This document shows positions 1 through 64,000 of a DNA stretch of 64,000 bases, in pieces (position 1 is the first letter of the stretch; each line of letters begins with the position of its first letter). The notes beneath the pieces were generated by a model that saw nothing but the letters and a program-made list of their open reading frames with translations, searched no databases and was not told the origin of the DNA. The DNA comes from Sphyrna mokarran (Eukaryota), in NCBI GenBank assembly GCA_024679065.1, contig JAGIQG010000005.1:44516001-44580000 (forward strand), in the 5' to 3' direction. A program made the position numbers and the translations under genes.

Positions 1-307
1 CAGAACAAAGAGTGCTAGAACACAAGAATATTTCAGGCAACTTCTGGATTTAACCACAGGATCCAGGCAATTGTGTGTCAGGTCTAAATGAGGGACCATT
101 ATTCACATGAATATGTTTTATGGGTTTTACCTATATTTATGTTTGATTGGCAATTCTCAATTTTATTTTTTTCTAGTCATTCCATAAAAATAGTGGAATT
201 CTTAGCCTGTCATGTTTAGCGTCAGCTGTAAAGTCTTAGATAGACAAAAGGATACCTGTGAATGCTCGATAACTAACAACTGAACTTCTGTCTAAGGTTA
301 TTTTGCA

Positions 308-543
308 ATGACGTGGAGATATCGACGTTGGATGGGGTGGGCGCAGTAAGAAGTCTCACAACACCAGGTTAAAGTCCAACAGGTTTACTTGATATTATGA
401 GCTTCGGACCACTGCTCCTTCATCAGGTATGTCTGTAATCACTCACCTGATGAAGGAGCAGCACTCCTGAGGAAGGAGCAGTGCTCCGAAGGCTTGTGAT
501 TCCAAATAAATCTGTTGGACTTTAACCTGGCGTTGTGAGACTT
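308..543. mobile_element. Palindromic Penelope-like element relic (inverted pseudo-LTR pair) with hammerhead-like cores
   Basis: Arms AAGTCTCACAACACCAGGTTAAAGTCCAACAG (351-382) and CTGTTGGACTTTAACCTGGCGTTGTGAGACTT (512-543). Each half carries CTGATGAAGGAGCAG..TCCGAA-GCT. A second copy lies at 47982-48172. Confidence 0.75.
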
Positions 544-855
544 TTTATTTTGCACCTTAGTGAAGTTGATTGAACTGATGGTTACTCTGTTTTCAAAAAA
601 GTCTTAAGCATATAATTAATGAGAATTTACACTATGTCATTGTTTTGGACTACTTATCTGGTTATTAGTTAACATTTAGTTAGCAGTTCATAAATAAACC
701 TGCAACCTTAAAGACTAAATTATGCAAACACAGGCAATATAAATAATGAATTAATATAGATGAAGGAGGGCTTTCTCTTTGATCTATTGGCTGTCAAAAA
801 TTACCTTAATATTGGGTAGGTAACAAACCACACTACATTTGTAAGCAGTGAAAGC

Positions 856-1200
856 CTTTTTTTATTCTTTCATGGGATATGGGTGATACTGGCATATTTT
901 TTGCTCTTCCCTAATTGCCCTTGAATTGAATGATTTGCAAGGCCATTTCAGAGGATAGTTAAGGATCAACCATATTGCTTTGGGTCTGGAGTCACATAGA
1001 GGCTAGACTGGGTAAGAATGGAAAATTTCCTTCTGCAAAAGCTCATCAGTGGAACAGATCGGTTTTTACAACAATGATGATGGTCAACATTCCTTATTTT
1101 ATACTCCAGATTTATTAATATAATTTAAGTTCCACCAGCTGCTGTGCATGAGTTTGGCCTCTGGGTTACTAATCCAGTGACATTACCATTGTGCCACCTT
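856..1200 (-). mobile_element. tRNA-headed SINE-like repeat, family A
   Basis: Shares TTCATGGGATRTGGG...GGGTCTGGAGTCACAT...AATCCAGTGACATTACCA with copies at 19388, 36015, 37615 and 63035. Confidence 0.75.
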
Positions 1201-1227
1201 TTCCCTCTAAAAGCTTGACAAGATGAA

Positions 1228-1330
1228 AACGGAAAATGCTGGAAGTAAGCAACAGATCAAGCAGCAAAGAGAAGCAGAGTTACAACTTCCATTTTTCATT
1301 AGAACCTTCTGACCTTTCATCAGAACCCAA
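1228..1330 (-). repeat. Degenerate Penelope-type terminal-repeat relic, family B
   Basis: AAAATGCTGGAA...AGAGTTA...GACCTTTCATCAGAAC; the minus strand reads GTTCTGATGAAAGGTC. Related fragments at about 15130-15230, 15540-15640, 29105-29195 and 29375-29460. Confidence 0.45.
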
Positions 1331-1415
1331 AATGCAATGTTATCAAAATAAATTGCACTGTATTGTTCGTCTCAAGAAAAAGCAATGGGCTATTGAATTA
1401 AGCTCCGTTCCTTAC

Positions 1416-1450
1416 ACTCCCACTTTCTCTCTGGCTTGCCCAGTGTGCGG
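1416..1450 (-). CDS. Possible further AHI1 micro-exon (35 nt)
   Basis: TTGTTGTGCCTTCATCAG acceptor and AGT|GTAAGG donor; phase 1 to 0, open frame (A)AHWASQRESGS. Phase-compatible with the 5302 exon, but no homology recognised. Confidence 0.2.
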
Positions 1451-2789
1451 CTGATGAAGGCACAACAACGTAAAGTACATATTAAATGCATGGGAAATAA
1501 CTCTGCATAGTATTATTTATAATAGAGTGGGTAAAAGTCTGTGGCAAACCTTACCCAAAAAAATGTAGTGCTATAGTTTTGAAACTGCCCCAACTATCTG
1601 GGCTTCCTACTGCAGTGGAGCTGCAACTCTATTCATGCCTACATTACTCAAATTAGGCCGAAAAGGAACACTGAGCTGCTTATCTCATATTCTCAACAAA
1701 GCTCAGCCAAACTGCCCCTCAATGCACCAACAGAGAAAAATAAAAGGTCCAATGTTCACCACGACTACAACTGCCATGTCTTTCGAAGTCATAATTAAAA
1801 TGATTTTTGCTCAAAAGCGAAGATACTAGTACTACACAATTCAGTTTTGGTTCCCAACGTCTTAATCAGGAACTCAGATCAGATTATACAATGGTTACGT
1901 GAAGCAAAAGGAGTCTTCTGCCTGATGTAGTAAGATCTCCGTAACACAATTTTAACTTTTCATAGATAGTTACTAAATTAGACTGATGGTTCTGTACAGA
2001 TTTAAATTTTTGTGCTGTGAAAACAATTGCATGTGGATCAAGTTATAAGTTCTTTTTCCAGGGTAATCAACAGATCAGGTCACCATTTCAAATGTTAAAT
2101 ACTTAGCTTTTAATTTTAGAAAATGATGGGCAGAATGATTAAGTGCACAGCAAATGAAAGTTGGATTTGAGCCAAAGTATACAATACTAAATGTAGTCAC
2201 TGTTCATCCACAAAAGAACAACTTCTATGGGAATGGACAGCAAGGACTAAGAAGTTATTAGTGTGAGAAAACAATGTGAAGAACGATCATGAGATGTGTT
2301 TAGATGATCACGTATATCAAACTCTCTCATTTCTAGATGCTAACTGACCAACTTTATATTTCCACCATTTTATGCTTTTTCTTTAGAGTCTGAAATTCAT
2401 CTTTTCATTTAAATAATCAAGTAGTGGGATACATCACCTAACGTTGAATTATTGGTCAAACTAAGGTTCTAGTTGCGTGCAGAGTGCTATATTAGGCACC
2501 AATTCTTCAAGAAGACATTAATATAGTGGAGAGATTTAGAAGGTTGAGCTGGTCAAAAGTCTAAAGTCAGACTAATAATAAACAAGTTTGTTTCCACTGC
2601 AGAAAGAAGTTACACCTGAAATGTTACCAATCTCGCACTCTTAACAGTCGCCTACTGACTAGCTTTGAAACTTTTCTGCATTTTCTCTTGTTTTGGAGTT
2701 TGAGTCTTGTGACAATAAATTTCTGTATCCTGGGTGATGCTGTGTTCTTGTGGCAATATTCATCCGGGCTGGTGATATGCTTTCCATTA

Positions 2790-3948
2790 TGATCTTGATT
2801 TTTGCAAGGTTTTTGATAAGGTACCGCATGGTAGATTGTTGCATATGGTTAAATCTTACGGGACTCAGGGTGTGGTAGCCAAGTGGGTACAAATTGGCTT
2901 GATGACAGAAGACAGAGGTTGAGTGTGGAGAGTAGTTTTTCAAACTGGACGCTTGTGACCAGCGGTGTGCCTCAGGGATCGGTACTGGATCCACTGTTAT
3001 TTGTCATTTATACTAATAATTTGAATGAGAATTTAGGAGCATGGTTAGTAAGTTTGCAGATGACACCAAGATTGGTAGCAAAGTAGATAGTGAAGGTGGT
3101 TATCGCGGATTGCAATGGAATCTTGATCATTTGGGCTAGTGGCTTGATGAATGGGAAATGGAGTTTAGTTTAGATAAATGTGAGGTAATGCATTTTGATA
3201 GATTGAACCAAGGCAGAACTTACTCAATTGGAGAGAATTATAGAAAAGAGGCCTAGAGATACAAGTTCATAGCTCCTTGAAAGTGGAGTCATAAGTGGAC
3301 AGAGTGGTGAAGAAGGTATTCGGCATGCTTGTTTTCATTGGTCAGAACATTGAATACAAGAGTTGGAATGTCTTGTTGAAGTTGTACAAAACATTAGTAA
3401 GGCCACACTTGGAATACTGTGTACAGTTCTGGTCATTCTAATGTAAAAAGGATATTTTATTAAACTAAAAAAGTGCAGAAGTGATTTACTAGAATGCTAC
3501 CGGGAGTTGATGGTTTGAGTTATAAGGAGAGGCTGGATAGATGGGATTTTTTTCCCTGGAGCATAGGACTCTTATCTTGTAGAGGACTATAAAATAATGA
3601 GGGACATATATAAGGTAGATATTCAGCATCTTTTCCCAAAGGTAGGGGACATTAAAACTAGAGGGCATAAGTTTAAAGTGAGAGAGCAGAGATACAAAAG
3701 GGTACAAAGGGGCAATTTTTTTCACATCGTGAGTGGTGAGTGTCTGGAACAGCTGCCAGAGGTAATAGTAGAGGCAGTACAATCTTATTTTTTTAAAAAG
3801 ATTTAAACAGTTGCATGAATAAGATGGGTATAGGGGGATATGGGCCAAACATAGGCAACTGGGACAAGCTTAGCAATTAAAAAAGGGGTGGTATGGACAA
3901 GTTGGGTCAAAGGGCCTGTTTCCATGTTGTAAACCTCAATAACTCTGA
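2790..3948 (+). mobile_element. CR1 LINE, 5'-truncated and degenerate (RT C-terminal half plus 3' tail)
   Basis: [27 protein letters not shown] and TRGHKFKV motifs in broken frames; GGGCCTGTTTCC tail. Confidence 0.9.
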
Positions 3949-5301
3949 GTTTTTGTCGATGATGGAGGGACTCTGAAGCTCAGGATGGAATACATGCACT
4001 CAACTGAATGGATGCAGCACCTTCAATAAATTTACATCTCAACTGAATATATGGAATGCCTCAATACACAAGTCGCACACTTAGTCAATGTGGATGGCTT
4101 GTAACTTTAACATAACGTATAGAGGTATTTACATGAAAACTCCAAGCCCAGAAAATAATTTATGCATGAAAACTTTAAGGAGTACAGGTTTCAGGAAGAA
4201 TGTCCAAATTGAAATCATCATAATACCCAAATGTGGGCAATTGGGATTAGCTTAGGGGCTTTATTGAAAAAAAAGGACATGGACAAGTTGGACCGAAGGG
4301 CCTATTTCCGTTCTGTAAACCTCTATTTCTCTAAATACTCATACCAAGTTAGGATAACTTGAGTTGGTTTTCCTTACTTGAATTCTGAAAGCTGGTTTTG
4401 AAATTGCCTATAAAATAATACCTATAAAATAGTGTAGCACGCGATTATATAAGTATTCCTTATGTAGATTTTTCAGTGTTTTCAGAAAGGCATGCAGATG
4501 TCCAGCAACTGTTCATCTACTCTGACTTGAAGTAGTCTGAAATAAAAACCTATTTTAATTTGAACAATTTGCTGTCTCATTCCCTACATTTCCACAGAAA
4601 TTTTGACACCATGATGCCTAGTTCCTCATTTCATACGTCAATCATTCCGGCCATATACTCTGCCATTGACTGCTAAAATATTCATATCTAAAATTCCATA
4701 AGTTGTTGGCTTTTTTGAAGCCAGATGCTACAGCACAAATGTACCAATATTGAATGCCATTACTACAAAGTCAGCTCCCTAATTGACCCAAAACTATTGA
4801 ACAACCAAGAGATCCAATGCTGGCCAGTGACCGGTAATTCTTCTTTTACGCTGCACGTACAATTAATTCTGCAGTCAGAAGGTATGTTTGAAAATTAAAC
4901 AGTTCTTGCTCATACAGTATTTAGCATTGTATCTTTTTAAAAATGTTATCTTCATTATAAAAACAATGACAGGAACATCTTCTTGGCATCTAAATTTTAA
5001 ACAGTGAAAAGTGTAACTTGAAGTTCATATGAAGTATTTGTTTTTCACTTTTGTATATAGATTTATCACAAATAACATTCACCTAAAAATTATCTTTTTA
5101 AAGGACAGAATTATGTACATATTCCAATTTACTGAAGAGTAGTTTTAGGTATGTGTTCTGCATATTTCCTATCCCAGGCAAAGCAAGTACATGATTTATT
5201 TATAAAGTACATTATAGGCACTCAGCAGGGCATGTTTAATTTCAGAGAGAGAAGCCAGCACAAAAACCTGAAACTACAAGCAAATTAGAAACAGTACTCA
5301 C

Positions 5302-5419
5302 CGGCCTGTGAGGTCAGCGACTGCTGTGATAACAGCTGAGCACCTACAGTAGATGGGAGCCTCAACTTGGAGTGTGGCGACAGCAGTGATGGTGCAGGAA
5401 GAAAGAGATTTGACCTGGT
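5302..5419 (-). CDS. AHI1: AHI1 coding exon, pre-SH3 linker
   Basis: TTTCCTATTACAG acceptor and GCCG|GTGAGT donor; 118 nt, phase 0 to 1. Encodes TRSNLFLPAPSLLSPHSKLRLPSTVGAQLLSQQSLTSQA; I recall the LPxPSLLSPHSKL motif from non-mammalian AHI1. Confidence 0.85.
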
Positions 5420-7147
5420 CTGTAATAGGAAAGGCAAATCAGAAACCAAAGCACAATTTCCTGGGTTACTCACTGACGTAATGCCTGCGAGTCAGTAAAT
5501 AACACCCCACTAATTCCAATTATGCCCACAGATTTGTTTCTGCTTTTTCTAAAGTTATATGCATTGGGAATCAATTTGAAATCAAAAAAAACTTCAGATA
5601 AATGAGCCACTTTCCTTTCTTAATCAGAAAACCTTAAACAAGCTATTCCCTCTCCACCCTTCCTGATGGATGAAAATGGCTCAGGAAAGAAAATTGCACA
5701 CAGTCCTACACACAGTATCGTATCATCAAATGCACTGATATAAAGTTCAAACCAACATGAGAATTAAGAATGTAACTATGCATTGAAATATTTTCGCAGT
5801 GATAACAGTCTGAATGTTAAAACTCCCAGACATCTTCACAGGGAAAAAATACTTGCTTTAAAATAGTCATGTCAAAGGCAATCTACTGGATGCAGAATCA
5901 TTTTCATATCAGAGTAGACTCAGTCTGTAGAATTATAGTAACCATGGAGAAATTTTGCATAAAGGCCACTGTAATTACTTCTTTCATTAAACATCATCCT
6001 AACTACAAATGCTCCAGTTAGCAAAAGATACACCTTGAAACATAATTTATAGCTAAGCAGTTAGGTATGAACACATAATTTATCTGTATCTTGTTCCTTT
6101 CTGAGCAGTTAAAAGCTAAGTTTGGCATTAGAATTTCCTTTTACAATAAAGTTTTGAAATACATGGAAAAGTAATCATAATTTCCTGAACTTACTATGTA
6201 AACTGTACCAAAGCAATTTTTATGCCTTACTGTAAGCTAATGATAAAGACTTTGATAAAGTCTACGTTTTTTTACATGGATTTCATACAATTTTATATTA
6301 CTAGAAGAAATTCTGAACTTTAATCAAAGAATGCATGTCAATCCTGGTATGATACTTGGAGTATTAATTCACAAAGTGTTGCAATACTGAAATTCAGATG
6401 TACATCACCCTGGTGATGTACAAATATGGAAGGAAGTGTGTACATGTGCACGCATGCGTGTGCGCACAAGCGAAGCATTATGTTAATCTATATCACTCTC
6501 TATATTACCTCTATACAGGAGGTGTGCGTAAATATATTTTGGATTATGTAATGCAAAAAAAAAATCAGAATACACTCTTATGGTCAGAATGCGTGTTGTT
6601 CCTTCAAGTCCAGAATCAGATGATTGTATGCAAGGTGCGTGTACACCCTTAGCTTCAGTGTGATTTTTCCTAATTCAAAATAAATTCCTGCACAGGCATT
6701 TTGGAGATTTTTAAAAATAAAGTTACATGGCATCCAACTCATCTCATTTACTTTCACTCATGCAAAAGTTGGATAAAGATTAAGTTAAAGCTGTAATTAT
6801 AAAAAAGGAATTTAACCCCATCTCTGTGTCGGTGCAGTCCTGATGTTTTATTAGCTGAATTCATACATTAATTGGTGTGAAGGTCTTTTAGGAATAAAGG
6901 ATTCTCAAGAAGCTGTAAAGTCTCTTGCAGACAAATAGCCAAGACTTGACAGCTGGAACAAGCATAGTAGTTTGGCTGCATTAGAAGGTTTTCAGCTACA
7001 ATGGTTTAGCTGCCACAGATGCTTTCTCCTGCCTGATTTGCTTCGTTGGTTTATCTCTGCCTCCAAATATTCCCAAGTTCAATACGACATTGGGAGATGA
7101 TCAGTTTAGAATAGTTCTCAAATACTGGTTCATCCTTTAAGAATAAA

Positions 7148-8155
7148 GGCCAGGATTCTCCCCCAAAAATTTAAAATTCACTTAAAAATAAGAGTAACTC
7201 CCGTTGTGTTTTTTTTGGGATTTTCAAAATGAATCTCCTGTACTCTGTGCATCAAAGACTGCCTTAGAGAAACTCACGCTGAAAATCCAGGGACTGGGTC
7301 TATTCCCGCTGGAGAGGCTGGCAGCATAGTGCTGAGCAGACGTTGCGCATGCACTGATCTGTCAGGGCAGAGATTGGTGCTTGCATAGTAGCCCCATACT
7401 GCTGGCCACCTCAATCGCTGGTGACCAGCCCCACAAACACCCGTTGCTAGCCATGCCACCCCTGCCACCATCCGATTGCTGGCCTCGTGGATGTCTCCCG
7501 ATGATTCCCCCCACAGTCCTGAGTGCCCAGAACCTCCCAATCCTAACAGCCCTGAATAGCCCTTCCCTCCCTATGCCACTCTTCCTGACCGCAGAGTGGC
7601 AGTGAGAGGCCTCACTGATCTCCCTCTCACTAAGGCCCTGCCCCTCTGGCCCTATCCTTTTGGCACTGCCCAATGCCTGGTGAGGAGTGCCTAGGTGCCA
7701 CTTGGGCATTGCTATTTTTCCCCTTCGGCACTGCCAAGTTGCCAGGCTGGCAATGCCCAGAGCACTCCCTACCCCCGAGGGCATCCATGGTGTCCCCTCA
7801 CTTTAGTATAATTGGGTTAGTATCTGTAAACCCCGTTGAGTGAACTATCTGGAGTGGGGGCGGGAGAGGGGAGGGGGCACTAATCAGATTTCAATCGTGA
7901 TTTAAGTAAGGAAATCAGCTCCTTGTGAATTCCCAGCCTGGAACTGGTGACACCGGACATCCTAGCCTCCTGAAATGCATGGAGGCCGTGATGCCCAGCG
8001 AGGGAGCCTATTAAACGGCCTCTGCTGATGTCTCTTGGCTTGTTGCACTTCTAAGGCAGTACAGTAGGCTAGGCGAATGACTCCCAAAATGTGTACACTT
8101 CACACATGATTGCAAAGTACCCTTATTTAAATCCACGCTTAACAAAATTTTGGCC
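7148..8155. mobile_element. GC-rich non-autonomous DNA-transposon-like element (probably Harbinger-derived)
   Basis: Homologous over about 900 bp to 46252-47270 (e.g. GATTTTCAAAATGAATC..CTG.ACTCTGTGCATCA and GCTGGCAGCATAGTG). Imperfect ends GGCCAGGATTCT / AAAATTTTGGCC, flanked by AAA on both sides. Confidence 0.55.
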
Positions 8156-8339
8156 AAAGAATTGAACACTGTCCACTGACACATGATAAGTTGTAGCCAT
8201 CTTAACAGGTTTTGTAACAACTTTCACAAAATATTATCTTAATAATGATATATTGATATATTATATTAATAATAATACCCAAAGTTCCCCATGCTTTCAC
8301 TGAATGTGACAACAAGGAATTTATGCAGTGGGATTTTGC

Positions 8340-8394
8340 TTTACTGCATTAAAATGAAAATCACATTCTGAATTTTTCATTTTAATGCAGTAAA
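8340..8394. repeat. Perfect 21-bp inverted repeat with 13-nt loop
   Basis: TTTACTGCATTAAAATGAAAA (8340-8360) and TTTTCATTTTAATGCAGTAAA (8374-8394). Confidence 0.9.
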
Positions 8395-9001
8395 CCTGCA
8401 GGATCTATTATTCTGAACGCAATTATTTTGTGTTTAAAGGCAAATCATCAACGTTTAATCAACAAAGGAAACTATTTTTGGGTCTAAAGCTGTACTAAAT
8501 AGATTGCTGTCTAGAATTCTGTTCATGTGATAAAAAGCACAAACACAAAATCAAGTTTACCGGACTTACTAATGATATTAACACCAGGCCACTAAATGAA
8601 TCTCTTATATAGTACTCTTATTAAACCACAGCACTATAATTTCGTGCAAAACATCAATGATGGATTGTGATTTCCAAACACTGTCCTATCAGTGAAGGGT
8701 GCATTTTTAGACCCTTTTTATCAAAGCCCAGTTTTCATAACACAGGATGAGGGCTTTCTGTTCTCCCCATTTACAGTCCAGATGTCTCATTTTTCATTGC
8801 TTGGACATCTTGCAACATGCAAGATAGCATGCTATTTCTCTGTTCTTAGCCGATAGCATACATTTATAGATTGAACAATCCACTCTGACCACAGACCTTG
8901 GCACTGAGACAACAAATAGTTCCCTTCTGAGCAACTACAGATCAATTTGTGTAACAGAAAATATGCTGCCACCAAAAAATAGTGTCAAACAAAAAGAGAA
9001 T

Positions 9002-11086
9002 GGATGGAATTTTCCATTCTTGCCGATGATGGGAATCAAGGCAGGTGGGGCAAGAAATTTAGGATGATGGTGGGTTGAAGGAGAATCAGATTTCATGTTG
9101 TTCTCTCTCAAGAACTACTTCTGCATCTCATGAATGTTTATTAAAAGCCAAACTCTCAGGAATTACCTTTACAGATGCAAGACTTACATAGACAATGTTT
9201 CATCATTTTCATATAAGAACTGCCTTTGTTCATGTCACCTGTATGCAAGTGAAGATGATTGACTGAGATGAGATCGAATGACACCTCATAGAACTGAGGA
9301 CAAGATGGGAAATAATTAGGTGGGCTCGTATTTGATAAGCTTGAATGAACATAGGACCCACTGAACCATTCAATACCCGAGACTTGGAGAGATAAAAGCA
9401 AAATATATTTACCAAAAAGTGAAAAGTATATACAGTGGTTGAACAGACCACTATGTGCATTCACAACTTCTTGATACATCTTACTTTGCCTTTATTCTAA
9501 GTTATAGCCCTGACATTTAAACAGAAGTAGAGAAAACCTGCTGAATGCTATGTCCTGAGATGACTTTGGTGGGTGTCTTCTACGGCTCAAAGGTTGGATA
9601 GCAGCACCCTCCTCAGTCTGACCTGGAGTTCATGGTGTCATAGACGGAGGAGGTTTGAATGGTAAGACATCCTTGGAGTCTCGAGTTGATACCTCCAGGG
9701 TGTCAGGCTGACGCTCCTCCTTTTCGGATTAGCAGCATCCATCTGACTCTTTGTGAGGTGGCACCTGAGTGAGGTTGAAGTACCCTATCCACCTCTCGCC
9801 TAGCCACTTCAGGAACACACTCATGGCTAGAATGAGGGAGTGTAGATCTGAGCCCATATCCAGCAGAAACTGTGCATTCCACTGGACCTGGATTTCCAAG
9901 GCAGCCATCACCATTCCAATGGAGATATCAATGCGCTCATATGCTGCAGCCGCAATGTCAGATTCTTCCATACTCTGTTCCAGTCTGACAACGCAATGTG
10001 TCCTTGCATCTCCAACATTCTGTTAGGGCTGACTGCAGAAGTTCATCATTGGACTTGGACTTTGAAGGGCCTGGTTGCCAGAGTTCATCTGTGTCAGGGG
10101 TCTCAGCCTGCTGTGGACTTGTGTCTGTGAGGTGATCACCAGCTTGTGAACCTGATCTACTCTGGTTACTGGTTTAGACAGAAGAGATAATTAGCCAACA
10201 ACTAGGCAGGGTTCTACACTATAGCTCACTCAGTGACGTATACTAGCTGGATACTCACTGACCTGTTCAGGGAGATTCCACACAGGAACGATCTCTATCC
10301 TCACTAGTGCACTCTACCAACTGCTCCTTATGCTGGGAGAGCATCCTTAACTCCAGAGTCCCTCCCCAAGATCTCTGATTTCTCCTTTTTATGGGAAATA
10401 TTGCCTGGCATAAAGACACTGTGGACAGAAGAGCAACTCAGAAAGTATGCACGCCTGCCACGTGTGCTAAGCCCTCCCCAGGAAGTGAAATAATATCATT
10501 CATGCAGGATCTTACATGAGATGGTGATCTTAAGGTGATTGGCAGACATTCAGCGTTGATGTTTCATACGCTGGTTGTGTATGATGTCCTTGGGAACACT
10601 AGCCCTGAGAGTGCCTGATTCCCTAATGAGAATTTGAAGTGATAAAAAGGTTCACTTACTCTAGCAGAATTGTTCAGGTCATCTACCTCATCCCAGGCAA
10701 ACACTGTCAGGTTGGTTTATCTCCTGTTCTCATCGCTCAGGAAGAGGATGGCATGTAAGAGCTTCTCCATGGAGACCTTGCTATGCCGTGGAGTGGAGAG
10801 TTTATTTCTTTTAGTTGCTTTGCTAATTTATCCTTTAGGCCACACTTGCGGTGCAGTGAGTGAATGCGTTTAGACGGTGTTTAAATATGACGCCAGCATC
10901 TTTGACCCAATGAGGTAATAAAGGGTGGACATATCCTTACATACCCTACCAGAATGAGATCTTTGCTGATGCACAATTGATGAGCTGAAAAGCAGAAAAC
11001 ACAAAAATCCACCTTGCCGCCAAGAGAAACCATATAGACTTTCCTGCCTGTCGCTGCATTTAATCTCCGGAATGGAAAATTCCATC
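9002..11086 (-). mobile_element. Fossil PIF/Harbinger DNA transposon carrying a decayed Myb/SANT-like gene
   Basis: Perfect 17-bp TIRs GATGGAATTTTCCATTC (9003-9019) and GAATGGAAAATTCCATC (11070-11086). Minus-strand remnants SMEKLLHAILF...FAWDEV..DLNNSAR|GTAAGT (about 10660-10800), RRNQRSWGGTLELRMLSQHKEQ...EDRDRSC (about 10255-10400) and ORF 9729-9971 resemble the Harbinger Myb-like protein. Confidence 0.7.
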
Positions 11087-11940
11087 AATATTTGTTTATA
11101 AGAAGTAGCAATGATTTAGAATAAATAAAACATCTATTTATTCTACACCACTACATAACAACATCAGGTGAGGAGTAGACAAAAAGGATGCAGTGCAAGA
11201 AGAGCAAAAGGATTTAGGTTGGCTATGCAAGTGGGCAGACACATAGTGAAGTAAAACATTGCACTTAGAAGGACTGGAATTGAATTATCACGTGGAGAAT
11301 TAGACCAGAGAGTAACATAGCAGGAGCATCACTTTCAGTATCCAGATTATGTGCTTCACTTCATGCCTAACCCCAAAGATGCAGAACAGAAGAAAGGTTT
11401 CTCGCTCCCTCTTCTTTTCATTGTCGATATTTTAGTTTATGGATTGATGGTTATGAATGGAATTAATGCCATTAAGCAGTGGGAGTGATTTGTTGCCATC
11501 ATCATGGGCATTCAGCAGCCCACCAGTCTTAATGTTCACTTAAGCAACTTCAGAACTTAGATAAAAAGCCTTCTGAATTCAACATCCAGTTCAACAACTT
11601 CTGGGAATGAAGTCTGTCCTTCATTTTGATTTTTTTTGCAAGTGCCAGTCTGTATTTTGTTTTCACTTTCAGACTGAACTGATCTTTATTCTGCTTTTAA
11701 CACCTCCTGTAGATCAATGCTTTGTTTCTTTACTACAATCATTGCTGTTCCCTTTTCCTTTTCTTGCATGATGTCTTTGATATTTAATATCCCCTGTCCT
11801 CTGGACCATCCCTAACCTTCCCCTTCTTTCCTTACTCGAAACTGTTCACTTGTCCTATTCAGCAGCATAAAACTCATCACATTTCAATCTTTCTTCTGTT
11901 CTGGAGAGGGTTATAGTTATTTGAAGTATAGAATGTAGAA

Positions 11941-14900
11941 TGAAGGGGGAAAATTTGCTAAGGCTATGATGGGGGCGTTAAACTGATTCGGGGGGGGGGT
12001 GGGATCCTAAGTAGTTGGGGTGCTGAGAGGGATGAGAGTAAGGGGGTTATAGAGGAGAGTTGTAAAACACAGCGGCGTACGGGTGGGGTGGAGCATGGTT
12101 TGAGATGCGTATACTTTAATGCAAGGAGTATTCGCAATAAGGGGGAGGAACTTGCAGCTTGGACCAGTACCTGGAACTTCGATGTTGTGGCCATTTCAGA
12201 GACTTGGGTAGAGCAGGGACAGGAATGGATGTTGCAGGTTCCGGGGTACAAATGCTTTAGTCGGAGTAGAGAAGGGGGTAGAAGGGGGGGAGGAGTGGCG
12301 TTAATGGTCAAAGACTGTATCACGGTGATCGAAAAGAAGTTTGATGAGGACTTGTCTGTGGAGGTAGTATGGGCTGAGATTAGAAACAGGAGAGGAGAGG
12401 TCACCCTGTTGGGAGTCTTTTACAGACCTCCTAATAGTTCTAGAGAGGTTGAGGAAAGGATTGCAAAGTCAATTCTGATTAGGAGTGAAAGTAGTAGGGT
12501 AATTGTGATGGGGGACTTTAACTTTGCTAATATTGATTGGAATAGCTATAGCTCTAGCTCGTTAGAGGGGTCAGTTTTCGTACAGAGTGTGCAGGAAGGT
12601 TTTTTGACTCAGTATGTAGATAGGCCAACTAGAGGTGAGGCTACATTGGATTTGGTGCTGGGCAATGAGCCAGACCAGGTGTTAGGCTTGGAAGTTAGTG
12701 AACATTTTGGTGATAGTGACCACAATTCGGTTACGTTCACCTTAGTGATGGACAGGGATAGGCATGAAGCTGGGGGCTGTAGTTATAGCTGGGGGAAGGG
12801 TAATTATGAGGCCATCAGGAGAGAATTAGGGTGCGTAGATTGGACTAGGGAACTACAGGGACTGGGTACATCTGGAATGTGGTGCTTATTCAAGGAGCAG
12901 CTGCTGAGAGTCCTTGATAAGTATGTCCCTGTCAGGCAGGGAGGAAATGGACGAGTAAGAGAGCCTTGGTGTACGAAAAGAGTTGATTTGCTGGTTAAGA
13001 AGAAAAAGGAGGCTTATGTCAGGATGAGGCTTGAAGGCTCAGGTAGTGCAATGGATAGCTATAGATTAGCTAGGAAGGAGGTAAAAAGTGAATTGAGGAG
13101 AGCTAAGAGGGGACACGAGAAGATGTTGGCTGATAGGATTAAGGAGAATCCTAAAGCTTTCTTTCGATATGTTAAGAATAGAAGATTGGTTAGGGCGAGA
13201 TTAGGGCCAGTCATAGACAGCAGTGGGAAGTTGTGCGTGGAGCCTGAAGAGATTGGTGAGGCACTGAATAAATATTTCTCTTCGGTATTCACGCAGAGTG
13301 CTGGAAATGTAGCTGTGGAGAGCACTGAGGTACAGGGTTGCAAATTGGGGAGTATTGTAGTAGATAGGGAGGATGTGTTAGAAATTCTCGAGGGTTTGAA
13401 GTTGGATAAGTCCCCTGGGCCGGACGGGATTTACCCTAGGATTCTCTGGGAGGCAAGAGAGGAGATTGCAGAGCCTCTGGCTCTGATCTTCAGGTCCTCG
13501 TTGGTTACGGGTGTGGTTCCGGAGGACTGGAGGATGGCGAATGTGGTCCCATTGTTTAAGAAGGGGAAGAGAGACCTTCCTGGGAATTATAGGCCAGTGA
13601 GTCTTACTTCTGTGGTGGGCAAGGTATTGGAGAGAATTATTAGGGATAGGATTTATAGTTATTTGGAGAGAAATGAATTGATTGGGGATAGTCAGCATGG
13701 TTTCGTGAAGGGTAGGTCATGCCTTACTAACCTCATTGAGTTTTTTGAGAAAGTGACCAGAGAGGTGGATGGGGGGTAAGGCGGTTGATGTAGTATATAT
13801 GGACTTTAGTAAGGCGTTTGATAAGGTGGCCCATGGAAGACTTCTACAGAAAATGCAGATGTGTGGAATAGAGGGTGATTTAGCTAATTGGATTAGGAAT
13901 TGGCTGGCAGATAGAAGACAGAGGGTGGTGGTTGATGGGAGATATTCATCGTGGAGTTCGGTGACGAGTGGTGTGCCTCAGGGGTCTGTTTTGGGGCCCC
14001 TGCTGTTTGTAATTTTTATAAATGATCTGGATGAGGGTATTGAGGGATGGATCAGTAAATTTGCAGATGATACTAAAGTTGGTGGTGTGGTAGATAGTGA
14101 AGAGGGGTGTTTTAGGTTACAGAGTGACTTGGACAAGTTGCAGAGCTGGGCCGAGAGGTGGCAAATGGAGTTAATGTGGAAAAGTGTGAGGTAATGCACT
14201 TTGGCAGGAACAATAAATGTGTAGAGTATAGGGCTAATGGTAGGGCTCTTAATAGTGTTGGGAAACAGAAGGATCTTGGTGTATGTGTCAATAGATCCCT
14301 GAAAGTAGGCAGTCAAGTGGATAAAGTTGTTAAGAAGGCATATGGAGTCTTAGCTTTTATTGGCAGGGGGATTGAATTTAGGAGCCGCAGCATCATGTTG
14401 CAACTGTACAAAAATCTAGTGCGGCCGCACTTGGAGTATTGTGTGCAGTTCTGGTCCCCACATTATAAGAAAGATGTGGAGGCATTGGAGAGGGTACAGA
14501 GGATGTTTACCAGGATGTTGCCTGGTATGGAGGGCAGGTCCTATGAAGAGAGGTTGAAGGATTTGAGGTTGTTTTCGTTAGAAAGGAGTCGGCTAAGAGG
14601 GGATCTTATTGAAGCATATAAGATGATTAGAGGTTTAGATAGGGTGGACAGTGATAGCCTTTTTCCCTAGGATGGAGAAAGCTAGCACGAGGGGACACAG
14701 CTTTAAATTAAGGGGTATGAGTTATAGGACGGATATCAGAGGTAGGTTCTTTACTCAAAGAGAGATTAGGGAGTGGAATGCCCTGACTGCAGCTGTTGTA
14801 GATGCGCCAAGTTTGGTGGCGTTTAAGAGGTTAGTTGATAAGGATATGGATGAGAAGGGAATGGTTTAGTTAGGAGGGGCATTGCTTTTTATTTTGGTCG

Positions 14901-14960
14901 GCACAACATCGAAGGCCGAAGGGCCTGTTCTGTGCTGTATTGTTCTATGTTCTATGTTCT
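11941..14960 (+). mobile_element. Young CR1 LINE: last codons of ORF1 plus complete ORF2 (APE endonuclease and RT), three single-base frameshifts
   Basis: ORF1 end GGKFAKAMMGALN*. EN motifs YFNARSI, ISETW, YRPP, GDFN, SDH; RT motifs [27 protein letters not shown]. (TTCTATG)n tail. 17-bp TSD AAGTATAGAAT(G/A)TAGAA at 11924-11940 and 14961-14977. Confidence 0.97.
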
Positions 14961-15845
14961 AAGTATAGAATATAGAAAGCAATTTTCCATGGCAATGTCT
15001 CAACCAGTGTGCACTTGACAACAAATTAGCACTCTCTTTGCATGCAATACAAGTAGTTGTTCCCTTTGCATTTGATATTTTTGAGAATTGTCCTGATATG
15101 TGCAAAATGAAAAGCTTCAACAAGATGTCTTTCTTCAGCAATAGTCATATTGGACTTAAAACGTGAACTCTGCTCCTCTCTGCAGACACTGTCAGACCTT
15201 ATTTCAGAATTGAATGTCTTCCTCATTTTCTTTGAGATTGGTTTGTTTTATTTTCCCCCTTTAGTTAGCTTTTGCAGTCTCACTGCAAGGACAGTATACT
15301 ATATTTTAATTTCATATCTGATAAACTGCTGCCAGTTTCTCCTATTTTGTAGCCTTTTCCTCAGGTGTACCCTTCACTACCCTACCTACTTGCACACTCT
15401 TTTTGATTTAATGTCTTTAGTTTTCTTCCCTGTTGCCTCACATAATTTTACACATCATCTAAATATCCTGTTTTTCTTTCACTTCTACATTCTGCTTTCA
15501 TCAGATTCTATTATAGTGTTTACTCAGCTTTCAATCAGCAATTCCAAGGAAGGTCCTGGACCATGACATCAGTTTGACTGCTTTGTGACATATGCTGACT
15601 GACACGTTCTGTCTTGCCAGCATTTTCTGTTTTAATTCAGCATTTCAGTTTCCTTTAAATTTTATTTTCTTATTTTCCTACCTTTTCCTCTGATACATGG
15701 AATTTATACACCAATAGACAAATTATTCATACACCATGCTCTGTGTCCAGCTGGATGAGTTTGTATTTGTCTGCTCCTGTTCTTGTCTATTCAGTTGTAA
15801 CTATAGCCTCAACTATTAACTTCCTGTCCTGTTCCCCCCACTATA

Positions 15846-16981
15846 CTTCAGCAGGGCGTTTGATAAGGTTCCCCATGCAAGACTTCTTGAAAAAGTGAGA
15901 GGGCATGGGATCCAAGAGGCTGTTGCCTTGTGGATCCAGAACTGGCTTGTCTTCAGAAGGCAACAAATGCTTGTGAATGGGTCTTTTTCTGCATGGAGGT
16001 TGGTCACCAGTGGAGTGCCCCAGGGATCCTTGCTGCTTGTCATTTTCATAAATGACTTGGATGAGGAAGTGGAGGGATGGGTTGGTAAGTTTGCCAATGA
16101 CACGAAGGTTAGTGGCATTGTGGATAGTCTGGAAGGTGCAGCGAAACTAGATAGGATACAATTCTGGGCAGAGAAGTGGCAGATGGACTTCAACGCGGTT
16201 AAATGTGTAGTGGTCCATTTTGCAGGTCCAATGGGATGAAGGAGTACAATATCAAGGGTAGGAGTCTTAGCAGTGTAGAGGGGCAGAAGGATCTTGGGTC
16301 TGGGTCCATAGGACTCTTAAATTGGCCTCGCAGGTGGAGGATGTGGTCAAAAACGCATATGATGTGCTAGCCTTCATTAATCGAGGGATTGAGTTGAGGA
16401 GTCGGGAGATAATGCTGCAACTTCTAAGACCCTTGTCAGACCCCACTTGCAGAACTGTGCACAGTTCTGGTCGCCCCACTACAGAAAGATGTGGAAGCTA
16501 TTGAAAGGGTGCAGAGGAGATTTACAAGAATGTTGCCTGGATTGGGTGGCATGACTTATGAGGATAGGTTGAGGGAGCTAGATCTTTTCTCCCCGGAGAA
16601 ATGAAGGTTGAGAAGTGACCTGATAAAGGTTTATAAGATGTTGAGAGGTATAGATAGGGCGGATTCTTGGAGGCTATTTCCCAGGGCTGAAATGGTCGCT
16701 ATGAGAGGACACAGGTTTAAAGTGCTGGAGAGTAGGTACAGAGAAGATGTCAGAGGTAAGTTTTTCACACAGAGGGTGGTGAATGAGTGGAATTGGCTGC
16801 CGTCGGTGGTGGTGGAGGCGAACTCGTTGCGGTCTTTTAACAGACTTCTGAATGAGTAGATGGGATTTAATGGAATTGAAGGTTATAGATAGGCCAGGTA
16901 GGTGGGGATATGATCGGCGCATATTGTGGGCCAAAGGACCCGTTTGTGCTGTAGTGTTCTATGTTTATGTTCTATGTTCTA
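15846..16981 (+). mobile_element. CR1 LINE, 5'-truncated
   Basis: RT C-terminal motifs ([23 protein letters not shown]) and (TTCTATG)n tail. Confidence 0.9.
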
Positions 16982-18097
16982 TTACCTCCAGTGTCCTGCA
17001 ATGATCTGTCCTCAGCCCTCTCCTATTTCTCACCTACATGATGTCCCTCAGTGGCATCATGCACTGACACAGCAGGTTCACATGAATGTAGATCTAGCTC
17101 TAGCTCCACCTCTGAGAGCTGCTCAACTGTTGCTAAATTGTCAGGCTGCATGTTCAACATGCTTCACTGAATAAGCAGAAATGTTGCCGAACAAATATTG
17201 GAAAGATTAAAGCCATTCAATAGCCACCACAAAACCAGCCACAAGCATGACATCTCTTCCTAGCAACTATCAGAATGTAAAATTTGACATCATATTCTGA
17301 CCATGGATAGACTCGACAACCAGGTATAACATACTATTCCTATTATCCTTAGAATGTCAGCCACGCTTCAATTGGTTGCACTATATCTCAGAGTCAGAAA
17401 GTTATGGTCAAAGATAAAAGCAGGCTTCAGAGGGGAGACTGGAGATTAATAAAAAAAATACAGGGCTCGTACCACAATGCCCTGCTGACTCATTATGAGG
17501 AAGACCATGAGAGAGATAGAAATATATTTTAAATTACATGACATAAAGCATTAACTAAGATCAGAATAGGAATCTATTTTGAAATTTTTAAATTTTGAAC
17601 AACATTAAAAAGACAAGATCTCTGATAAAAGCATCATACATCTGTGCCATGCTCCTGTTTACGCTGAATTTTAAAACTGACCAAAATGGTTGCAAAAGAT
17701 GGCCATGTGTGCATCACCTACCTTCTGCAAAATGAAACCTCATCAAGAGGGAGCATTCCAGACTGGTGCTGAATCAAGACATTTTTCTGAAACTACTTCT
17801 CACATTCATGCCTCGATCATTAATGCACACAAAAAATACAAGGATTCCAGCAACGATACCTATGCTACAGTACCGGATACAGGTTTCCAGTCACAAAAAA
17901 CAGCTTTGCCTTTCAAGGCAAATCCGAGATGGATTGGGCACTTTTCAGGGCCAAAAGTGGAAGATTTAGTGAGTTTGCTTGTACAGTGAAAAATCATTTG
18001 ATTTGGGTAACCATTATCCGGCAAGATGCCTTTGAATGAAAATATGCTAACATTGTAAGGTTTTTCTTTATTTTACAGTTATTACTAAATTAAACAT

Positions 18098-18390
18098 TAG
18101 AATAGAATCCCAACAGTGCTGAAGGTGGCCATTCGGCCTGTTGAGCCTGCACCAACAATAATCCCATCCAGGCCCTATCTCAATAACCCCACATATTTAT
18201 CCTGTTAATTCCCCTGACACTGAGGGACAATTTTGCACGGCCAATCAACCTAACCTACATATCTTTGGAGTGTGGGAGGAAATGCAGACACTGAGAGAAC
18301 ATATAAACTCCACACAGACGGTGACACAAGGCTGGAACGAACCCGTGTCTCTGACGCTGTTCGGAACAGTACTAATCACTGGACTGCCTT
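18098..18390 (-). mobile_element. HE1-type (V-domain) SINE with CR1-like tail
   Basis: Reverse complement of the tRNA-like head, GTGTGGAGTTT...CTCCCACACTCCAAAGATATGTAGGTTAGGTTGATTGGCC V-domain, and GGGATTCTATTCTA tail. Confidence 0.85.
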
Positions 18391-19387
18391 TATACTCTTA
18401 TCTAAATCTTTGGGTTCTATGTTATGTAAGTTTCTCTTAGCACAGATTTTAAAAAATGAAATTTTGTGGCTGTGCAATAAAGGTAACTATCAACTAGGCA
18501 TTTTCATAGCTTTTTCATAAGTCATATAGTAAGTCAAATTTAATAAAACTACTTTCAATACAGCTTCTGGGTTGTGTAATAGTACAGATGTAAATTGTCT
18601 GTATTAGATAAAAGGAACAAACGTTCAAGAATAGGTGCCAAGTTCTATACAGAATGTTTTGCATTTCATATTTATATAATGCAAATGATGTAAATGACAT
18701 GGATTACCAGACGTGTAAAATTTCCATATTGAAACAATTAAGTTTGAAGTCTGATGGAAAAAAAAACAAGATTACTACCTTCTTAAAAAAGATCACATCT
18801 GTGCCTCACCATTTCAACTCCAAACATTTGACCTTCAAGAGCAGATACTAATTTGCATAAACTTGCAAGTCAAATTTTCTGTCATTCTTTACCTATCATC
18901 AGAGCACAACATTCTACTATTAGTTTTCTTACAGTTGACCTTCATTGCCTGAGGGCAATATACTTGTCTTCTCATTCAAATTATCCTTTTAATTATACCT
19001 CATAAAATTTATACATTGCAATTCATATAAGCCCATTATGAAAAAAACTTTTCTTAGTAAAACATATCAAAAACAAGCTGCATATTGAACACCCAATAAC
19101 AGATAATGGGCAGGTCCTCTGATCTTGTCCATGGCCTCCCCGATGCAACTGAAAAAGTTCCAGCTAAAACTTCATTAATTTTCAGCGGTACAGGAAAATC
19201 CTAGCCACAAACAAGGACAAAGCTTTTCAGACCATATTTCAATCACACCATTCACACCATAAGCCATTCATTACAAATACATCACCCAAAGGATTTTATT
19301 CTCCTCATATATTAATTTTACCAAAACTTTTTTTTTTGAAAGAAGGAAAGATCTATCAATCACCACACAATTTTCTTTCCCTTCACT

Positions 19388-19710
19388 TTTTTTTATTCAT
19401 TCATGGGATGTGGGTGTCATCAGCTGGCCCAGCAATTACTGCTCAGACATTTCAGAGGGCATTTATGAGCCAATTCCTGCTGGAGTCACATGTAGGCCAT
19501 ACCAGGTAAGCACAGCAGATTTCCAGACATTTGTGAACCAGATGATGAACAACAATCAATGAATGATGGTTTTGTGGTCATCTTTAGGCTTTTAATTCCA
19601 GATTTTTATTAGATTCAAATTTCACTGTGTGGTGGTATTTGAACCACGGTCCTCAGAGCATTGCCCTGGGTCTCTGAATTACTAGTCCTGTGCCAATATC
19701 ACTACATTAT
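19388..19710 (-). mobile_element. tRNA-headed SINE-like repeat, family A (target of the CR1 insertion at 19711)
   Basis: Same family as 856-1200; its last bases (TGCC) resume after 21440. Confidence 0.8.
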
Positions 19711-21432
19711 AGAACATAGAACATAGAACATTACAGCACAGAACAGGCCCTTTGGCCTTCGATGTTGCGCCGACCAATATAAAAAGCAATGCCCCTCCAA
19801 ACTAAACCATTCCCTTCTCTTCCATATACTTATCAACTAACTCTTAAACGCCACCAAACTTGGTGCATCTACAACTGCTGCAGGCAGAGCATTCCACTCC
19901 CGAACCACCCTTTGGGTAAAGAACCTACCTCTGATATCCGTCCTATAACTATCACCCCTTAATTTAAAGCTGTGTCACCTCGTGCTAGCTTTTTCCATCC
20001 TAGGAAAAAGGCTATCACTGTCCACCCTATCTAAACCTCTAATCATCTTATATGTTTCAATAAGGTCCCCTCTTAGCCGCCTCCTTTCTAACGAAAACAA
20101 CCTCAAATCCCTCAGCATCTCTTCATAAGACCTGCCCTCCATACCAGGAAACATCCTGGTAAACCTCCTCTGTACCCTCTCCAATGCCTCCACATCTTTC
20201 TTATAATGTGGGGACCAGAACTGCACACAATACTCCAAGTGCGGCCGCACTAGAGTTTGTACAGTTGCAACATGACGTTGCGGCTCCGAAATTCAATCCC
20301 CCTACCAATAAAAGCTAAGACTCCATATGCCTTCTTAACAACTTTCTCGACTTGACTGCCTACTTTCAGGGATCTATGCACATACACAACAAGATCCCTC
20401 TGTTCATCAAGACTACTAAGAATCCTACCATTAGCCCTATACTCTACACATTTATTATTCCTGCCATAGTGCATTGCCTCACACTTTTCCACATTAAACT
20501 CCATTTGCCACCTCTCGGCCCAGCTCTGCAACTTGTCTAAGTCCCTCTGCAAACTATAACACCCCTCTTCACTATCTACCACTCCACCAACTTTAGCGTC
20601 ATCTGCAAATTTACTAATCCATCCTTCAATACCCTCATCCAGATCATTTATAAAAATTACAAACAGCAGGGGCCCCAAAACAGACCCTGAGGTACACCAC
20701 TTGTCACCGAACTCCACGATGAATATCTCCCATCAACCACCACCCTCTGTCTTCTATCTGCTAGCCAATTCCTAACCCAATTAGCTAAATCACCCTCTAT
20801 CCCATACATCTGCATTTTCTGCAGAAGTCTTCCATGGGCCACCTTATCAAACGCCTTACAAAAGTCCATATATACCACATCAACCGCCTTACCCCCATCC
20901 ACCTCTTTAGTCACTTTTTCAAAAAACTCAATGAGGTTAGTAAAGCACGACCTACCCTTCACAAAACCATGCTGACTATCCCCAATCAATTCATTTCTCT
21001 CTAAATAACTATAAATCCTATCCCTAATAATTCTCTCCAATACTTTGCCCAAAACAGAAGTAAGACTCACTGGCCTATAATTCCCTGGAAGGTCTCTCTT
21101 CCCCTTCTTGAACAATGGGACCACATTCGCTATCCTCCAGTCCTCCAGAACCACACCCGTAACCAACGACGACCTGCAGATCAGAGCCAGAGGCTCTGCA
21201 ATCTCCTCTCTTGCCTCCCAGAGAATCCTAGGGTAAATCCCGTCCGGCCCAGGGGACTTATCCAACTTCAAACCCTCGAGAATATCTAGCACATCCTCCC
21301 TATCTACTTCGATACCTTTCAGTTTGCTACCCTGTACCTCAGTGTTCTCCATAACTACATTTACATCACCCTGCGTGAATACCGAAGAGAAATATTTATT
21401 CAGTACCTCTCCAATCTCTTCAGGCTCCACAC
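19711..21432 (-). mobile_element. Young CR1 LINE, 5'-truncated, same subfamily as 11941-14960
   Basis: Near-identical RT ORFs (20657-21436, 20250-20717, 19975-20250); (AGAACAT)n tail on the + strand; TSD ACATTAT at 19704-19710 and 21433-21439. Confidence 0.95.
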
Positions 21433-23334
21433 ACATTATTGCCTAGGAAGCATTAAACTTGATGCTATGCATTTGGTAATAAACTTGAATGACTTTCTCT
21501 TCAAGAAAAATTTTCCTTGATCATCAAAACACAACCTGGAACTTACAGAAACTGTAAATTCATTGTGAGGTCAATGCAAAGTGGCCAATTAACATAAGTA
21601 TGACTTATTGCAGCTATACCAACTAATAATTATTGAAGTATTGCATAACACCCATCCAGGATGTTTTGGTGGCTGATCATAACATATTTCTTCTTCTTTA
21701 CAATTCCATTTGTGACCGTCCATTGCCATACCTTTTCCTCACCCCAATCTCTGCCATCTCCTCCTACAGTTTGCTTAAGGTCTCCAATCCTTACATTCGG
21801 TATATTTTATCTAAATCTACCTTAAAGTTATTTACACCACTGCTGATCTTTGACCATACTTCTTGTGTTCCTTTTTAACACCTGGGACTCTGCTTCATTA
21901 AATTTCTGGTATTTTGTTTTTTAATCAGTACTGTACAGCTCTGTTGAACTATATTGCATGCTTTGTTGAATTCTGCTCTGCCACTCAGTTTTAAGTTTAA
22001 TATGACCTGCTTCAACCCAAAATGTGAATGATCCATCTCCTGCTGTTACCCATTGGACTTTTGCATTACACTCCAGTGTTTTCCTATCTTTGCTCTTTAC
22101 TCTGTTGTTATTTTGTGACCTTGGCTAAAACATGTTTTCTCCTGGACTAAATGTAATTTCTCTGCCCCTACCAGGTCTTGTTATGATCTGGTGTTTTCTA
22201 CTTTGCACTATCTTCTAGGATACTTCTGTTATAATATCTGCCCTGCTGCTCACTTATGAGCCGAGATTCTTGTCCCTTTTTCAGGCTTTTCACTTTATAC
22301 TGGTCTAATTCTTGACTTCATCATCTTTTGTCAGATTGAATTTAAAAGGTTGTTTCAGTTCCTAGTTCACAGCTGTTTCTTGGCTCAATTACCTCATTTA
22401 TATTGATGCTATGGATACACCCTCCACCCACAGTGATCAAATTTCAGACCTGTTTATTTAGCTCCAAAGTGCTTCGGGGCAACCTGAGGTTGTGAAAGGT
22501 GCTATGTGAATACAGTCTGTTATGCCTTGGCATTTCCATAAAGGCTTATCGAAGCACATATCACTGCTTCATTATGAGCTCATTACTAATAAGTAACCAA
22601 GGTATATATTGAAAACGGTGGGGAGTTTAATGACAAAACATTTAAGAAATTAGTTCCAATGTATACACTGAGGAATTCCTGCAATGATGGCATTGAGCTG
22701 AGATAGTTACAGTCTACGGCTAGTTGTGTGACAGGTGTTGAGAAGGAGTTTTTGCTTATTTTAAAGTTTCTCTGCAAATCAGCTGTTTCTAGGCATAGAT
22801 GCATTTGTACAAATTCCCTTTGGAGCATGACTTGAGGAATGAAGAGGGGTCATAAAGAGGACAAGCCTTTAGCAGAAGGAATAGGAGAAAGGAGGGCTCT
22901 CAGCAGGAAGCCATAACAACCAAGAGTGCTGAATATAATTTTTTTCTCTGAACCTTGATAAACAGTGTGCGATGTTTGGTGTTTTAGCATGAACATCACC
23001 ACTAAAATCTGCCACTTACTCAGACACAACCACAACCACAACCTCTGAACAGGCAAGAACCACATTGCCAGTGATTCTGAAGGTGATCATGGCAATCAAC
23101 ATTTATCTGTTTGATTTCTTCCAGGTTGGAACTAGAAATATTTGTGACATCTCAGTTTTCTGACCATCACTGAGATTCAATATGCAATGAGAGGTAACTA
23201 CATTTCATTCTCTTTTCCCAGAAAGAAGCAAGCAATGTGAGCATGTGACTTCATTAGGACTGTAGGTTTTCCCATGGTGCAGGATGCCATTGCTAAATGC
23301 ATGTTCCGTTGTGAACATCACATCTAGGCAAGGG

Positions 23335-23582
23335 GCAGATGTAGGAAAAATTTCTTCACCCAGAGGGTGATGGCAGTCAAGAACTCACTGTCTAAAAGGC
23401 TGGTAGACACACCCATAACATTTAAGAATTTAGACGTGCACTTGCAATGCCAAGGCACGTAAGGTTATAGGCCAAGTGCTGGAAAACGGGGTTAGAATAT
23501 TAAGGCAATTTATCTTTGACCAGTAATAAACGCAATGGGCTGAAGGATCTTTTTCTGTGCTGTAGATCTCTATGACTCTATG
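23335..23582 (+). mobile_element. CR1 3'-end fragment inserted in the Harbinger transposase
   Basis: AAATTTCTTCACCCAGAGGGTG and TGGGCTGAAGG...CTCTATGACTCTATG tail. Confidence 0.75.
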
Positions 23583-23674
23583 TCAACTCTGTGCTATACT
23601 GAGGGATTTTATTCTGTCAACATTCAGCTGGTGTGTGAATATATGCAGTGAGTCAAGCAAATTTACGATGATGT

Positions 23675-24050
23675 TGCCAGACTAGGGCTTTATTCCTTAG
23701 AATGTAGGAGAATGAGAGATGACCTTATTGAGGTGTATAAAATCATGAGAGGCACCCAGGTAGGATGAATACACAATGTTTTTTTTCCTCAGGATAGGGG
23801 AACTGAAAACTAGAGGGTATAGGTTTATGGTGGAAGGGCAAAGATTTAAAAGGGACCTGAGGGGCAACTTCTTCACACAAAGAATGGTGTGTATACGGAA
23901 TGAGGTGCCAGAGAAAATGGCTTAACAAGCATTTGGATAAATATATGGATGGGAAAGGATGAGAAGGATATGGGACTAGCTGGAAAGGCACCATGGTCAG
24001 CATGGACAGTTGGGCTGAAGGGCCTGTTTTCATGAGAGATTGCTCAATAA
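23675..24050 (+). mobile_element. CR1 3'-end fragment
   Basis: GACCTTATTGAGGTGTATAAAATCATGAG, ACTAGAGGGTATAGGTTTA and GGGCTGAAGGGCCTGTTT. Confidence 0.8.
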
Positions 24051-24939
24051 CTCTTAAGTTAACAATCAATATTTGAGCAACAGTCATAGTCCTTTCATTT
24101 TGCAATTTGCTGAGGCAGCTGCATTCAAATCACTATGGCAAACCATAGGTGGATACTGAACAGGGCTACATGTTGACAACATAGCTGATGCATTCAGTAC
24201 ACAATCCATACACATGTCTACGTGTATACAATGAAAGCAATGCTGTCAGAGGACAAGGGCAGCTGATGCATGGAAACTCAGCACCTGCAAGTTTCCTTCA
24301 AAGCCAAAAAAAAAAAATCAGTGCTATACAATGGGTGAGCATGGCTGGTCAAGGTTGCACACTTTCTGTGAAGGTGACTGCACTGACTCTGGGGGACTCT
24401 CTCAAGTATCTCTGAGCTTTAGGAGTCTCAGATGCAGATTGCACCGTCTTGGCATGGCCAATAGATGTCTGGGCATGCAGTTAACAGTAAATGACAGAGG
24501 GAGGGAGGGAGGAAGAATGATCTCTGCCTGGAGGAAGATAACAGATTTGTGTTCCATGGAGTCACCACAATCCTATTATCAGTTAAAGGATGAATTACTG
24601 AATTGCTTTGACATCCTGCAAACCCCTTTGCTTACTGTGTTCCATGCCATGATGCAGAAGTTTGAGCTTGAAAGACTTGTCCTTGTATGTTTGGCAGTAT
24701 GAGTTTCCATTGTAGCACTCAAAGTGAATGGTGGTAGTGCTGCAACCTCAGCCAATGGCTACAAATCACGGCTAACTCCACAAGTGAGAGAACAGACTGG
24801 CCACGGCTTGCACATTGTAAAGGATAGGGTCAAAGCTCTGTGCAAAGTAATGTGACAAGTTGTTATCACATAACTCCATATTCTTGACATTGCATGCGGG
24901 CTTTTTACTAGGTTTCACAATGCACCATGCATTTTGTAG

Positions 24940-25305
24940 TATGCTCTCTGAATCAGAAGGTTTTGGGTTCAGGTCTCATTTATAGAGATATGAACACAAA
25001 ATCTGATCTGACACTTCAGTGCAGTATGGAGGAAATACTACACTGACAGAGGTGTGTGTTCAAATGAGAAGTTAAGCTGATGTAAAAGATCCCATGACAC
25101 TATCCTGAGGAGTTAGGGGAGTTATCACCAGTTTTACTAATATTCATTTCAATCAACATTATAAATTGTCACTTTGCAGTCTGTGAAACCTTGTTGCTGT
25201 GTTTTCTACATTCCAAGAGTAATTACACTTCAAGGGACTTCACTAGTTGTAAAGCACTTTGGGATAACAGAGATTGTGAAATTGACTACATAAATGCAAG
25301 CCATT
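24940..25305 (+). mobile_element. Deu-domain SINE (SacSINE1/AmnSINE1-like)
   Basis: GATGTAAAAGATCCCATGACACTAT Deu-core motif and GTAAAGCACTTTGGGA...ATAAATGCAAG tail. Tail-only fragments at about 22460-22520 and 37200-37275. Confidence 0.7.
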
Positions 25306-26285
25306 CTTTTTTCTTGTTGTAGACTGCCCATCAGTTACTTGCCTCAGTTCTCTGCAGCAAAACCAGTGTGCGATCTCACTCTCTGAGAGCTGGCCTTGCC
25401 CCAGGCACTGTTGCAGGCCATTCATGTTCAGTGTCCAACCAATCTCTATACTACCCTCTAAATGATGCAGGGTCAGTATCTGAGTTGGTGGCTGAGTGTG
25501 AGAAATTGCATGATGGCAAGTTTTGATTATCATCATCTTGCTGTTCCTCCATTGCCTGGACAGTTTGCATTTCCCGGACATACGATAAGAGAAAGGCACG
25601 AACATAAGGTTGTAGTGTAGTAATGAGAGAAAGGAAGTAAGAGATGCATGCTTCAACCAATTGCATCTTGTAAATTAGAAATGTGTGGAATGGGAGGGGG
25701 AAGTGGGATGTGAAGTGGGGGACTTTATATAGAAGACCATCATCAATGACGTTAGTCTCCCTGGAATGTGGTTTCAGCAATGCATATCCCAACAACAGCC
25801 AGCACTGTCTTCTCCACAGGGGTTAGGATATCTGTGTAAGTTTGTCACCCACCATTTAGAACCTGTTGGCTTCAATAGTTCTGCAAGAGAGAGGGAAGCG
25901 TATCAGTGAATGTCACAAATCTGTTTGCATGTTGCAGCTGTCATGGTTGAATAGCAGTGTTTGCAAGATGAGATCTGGGTGTGAGGCATGCAGCAGCAAT
26001 AGGTAAGTAATAGTTCAGTGAATAATATGAATGTCAGATACATGTTCCAATTGATCGAGATTGTTAGGAGGTGAATGATGGGAAGTGGCAATTTGAGCAG
26101 TGGCTCAGGCTATTCTTGCAGTTAGGAGGATATGGTACTTGAAAATCTATTCCCTGAAATTGCTCACAAATTTAAAGGCACTGCATCCAAGACCATGGGG
26201 TTAACTTCTGGTTCAACCTCCAAAGCAATTAGTTCCCACTGCGTTTTCAGCATGTGTAACAAGTCTCTGCTTTCCATCTACTGCA

Positions 26286-28480
26286 CGTAAGAATGTAAGA
26301 ACTAGGAGCAAGAATAGGCCATTTGGCCCCTCAAGCCTGCTCCGCCATTCAATAAGATCATGGCTGATCTTTTCATGAACTCAGCTCCACTTATCTGCAC
26401 GTTCACCATAATTCACCCTTAATATTCAAAAATTTATCTATCCTTGCCTCAAAAACATTCATTGAGGTTGCCTCAACTGCTTCACTGAGCAGGAATTCCA
26501 CAGATTCACAATCTTTTGTGTGAAGAAGTTCCTCGTTAACTCAGTCCTAAATCCCCTTATTTTGAGGTTATGTCCCCTAAGACTCTTGTCAGACCCCAGT
26601 TGGAGTATTGTGCGCAGTTCTGGTCGCCTCATTATAGGAAGGATGTAGAGGCTATTGAGAGAGTTCAGAGGAGATTTACAAGGATGCTGCCTGGATTGGG
26701 AGGCAGGCCTTATGAAGATAGGTTGAGGGAGCTGGGACTCTTCTCACTGGAGCGACGTAGGTTGAGAGGCGACCTGATAGAGGTTTATAAAATGTTGAGA
26801 GGAATAGATAGGGTGGACTCTCAGAGACTATTTCCCCGAGCTGAAATGGTCACTACGAGAGGACACCGATTTAAGGTGCAGGGAAGCAAATACAAAGGAG
26901 ATGTCAGGGGTAGGTTTTTCACTCAGAGGGTGGTGAGTGAATGGAACCGACTGCATCGGAGGTTGTTGAGGTAAACTCACTGGGGTCTTTTAAGAGACTT
27001 CTGGATCAGTACATGGAAACGAATAGGATAGGGGGTTATAGATAGGTCTGTGGATTGGTAAATGTGATCAGTACAACTCGTGGGCCGAAGGGCCTGTTTG
27101 TGCTGTATTGTTCTATGTTCTAGTTCTAGTTTTACCTGCCAGTGGAAACAACTTCTTTGCTTCCATCTTATTTATTTCTTCATTATCTTGTATGTTCCTA
27201 TAAGATCTCCCCTCATTCTTCTGAATTCCCATGAGTATAGCCCCAGTTTACTTAATCTCTCCTCATAAGCCAACCTTCTCAACTCTGGAATCAACCTAAT
27301 GAATCTCTTTTGTACCCTCTCCAGTGCCAGTATATGCTTTCTCAAGGAGACCAAAACTGTACACAGTACTCCAGGTGTGACCTCATCAGCACCTTATACA
27401 GCTGCAACATAACCTCCCTGATTTTAAACTCCATCCCTCTCGCAATGAAGGACAAAATTCCATGTGCCTTCTTAATTACCTGCTGCACCTGCAAACCAAC
27501 TCCTTCTGATTCTTGCACAAGGACATCCAGGTCCTTCCGTACACCAGCATTCTGCAATTTTTACTATTTAAATAATAGTCCATTTTGCTGTTATTCCTAC
27601 CAAAATAGGAAACTCTATCGGCTAGTCTGAGTGGGCGAGGATCTATCTATATCCCTTTGCAGATTTCAGTATTCTCTGCACACTTTGCTCTGCCAATCAT
27701 CTTAGTGTCATCTGCAAATTGTGACACACTACACTTAGTCCCCAATTCCAAATCATCTATGTAAATCGTAAATAATTGCAGTCCCTGAGGCCCACCACTA
27801 GTCACTGATCACCAACCAGAAAAACATGCTTTACCCCCATTCTTTGCCTTCTTGTAGCTAACCAATTCTCTATCCATGTTAATACATTACCTGTAACACC
27901 GTACACCTTTACCTTATGTAGCAGTCTTTGGTGTGGCATCTTGTCAAATTCCTTTAGGAAATCCAGATACACCACATCCACAGATTCCCATTGTCCACTG
28001 TACATGTAATGTTTTCAAAAAATTCCACCAAAGTAGTCAAATATGACCTTCCCTTCATGAACTCATGCTGCATCTTACCAATGAGGCAATTTATATCCAG
28101 ATGTCTCACTATTTTTTGCTTGATGATAGATTCAAGCATTTTCCTTACTCTAGAAGTTAAGCTAACTGGCTTCCATTAATTGCCTTTTGTCTACCTCTTT
28201 TTTAAACGGTGACATCACATTTGCTTTTTTCCAATCTGTGACACTCCAGAGTCCAGGGAATTTTGGTAAATTATCACTAGTGCATTTGCTATTTCTCCTG
28301 CCATCTCTTTTAATACCCTGGGATGCATTCCATCAGGGCCAGGAGACTTGTCTACCTTTAGCCCCATCAACTTGCCCAACACTATCTCTTCTTTATGATA
28401 ATGATAGTTTCTAAGTCTTGACCTGCCATAGCTTTCCAGTCATCAATTTTTGGCATGTTATTTGTGTCTTCTCTGTGAAG
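26286..28480 (-). mobile_element. Older CR1 LINE, interrupted by an opposite-strand CR1
   Basis: 3' end at 26286-26579 (TAAGAACTAGGAGCA...CCATTCAATAAGATCATGGCTGATC), resuming at 27120 with RT remnants (VDVVYLDFLKEFDKMPH). Confidence 0.85.
26580..27119 (+). mobile_element. Young CR1 3' fragment nested in an older CR1
   Basis: ORF KTLVRPQLEYCAQFWSPHYRKD...FFTQRVV; TTCTATGTT tail; host sequence CCCCTA|GTTCTAG is split with CTA repeated. Confidence 0.9.
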
Positions 28481-28961
28481 GCCAAGTGCACCAAGCCCTC
28501 TAGCGCAGTGTCTGGAAAGCTTGGAGTTTGCTGTCTCCCCTGTTGTGCCATTCTTCACTATTCCAGACACAATGCATCTCCTCTGCAAGAGGTGAAGGCT
28601 AACTATTTAAGCAGAGCTAGACACTCAGAGTACTGCTCCCCATCTCCCCCCTACACCCCCCTTGCTGATGCATTCAGCTGAATAAACAGTGCAGTTAGCA
28701 CTGGCTGGATGCACCAAAGATTGCAACATAAGATAAAATGAGCAGACAGTGTGAAGTTACCACGCCGCCTACACTACACTCAATAGGGCACAGGTTAATC
28801 ACCCTTTGTTGAAGATTATAGATTTTTAGCCCCCAAAATATTTTTACCTTGCAATCTGTTCAAACAATTTACAATGGAAGGCACGTACAACACAGATCTC
28901 ATCATTCATAACTGAAAGCTCAATAGTTTAACAGTTGTGCAAAGTTACTATCAGTACTTAC

Positions 28962-29038
28962 GCTGTTAAAGTAATTACTGTCCATTGAATGAAACGAGGA
29001 GTTCCATTTCATATCCAGTGACTTCATGGGAACCATAC
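28962..29038 (-). CDS. AHI1: AHI1 small coding exon (77 nt)
   Basis: TTTTGTCTTCAATAG acceptor and AGC|GTAAGT donor; open frame (G)MVPMKSLDMKWNSSFHSMDSNYFNS. Phase 1 to 0, which restores frame into the 5419 exon. Confidence 0.75.
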
Positions 29039-29792
29039 CTATTGAAGACAAAATGGATAAAGATATGTCTAAAAAAGTCTGCTCTACCAAAGTACAACAT
29101 AAGTGTTGTGCTGAAGAAGAGTCATTTGGACTCGAACCAACTCTGTTTCTCTCTCCAGACTGGCCAAGTTTTTCCAGCTGTTCTTATTTCCCATCGCCAG
29201 CACATGAAGAATTTTGATATGAGGTAACTGTTATTTATTTATTCTCGCAATTTGCAAACTTAAATTTAGTTTACTGTATAGCCAGATTCCTTGACTCAGC
29301 AAATATTCTTTAGATGTTACACACTGCAACATTTTAATCAAGCATTAGAAGTAATGCAGCTGCTCAAATGTCAAAAGAGAAACGCTGGAAAATCTCAGCG
29401 GGTCTGGCAGGAGAGAAAAGATCTGATGTTTCGATTCTGGATGGCTCTTTGTCAAAGCCTCAGCAAAGAACTCAGTTTCGTACTCTTGCGACCCCACCTC
29501 AATGAATTCCATTTTTATCCTCATGCTCAAATGTCAGTTTTATTACGCTAATTAAATAGAACAGTACAGAAATTGTAACATAAAAACAGGTCATTTGGCC
29601 CAACAATATATGCTGCTGTTTATCACTTGCTACTAAACACTATAAAAACAAACAATTTTACATGCAAATTTCAAATGATATTTCTGTTCATTACCTTCCC
29701 TTTAATTGTTAGGCTATCTTCTTGCAATTCAATCAGTTATTTTTATCTTGGCTTTTTAAAATTGCACATTCTATTTCCTGTGATCTTTTCCC

Positions 29793-31185
29793 TTAAAGAA
29801 CAAAGAACAAAGAACAAAACAGCACGGGAAACAAGCCCTTCGGCCCAACGAGCCCGCGCTACCACCCCGATGTTCCCACCTCTATCTATGATCCCTGTCT
29901 ATGTTTATAGATCTATGCATTAGAACCAAATTTGAGACAATTTAGGGAGAGTTTGTTTTGCCAATTAGCCTAAGAGCACATCTTTGGGATGTGGGAGGAA
30001 ACTGGAGCACCCAGAGAAAACCCAAGCAAGCACGGGGAGAATGTGCAAACTCCCACAGACACAGGCCCAAATCCATGTATCTGCACAGCACAGCGATAGT
30101 CACTGAGCTGTCATGTTGCCCATCAAACGGTCCAGGTCACACTAACGACGTGAAGCACTAGGATACTCTTGAAAAAAATCCAAGAGCAGCCCTCTCACAA
30201 CCCATTGCATGTATGCCCCTCGTTAGACAACAAGGTGGACCAAAGCACCTGTAGGATAAAAACAAGTACATCAATATCATCATCTATTTACACACTTCCC
30301 AGGGACTCCCAAGGCTCATGATCCCTATTTTAAATCAGTTTTCTATACCCCTCCATTCCCATTCTGTTCATGTGCCCATCTAAGTATTTCTTAAATAACT
30401 CCAGAGTACCTGCCTCCACCACTTTACTTGGCAGCGCATTCCATACCCCCACCACCCTCTGTGTGAAAAAACTCCCTCTAGCATCCAAATTATACCTTAC
30501 CCCCTTCACCCTAAGCCCGTGACCCCTCGTGCTATTTGAGTCCATCCTAGGAAAAAGCTTAACCCTGTTTACTCTATCTATACCCCTCATAATCTTGTAC
30601 ACCTCTATTAGATCTCCTCTAAGTCTACGTCTTTCTAAGGAAAACAGTCCCAATTTGCCTAACCTCTCTTCGTGACTCAGACCTTCCATACCAGGCAGCA
30701 TCCTGGTAAACCTCCTCTGCACTCTCTCCAGAGTCTCCACGTCCTTCCGGTAGTAAGGCGACCAGAACTGGATACAGTATTCCAAATGAGGTCTAACCAA
30801 CGTTTTATACAATTGCAACATTAAAGGCCAGCTCTTGTGCTCTATACCCCTTCCTATAAAGGCTAGCATACCATATGCTTTCTTCACCTTTTCCACTTGC
30901 TCTGCCACCTTCAGAGACTTGTGCACCTGCACCCCCAGGTCCCTCTGCATTTCTATACTGTTAATATGTCTGCCCTTTATCATATACCTCCCCCCTACAT
31001 TCTTTCTCCCAAAATGTTTCACTTCGCATTTATCAGGATTGAATTCCATCTGCCATCTATCTGCCCAAGCTACCAGCCTATGTCCTACTGCATCGCCTGA
31101 CAATGCTCTTCACTATCCGCAAGTCCAGCCATCTTTGTATCATCTGCAAACTTGCTGATCACTCCACTTACTCCCTCTTCCAAGT
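29793..31185 (-). mobile_element. CR1 LINE 3' part whose 3' region continues into a structured module, an HE1-like SINE body and a (TTCTTTG)n tail
   Basis: Open RT C-terminal ORF 30330-31103 with no CR1 tail directly after the stop. Module at 30120-30259, HE1 head/V-domain at 29940-30120, tail GGGCCGAAGGGC...TTGTTCTTTGTTCTTT at 29793-29860. Confidence 0.75.
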
Positions 31186-31554
31186 ACAGTTTACTTACCT
31201 ACTTTGCTTTTTCCTTCAGGACCTTTTTAATATTGAATAGGCTGGCCTCTGATTGGCCTAATAAAATGCCCCTCCACAATAGCTTCTCTTCTAATTGAAC
31301 AGTGACAAGTGATTCTGACATTAACTCAATCTTTTACACAAACCCCTCCAGCACAGTGTTGAACACGTTGTCATATCTGTGCCAACAGTAGACTAATCTC
31401 ATCTGAATCTGACAACTTGCTCAAAATATTGCAGAGGGCTTAAAAACTGTAGTAGCCAAAATCAATCTGAGGGGAAAAATCTGCAAAGACTGAAAGTGCA
31501 AAACAGAAACGAGAAGTGCTGGAAACAGGTGAATCAGTATGTACATTCACATAC

Positions 31555-31606
31555 CTGGTTGATAAAAATAGCGATCCATTTCTGAAGTGCTCTGTTCTAC
31601 TGACTT
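31555..31606 (-). CDS. AHI1: AHI1 small coding exon (52 nt)
   Basis: TTTCATTTATTACAG acceptor and CCAG|GTATGT donor; open frame KSVEQSTSEMDRYFYQP(G). Phase 0 to 1, which links the 38121 exon to the 29038 exon. Confidence 0.75.
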
Positions 31607-31889
31607 CTGTAATAAATGAAATTCAGACTTCAACAAAGAGAAATATTTTGATATTAAGTAATCACGTTAATATCATTAACAGAGCTACATTAAATGCCTA
31701 TTTGCCACACTTCAAAAAGTGAAGCTACTTAACTCATCTTATTCATTGATTCCATCACTATCATATAGTCTATACCATCAGCATATCACATCACTGCCAA
31801 AGTATGAATTATATAGGCAATATGTGGCAGTTACACTATGTGTCCTACTTCCTCAAATGGCTGAAATATATTCATAATCATTCTGGACG

Positions 31890-33390
31890 GATGGAGGCAT
31901 AGTGGTAATGTCATTGGACTAATAATCCAGAGACCAAGGCTAATAACACATGGGTTCAAATCCCAGCGGATAGTGAAATTTAAATTCATTTTGCAAATTC
32001 AACTGATTAATTTTTAAAATCTGGAATTGTCAGAAATGGTGTCATGAAATTATCATTGATTTGTCATAAAAACCCATCTGGTTCACTGATGCCCTTTAGG
32101 AAAGGAAATCAGTTTCCTAATGTGATCTGGCCTACCTGTGCCTACTGACCCACAGTAATACGGTTGACTCCCAAATGACTTCTAAAATGGCCTAGTAAGC
32201 CACTCAGTTGCTCTGCATTGTACCTAGCATCAACTTAGGCTTGCAGGAAAAAACCCAGAACAACCAGCCTTGTCGATCCTGCAAAGTCCTTCTTATTAAC
32301 TACTGGGTGCTGACCCACAGATTAATTGACCACCAATCTGACAATCATACTCGCCAAACCATACCTTACTGGCAATGTCCCAAATACTACTATCATCACC
32401 CCTGGGTATATCCTGTCCAACTGGTAAGACAGGCCCACCAATGGCAACACCATGATATCATAGAATCCCTAGATTACAGAAGGAGGCCATTCAGCCCGTG
32501 TCTGCACCAACCACAAATCCCACCCCGGCCCTATTCCCGTAACCCCATCTATTTACCCTGCTAATCCCCCTGACACTAGGGTCAACTTAGCATGACCAAT
32601 CAACTAACCTGCACATCTTTGCACTGTGGGAGGAAACCGGAGCACCCCGAGTAAACCCACGCGCACGTAGGCAGAATATGCACACACTGCACAGAAAGTG
32701 ATCCAAAGCCAGAATTGGAAACAGATCCCTGGCACTGTGAGAAAGCAGTGCTAACCCCTCTGCCACCATACGACAAGGGAGGGAGTCCTTAACATTGACT
32801 TGGCATCCCATGAAATCACACAGCATTAAGTCAAGTACCATATACCGCTCTCCTTCAGCTGATGAATCAGTATTCTGCCATCCTCCATACTGGACACCAA
32901 TTGGAGGAAACACTGAAGGTAGCAAGGACACAGAATGTACTCTGGATGAGAGATGTCAAGCTCTATCACCAAGAGTGAATTGCTGGCACCACTACTAAAC
33001 AAACTGATCAAATCCTAAAGGACATATTTTCAGACTGGGCTTGTGGCAATTGGTGAAGGATCCGACAAAAAAGAGAAAGCTACTGAATTTTGTTCTCAGC
33101 AATCCACTTATCACAGATGTATCTGCTTATGATACACAGGTAGGAAACTGTGTGCTGACAAGTCCCAACTTAACACTCAGCATTAGTTCCACTTTGTTGT
33201 GTATTGCTACCAAAGATGGGGGAGCATAGCACATCAATGGAAATATGAAACAATTCCAATCATCTTCAGCCAGAAGTGTACATTGGATGTTCCCTCACAG
33301 TCTCCTCCCAATGTTGCAGATCAGAGGTCCATTTTTCAGCCAATTTGATTTCATTCCACATAAAATCAAGAAATGACAGAAGGCAATGCA
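31890..33390 (+). mobile_element. tRNA-headed LINE-like remnant (long form of family A), decayed
   Basis: Head GGCATAGTGGTAATGTCA..GGGTTCAAATCCC followed by degraded endonuclease-like sequence (YRSPSADESV); interrupted by an HE1 SINE. Confidence 0.55.
32457..32770 (-). mobile_element. HE1-type SINE
   Basis: CATAGAATCCC tail, GTGGGAGGAAACCGGAGCACCC V-domain and AGCAGTGCTAACC...TGCCACC head (reverse complement). Confidence 0.9.
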
Positions 33391-36014
33391 AAATCTATGA
33401 GTCCTTACAACATTTTGACAATGAAAGAATAAATAAAGCAAAATTAATTGCCGGCAATATTATTGAACAGAAAGAAAACAAATACATGAATATCCAATTA
33501 CGAAGTGGAAAAGTTATCAATGTAACAACAGTAATCAAATAACAAGGAAACCAAATAAAAACATTAAAATCATTGCAAAAGAATTTTGAAAAATCTTGCA
33601 GATATCTACGTTTTTTTCGCAGTTCGCCTGGAACCATTAACAGATAGACGAAGAAGGCTAAGAAAAAAGAGGCTACGAAGAAAGAGGCTAAGAATAAAAG
33701 CATGCGCAGGTGAGAAAGATAAAAAAAAATCATGTTTTTATTTGTGTAAACTGTCAGAGTCTATGCTCTAATTGCTATGTAATTGATGCATCAAGAAACT
33801 CCTTTTAAATCTGCGATGCGTGCCAAACTGGAAGATTTATCTCACTGATTATTTAAGGAACATCTTGATAGCTAATATATCATGACTTCTCCATCACCAT
33901 TCTTGGTACACCCTATTTCACAAGAGGGATAGATTCATCAGAGGTGGGAGAAGTGCTGTACAAATAGTCAGGAGCTTCTTAACACTGACTTGGGGCACGA
34001 ACTGTTTCGACTTTAGAAGAAAGAAATGTGTTGGAGATTATTTCTTATAAACTATTACTCCCCTTATTCTCAAACTTTGACCCCTAGATCTCAACTTCCC
34101 TATCACTGGGAACATTTGCTGCCAGGTGGCCACCTCAATTGAGCTGGCAGCCTCCACATACCACAGAGCAATACTTGGACATTGGTAAAATAACGGATCA
34201 GTGAAAAATGGCTCAAAAATAGAGCCCTAATTGCATTATAAGGCTGCATGTCTTCATGGAATAGACAACTGACCCAGTTGCCAATTACCTTGGGAAAGTC
34301 ACGATATGGCTCCCCCTCTGCATTAGGCTAGTTTTTATGGCCCTCAACCACATTTTAAGCAGAGAAGGATACATAAAATACATCAGGTTGCTAGCTTTTT
34401 GCCCATCTCAGGCATGATCCCCAGAATACATCCAAGATACTGAAAAGGAGGGAAGGGGGGGGGGTATATTCTTTGGGGCATGCTCTGTGTACATTAGATA
34501 CATTCCCCTAAGAACATAGCTCCAACTATATGGTATCCCACCTGGTATCCAAAATCCACCCACTCTCCATCCCATTTCTGCCTGATCTCATCCCACTCAA
34601 AAGTTCTTGGACTGATACTCTCTTCTAGTGCTACTGGGACTGCAAGTCTGCCATCCAATCAAATTGACTGACAGCTCTCAAAGGTGGAACTTCCTTTCAC
34701 TGAGAGGTGGAAGTCTGACTTTCTTTCTTGATAAATCCAACCCCTTGTCTGCATAGGATCCAGGAAAATACAACCCCAATGAGAGTTGAGAAGTGCACAG
34801 GCATAAATGAAGAATGGTTTTCAATGGTAGTTGGACTGAGGTAGGCAGTCAGGTGAATTTACAGAGGTGGAAGCACAATGGAGAGGGTATGAGATCAAGC
34901 ATGGATACCAATCAATAAACCTTTAGTTACCAATCTTGATCACATATGAAGTTGGTATTTAATGGTCAGGTTCATAAAAGGAAAATTGAAGTTGAAAGCC
35001 TGCAATGAAGCAGTTTGGCTAGTAGCAGTGAAGTCTGTACTTCAAACTGTCATGCTGACAGAGTGGTACAGAAAAGAGTGGAAATTCTATTGAAATACAT
35101 GTTTAGATACACAAATGAGTTAAAAAGCTCTGGCATGAAATCCATACTTTTCCATCATAATAAACGTATCACCACTCACATTAAAACAATTGTTCTCTAA
35201 AAGTATAAATGTCTAACAATCTTGAGCTTCAATGTACTCAGGGATGACAATATTCCAAGACCACATCTGCTTGCATAAGTCTTAATTGGCCTTCATCAAT
35301 TGACACCCCCTCCCCTCCATACACACAAACAGGTGCACCATCCACAGATACTTCTGCTAATAGCACCAGCATACACGGTAATTCTCTATCTTGTTGCCCC
35401 ATAGCCTTGTTAACAATTGCTTCTATTGAAAATGAAATGCTAATTTTTTTTTATGGAAAGTGGTTCAGCTTGGCAGGATTCCCTGGATTACACCCACAGG
35501 GTGAATGCACCTGGGCAAAGACTTTACAAATCAGGAACACCTGGCTTGCATGAGCTTCAAAACAACAAATTCTATTAAAAGTAAAAATGGTCTTCTCTTC
35601 AGTATTTATGTCAGTGCTGAATAATTAAACAATTCCGCTTGCTGCGTAACAGTGCTGCTGGTGAAATAATTAACGAAACAGCTGAAGTGCACATGGGTCT
35701 CCAATCTAGCACACTATAAATTAAAACCCAAAAATATATTTTTAAAAATGCATTATTTAATTCAAATTCTTTACCTAAATCCTGTTAAACTAATTTGTCT
35801 GTAACTATTACACCTTTAACTGCTCCCAACTTTCTTGCTCAATAACTTTCTTCCATGACAGTATTTCCATTGTTTTCTTTAAATACTCATACAAAAAGTT
35901 TCCTGCTTATTCCAATTTTTTTTTTAAACATTACTGTCACTGGAAACTTTGCAACCTATGAGTCAAGATTCTTTTGGGGCTGTAAAAGCAGAAATATAAA
36001 TTAGAAGCAATTTT

Positions 36015-36750
36015 CTTTTTATTCATTCATGGCATATGGGCGACACTGGCTGGCCAGCATTTATTGAGTAAGAATCTGGCAATACCAATTTTAAATCCAA
36101 CCGATTTATTTGATAGTTAATCTGTGAGCTTTTGACTTTTTCGTCTTCGTCAGGCAAATGCAGTGTTCTGGTCTGCAATAGCACACACATCAGCACAGAC
36201 AGTCACAGATTGCTGATTAGAATGCAAATCCTTACACCTAACCTGCTATTCAAGTGTTAAAGTGGCTAACAGTGTGTGTGAAGGGAATCCTGAGCATTGG
36301 TTAGAGAAATGTGTATTTTCTCCAGACAGCACAGTGAGGTTTTTTGCTAACCCAAGCAAGTCATGGGGGTTATAGATAGTGTGACGTGAAGCCAAGATCC
36401 CTGTTAAGACCGTCCTCATGTGTGCGGATTTATTGCCCATTCTTAGTCATCCTTGACTTTGTGGCAATTGATACAACAGAGGGCAGTTGAGAGTCAGCTG
36501 TGGCTCTGGCGTCACAGATAGGCTGACCAGGTAAGATCGGCAGATTTCCTCCCCGAAAGAACATTAGTGAACTAGATGAATTTTTGCCAACAGTCAACAA
36601 TTGTTTAATGGTCCATCAGTAGATTCTTGATTCCAGATACTTCTATCGAATTCAAATTGCTATGATAGGATTTGAACCTGGGTCCCCAGAACATTAGCTG
36701 AGTTTCTGGATTAATAGTCTAGAGAAAATACCACTAGGCCATCGCTTCCC
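36015..36750 (-). mobile_element. tRNA-headed SINE-like repeat, family A, split by a Penelope insertion
   Basis: CCAGCATTTATTG [insert] ATTTATTGCCCAT; head GGATTTGAACCTGGGTCCCC...TACCACTAGGCCATCGC. Confidence 0.8.
36067..36427 (-). mobile_element. Penelope-like retroelement 3' end (GIY-YIG C-terminus plus terminal repeat)
   Basis: Minus frame RTHEDGLNRDLGFTSHYL*, typical of the Penelope endonuclease C-terminus. Hammerhead-like CTGACGAAGACGAAAAAGTCAAAAGCTC at 36126-36153. 8-bp TSD ATTTATTG at 36059-36066 and 36428-36435. Confidence 0.8.
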
Positions 36751-37614
36751 CATGAAGATCATGTCACAGCATAAAATGTTGCACCATATTTATCCAATAG
36801 GCATCAGTGCTGATTTCAGTCACCTGAATTGACATTTTATGCTAGTGAAATAACTGCCATGTTTTTTTGGGCAACAGGGACCTAATTAAATTCCCCTTCT
36901 GCCTGTCCCACACATGGTACTTCACCTCATAGCCACAAACATTTGTGTCTATCCCCTTCATTCCTGTGGACCATGCATATCTCTTGACTCACTTCTGCAA
37001 CCTCAGCAGACTGGTGTTTGTCAGGATTGAAAGTTTGGCATCAGATTATTAACACCTGCTACAACCCAGCTCCACTGAGCAGTTTTTAAAATTTTTAAAC
37101 ATTGATGTTGCAAGGAGCAAATATTAAGTTTATTTTTAGAATTTCTGCTTTTGAATATCAACAGCTATTTACGTATATTCTTACATTCATTTTTACAGCA
37201 GCTACATTACACATCATCTGTTGCAAAGTGCTTTGGCAAGTTCTGAAGTCGTGATACCTGCTATATAAATATAGGGCTTCTTTTAAAATAGCAAAATATA
37301 AATTATTACATTATTTAAAATTTTGATCATTTTGGGATTTGTTATTTAAAGGTAATTGTACAGGCAAATGGCAACAATTTTCATTGGTCAAGGTGTAATG
37401 AGAGACAATATCCATTTAGAATAATACTGACCAATAGTTACAAAAAAACTTCAGGAATCAGCATTCCCCTTTCTCCTCTTCTTGTTTCAGGTGATGCAAT
37501 CCTCTGTCAGTCCTGATTCAACACTCAAATATAATTCCTGACCCACATTATAATTTAATTTCCCATAAGCCTGTGTTAAACATAGAATGCTGACTATTGG
37601 TATATTTTTTTAAA

Positions 37615-37955
37615 AGTGTTTTATTTGTTTATGGGATGTGGGTGATGCTGACTGTGCCAGCACTTATTGCCACTCCCGAGAGCAATCACACAGCTATGGG
37701 TCTGGAGTCACATGTAGGCTGGACCAGGAAAGGGTAACAGATTTCCTTCCCTAAGGGACATTACTGAACCAGATGGGTTTTCACAACAATCAACAATGGT
37801 TTCATGGTCATCATTAGACTTTTAATTGCAGATTTATATTGAACTCAAATTTCACCATCTGACATGGTGACATTTGAACCCATATCCCCAGAACATTACC
37901 CTAGGTCTTTGGACGATTAGTCCAGCAACAAAACCTCTATGCCATTGCCTCCTCT
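37615..37955 (-). mobile_element. tRNA-headed SINE-like repeat, family A
   Basis: Full-length match to the other family A copies. Confidence 0.8.
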
Positions 37956-38120
37956 AATGTCATGGGAAAATTAAAAATACTCTATCCATCCTTTCTGATA
38001 TATTTTATGTTTTTATTGATAAAATTGCGAATGACCCCTTTGCTGCAATGAACACTGCGATAAAGTCCTTAAAGTAAAATCTCTATTATCTTTGATTGCA
38101 ATTTCATGAGTGGTACATAC

Positions 38121-38341
38121 CGTGACTGAGTCCAGTTTTTGTTTGACTTTTTGTACTTTCATTGATAATCTGGATGCATGATTAATTGAGGAAAATGAGG
38201 AATCATACATGGTGTTATTATCAAAAACACTATTGTCAAAAGTGCTGCTGAAAATCTTGGGTCCTTTTGGTGTAGATGTAGTTCCAGACTGCAAATTTGA
38301 TTTATGTATTTCTTTCATAGTCTCAGCTTCCATTTCAGCAA
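38121..38341 (-). CDS. AHI1: AHI1 coding exon, post-WD40 linker
   Basis: TTTTTTTTCTCCCTTCTAG acceptor and ACG|GTATGT donor; 221 nt, phase 1 to 0. Encodes VAEMEAETMKEIH...SMKVQKVKQKLDSVT, compared with recalled human VAQQEAEMFK...KMQLVKQRLETVT. Confidence 0.92.
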
Positions 38342-41300
38342 CTAGAAGGGAGAAAAAAAAACTGGTCATTACATAAACCACCATTCTATGTTGTTTTAAA
38401 CATTACAATATAAAATTTAACATGACTGCTTTGTGTGGTTATATTTGTACAAAAAAACAGATTTATATCTAATTTACTGTAATGAAATCGGATAAGCTGC
38501 AATAGGAATGGAAATACCCTTTACCACAACAAAGACAAAAACAAGGGCCGTAAGTTCCTCGGAGTGGCAGTCAGTATCAGATTGCTACTCTGCCCAAACA
38601 CTTGTGCAAAATTTCTTCTGTGTCTGTTTCACCCAACCTTCCGACTTAGGTTAAGCAAGAAGATCCATCTCCGAAACCTAGCATCGCATTGCAGGGATTG
38701 GAAAGGGGTGGTGCCAGAGATGTTGAATGTTAAAGTGGGGTCTGAGCAGGGAAAATCTTTAAGGGAGTACAGGAATGCAGTGGGAATAATAGTCCCTTGG
38801 GGATGTGGGGGTTGGGGAGTGGGCGGGGAATAAAGTCCTGTGGGGATATCAGTCTGTCTCTTTACAATAATTACCCAGAAGTTAGAGGAGATTTTAATTC
38901 TTCTAATTTTTCCGAGCTAACTATTTGTGCAACACATCCAGAACCATCCAAAGTTTGCAATTTAAATTACATTTTTGGATTGTTCCCACCAAAGGACAAT
39001 TGCCCAGAAGTAGTTAGCATTCCTGGGAAATTATACTTTTACTTTTAAAGTTCCAAGAGGGATTCCCCAGTGCATTTTGGGGATACACCCCAAATCCGAT
39101 GCTGGGGAGCTCCAAATCACGATCCATAGTTACCTCAAACAAATTTATAGCCACTCATTGTTAACTGCAGAAGTTGCATTTGGTGCTATTCTCACAATTT
39201 CTCTATTTTTTAGGCTGAACATAGCTAGGTATGCGAACATTAAAAAGCTTCTGAAGGATATTGCCAATAAGATAATTTAATACACACTGATTGTGAATTT
39301 GAGTCCTATGGCTGCCTTTCTCGCAAACTGAATTGTTTTGGTGAGTAAATTTACTCAGCAGTGAGCATGTTATTGGATGTGCTGCAAGCACATCCATTGG
39401 ACATCATAGTAGCAGATCCACGTTGCTCTTACTTTATGGAACAAACAGCCAACAATAGATAAATGGATTTCACTAAATTATTGCTTCTGTTGATCGCTTG
39501 CAAAATGACATTGTGCAATGAAGAGGACATTTCAGGACAGAGAAGCCTGTGTGGTTAATAGATAATGTCCCCAAGAAGAAAAAGCTGCAAATAATAGGCA
39601 AATTAGCAACTCTTGTTGTTGAATTATAAGCTAAAAACATTAGAATATTTTTAAATAGGTCGCTGACACAACACCGGGTGTTTTATCATCAAGAAAGACG
39701 ATACTTTGTTTTCTACTGGGGTGAAATAATTATACTTCATGGTCAAATGCATCACACAAGCATGTTTTGTTGCAGTCCTGATTGAGCACAAGCATCTTCC
39801 AAACAAAATAATCCATATAACTGACACAGCATTAAGGAGAAAACATTACAATTATAAATTTTAATAATATTGTTCAAATACACAATCAATAAAAATTTTG
39901 GATTAGATGCTGGTTTGCAATGTCTGTCCTTACTTCCATTTGACCCACAATCACCCATGATTTGTAATAATCCTTTGAATTGAGTCCTCCGTGTAAAATA
40001 AAATGGAAGTGTGATGATGGGGTTGGAGGATGACAACACAGGAGTTGTTGTCTTCTTATTATATGAAACATTAATCATCCAAATGACTTCTTTCCCAACA
40101 GAGGTCTCCCTAAATTAACGTATCAGCTCTTTTTGTCAGAGAAACCAGACCATTACAATACAATAAACTATTGCAGTAAGTATTGCTTCTGTTTATGGGG
40201 TAGAAAAATTGAATGCACATAATTTTGTTTGTTCCTGATACCAACATTCTTATCAACCACCAAGGAATGGTCCAGTAGCATAAGAAGAAAACAGAAATTA
40301 ATCTGCTGGTGGGACTAGAAGGTGCATTTGTATTCAGCAATCTTCTGTCAAAGGTATGATGCTCCTTGGTTGAAAAATCCAAGCCAAGATTTGGGTGTGG
40401 GGGTGGAGAGGTGGTGGATAATACAGCAGGAAGCCTGCTGGTAATATGTCAATGTATTGAAATGAGGTTCCCTACCATCCTGAGCAGGAATCTCATTACA
40501 TCACCGGTGAGGGACAAAAAGAATCAGAAAATAAGATCTTGTCAGCGAGATTTTTATTTTGGAGTTCCACGACATTTTGCACCCAGACTGAAAATGTGGG
40601 CACAAAATCATGGCAATGATGTTAAACATCACAACACCAAAAGACATTTCCCAACTAGAAAACATCAAGTGCTGAAGCATTTTAAAACTAGCCTAACGTC
40701 ACAAACTCAAGTACAAATATGAAAACTAGTAGTAATTCAGTAGGTCAACAATTTAATTTTATATTTAAACTATAAACATAAAATCAGTTCACCTCCTCAT
40801 CCTCCTTGTCTCATTTTTTTTTACTTGTTTCAAAGAATAGTAAGATTAGGGAGTAGGTAATATATAAATCAAGGAAAATAGCTGGGGAAACTACCAACAA
40901 GGAACTTCTTTGGACTTAGAAAGGAAACCAGTCCCAAATGAGAAGTCAGGAGACCCTAACAAAGGAAAAGAGAAGGAAGTCTAGTCAAATTACTCAAAAT
41001 ACTTTTAGTGACCACTTAAGGGCCTTGGCTGGTCCAAGGGCAAGCTGCTGATGTCTCCCCTGCATCCCCTGTAAAATTTCAGGCAAGTCAGCACAGGCAG
41101 TTATCTGACAGGGAAGCCACCAACTGGATCAAACCTACTAGCGAGGGTGCATAAACTCTACCCCGAATGTGAGTGAAGGGGTTAGTATATCTAACTATTT
41201 TAAATTAATCCATAACACTTTGCTATGTCAAATAAAATAAAATCATCAAGCTCCACTATTGTGAACGTTAGATTGGAAAAACATTTTAAAATTTTCTTTT

Positions 41301-41849
41301 TGGTCCTACTGGTAGTTCTGTAAAGTTGTGCGTTTATTTGATAGAATCCGGACAGTTGTGACAAAAGAAAATAATAGAGTCTAATGTTGAACAGAATGCA
41401 CTTTGGAGGATTTGAAAATACTTCAAGTATATTAACAGAAATATAATAACTGGAGAGAGAATGGGACCCCTCAAGGATCAAAACCAACACGTGCATGGAA
41501 CAGCAGGAGATAGTCGAGGCTCTCAATGAATATTTATCCTGTGTTTACCGCAGAGAAAGACAAGACAACTTGGGAACTTGGGAAAGTTAGTGGCGATATA
41601 TTGGGGACAGTTCGTATTCCATAGAAAAGTTGATGGATGTTTTAAAATGTACGAGGATGGATAAATCTCCTGGCCCTGACCAGATGTATCCAAAGACATT
41701 GTGCAAGGTTAGAGAAGAAATTGCAGGAGCCTTGGCTGAAATACTTGCATCATTATTAGCCATGGGTGAGGTACCGGAAGACTGGAGGGTAGCAAATGTT
41801 GTGCCTTATTTAAGAGGGGCTGCAAAAATTATAGAGCAGTAAGCCTAAC

Positions 41850-44225
41850 AATCTTTACAACAATCTGAGTCCCCATCTGCTTCAAAAAGACAACATCATC
41901 CCAGTACTCAAGAAAAACCAAGCAGCATGCGTTAATGACTATCGCCTGTCTCTGATATCCATCATTATGAAGTGCTTCAAAAGGTTAGTCATGGCATGAA
42001 TCAATTCCAGCACTACTTTGTTCCACTACAATTTGCCTACTGCCATAACAGGTCCATAGCAGACACCATTTCCCTGGCCCTGCACTCAATCGTGGAACAT
42101 CTAGATAATAAGGACACCTATGTCAGACTCCTATTTATTGACTGCAGCTCAACATCATTATTTCCATGAAACTATGATCAAACTCTATGGCCTGGGCTTC
42201 GACACCTTCCTTTGCAACTGGATCTTGAACTTCCTAACTCACAGATCACAATCTGTAAGGGATAAACAACAACATTCCTTCTCCACAATCATCCTCAATA
42301 CCGGCGCCCCACAAGGCTTGTTTTCAGCTCCCTTCTATATTTCTTATACACCTACAACTGTGCGGCCTAATTCTTCTCCAATTCAATTTTCAAGTTTGCT
42401 GATGACACCACTGTGGCGGGTCGGATCTCAAATAATGATGAGGCAGAGTACAGGAATGAGATAGGAAACTAGTGCAGCAACAATAATCTCTCCCTCAATG
42501 CCAACAAAATGAAGGAGATTGTCATCAAATTCAGGAAGCGTAAAAGAGAACATGCCCCTATTTACATCAATGGGGACGAAGTAGAAAGAGTTGAGAGCTT
42601 CAAGTTTTTAGGTGTTCAGATCACTAACAGCCTGTCCTGGCCACCCCATGCCAACACCATATTAGGAAAGCCCACCAATGCCTCTATTTTTAAAGACTAA
42701 GGAAATTTGACACGTCAGCTATGATTTTCATCAACCTTTACAGATGCACCATAGAAAGTGTTCTTTCTGGTTGTATCACAACTTGGTATGGCTCCTTCTC
42801 TGCCCAAGACTGCAAGGAACTACAGAAGGTCATGAATGTAGCCCAATGCATTATGCAATCTAGCCTCCCATTGACTCTATTTACACTTTCCACTGCCTCA
42901 TCAAAGCAGCCAGCATAATTAAGGACCACACACACGTTCTCTCTTCCACCTTCTTCCTTTGGGAAAAAGATATAAAAGGTCATATACCAACTGACTCAAG
43001 AACAACTTCTTTCCTGCTGCCGTCAGACTTTTGAATGGACTTATCTTGCTTTAAGTTGATCTACATTCTGCATTCACGTTTCCTTCTCTATTAAGATAGA
43101 AGACAGAGGGTGGTGGTTGATGGAAATTCATCGTGGAGTTCGGTTACAAGTGGTGTACCTCAGTTATCTGTTTTGGGGCCCCTGCTATTTGTAATTTTTA
43201 TAAATGATCTGGATGAGGGTATTGAAGGATGGACTAGTAAATTTGCGGATGACACCAAAGTCGGAGGAGTGGTAGATAGTGAAGAGGGGTGTTATAGTTT
43301 GCAGAGAGACTTGGACAAGTTGCAGAGCTCGACCGAGAGGTGGCAAATGGAGTTTAATGCGGAAAAGTGTGAGGTAATTCACTTTGGCAGGAATAACGAA
43401 TGTGTAGAGTACAGGGCTAATGGTAGGATTCTTAATAGTGTCGATGAACAGAGGGATCTTGGTGTATATGTGCATAGATCCCTGAAAGTTGGCAATCAAG
43501 TCGATAAGATTGTTAAGAAGGCATATGGAGTCTTAGCTTTTATTGGTAGGGGGATTGAATTTTGGAGCCGCAACATCATGTTGCAACTGTACAAAACTCT
43601 AGTGCGGCCGCACTTGGAGTATTGTGTGCAGTTCTGGTCCCCACATTATAAGAAAGATGTGGAGGCATTGGAGAGGGTACAGAGGAGGTTTACCAGGATG
43701 TTGCCTGGTATGGAGGGCAGGTCTTATGAAGAGAGGCTAAGGGATTTGAGGTTGTTTTCGTTAGAAAGAAGGCGGCTAAGAGGAGACCTTATTGAAACAT
43801 ATAAGATGATTAGAGGTTTAGATAGGGTGGACAGTGATAGCCTTTTTCCTAGGATGGAGAAAGCTAGCACGAGGGGACATAGCTTTAAATTAAGGGGTGG
43901 TAGTTATAGGATGGATGTCAGAGGTAGGTTCTTTACCCAGAGGGTGGTAAGGGTACGGAATGCCCTGCCTGCTGCAGTTGTAGATGCACCAAGTTTGGTG
44001 GCGCTTAAGAGGTTAGTAGATAAGTTTATGGATGAAAAGGGAATGGTTTAGGTTAGGGGGACATTGCTTTTTCTTAATTGGTCGGCACAACATCGAAGGC
44101 CGAAGGGCCTGTTCTGCGCTGTAATGTTCTATGTTCTATTAACAGTACGTTTTGTCTGTACAGCGCACAAGAAACAATACTTTTCACTGTATTATTTTCA
44201 CATGACAGTAATAAATCAAATCAAA
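41850..44225 (+). mobile_element. Rex1/Babar-clade LINE, decayed, inserted in CR1 and itself interrupted
   Basis: [71 protein letters not shown] and YRCTIESVLSGCITTWYG motifs; AATAAATCAAATCAAAT tail at about 44210-44226. Confidence 0.85.
43094..44140 (+). mobile_element. Young CR1 LINE, 5'-truncated, same subfamily as 11941-14960
   Basis: Uninterrupted 313-aa RT C-terminal ORF (43110-44051); TSD TCTATTAA at 43087-43094 and 44135-44142. Confidence 0.95.
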
Positions 44226-46251
44226 TAACGTCTGTGGTGTATATTAGAGAGGATTCTGAGGGATAAGATATACGGGCATTTGAAAAAATTGGGTTTAATT
44301 AGTAGTCAGCATGACTTTGTGCATGGGAAATCATGCCTTGCAAATTTGTTCTTTGATGAACTGACCAAGAAGATTGATGAGGGCAGAGTGGTAGATGTAG
44401 TCTATATGGACTTCATTAAGGCCTTTGATAAAGTTCCACATGTTAGGCTGCTCTGGAAGGTTAGATCACATGGAATCCAGAGACAGCTAACAAATTAGAA
44501 ATATAGTTAACTTAATGGTAAGAAGTAATGGTGGAAGGAGGCTTGTCGGACTGGAAGCCTGTGACTCAGGCTTAGTGTTGGACCCAATGCTGTTTGTTAT
44601 CTATTTAATGATATGGATGAGAATGTATAAAGCATGATTGGTGAGTTTGCAAATGACAGTAAAATAGGTGGAAGTGAGGAAGGTTATCAAAAATTGTCTA
44701 GCTGATCAAGACCCTGCTGCAATTTTTTGATGAAGTGACCAGGAAGGTTGATGAGGGTAGGGCGGTAAACATAGTTGATATGGACTTCAGTAATGCCTTT
44801 GATAAAGTTCCATATCTTAGATTGCTCTAGAAGGTAAGATCATCTTCCTGGTCACATCATCAAAAAATTGCAGCAGGATCTTGATCAATTGGGGGAGTGG
44901 GCCGAGAAATGGCAAATGGAGACCTATACAGATAAGTGTGAGATGTTGCATTTTGGAAAGTCAAATCAAGGTAAATGGTAGGGAATACCATGAAACCAGA
45001 GGGACTTTGGAGTTCAGGTGCATTTGTTCTCTAAAGGTTGAGTCAGAGGTAAATAAAGCAGTGAAGAAGGCTTTTGGCTTGCTTGCCTTCATCAGTCAGG
45101 GCACTGAGTATTAAGTTGGAAAGTTATGTTGCATTTGTACAGGACGTTGGTGAGGTCACATCTGGAGTATTGTGTTCAATTTTGGTTGCCTTGCTACAAA
45201 AAAGATATGGGAGAGCAGAAGAGATTTACAAAGATGTCACCAGGGCTCAAGGGACTGAGTTATAGGGAGAGATTGGACAAGCAAGAACTCTTTTTTTGAG
45301 CACATAAGAGACTGAGGGGTGATATTATAGAGATTTATGAGATCATGAGAAGCATGGCTAAGGTGAACGCACTCAATCTTTTTCCTAGGGTTGGGGAATG
45401 AAGAACTAGACGGCATAGGTTTAAATTAAGAGGAGAAAAACTTAATGGGAACCTGAAGAGCAACATTTTTTTTTACACAGAGGGTGATATATATGTGGAA
45501 CGAGCTGCCGGAGGAAGTGGATGAGGCAGGGATATTGACAACATTTAAAAGGCATTTGAACAGATACGTGGATTGGAAAAGTTGAGAGGGATATAGGTCA
45601 AATGCAAGCAAATGGGTTTAGCTTAGATGGGCATTTTGGTCAGCATGGACCAGTTTGGGCAGAAGGGCCTGTTTCCATGCAGTTGATTCTATGATTGATT
45701 CTATGGTTGGCAATCAGGTAGCAGACTGAAGTGGAGAAATGTAAAATAGAAAAATAAAGTTTTGAGAATCCTGATTGATAATGTATTGAAGTAATTACAA
45801 TGCTGTACTTTGGCAGTAAAGCCAATCAGACCTTGGGATGACAAATTCAGTAATGAGCCAAAGTTGTGGGATTGTTCTGACACTTTGCAAATCATTTTTG
45901 CAACCATATGCAGGTTACTGTGTCCAGAAAGGATATTTCAGTTATCAAGAGCTATAGATTTTGTGTCATTCGAACATGTTTTCACTGAAACAGAGAAGTC
46001 TGTCAGGGAATACAATTCCTATTTTTTGGATTCTAAAGGGACTAAAGAATCTTACCATGATAATTATTTGATCTTATGCAGAATAGCAAAGAAAAAACAA
46101 CGAAACTTGCCAAGGATGGTAAATTCAAAATAATCTGTAGAAACTTTTCAGTGAGAGGTATGCCTGTGTGTGATGGGATTGATTTTTTTTTGAAAAAAAC
46201 GAGGGTTTGAGGGTTACATTTTGTAAATGTTGAACTGAGTTTAAAGACCAT

Positions 46252-47270
46252 GGGTGGGATTCTCCAGAAAAGTTCAAGTGCCAAATTTGCATAAAAAGTG
46301 GAGTAAATCCCACTGGTGTTTTCAGTGAGATTTTCAAAATGAATCCCTGCACTCTGTGCATCACGCAGCGCCCTAGTGAGAATCATGCTAAAAATCTTGG
46401 GGCGGGGCCTATTCCCACTGTAGAAGCTGGCAGCATAGTGATGAGTGCGTCACTGTACATGCGCCAATCTGTCAGCACAGAGATCGATGTACGTGCAGTA
46501 GTCCCACACTGCCAGCTTCCTAAGCGCTGGCCAGCCCCACGGCCCCTTATCGCTGACCATGTAACCCCCCCACTACTCCCCAGTCGCTAGCCTCCCGGAC
46601 ATGTTCAATCACTGGCAGCCTCTCCTTCCCCTGCGGCCCTGAACCCCTTGGTAGGCCAACTCCTACCCCAAGCCCAATGTTCAGCCCTGGTCAGTCCCTC
46701 CCTCCCTCTGCCACGGATCCCAGTTCAGAGTGGCAGCATGACCCCCCACCGATGTATTTCCCACTCCCCCCTCCCACAGGCCCCATCCCCCTCTGGCTCA
46801 TCCCCTTGACACTGCCTGATGCCTAGAAGGCAGTGCCAAAGTGCCCATTGAGCACAGACACTGCTACTTAGGCAGTGTCAGGGCAGACTGTCATTGCCAA
46901 GCTAGCAATGCTCAGGGGGCACCCTCCCTATCCCTGATTCTCTGGGAAGCTTCCATAGCCTCCCTTCACTCCAGCGGGGTTAGGCTGCCAACTCCCTGCT
47001 AGTGGGGAGCTGTTGTAAACCACACTGAAGTGAAACACTCCTGGCAGGTGAGGTGTGGGAGACTAATATGCCCAGAGACTTCAGGCCTGAGCCTGTTAAT
47101 GAAATGTAAATCTTCATTATAATAATTTATGCAACTCTGCACTGATTCCTGACACAGAGCTGACAATGCCTGAAATTCGGTGACCGGAGACATGTGGAGA
47201 GCATGGCACCCAGCGGGAAGCTGCTACACAGCCACTGCTCGAGTCTCCCAGCTCACTGCAATGCCGTCTC
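46252..47270. mobile_element. GC-rich non-autonomous DNA-transposon-like element, second copy
   Basis: Starts GGGTGGGATTCTCC; collinear homology with 7148-8060. Confidence 0.55.
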
Positions 47271-47699
47271 CCATTTAGGTTTATCCTCGTTTGCAATTAA
47301 AACTTAATGTATCTATGTTATAACTAGATTTTCTTAAGTAACTTGCAGAGCAACATACAGTGAAATAAAGTAACCAGGCTTTGCAATTGAATTCCTCACT
47401 TCATAGGTAAGAACATCAAACATTTATACACACTCATGTGAATGAATACTCTGTTCTAAGGCAACTTAAAGCTTTCATGACATGTGATACTGGCACTCTT
47501 GGGAGACAGTAGAAGCAGATAATATTGATTTATTCAAATGTAAATTGGATAATTTCAAAAAATAATAATTTGAATTAGACACAACGTGAGGGGTGGCATT
47601 TGGCTTTGGGATTTTTTAAGCTTATTCGTTGCTGAAACCCTCTTTCATGTCTTTGTTACCTTGAAACTTAACTTCTCCAATTCAATCCTGATCAGCTTC

Positions 47700-48335
47700 T
47701 CATGTTTTATCAATAAAAACTTCACGGTGTACTTACTCATGTCAAGTCCTGTTCCCATATACCTCTCTGCTTGCTGACCTATATTCACGACCAGTAAAAC
47801 AACAGCTCAATTTTAAAATTCTCAACTATATTTCACAATCCTCCAACATGGCCTTGCTCCTCCCTATTTCCGTAATCTCCTTCAGCCCTCTAGGCCTCTG
47901 TGCTCCACCAATTCTGGCAATTTGCACATCTTGATTTTAATCACTCCACACTGGTGGCTGACTTTAACTTTCTAAGCTTTGGTAAGAAGTCTCATAATAC
48001 CAGATTAAAGTCCAACAGGTTTATTTGGGATCACGAGCTTTCAGAGTGCTGCTGTTTTATTCATCAGGTGAGTCATCTGATGAAGGAGCAGCATCCCAAA
48101 ATCTCATGATTCCAAACAAATCTGTTGGACTTTAATGCCCATCCTAGTCCAACAGTGGCATTTCCACATCATCCTATGACATACGGAAATCTCCATTTCT
48201 CCCTCTTCCTTAAAACTACCTTTAGTCAAGTTGCTGATCTTTTAGCTTGAAATATCAATATGAGGCTTAGTCCCAAATTGTGTCCATAACTCCCTGTAGA
48301 ATGCTTTCAGCTGCTTTATTGTGAGAGAAGTTGCT
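47700..48335 (+). mobile_element. L2-like LINE 3' remnant interrupted by a Penelope palindrome
   Basis: TTTTAAAATTCTC...CATGGCCTTGCTCCTCCCTAT...CTCTGTGCTCC resembles an L2 3' end. Confidence 0.5.
47982..48172. mobile_element. Palindromic Penelope-like relic with hammerhead-like cores (opposite orientation to 308-543)
   Basis: TTAAAGTCCAACAG and CTGTTGGACTTTAA arms; the minus strand of 48031-48071 reads TCAC-CTGATGA...GAAA-GC-TC-GTGA. Confidence 0.75.
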
Positions 48336-48649
48336 GTTACACTAAAAATATTGTCCCAATATGGTTTCTGCAGCAATCTGGTGCAACTCGGTGGTTTGCT
48401 AGGCCATTTCAGAGGGCAGCTAAGGGACAACCACATTGGTCTTGGTCCAGACTCACACGTATGCTAGAGCAGATAAGAATGATAGATTAATTCCCTGAAG
48501 GACTTAGTGATCTTGATGAGCTTATAGGAGAATTCAGTAGTTTCATGGTCAACTACAATTTTGTATCAGATTTTAAGTCCACCATTTGCCTTGGTGAAAT
48601 TTGAACTTGTGTTGCTCGATTACTGGTCAAGTAACATCACCCCTGCATT

Positions 48650-49290
48650 GCCATTCATGGCAACTCACCATCTCTGCACAGGCTGTCAACTTCCAAAAGC
48701 CCAACTGAACCACCAGGACAGATATCACGCCTAAAAGAGCAGGTCAAAGGCTGGAAATTCTGCAGCAAATAGCTCAATTCCTGATTCCCCAAAAGCTGCT
48801 CACCATCTACAAGGCACAAATCAGGAGTGTGACGGAATGCTCTCCACTTGCCTGGATGAGTGCAGTTCCAACAATAAACGCTCAAGAGACTCAACACCAT
48901 CCAGAACAAAGTAGCCCAATGGACAGCCACCCCATCCATTGCCTTCATTCCCTCTAACACTGCGATTAGTGGCAGCACTATATACCATATACAAGATGCA
49001 CTGCAAAAACTCACCAAGGTACATTTGACAGTAGAATCCAAATCCTAGAATGACAGGGGCAGCAGGCATATGGGGATACACCACTTCCAAGTTCTCTCTA
49101 ACCACATATTATCCTAATTTGGAACTATATTTTTGTACCTTCACTGTCACTGGAGGGAAAATCCTGGCACTTCCTCCCCAACAAGGCTTTGCGTGCCCCA
49201 TATGGACTGCTGCTTACCACCACCTTCCAGAAGAATGGATAACAAATACTGGCCTTGCCAGAACGCTCACATCACAGGGAAGAAACAAAA
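48650..49290 (+). mobile_element. LINE 3' remnant (CR1/L2-group, family A-type tail)
   Basis: CACCATCTACAAGGCACAAATCAGGAGTGTGA...CTCAACACCATCCAG...ACAAGATGCACTGC; a reverse-strand copy lies at 53355-53900. Confidence 0.65.
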
Positions 49291-50536
49291 AGTTTTATGT
49301 GGAGGATGCGGAAATATTTCTGAGCAAAGTGCTTCATTCTCAATTTTTCTCATATACTTATGACATTCGATTCAATTTCACGCAGCTGCAGCCATGCACG
49401 TGAGGAAGTCTGCTGCTGTTAAGTTTTAAATAATCCAGATTGCACCTGTGTTTATGTAAGCATCAACAAGAGCCGAACTGTATAATTTTGAACAATTTGA
49501 CGATGTTTTTCACTGTCTAGTAAATGATTGGTAACTCTAAAAATCTATTGAATCTCCCTTGGTGATTATGAAATGCGGCAGTAAACACAAATCTGATCAA
49601 ATAAATGGGTGAATTCAACTTCTATCACAAGAAAATATATTTTCAACATTTTGAAAAATTCTCTGGTTGTTTGGAATTTTCCCTATTCCACTTGGGTAAT
49701 TCTTTTTTCAGGCAGTATTTCTTCTAATGTAATTTCTGGAAATCCCCAACCCAATTCTACTGCAACACAGATTTGCTTTCAGATGAATGTTCATCCAGTC
49801 ACTGTTCAATATTGGAGCAGAATTATAATATGCACAAGGCAGGCTTTTTGCTCCGTGAAGTTTGTGTCACTACTTATCTCCAAATGAACCAATAGGTCCA
49901 ACCCAACTTTAGTGTTCACTTACCAAGCTTTTCAATATTTTTCTGTTTTTTTTAGAAAATTCAGTTATGGATTCTGGCAATATTTCCATATTCAGTAAAA
50001 ATGTTCAAATGTAAGGACAGTAAGCCAATAACTATAAAACTTTAAACTGTCAAATCATAAAATTAGCAAGATATTAAAAATAGGATGAGAGAAAACATCG
50101 AACATACTGGTTCCAAAGTTTAAGGAGTTTTGCATTTACATGTGGAAGTTCAATCAAAGAACGGAGACTATATCTATTTTAATATTTATCTCTCGTTCAC
50201 TGATTCTCTGTGTATAGTCACAAATACATTAGTGCAAAACATTGCCAGCGGCATTAGGGTTTTAACAGCAGATGGGCTAAGACGGAGACAGAAATGGGAA
50301 TAACATCACCAGTTTTTGCGACGGTTCATGTTGAGATCTTAATTCTCGATCAAATAAGATGTCAAGATGGCAAACAATTTGATTCAACCTAAGACAGTGA
50401 CCTGTGAGAAGGTGGAATAGGTGCAGAGTTTACGTCGGAGGGCCCAGACAGAATGGCTTTAGTCTTCAGAATTCACAATTCCCTCAGGACAGAATGTTAA
50501 ACAAGTGAGGTGGCAATGCAGCAGGTGGCAGAAGTG

Positions 50537-51002
50537 TTATCCTACAGGTACTTCGGTCCACCTTGTTGTCCAACAAGAGGCATCCACGCGATGGGTCGTG
50601 AGGGGGCTGTTCTTGGATTTTTCGAGAGTAGCCTATTGCTTCACGTCGTAAGTGAACACTTAAATTGGACCATTTGATGGGCAACATGACAGCTCAGTGG
50701 CTATCACTGTTGCTGTGCAGATACAGGGAATTGGGCCGGTATCTGGGGGAGTTTGCGCATTCTCCCCATGCTTGCGCGAGTTTTCTCCGGGTGCTCAGGT
50801 TTCTTCCCACACCCCAAAGATGTGCTCTTAGGCTGATTGGCAAAACAAATTGTCCCTAAATTGTCTCCCCAATTTGGTTTCAATGCAGATTTCCATAAAC
50901 ATAGACAAGGGTCATGGGTGAAAGTAGGAACGTTAAAATGGCGGCTCGGGCTCGTTGGGTCGAAGGGCCTGTTTCCTGTGCTGTGTTGTTCTTTTTTCTT
51001 TG
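50537..51002 (+). mobile_element. Composite retroposon: structured 5' module, HE1-like body and CR1 tail (second copy of 29793-30259)
   Basis: TTATCCTACAGGT...GCTTCACGTCGT...GGGCAACATGACAGCTCAGTG...GGGCTCGTTGGG.CGAAGGGC..TTGTTCTT is collinear with the minus-strand copy; inserted in an L2-like relic. Confidence 0.8.
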
Positions 51003-51724
51003 AGTGATATTGAGAGTGGTAGTGGAGAGGTACAGTTGGCATCATCAGCTTACACAATGAACTGGACGCCACAGCTTTGCCTGATGTAGCCATGAGGCAG
51101 CACAAGATGAGGAAGAGAAGAGAACCAAAAGTAGAAAGGTTTCGCAGTTCTAAAGTTTGAGGAAATAGCACACAGAAAATGAACCACAAGGTGAGTAGCT
51201 TGATTTGCTTTGAATTACAAAAGACATATCGGGCTCAATTTGACTGCGGACGTGAAATGAAATCAGGCTTCTTGTGTTATGCTCCAAAATATCAGGGTGG
51301 TGAGAAGTCAAGAACATCTACAGAATGATGATTGTGCACTTTGACATTTTTGGTCAGTATACAGTTGTAACTAAGAAAACCAGGACTCTGCTACATGTCT
51401 GAAAAACCTGCAATCTCTGCTGTTAAGTAACGCTAAGGATTTTAAAACAATAAAAAAAATCAATTTTATGGGTATTCAAACCATTTTTGGACAATTATGT
51501 AATTTACATTACTGGATATATAATAATGACAAACTAATACTTAGATTCTTAAAAACAGAGTCACAACCAATGTTTCCACTTAACAATCTGGACGTTACTC
51601 AGACACCACTCAAGTTGCCTCATTGAAAATTGTGTGTGTGGCTGTATAAAATTTAAAAGTAAGCACATTGAATTGAACAAGTAGCAAACGGCAAAAAAAT
51701 TAGAGGAACACAGACCATGATGCT

Positions 51725-51935
51725 ATCCTTATTCACAGAAACTCTGCAGTGCAGAAGAAATCATTCGGCTATCGAGTCTGCCCCGATAATAATCTCACCC
51801 AGGCCCGTTCCCCACTTAATTACGCTGCTAATCCCTCTAACCTATCACATCCCAGGTCACAAGGGTTAATTTAGTATGTCCAAATTAACCGAATTCGCAA
51901 ATCTTTTGGACTCGGGAAAGAAACTGGAGCACCAA
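51725..51935 (-). mobile_element. HE1-type SINE 3' part, degenerate
   Basis: CAGTGCAGAAGAA..CATTCGGC.ATCGAGTCTGC tail and AAACTGGAGCACC. Confidence 0.65.
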
Positions 51936-53354
51936 ACTCCTCTCCTCATTCCTGAGGCCTCCAATCCTCTTCATGCCACAGATTTATTCAACAGACCTTC
52001 AATTTCCCCAGATTTGCCAAGGCGCTTCTGATCCTACCAATATTATCCCTGCCATGCACCCTCCCCAGGGTCCTTCCAATCTTTCTTCGACACTGAGCTT
52101 TTTGACCTCCTCTCCCCATGGTGCTGAAGGTCAACCCACTGAACAGCCAGCTTTCAGTCTGGATGGCAGTGGTCAGAAAACAGGCAAAACAAGTTAACCA
52201 TATGTTAACAAAAACATATTATTCCAAAGATTCTGACCTCAAAGCAATTGATTTGTAGGTTAATAGTCTGGTTAAAACTTAAATGAGTGACAGTTACTGC
52301 CGTCTTTTCAAGCAATCAGCTGTTACTACATATAACATATGCCAACAGCAACTTGTATTCGCATGAAGCCTTTAATGTAGACAATGGCCAAGGTGCTTCC
52401 CAGAGATATAAGGGAAAAAAAAATTAAGCCTAAGGTGGGGTAACCAAACATTTGATGACAAGCATGAGTTTTACAGAGGGAGAAAGAGATAGAGTAGTTT
52501 AGGAGAAGGAAAAGAAGAGATAAAAGAGGTAGAAATATGAGGAAGGGCAAAGATACAGTAAGATGGACGAAGGCATTGGCAGTTTACATTTTGGTTCGTG
52601 GGACACATTCTTTTTCCTATAAGACCTTGCATTTTTGTGTAACCAAATGTATCCACTCACTGGCATCGACATGGGTAAATGCACATATCTTACCTGCTTC
52701 AAAAGATTGACAAACTTGGCCTACATTACATGTTCAATGATGTAGTGGGGCTTGAATCTACATTGATAGATATATTTAAGCAATCGTGTTGAAACGGTAT
52801 GACTACTACTCCATCAAGTGGTAGCTTTACACATATACTTAAGACCAGGAACTTTGAAGTTTATGTAATTGGCAATTTGACCAGCGAAACATATTTAGAA
52901 GTGATCTAAGGCCAGATGATGAACAAAATGCATTTTATTAGTTAATTGTTTAGGAATGGTTACCCCTTGAGCTACATAATGCTCACTTTTATTTTAAAAT
53001 AGATTTAACACTTACAATAATTCCAGTAGAGTTGTAAATCCTAATTGGACCTAAAGTTTGGTCTCAAAACATTTACTTTAGTATATTATATACTGCTAAA
53101 CATATCAGAGAATATTCCTGAATAAGAGTCTTACACTTCACCCATTGTGTCTGTGTAGTGTCTTTGATAAAACAATCTAATCAGTGACACTCCTCCATTC
53201 TTCCAAGAGCTCTGCAATATTTTTCTTTTCAATAATGTATGCAAATTTACTTTCGAATATGTTTCCACGATCCCATCAAACAGTGCATTCCCCAGATTGT
53301 AACAACTCTCTAAAAAATCTACATATTTTCTGACCATTAACACATTACTGTTTC

Positions 53355-53900
53355 CCAGCGTTGTGGCAAGGTCAGCATGCATTATCGATTCCCAAGGTGA
53401 TGCTGGTTTGCATATTTGAACCACTGCAGTCTGCGTGGAGTAGCTCTGTACAAAAGATGTTAGAGAGGGGGCTCCAGGATTTTTACTCAGCAACAGGGTT
53501 GAAGAAACTGCAATGTCATTTCAAGTCAGGATGGTTTGTGATTTGGAGGGTGGTATTCCCTCACCACTGTTGCTGTTCTTCTAGATGGTGAAGGTAACAG
53601 TTTTGTAACGTGCTGCTGAAGGTACCTCAGCATGTTGCTGGAGTGCATCTTGTAGATGCTATGCATTGCTGCCACTGTGTGCTGGTGGTCGAAGGAATTA
53701 TTGTTTAAGCTGTGGTTGGGTGGTGCAATCAAACAGGCTGTTTTGTCCTAGATGGTTTCAAGCTACTTGTATCTTTGTAGTTGCACTCATCCAGGCAAGT
53801 GGAGAATATTTCATCACACACCTGACTTGTGCCTTGTAAATGGCAAACTGGATTTGGGCATGCAGGAGGTGAATTACTTGCTGCAGAATTCCCAGCCTGT
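53355..53900 (-). mobile_element. LINE 3' remnant, same family as 48650-49290
   Basis: GAGTGCATCTTGTAGATG and GCACTCATCCAGGCAAGTGGAG...CCTGACTTGTGCCTTGTA. Confidence 0.65.
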
Positions 53901-55611
53901 GTTCAATAACCCTGAACTACTGAAAGAAAAGCCAAAAAAGCTGCAACCACTTCTGAGAACGCTGCCAGTCAACACCCAGAAAACAGCAACTTCTGCACTG
54001 TCTAAATCATTTACTTTCCTTCTGCGTCTCTAACAGCAGCACCCAATAGACCAATCATCTCTCGAAGGGTATTTTGAAATCACAGTTCTAGTGTTGGTTA
54101 ACCCCCAAAGGACAATACATCTCCCTGGTTATGCAAGGTGGTGCATAACATTGCATGAACAGGATACATAATACTCCTAGAAGCACTCCCTGCTTCAGTT
54201 CAATCCACCACCTGAATGATAAGTCTGTTTCTATGCAGAACTGAAACTTAGCTCTCTCAGCAGCTGCAGGAATCAAACTTTGCCATTTTTGTAGGCAGAA
54301 TAGCCACTGAGTTAAGGGTTAGTCACCACAACTCCTGTTATGAAAAGGCTCCATTTTTCAATGTTGTGCATCAAGAAAAGTCAGTAAAAATTGTGTGAGG
54401 CACTGAGGAGAATAGATGTTATATGTATTATTCAACAAATTAAGCTAACATCAATGCTTGTAATTATTTACCCTGAAAAATTTGTGAAAGGCCCCCTTCG
54501 TGAACCAATCACATAATTATTGAGAGTCTTGCTCCAGCACTTCAGAGGAAATTATGAATCTGCTCTGCTCTTGCCTATTGACATGTCAGTTAGATTGGGT
54601 TGAGAAATGAGGTTCACTTCTCTGAAGGACACTGGCAAACCATTTGTCTTTGTGTAACAACCTAGTAGCTGACATGGTCATTTTTTTTCTGGTGTCAGAC
54701 CACACATTCATTTTCCAGAATTGTGGGTGTACCTAGATTTCAGGGACTGCAGCTATCCAATAAGGCAGCTCACCACCACCTTTTCAAGGGCAACTGGAAT
54801 GAGTAAGAAATGCTGGCCAGCCAGCAATGGCCACATCCTATAAAAATTCATCTTAAAAATCAGTGTTTGATATGCAGTAGAACTGTCCCATAACAGGAGG
54901 TCTGTCCATTCCTCACTTCCTAATTCATTCTAGTTCTGCTGGGTATTCTTCTATTTCTTCATCTCTGTACGGCAGTGTCAAATACCCATCACTGTAAACA
55001 AGGAACCTAGGCCTCAACACAAAGCAGAAACTCTGGGTAAGTGTGCTAACATCATCTCAAGATCTTAACAACACAAAGAAACACATGAAAAGGATTAGAC
55101 TGTTCAGTTAGCTACATGCCATTTGGTAAGCCTCAGAATCTTTCAATTGTTTCATTCCCAAATGCATGCTGTTTTCCATACCACATTAACTTACCATTGC
55201 CAGTTCAGCTAATTCTATGACAAACCCTAACCTTTTCTGTTGTGTGCAGCATACTCTTTTAAGTGGTAGAGACCTTTGCATTTTTGACGCAGCTACTTAC
55301 TAGCAACTTAAAAGGGTCAACTTGTGCTTGATTTGTAATGGAAGTTGCAGCTTAGGGCATACATGGTGGAAAGGACGCTAGGGGCTTCTCTTGTTCCCAT
55401 TTTGATTGTTCATATGCAACAAAGCTTGTGAGCAATCTTATACGAGGACTCATTGCATGGAACCAGGATACTTTCCCCCAGTTCTAATTGCTTTCAAATA
55501 AAGTGTAGCAGTTATTAGACTCAGAGCAAAGTAACAAGATAACATAATGGTTATGATAAAAGAAGATAAATTCAAAGGTTAATTAAAATCCTACACAGCA
55601 AATTGTAAAAC

Positions 55612-55905
55612 TCAGAATCCCAACAGTGCAGAAAGAAGCCATTCTGTCATTTGAGTCTGCACCAATCCCTGAAGAGCATTTTCCCAGGCCTACCCACTCC
55701 AACAACCTCACATATCTATCATGGCTAATCCATTTAATGCATCTTTGGACACTAATGGGCAATTTAGCAAGGCTAATTCACCTAACCCTGTATATCTTTG
55801 GGCTATGAAAGGAAACTGAAGCATCCAGAATTATCCTATGCAGACAAAGGGAAAACATACAAACTTCACAGAGACAGTGACCTAAGGCTGGAATTGAACT
55901 GGGAT
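55612..55905 (-). mobile_element. HE1-type SINE
   Basis: AGAATCCCAACAGTGCAGAA tail, GGGCAATTTAGC...CACCTAACC and CAGTGACCTAAGGCTGGAATTGAAC. Confidence 0.8.
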
Positions 55906-56974
55906 TTTGCTTTTAAGATATAGCAATTTGTGGACTAACATTAGAAAATTACAAAGAAAGCTGAGAGCTTATTGCAAAGTCCAATCTAGCCTATTTGTGT
56001 GTTACTCCAGTCCACATTATGTGATAACTTTACTGTTCTTGGGATTAAACAAGGGATGGGGGTAATATATAGATACACATTACTAATGTTTCTACATCTT
56101 AATAACAAGAAGAAGTGAAATTCAACCTCAAATGCAGCTGCAAATCCACAATTCAATACTTCAATTTCAAAACCAATGAACTTGGTCATGGGAAGTTGAC
56201 AATTCTGAATGTATCCAAATTTGTTTCACTAGTGAGATTAGTCTTGGGAGGGAAAATCTTCATCTCATTAGTACTACAAGTTGAATTCATTCTACAGAAG
56301 TGAAAGGGCAGTGCTAACCCCATTGCACCACGTAAGTCTTTATTTTGGAGTACAAAGTTTCCACTAAAATATATGGTGCTCTTCCTCCACCCACACAAAA
56401 ACTCAGCTTGTCTATTCCCATTTGATTTTTTTCCCATCAGCTTAATGACGTACTTGCATTATAACAGAAACTAAGTTCATTTCCACAGCTGAATCATATT
56501 CAAATATATAAAATTTATGGGTTGACCTACATTACATTGGCCCTGGAGTTAAACAATGCAAGTCACTCTTAACTAGGCGTTGAGTTTTGAAACTCTAGCT
56601 TAATCTTGTGGGCAACTTTATTCTGGTTACTTTATTCAGCAATTCTTTAGTGAAACACTAAGAGCTTCCACGGGAATCCAAAGCACGTAGCTTGTGGTCT
56701 TGAAGTCGATCAATAACAATTCTATAGAAAAGCTACACAATTGAAACAATACCAATTCAGAGTAAACTTAAAAATAGCTGGGCTGAAAAAAAAGTTACCA
56801 CAAGTTGATACAACTCCCTACCCCACAACGTGCTTAGGAATACCATATTAGTAAATTAGCTAATTTTCATAATTATTAAGCACTATCTAAACAGGACACC
56901 TAAATAGAGACTTTAATTAGTCTTTCCAGATATATTTGTAGTCTTTCCAGATATACTTTAAACAAGAAGCTCAC

Positions 56975-57115
56975 CTTTCTGATCATATATAAATACAAGT
57001 ATAGGCTGATTCGGTCCAAAAGCACAAAAAGCTACCATGTGTTCATGAGGATGAAAAGCTACATCACGGACCGCTGATGTATAATTAAGGTCAGAATACA
57101 TGGCCACTTGATCAC
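56975..57115 (-). CDS. AHI1: AHI1 (jouberin) coding exon, last WD40 repeat
   Basis: Encodes (G)[46 protein letters not shown], closely matching my recall of human AHI1 [45 protein letters not shown]. Pyrimidine tract plus GGCAG acceptor; AAAG|GTGAG donor; 141 nt, phase 1 to 1. Confidence 0.95.
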
Positions 57116-57339
57116 CTGCCAAAAGGAAGAAAAAGAAAAAGCTGGAATCGTGATCAATACAGATAGCCAAAAACAATCAACTACACAGTCAATTAACAGA
57201 TGAGCCTCAAATCTTCAATCAAGTAGAATTAAAAGGGCTTGAAGAGGCAAACTAAATTTTAAATGTGGCTCTTTTCTGAAAAGTAATTTTGAAGTGACCC
57301 CATATTTAAAACACTGGTTGTGAATTCTACGGGTAATTT

Positions 57340-59640
57340 GAGGACTTGTTATTGAATGCATTAACTGGTACATATACTCATTCATTTGGCATCAGTCTGC
57401 TATCACAGTCACTCTGAGGTGAGTATTTCCTTAATCCTGAAATTGGGAAAGTATCCTGAGCAGTGTAGTTTTTACAGATCCATTTCCTTTTTGAATGTTG
57501 ATTTGAAAATTTTGTTTAATGTTTTGGCGATGCTCTTGGGAAAAATCCTTCCCATGATTATCCAGGATGATCAGACTGGAATTACTTAAGGGTTGGAATT
57601 CAGCGATGTTAGGAGATTGCTAAATATTATTAAAGTTTTCCAAAAACGTGTTTTGGGTAGATTAATGATCTTCCAGAATGCCAAAAAGTCTTTGATAGGG
57701 TAGAATGGAATTATTCGTTTTGTATGGTGCATAAATTTGGTTTGAAGGGGACTTTGTGAAGTTGATTCAAGCACTCTATATAACCCAATGGTGACGGTCC
57801 TTACAAATGTAGAATTTTGGTCTTTAGAGAGGAACTCTGAAGGGATGTCAATCACCTCTTTATTGCTCTAGCTTTTTGGCTGAGACCACAAGATATGATC
57901 CTCAGGTTTATGTTGTCCAGTAGAGACCACCAAATTTTGCTTTACGCATTTGGTGTTTCTGTCTGTTTCTGAGCCGAGTGTAATCTGTTTCTACTATTAT
58001 TGATATGGAGGTTAGATTTAGTATTTTTTCAGGATTGGCGTGGTGGCGATGTGGATTGCTGCCTCACTGCTCCAGGGACCCAAATTCAATTCTGGCCTTG
58101 GATGACTATGTATGTGAAGTTTGCACATTCTCCGTGTCTATGTGAGTTCCTTTGGTTGCTACAGTGTCGCTCCTACAGTCCAAAAATATGCAGGTTAAGT
58201 GGATCGGCTAGAGTGCCAAACATTATGTTAACTTTCCATCTTAGACAAATGCATTAGGGGAAACCCCTTCTCCATGTGGTTGAACGTTGAAGCTGATCAG
58301 TTTTTGTATTCCTTGTAGTCAAATTATTGTTTAGGGATTCTAAAGCATTGCTGTACAAATGTAATAATCCTATCATGATTTTCACTCTAAAGGTTTGGAA
58401 GATGGTCCATGGAGAGCAAAGCTAATTCAATTTCCCCTCTTTCTCCTATTCAGGGTAATCTGGATTTCCCACCACATTTTGGACCATGGCTTTGGTATCC
58501 AGAGGGATAGAAGTCTCTATAGATTAGGGGATGGGCTTGATGCTATTACCCTGTTTAACTGTTGACACAAGTGCTCAAAAGATAATATTCCAAAACACTT
58601 CCTCTTCAGACATTTGCAAATTAGGGACTCTGACCTTAATAAGGCAACTCTTCCTTCCAATGCTAAGATTTTCCTAATGGAAAAAATTCCACTAGCTGTG
58701 GAGTCCAGGTCTTTAGTTAGTAAATCTTATAACACTCTATGCGCTAAATCTTGTGATAATGCATTGGATATGCTGAGATCTTGAGAGAGAGACATCATAT
58801 AGTAGCTAACAATGAGGAGAAATGTGGTGATATTTGGGAGTGGCTAATAAAATTTCAGCTTGTAATAGAACAAAAGAAACTCAGCTTAAGATACTGCTTC
58901 ATTTGTATATTACTCCAGGCTTGCAACACAGGTTTAAATCTGCTCTATCTTCATGTCAGGAGTGCAAGGTGGATGTGGAGGGGCTTACTTGCATCGTTTT
59001 TGGTCCTATGTCAAGTTTAAAGCCTATTGGTTTAATTTTCTTAAAGGGCTTGAGATAATCTTTGATACAGCCCGAGAGTGCCATCCCTTGCATCTGATAC
59101 TAGATCTCCCAGACAAAAAGATCAGCAATGTGAATGGGAAAAGGCTGTGCAGTATCCTTTGCTTACAGATTACTGATAAGCCTCCCTCAATTCAGAATTG
59201 GCATACAATCATTCTGGAATTTATACCAACAGAACTTTTGACATGTTCAATTTGAACTGAATAGGACAAATTCCTTGAAGAGTGGGATCCTTATCTTAAA
59301 TTTCTGGGTTCTGCATCATTTAGTTTAACCCTACAAGATTTTCCATAAGTCTTGTAGCTCTATTACCATTATATTGTGAACTTGGTAGGTTCCAATGAGC
59401 CAATTGGGGCGGTATCCTGTTATTCCTCCCTTCTTTTGATATACCCTTTTATTACATGTGTGGTGTGAGGCATTGGATACAACAAATAATCCAAGACAAC
59501 TACGTTTGTCATTTTCTTTTTTCTCACTCGTCTTTTTGTTTGAAAATGATTCTGCTGTACTCTGCCAATCTTCGGGAATTTGTTGTGTTTTTGTACAAAA
59601 TGAAAAAAACCTTCAAAATATATTCAATGAAAAGAAATGA
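57340..59640 (+). mobile_element. Highly decayed L1-clade LINE (ORF2 RT to 3' end)
   Basis: ISLILKLGKYPEQCSFYRSISFLNVDLKILFNVLA...IIQDDQTG resembles the L1 YRPISLLNxDxKIL..LA...DQTGF motif; T-rich 3' UTR and A-rich end near 59600-59640. Confidence 0.7.
58035..58210 (+). mobile_element. HE1-type SINE head/V-domain inserted in the L1 relic
   Basis: TGCTGCCTCAC..CCAGGGACC..TTCAATTCTGGCCTTGG..GTTTGCACATTCTCC. Confidence 0.8.
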
Positions 59641-60786
59641 AACACATGAATTATAATCTTTTTTCTGTTCAAATCCTTGTTATGCCTTAATTGAATGCCC
59701 AGGCCATCCAATTTTATTGCTGATATTTACACTAGATTTATACAATTGGATGGTTACAAAGTCACTTCAGGAGGGCAGCTAAGAGTCAGTCATGTTGGTC
59801 ACTTAGAGGCCAAACTATACTGGTGCACAATAACAGAATCACAGAATACTACAGTGCAGAAGAGGCCCTTTGGCCCATCGAGTCTGCACCAACATAATTT
59901 TCAATGCTTCAATTAGGTTGTCCCTTAGTCTTCTCTGCTCCAATGTAAACATCTCAAGCCTATCCAACCTCTCTTCATTATTTAACAGCATAGTTATGTT
60001 ATTAGTCTAGTAATCAAGAGGACTGAGCTAAAGACCAGTGACATGAGTTTAAACCTCAACACAGCAGTTGCATAATTCAGTGTTATTAAAATCTGGAATA
60101 AATGCTAATATTAGCAATGGTGACCGGATTGTTGTAAAAATCCACCTGGTTCACTAGTATCATTAATGGGAACAAAATCTGTAAAAAAAAAAAATCTGTG
60201 ATTCTAGTGAATCTTTGATTCACTGTAAGCAATGCCGACAGAAGATATCCATTTGGCTTTGTACAGGGCAGGTCATGTCTTAGTAACTTGACTGATTTTC
60301 TTCAAACGATCAATAAGGGCAGAGCAGTTTTTGTTGTCCACATGGATTTTAGTCAGGCTTTTGACAAGACTCCTCATAGTAGACTGTAATCCAGAAGATT
60401 AAGATGCATGGGACCAATGGTGACTTGGCCACTTGGATTCAGAATTGGCTGTCCACAGAAGTCAGAGAGTTGTGGTGGAGGGTGTTTTTCTAGCTGGAGG
60501 TCTGCGAATAGGGGTATTCCACAGGAATTTGTACTGGGACCTCTTGCTGTTTGTTTGGAATGAAAACGTAGATGGCTGGGTTATTAAGTTTGCAGATGAC
60601 ACAAGAATAGGTGGAGTTGTGGATAGTGTAGTAGGTTGTCAAAGGATACAGTGGGATATTGATCAGTTGCTGATCTGGGTGGAGAAACGGCAGGTGAAGT
60701 TTAATCTGGGCACGGGCAAGATGTTGCACTTTGCAAGATCAATTGTCAAGGGTAAGTACACATTTAATGCAGGACTCTAAACAGAG

Positions 60787-61090
60787 GAAGCATGGTGGCA
60801 CAGTGATTAGCACTGCTGTCTCTCAGCACCAGGGACCTAAGTGCAATTCCCAGCTTGGGTCACTGTCTATGCAGTGTCTGCACACTCTCCCAGTGTCTAC
60901 ATGGGTTTCCTTCAGGTGCTTCAGTTTCCCCACACAGTGTGAAAGATGTGCTGGATAGGTGCATCAGCCATGCTAAATTCTCCCTCAATGTACCCGATCA
61001 GACACCAGAGTTTGATGATTAGAGGATTTTCACAGTCACTTTATTACAGTATTAATATAAGCCTCCTTGTGACACTAATCAATAAAATAA
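60787..61090 (+). mobile_element. HE1-like SINE with a non-CR1 tail
   Basis: GCATGGTGGCACAGTGATTAGCACTGCTG head; ends TAAGCCTCCTTGTGACACTAATCAATAAAATAA. Confidence 0.75.
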
Positions 61091-61489
61091 GACATCATGG
61101 GGTTCAGGTCCACAGCTGCCTGAAACTGGCCACAAAAATAGATAGATTGGTAAAGGAGGCATATGGCATGCTTGCTTTTAACTGGACAGGGCATTGAGGA
61201 CAAATGTCAGGATACAGATTTAATTAGGCTGCACTTAGAATATTGTATTCAAGCCTGGTCACTATATTACAGGAGGGATGCGGAGACTTGAGAGATTTCC
61301 AGGATATTGCCTGGATTATGAGTTATAAAAAGAGGCTGGACAAACTAGGATTGTTTCCTCTGGAGCAGTGGAGGCTGAGGGGAAACCTGATTGAAGTCTA
61401 TAAAATTACAAATGGTATAGATGGGGTTGAGTCAGAATTTTCTTCCCCCCCCAGAGTTGAAATGTCTAATACTAGGGGGCATGCACTTA

Positions 61490-61895
61490 AAGAACATAAG
61501 AAATAGGAACAGAAGTAGGCCATCTAACCTTCAAGCCTGCCCCGCCATTCAATAAGATCATGGCTGATCTGAAGTGGGTCAGTTTCACTTTCTCGCTTTC
61601 TCCCCAGAACCCTAAATTCCCTTGTCTATCAGAAACCTATCTACCCTTGACTTAAATATATTTAGTGAAGTAGCCTCCACCTCTTCAACAGGCAGAGAAT
61701 TCCAGATACTCACCACCCTTTGAGTGAAGAAGTTCCTCTTCAACTCTGATCTAAACTGCCCCTCCACCTCCTTATTTTGAGGCTGTGCCCTCTAGTTCTG
61801 CTATCCTTTCTAAGCGGGAAGAATCTCTCTACCTCTATCCTATCTAGCCCCATTCATTATCTTTAAGTCTCTATCAGATCCCCCCTAAGCCTTCT
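61490..61895 (-). mobile_element. CR1 3' fragment nested in the opposite-strand CR1
   Basis: AAGAACATAAGAAATAGGAACAG...CCATTCAATAAGATCATGGCTGATC, same subfamily as 26286. Confidence 0.85.
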
Positions 61896-62329
61896 AAAAA
61901 GAGAGGAGTAAAGTTCAAAGGAGATGTGAGGAGCAGATTTTTCTTTTTACACAGAGTGGTAGGCATCTGGAACGCGCTGCCGTCGATGGTACAAGAGACA
62001 AATACAAAAGGGCCATTTAAGGGGCTTTTACATAAGCATATGAATATGCAAGGAATAGAGAGTTATGGACCAAGGGCAGGCAGAAGGGATTAGTTAAATT
62101 TGGCATTATGTTTGACAGAAAATTGTGGGCCGAAGAGCTTGTTCTTGTGCTGTGTTGTTCTATATTCTATTTCCAGGTAAGAAAGAGAGAATAAACATTC
62201 TCAGTTTCAATTTCTCTGACTTGGAGCTTTTACCATGTTTTATGGTTGTAGTTCCCCAATTCTAGTAATTGTATAATATAAAATGATCTATTTTTGGTAA
62301 CGGTTTATTTTGTTCTTTGATTGACAGTA

Positions 62330-62810
62330 TTTTTTTTGATTTACTATTGCCAAATGTATTGGAATACAGTAAAATATACTGTTTCTTGTGGACTTTACAG
62401 CCAAAGCATACCGTTCATAAAAAACATAGGGGAGAAGGAAAGAAGAGGGTGTTCAACAGAGTGTTAGTCACAGCAAGAACGTAGAGACAGAACAGCTTAA
62501 TATATAGTAGAACCATTCAAAAATCTAATGGCAGGAAGGAAGAAAGCTGTTCTTGAGTAGGGTGGTGCATGATCTCAGAATTTTGTATCTTTTTCCCGAC
62601 AGAAGAAAGTGGAAAAGGGTACGTCTGGGTTGCGTGGAGTCCTTGATTATGCTAGCTGTTTTGCCAAGGCAGTGGGAAATGTAGATGAAGCCAATGGATT
62701 AGAGACTGGGTTTGCATTTATGTTCATAGCCCTTTATAGCTTTTTGCGGTCTTGGTCAGAGCAGGAGCCATTCCAAGCTGAGATTGGGAAAGAATGCTTT
62801 CTGTGGTACA
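62330..62810 (-). mobile_element. Rex1/Babar 3' remnant
   Basis: AAGCTGTTCTTGAG...TATCTTTTTCCC...TCCTTGATTATGCTAGCTG is the reverse complement of the 42900-43020 region of the Rex copy. Confidence 0.7.
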
Positions 62811-63034
62811 TCTGTATGGCAGGGTGGACAAGTGGGAGGGGGTGGAAAACAGGGTAAACTCTCATTTTTTTTATGACATTGGAGTGTCGGTTTATATTTT
62901 GGTAATCAAGGTTGGGACTTTAACCTAAAGCATTCTGCATCAGAGGCAAGTGTTACCATCTGAATCATCATGGACACATTTGCGTCTCATTTGTGTTGAT
63001 ATCACTGTCCCACTTCTCCTATCTCAGATAGGGG

Positions 63035-63300
63035 AGTTAGTGGTATATTGGTAATGTTATTGGACCAGTAGTCTAGAGGCTCACACTAATGTTCTGGAGA
63101 CATGGATTCAAATTTCACCATGGCAGCTGGTGTGTTGTATCAACTGTGTATGTGATACAATTGCATCAATTGTAAAAACTATCTGGTTTACTTGTGGCCT
63201 TTATGGAAGGAAATCTGTCATCCTTATCTGGTCTGGCCACTCATGTGACTCCAGACTCACAATGGCTGTGGCAATTAGAGACGGCAATGCCCATGTCCCA
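63035..63300 (+). mobile_element. tRNA-headed SINE-like repeat, family A
   Basis: GGTAATGTTATTGGAC...GTTCTGGAGACATGGATTCAAAT...CATGTGACTCCAGAC; a partial copy also lies at about 59985-60180. Confidence 0.7.
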
Positions 63301-64000
63301 TCAAACAGCAAAGAAGTGTTAGAAGAGAAAATCTGTCTTGTATATAAGTAATTTGCGTTAACATTTCTAATTCAACAAAACACTGAAGGGATAATTAGTT
63401 TAATTCAACTTGTGTTCCTTTGAACTTTTGATAACGTTAAGCAAAGGAAGTATTTCTCAGTTAAATTCATTTAACCTTATTCAACATAAGACGCTGATAT
63501 TCTCTTTTCAAAGCTTTATCAAGATTTGTCTTGATTTTTACAAATGATGTGGGAAAAAGAAACTTCTCAGGAAAATGCTACATGATAATTAAAACTGGAA
63601 CTGATGCATCCTGTGCAATCAGATAGATAGGACATGTTTGGAGTAGACAATCCAAATTTAGCTGACAGAATTACACGGAAAAAATATCAGTTTTTAGGAG
63701 AGGCATTCAAATAAAAACCTAAATGAAGTCACAATAACTAATTCAACTAATTATAGCATCGCAAAATATGTAAATTTAAGTAAATTCTTATTTCAACATT
63801 GAGGATTTTAGTTATTAAAAACATAACTAGCAGCTGGTTACAAAAAAGCATTTTAAGCAGTTGATGGATGGTTATTTGCAAGCTATCAGAACTGCAGTGA
63901 CATGCTTAACTGCAAAACTTTTACAAACAAGGACAAAAAAATTTATAATATAAAAACTTGACAAAATGTATGACAAAAGCATGACATCAGGAGTTGAATT

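Follow-up and report, generated by a model that had tools for sequence, protein, structure and literature searches.

A conserved slippery heptamer at the ORF1/ORF2 junction of CR1 retrotransposons points to -1 ribosomal frameshifting

Introduction

How can a two-ORF retrotransposon translate its second ORF when that frame offers no ATG ahead of the endonuclease it encodes? This question is raised by a CR1 LINE in a 64,000-nt stretch of Sphyrna mokarran DNA (hereafter, the window). A first reading of the letters alone (the sequence-only reading) had proposed that this element expresses ORF2 as an ORF1-ORF2 fusion, through -1 frameshifting at an arterivirus-type heptamer, G_UUA_AAC, with an RNA G-quadruplex (G4) as the stimulator.

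The translation of ORF2 in two-ORF LINEs is treated as an open question in the available parts of two reviews, which list re-initiation, an IRES and 2A peptides as options (PMC3708506, PMC3894237); the available text of the latter assumes intergenic spacers between the LINE ORFs. In most vertebrates the CR1 group dominates among retrotransposons, and it accounts for 22–34% of shark and ray genomes, according to the accessible portion of PMC13343379. Here, we compare the junction in the window with those of related copies in two organisms, of named vertebrate consensuses and of distant CR1-like loci.

Results

The window holds a truncated CR1 element with overlapping ORFs

The element is a 5′-truncated CR1 LINE that extends on the + strand from 11945 to its tail at 14941–14961 (Table 1). 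It has a microsatellite 3′ tail in place of poly(A), a truncated 5′ end and a target-site duplication, as CR1 elements do. Pfam matches on ORF2 (PF03372, the endonuclease, aa 51–254, with PF14529 and PF00078) indicate an APE endonuclease followed by RT, and the best named protein relatives of the element come from cartilaginous fishes. Only 13 ORF1 codons are present in the window because the copy is truncated at 11945; upstream of this position, ORF1 continues in the loose ends of 11 contigs from other copies. The remnant is too short for a domain scan and resembles the ends of the esterase ORF1s of relatives. Because ORF2 is broken into four open pieces in differing frames, the copy is dead, a truncated fossil of the junction signal. 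Every further CR1 copy within the window is truncated 3′ of the junction.

Table 1. Features of the CR1 element in the window.
Feature	Position	Strand	Description
5′ target-site duplication	11924..11940	+	17 nt, 1 mismatch against the 3′ copy
3′ target-site duplication	14961..14977	+	17-nt pair with 11924..11940
CR1 ORF1 remnant	11945..11986	+	last 13 codons (GGKFAKAMMGALN) and stop TGA
Slippery heptamer, ORF1 phase	11977..11983	+	G_UUA_AAC here; U_UUA_AAC in most related copies
ORF1 stop and spacer	11984..11989	+	longer in many copies, with A at 11990 and 11992
Twin G-tract, candidate stimulator	11990..12003	+	G10-T-G3 here; typically G5-N1-2-G3-5 in vertebrate-type CR1s
-1-frame linker	11983..12096	+	slip site to first endonuclease strand; without AUG or stop
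ORF2 frame, first open piece	11962..13779	+	endonuclease ~12112–12723, RT start
First in-frame ATG of ORF2	12229..12231	+	within the endonuclease
Remaining ORF2	13757..14869	+	pieces 13757–14194, 14128–14670 and 14639–14869, in other frames
3′ tail	14941..14961	+	(TGTTCTA) x3

The sequence-only reading had described this anatomy correctly. ORF1 ends in an in-phase GTTAAAC directly followed by its stop at 11984–11986, and ORF2 is in the -1 frame relative to ORF1, open over the whole first piece listed in Table 1. No ATG precedes the endonuclease: the first in-frame ATG lies ~40 codons into the PF03372 match, and 12088 is the start of a GTG. The motif [G/T]TTAAAC followed by a stop occurs three times in the window and is not rare alone; the case for a slip site rests on conservation.

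Related copies share one heptamer

To assess conservation within the subfamily, we matched contigs from 4 of 23 listed sequencing runs to 11880–12300 at 80% likeness. Two of the runs, from organism A (5926 contigs) and organism C (449 contigs), were informative, and the other two gave one record each; the single raw RNA run among the four yielded 1 read. Base shares are given as summed contig depth, which is not copy number. Position 11977 is T in 89% of the depth in organism A (18211/20464, 51 contigs) and in 100% in organism C (1172.8/1172.8, 18 contigs), and across 11978–11987 neither organism has a variant at or above 8% or a listed indel. This makes U_UUA_AAC, with UGA directly behind it, the subfamily site; the G in the window is private to this copy. 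Thus, the heptamer singled out by the sequence-only reading is conserved in its other six letters, and the arterivirus-like G_UUA_AAC is rejected as the working site.

The letters that follow are more variable. Position 11990 reads A in 60% of the depth in organism A and 46% in organism C, and 11992 reads A in 75% and 30%, respectively, so that in many copies the first G run is shorter and starts later than in the window. The ATG at 12229 is replaced by TTG in 28% (organism A) and 73% (organism C) of the depth. Among the variants listed for these two organisms, none creates an in-frame ATG between the ORF1 stop and the endonuclease. A stop-start AUG of the SART1 type is likewise absent: the window reads TGATT, and the T-to-G variant is not listed in either organism.

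Named vertebrate consensuses carry the same junction

We searched the first 400 letters of each of ~1000 rows in the supplement of PMC13343379 for TTTAAAC followed by a stop. As we read them, the 23 matches in these row starts comprise 17 CR1 ORF1/ORF2 junctions, one Crack junction and five sites elsewhere; the 17 are a count within these row starts and not a fraction of all families. The CR1 junctions come from 11 species, with three each in crocodile and dogfish, two each in alligator and catshark, and one each in bowfin, bullfrog, chimaera, stingray, sawfish, coelacanth and bearded dragon. Six synonymous but non-slippery spellings ahead of TAG gave 11 matches in the same row starts, none of them in a CR1 row.

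While the heptamer is fixed, the start-like position next to it varies by family and reads ATG, ATT, AGT, AGG or AGC. TAATG, as in SART1, is found in 3 of the 17 junctions (catshark CR1-1a, dogfish CR1-17a and 6c). An in-frame AUG ahead of the endonuclease, which the sequence-only reading had named as an argument against frameshifting, is thus present at or just past the ORF1 stop in some other families and not in this subfamily. The available text of PMC13343379 contains none of the terms 'slip', 'overlap' and 'start codon' and does not discuss the junction signal.

Distant loci keep the -1 frame and an in-phase heptamer

Metagenome contigs yielded at least 259 relatives. The best 80 of these (28–41% identity) were analyzed together with four loci from genome contigs. 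An upstream ORF homologous to other ORF1s is present in 56 loci, 18 in an esterase group and 38 of the PHD type; groups were assigned from a quick endonuclease tree without named references, used for this purpose only, with Pfam labels for the 39 loci scanned. Five of the 56 have breaks at a distance from the junction and were excluded, and the 51 kept were clustered at 70% endonuclease identity, one locus per cluster being picked blind to frame (n = 35). A search of viral contigs for relatives found none, and the genome behind locus L081 revealed no junction there.

Among the matches listed, ORF2 is in the -1 frame in 43 of 51 loci, in the +1 frame in six and in frame in two. The corresponding numbers for the 35 clusters are 30, 3 and 2 (p = 2e-10 against 1/3), a p-value that, like the others for clusters, is optimistic because the loci are related and their independence is overstated. 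Among the five listed clusters with another frame, two (L002 and L071) have the appearance of -1 copies that broke. In the divergent clade L043/L044/L046/L048 the +1 frame is genuine, the two ORFs of L038 share one frame, and L014 is an unexplained exception.

A canonical heptamer in phase with ORF1 lies in the -1 overlap of all nine esterase-type clusters and of 9 of the 21 PHD-type clusters among the matches listed; when G_GA/G_UU is allowed, the latter number rises to 15/21. Of the six listed PHD-type clusters that lack even a relaxed heptamer, five have a non-canonical G_GGG_GA(C/A) in common, and in L060 no candidate was found. In these matches, in-phase heptamers are far denser in the overlap (20/1008) than in the body of ORF1 (19/8706; p = 2e-10) and denser than out-of-phase heptamers in the overlap (7/2016; p = 2e-5), both comparisons being made on related loci.

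The heptamers found at this one place differ by lineage: U_UUA_AAC, U_UUU_UUA, which is the HIV-1 slip site, A_AAA_AAC, G_GAA_AAC and G_GGA_AAC occur among the matches listed. Esterase-type loci in this set have U_UUA_AAC or U_UUU_UUA adjoining the stop, with one A_AAA_AAU further up, and in PHD-type loci, whose overlaps measure 55–268 nt, the heptamer is A_AAA_AAC, G_GAA_AAC or G_GGA_AAC and mostly lies close to the 5′ end of the overlap. The synonymous codon choices that spell the heptamer have a joint chance of ~10^-5.4 (8 clusters among the matches listed). The residues encoded at the heptamer differ, which places the constraint on the nucleotides. The portion of a frameshifting review available to us (PMC5009743) counts U_UUA_AAC, A_AAA_AAC and G_GGA_AAC among the shiftiest sites.

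Linkers and downstream elements were analyzed in 22 loci chosen for bearing the motif, together with the window (n = 23). In these motif-picked junctions from the matches listed, no stop interrupts the -1 frame between the heptamer and the endonuclease in 22/23, over 28–112 codons; both other frames contain stops, again in 22/23, and the -1 frame closes 1–16 codons upstream of the heptamer. This pattern would be expected if ribosomes entered ORF2 at the heptamer. No in-frame ATG precedes the first endonuclease motif in 19 of the 30 -1 clusters, and 5 of the 23 junctions (L001, L002, L047, L057 and L067) have an in-frame AUG no more than four codons from the heptamer (both counts among the matches listed).

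Candidate stimulators follow the slip site

Canonical -1 frameshift sites have a stimulatory structure 5–9 nt downstream. Six of seven vertebrate-type loci, a group defined from the tree and from similarity to the named junctions, carry a twin G-tract (G5-6, N1-2, G4-5) at +11 after the heptamer, as compared to 0/15 of the other loci (motif-picked, among the matches listed); L056, also vertebrate-type, has a displaced version. In each of the six, the twin tract is the sole motif of its kind in the next 0.6–1.5 kb, and both glycines that it encodes are spelled GGG in six of six loci (joint chance ~1e-7). Among the published junctions, it is present in 11 of 16 that could be assessed and missing or weak in five.

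Many of the other esterase-type loci have a hairpin instead. In 8 of these 15 (among the matches listed, near-duplicates included), a hairpin that starts 7–13 nt past the heptamer has a stability that no control window reaches. Covariation in this non-vertebrate hairpin is modest, involving 3 of 9 pairs, and 22 of 500 shuffles reach its score. A strong hairpin is lacking at the junction in the window (z -0.7 to -2.2). Lineages thus seem to differ in the element that follows one and the same slip site. Structure after the candidate site of PHD-type loci is in the top decile in 7/26 (p = 0.012, near-duplicates present), and we do not count it as support.

G4Hunter scores are 1.56–2.40 in all eight vertebrate-type junctions, and one other locus scores 1.68. 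In ViennaRNA, a two-tier G4 forms on the tract in four of these eight (window, L002, L047 and L056). The junction is the second-best G4Hunter window of its element, at 1.92 vs 2.32 at 12274 in the endonuclease, and the sense strand is G-rich overall (GC skew 0.47 at 12001–14000). The sequence-only reading had pointed to a TGATTC spacer, G10-T-GGG and later G runs. These letters are indeed there, but part of the G10 is private to this copy, A being frequent at 11990 and 11992 elsewhere. A conserved set of four G3 tracts, with short loops and a 6–8-nt spacer, was not found; two tracts are conserved, starting from ~+8 to +11. The four-tract G4 is therefore rejected as a conserved signal, and what remains of the proposed stimulator is a twin G-tract kept at a fixed distance in vertebrate-type CR1s. 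Two tracts would support at most a two-tier intramolecular G4. A role of the twin tract as a G-quadruplex stimulator is possible, although we are doubtful of it; alternatively, the tract might bind a G-run protein or pair with a distant partner, or the neighbouring stop might make ribosomes pause.

Discussion

A -1 frameshift probably joins ORF1 and ORF2

At the level of sequence, the CR1 junction has the features by which viral -1 frameshift sites are recognized, a -1 overlap that is open from the putative shift site and a conserved, in-phase X_XXY_YYZ. We consider it probable that active CR1 LINEs of this type make their endonuclease and RT as an ORF1-ORF2 fusion by -1 ribosomal frameshifting. 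Ribosomes would translate ORF1, and a minority would slip back by one base at U_UUA_AAC through tandem tRNA slippage, helped by the downstream element and perhaps also by the ORF1 stop. Those that slipped would read through a flexible linker into the endonuclease and RT, yielding a rare fusion among many ORF1p molecules, an excess that would resemble that of gag over gag-pol. A search for longer, fused proteins gave none at E 0.001, which is weak evidence. One gene model, P0028, has a spliced look and joins an esterase-like part to an endonuclease; it was not used as support.

The comparison of CR1 junctions lends strong support to the predicted frameshift of the sequence-only reading and only partial support to its G4: U_UUA_AAC is conserved, as is the twin tract in vertebrate-type elements, but the four tracts are not. 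A more sweeping model, in which CR1-clade LINEs across animals use a retrovirus-like -1 fusion and vertebrates, from chimaeras to crocodiles, have swapped a hairpin for a G4 stimulator, strikes us as rather unlikely.

Alternative routes to ORF2

Ribosomes could instead terminate at the ORF1 stop and re-initiate there, as described for SART1 and L1, so that ORF2 becomes a protein of its own. The start would be an AUG where one is present and otherwise a near-cognate codon (in the window, AUU overlapping UGA, or CUG/GUG), with the G-tract or hairpin holding the ribosome. A stop-start overlap likewise yields the -1 frame. SART1 needs a structure downstream (available parts of PMC3708506, PMC10275272 and PMC3894237), and ORF2 of L1 and SART1 depends on ORF1 translation (available part of PMC2881922). 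Re-initiation would account for the three published TAATG junctions and for predicted proteins such as P0011 that start at this place, for the ATG located 2 nt past the stop in L001, L002, L047 and L024, and for TGATT in the window, which places the near-cognate ATT at the ATG position. However, the start-like codon varies among ATG and four other triplets while the heptamer stays constant, which argues against the AUG as the conserved signal. Re-initiation also leaves unexplained why unrelated canonical heptamers replace each other in phase and why PHD-type elements have AUG-less overlaps of 55–268 nt. We regard it as an improbable main route, which may nonetheless add to ORF2 output. A dual route, with a frameshift fusion complemented in some families by re-initiation at a nearby AUG, is compatible with frameshifting and is counted within that explanation where the shift is the main route; as a reading in itself it seems to us conceivable, on the unlikely side. 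The heptamer and an adjoining in-frame AUG coexist in 5/23 loci (among the matches listed) and in 3/17 published junctions, but AUGs are expected by chance in linkers of 28–112 codons, and 8 of the 23 listed linkers have none.

Alternatively, nothing may be programmed at all: the motif could arise as a by-product where a protein end (x-L-N-stop) is conserved among elements of common descent, with G runs contributed by a G-rich strand. The relatives do share ancestry, the sense strand is G-rich, and the endonuclease-coding region exceeds the junction in G4Hunter score. Yet the nucleotide pattern persists across differing protein ends (ALN, HLN, NLN, FLG, FLL, FLW, FLV), the heptamer lacks synonymous variants, and neither GGG for both linker glycines in six loci (~1e-7) nor a twin tract that is unique over 0.6–1.5 kb fits a by-product. 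The heptamer and linker comparisons have largely refuted this explanation already, and we hold it to be very improbable. Finally, the ORFs could be joined or separated before translation, by a splice site with a G-run enhancer or by transcriptional slippage. By eye, several junctions do look like splice sites, with TTTTTTAG in six of the U_UUU_UUA loci and AG/GT followed by G runs in several vertebrate-type loci. However, neither AG nor GT is conserved (stops are TGA or TAA in places, sharks and rays have TAG-TT, and the window has neither), U_UUA_AAC offers the polymerase no long run, and contigs show no joint or indel at the site, a weak test given that these are DNA contigs. With their features not conserved, both the splice and the transcriptional-slippage readings are rejected as highly implausible.

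Implications

In the literature that we searched, which did not include the original CR1 descriptions or Repbase reports, we found no proposal of -1 frameshifting in CR1. A turtle CR1 paper reportedly noted overlapping ORFs, and the original CR1 papers may have suggested a frameshift; our claim of novelty is limited accordingly. The sources without such a proposal include the available text of PMC11835228, PMC1925062, PMC4255032 and PMC4120745, and the searched portion of the frameshifting review PMC5009743 does not mention 'CR1'.

If CR1 frameshifts, the active form of its enzyme would fuse esterase, EN and RT. Annotation that puts ORF2 starts at the nearest AUG would then be in error, the native N-terminus would be missing from cloned 'ORF2-only' CR1 constructs, and CR1 activity could respond to host or drug effects on frameshifting. 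The junction signal is ~30 nt long, and the pattern appears to span CR1 relatives between sharks and crocodiles as well as much more distant ones. In the twin G-tract there is a candidate for the kind of natural stimulator that the available parts of PMC3919603 and PMC5009743 anticipated and that was then not known.

Comparison with known systems

Coronavirus 1a/1b, with U_UUA_AAC, and retroviral gag-pol resemble CR1 in having an in-phase X_XXY_YYZ upstream and a -1 ORF downstream, and in placing a structural protein ahead of a polymerase. CR1 differs from these viral systems in that it is a non-LTR retrotransposon, its stop directly follows the heptamer and its shift is a prediction from sequence. 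Vertebrate-type CR1s also appear to lack a strong hairpin or pseudoknot and have the twin G-tract ~10 nt on. A -1 frameshift is needed for ORF2 of Dictyostelium TRE5-A and TRE3-A, according to a figure legend in a review (PMC5911963); these are APE-type non-LTR elements like CR1, but belong to a different clade and host.

Like CR1, SART1 and L1 have a bicistronic LINE RNA; their ORF2 is tied to ORF1 translation, and in SART1 an element past the stop matters. Unlike CR1, in which the slippery heptamer and not the start codon is conserved, they produce a free ORF2p. Three shark CR1 families share the SART1-like TAATG.

Synthetic G4s past UUUAAAC raise -1 shifting to at most 7%, with four G3 tracts and a best spacer of 6–8 nt (Yu et al., 2014, PMC3919603, available part). 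The CR1 element has two tracts at ~+8 to +11, and its distance of ~10 nt exceeds this optimum. Natural G4-stimulated frameshifting is called open in the available parts of PMC3919603 and of the 2016 review PMC5009743; a 2026 paper, judged by its title, deals with G4s and codon-repeat frameshifting in human genes. The canonical vertebrate CR1 with an esterase ORF1, as presented in the available portion of PMC13343379, has an ORF2 composed of APE and RT like that in the window, and the junction in the window resembles the CR1 junctions of sawfish, stingray and catshark.

CR1 sequence and insertion site in the window

The target site of the main CR1 element (window 11924-11944 and 14961-14977) is similar to the element's 3' microsatellite tail read as its reverse complement. 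Four additional bases separate the target-site duplication from the 5'-truncated element start. All further CR1 copies within the 64,000-nt window lack the ORF1/ORF2 junction. Two of them, at 91–93% identity, belong to the main element's subfamily; several are older (65–70%).

More truncated CR1 copies in the window
Feature	Position	Strand
CR1 copy	2867-3434	
CR1 copy	15845-16977	
CR1 copy	19710-21435	-
CR1 copy	26594-27128	
CR1 copy	30432-31182	-
CR1 copy	43094-44139	+
CR1 copy	60324-60743	

Junctions in distant CR1-like loci

Two esterase-type ORF1 ends were missed by the ORF-length filter and lie outside the junction counts. Both place ORF2 in the -1 frame: L007 (120-150, locus-internal coordinates) carries U_UUA_AAC two codons upstream of the stop, and L024 (230-255) has A_AAA_AAG and an in-frame ATG close by.

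Among PHD-type loci, a non-canonical G_GGG_GA(C/A) is conserved at the 5' end of the overlap in L031-L034, L036, L039, L040, L049, L054, and L080. It occupies the position of the canonical G_GGA_AAC of L058, 60–78 nt upstream of the ORF1 stop, and is a candidate for an unusual slip site. In L038 (1447-1460), a PHD-type relative, ORF2 is in frame with ORF1, and the two are separated solely by a UGA with C as the next base. This junction may work by stop read-through, although two in-frame ATGs lie downstream of the UGA. In a divergent PHD-type clade (L043, L044, L046, and L048; e.g. L046:1980-2000), ORF2 is in the +1 frame and the first endonuclease motif lies 13–25 nt downstream of the ORF1 stop; the junction mechanism of this clade would be a different one.

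Animal CR1 sequence was also present in assemblies labelled bacterial or archaeal (loci L081, L082, L083, and L084; protein P0003), namely Aeromonas, Bathyarchaeota, Metamycoplasmataceae, and Carnobacterium, and is probably contamination.

Comparison beyond CR1 proper

Within the initial 400 letters of its consensus row in the PMC13343379 supplement, the esterase-like ORF1 of AldAff_Crack-2, a halosaur element of the Crack clade, terminates in TTTAAAC TAG. Because CR1 junctions share this ending, the candidate slip signal may accompany the esterase ORF1 outside CR1 proper.
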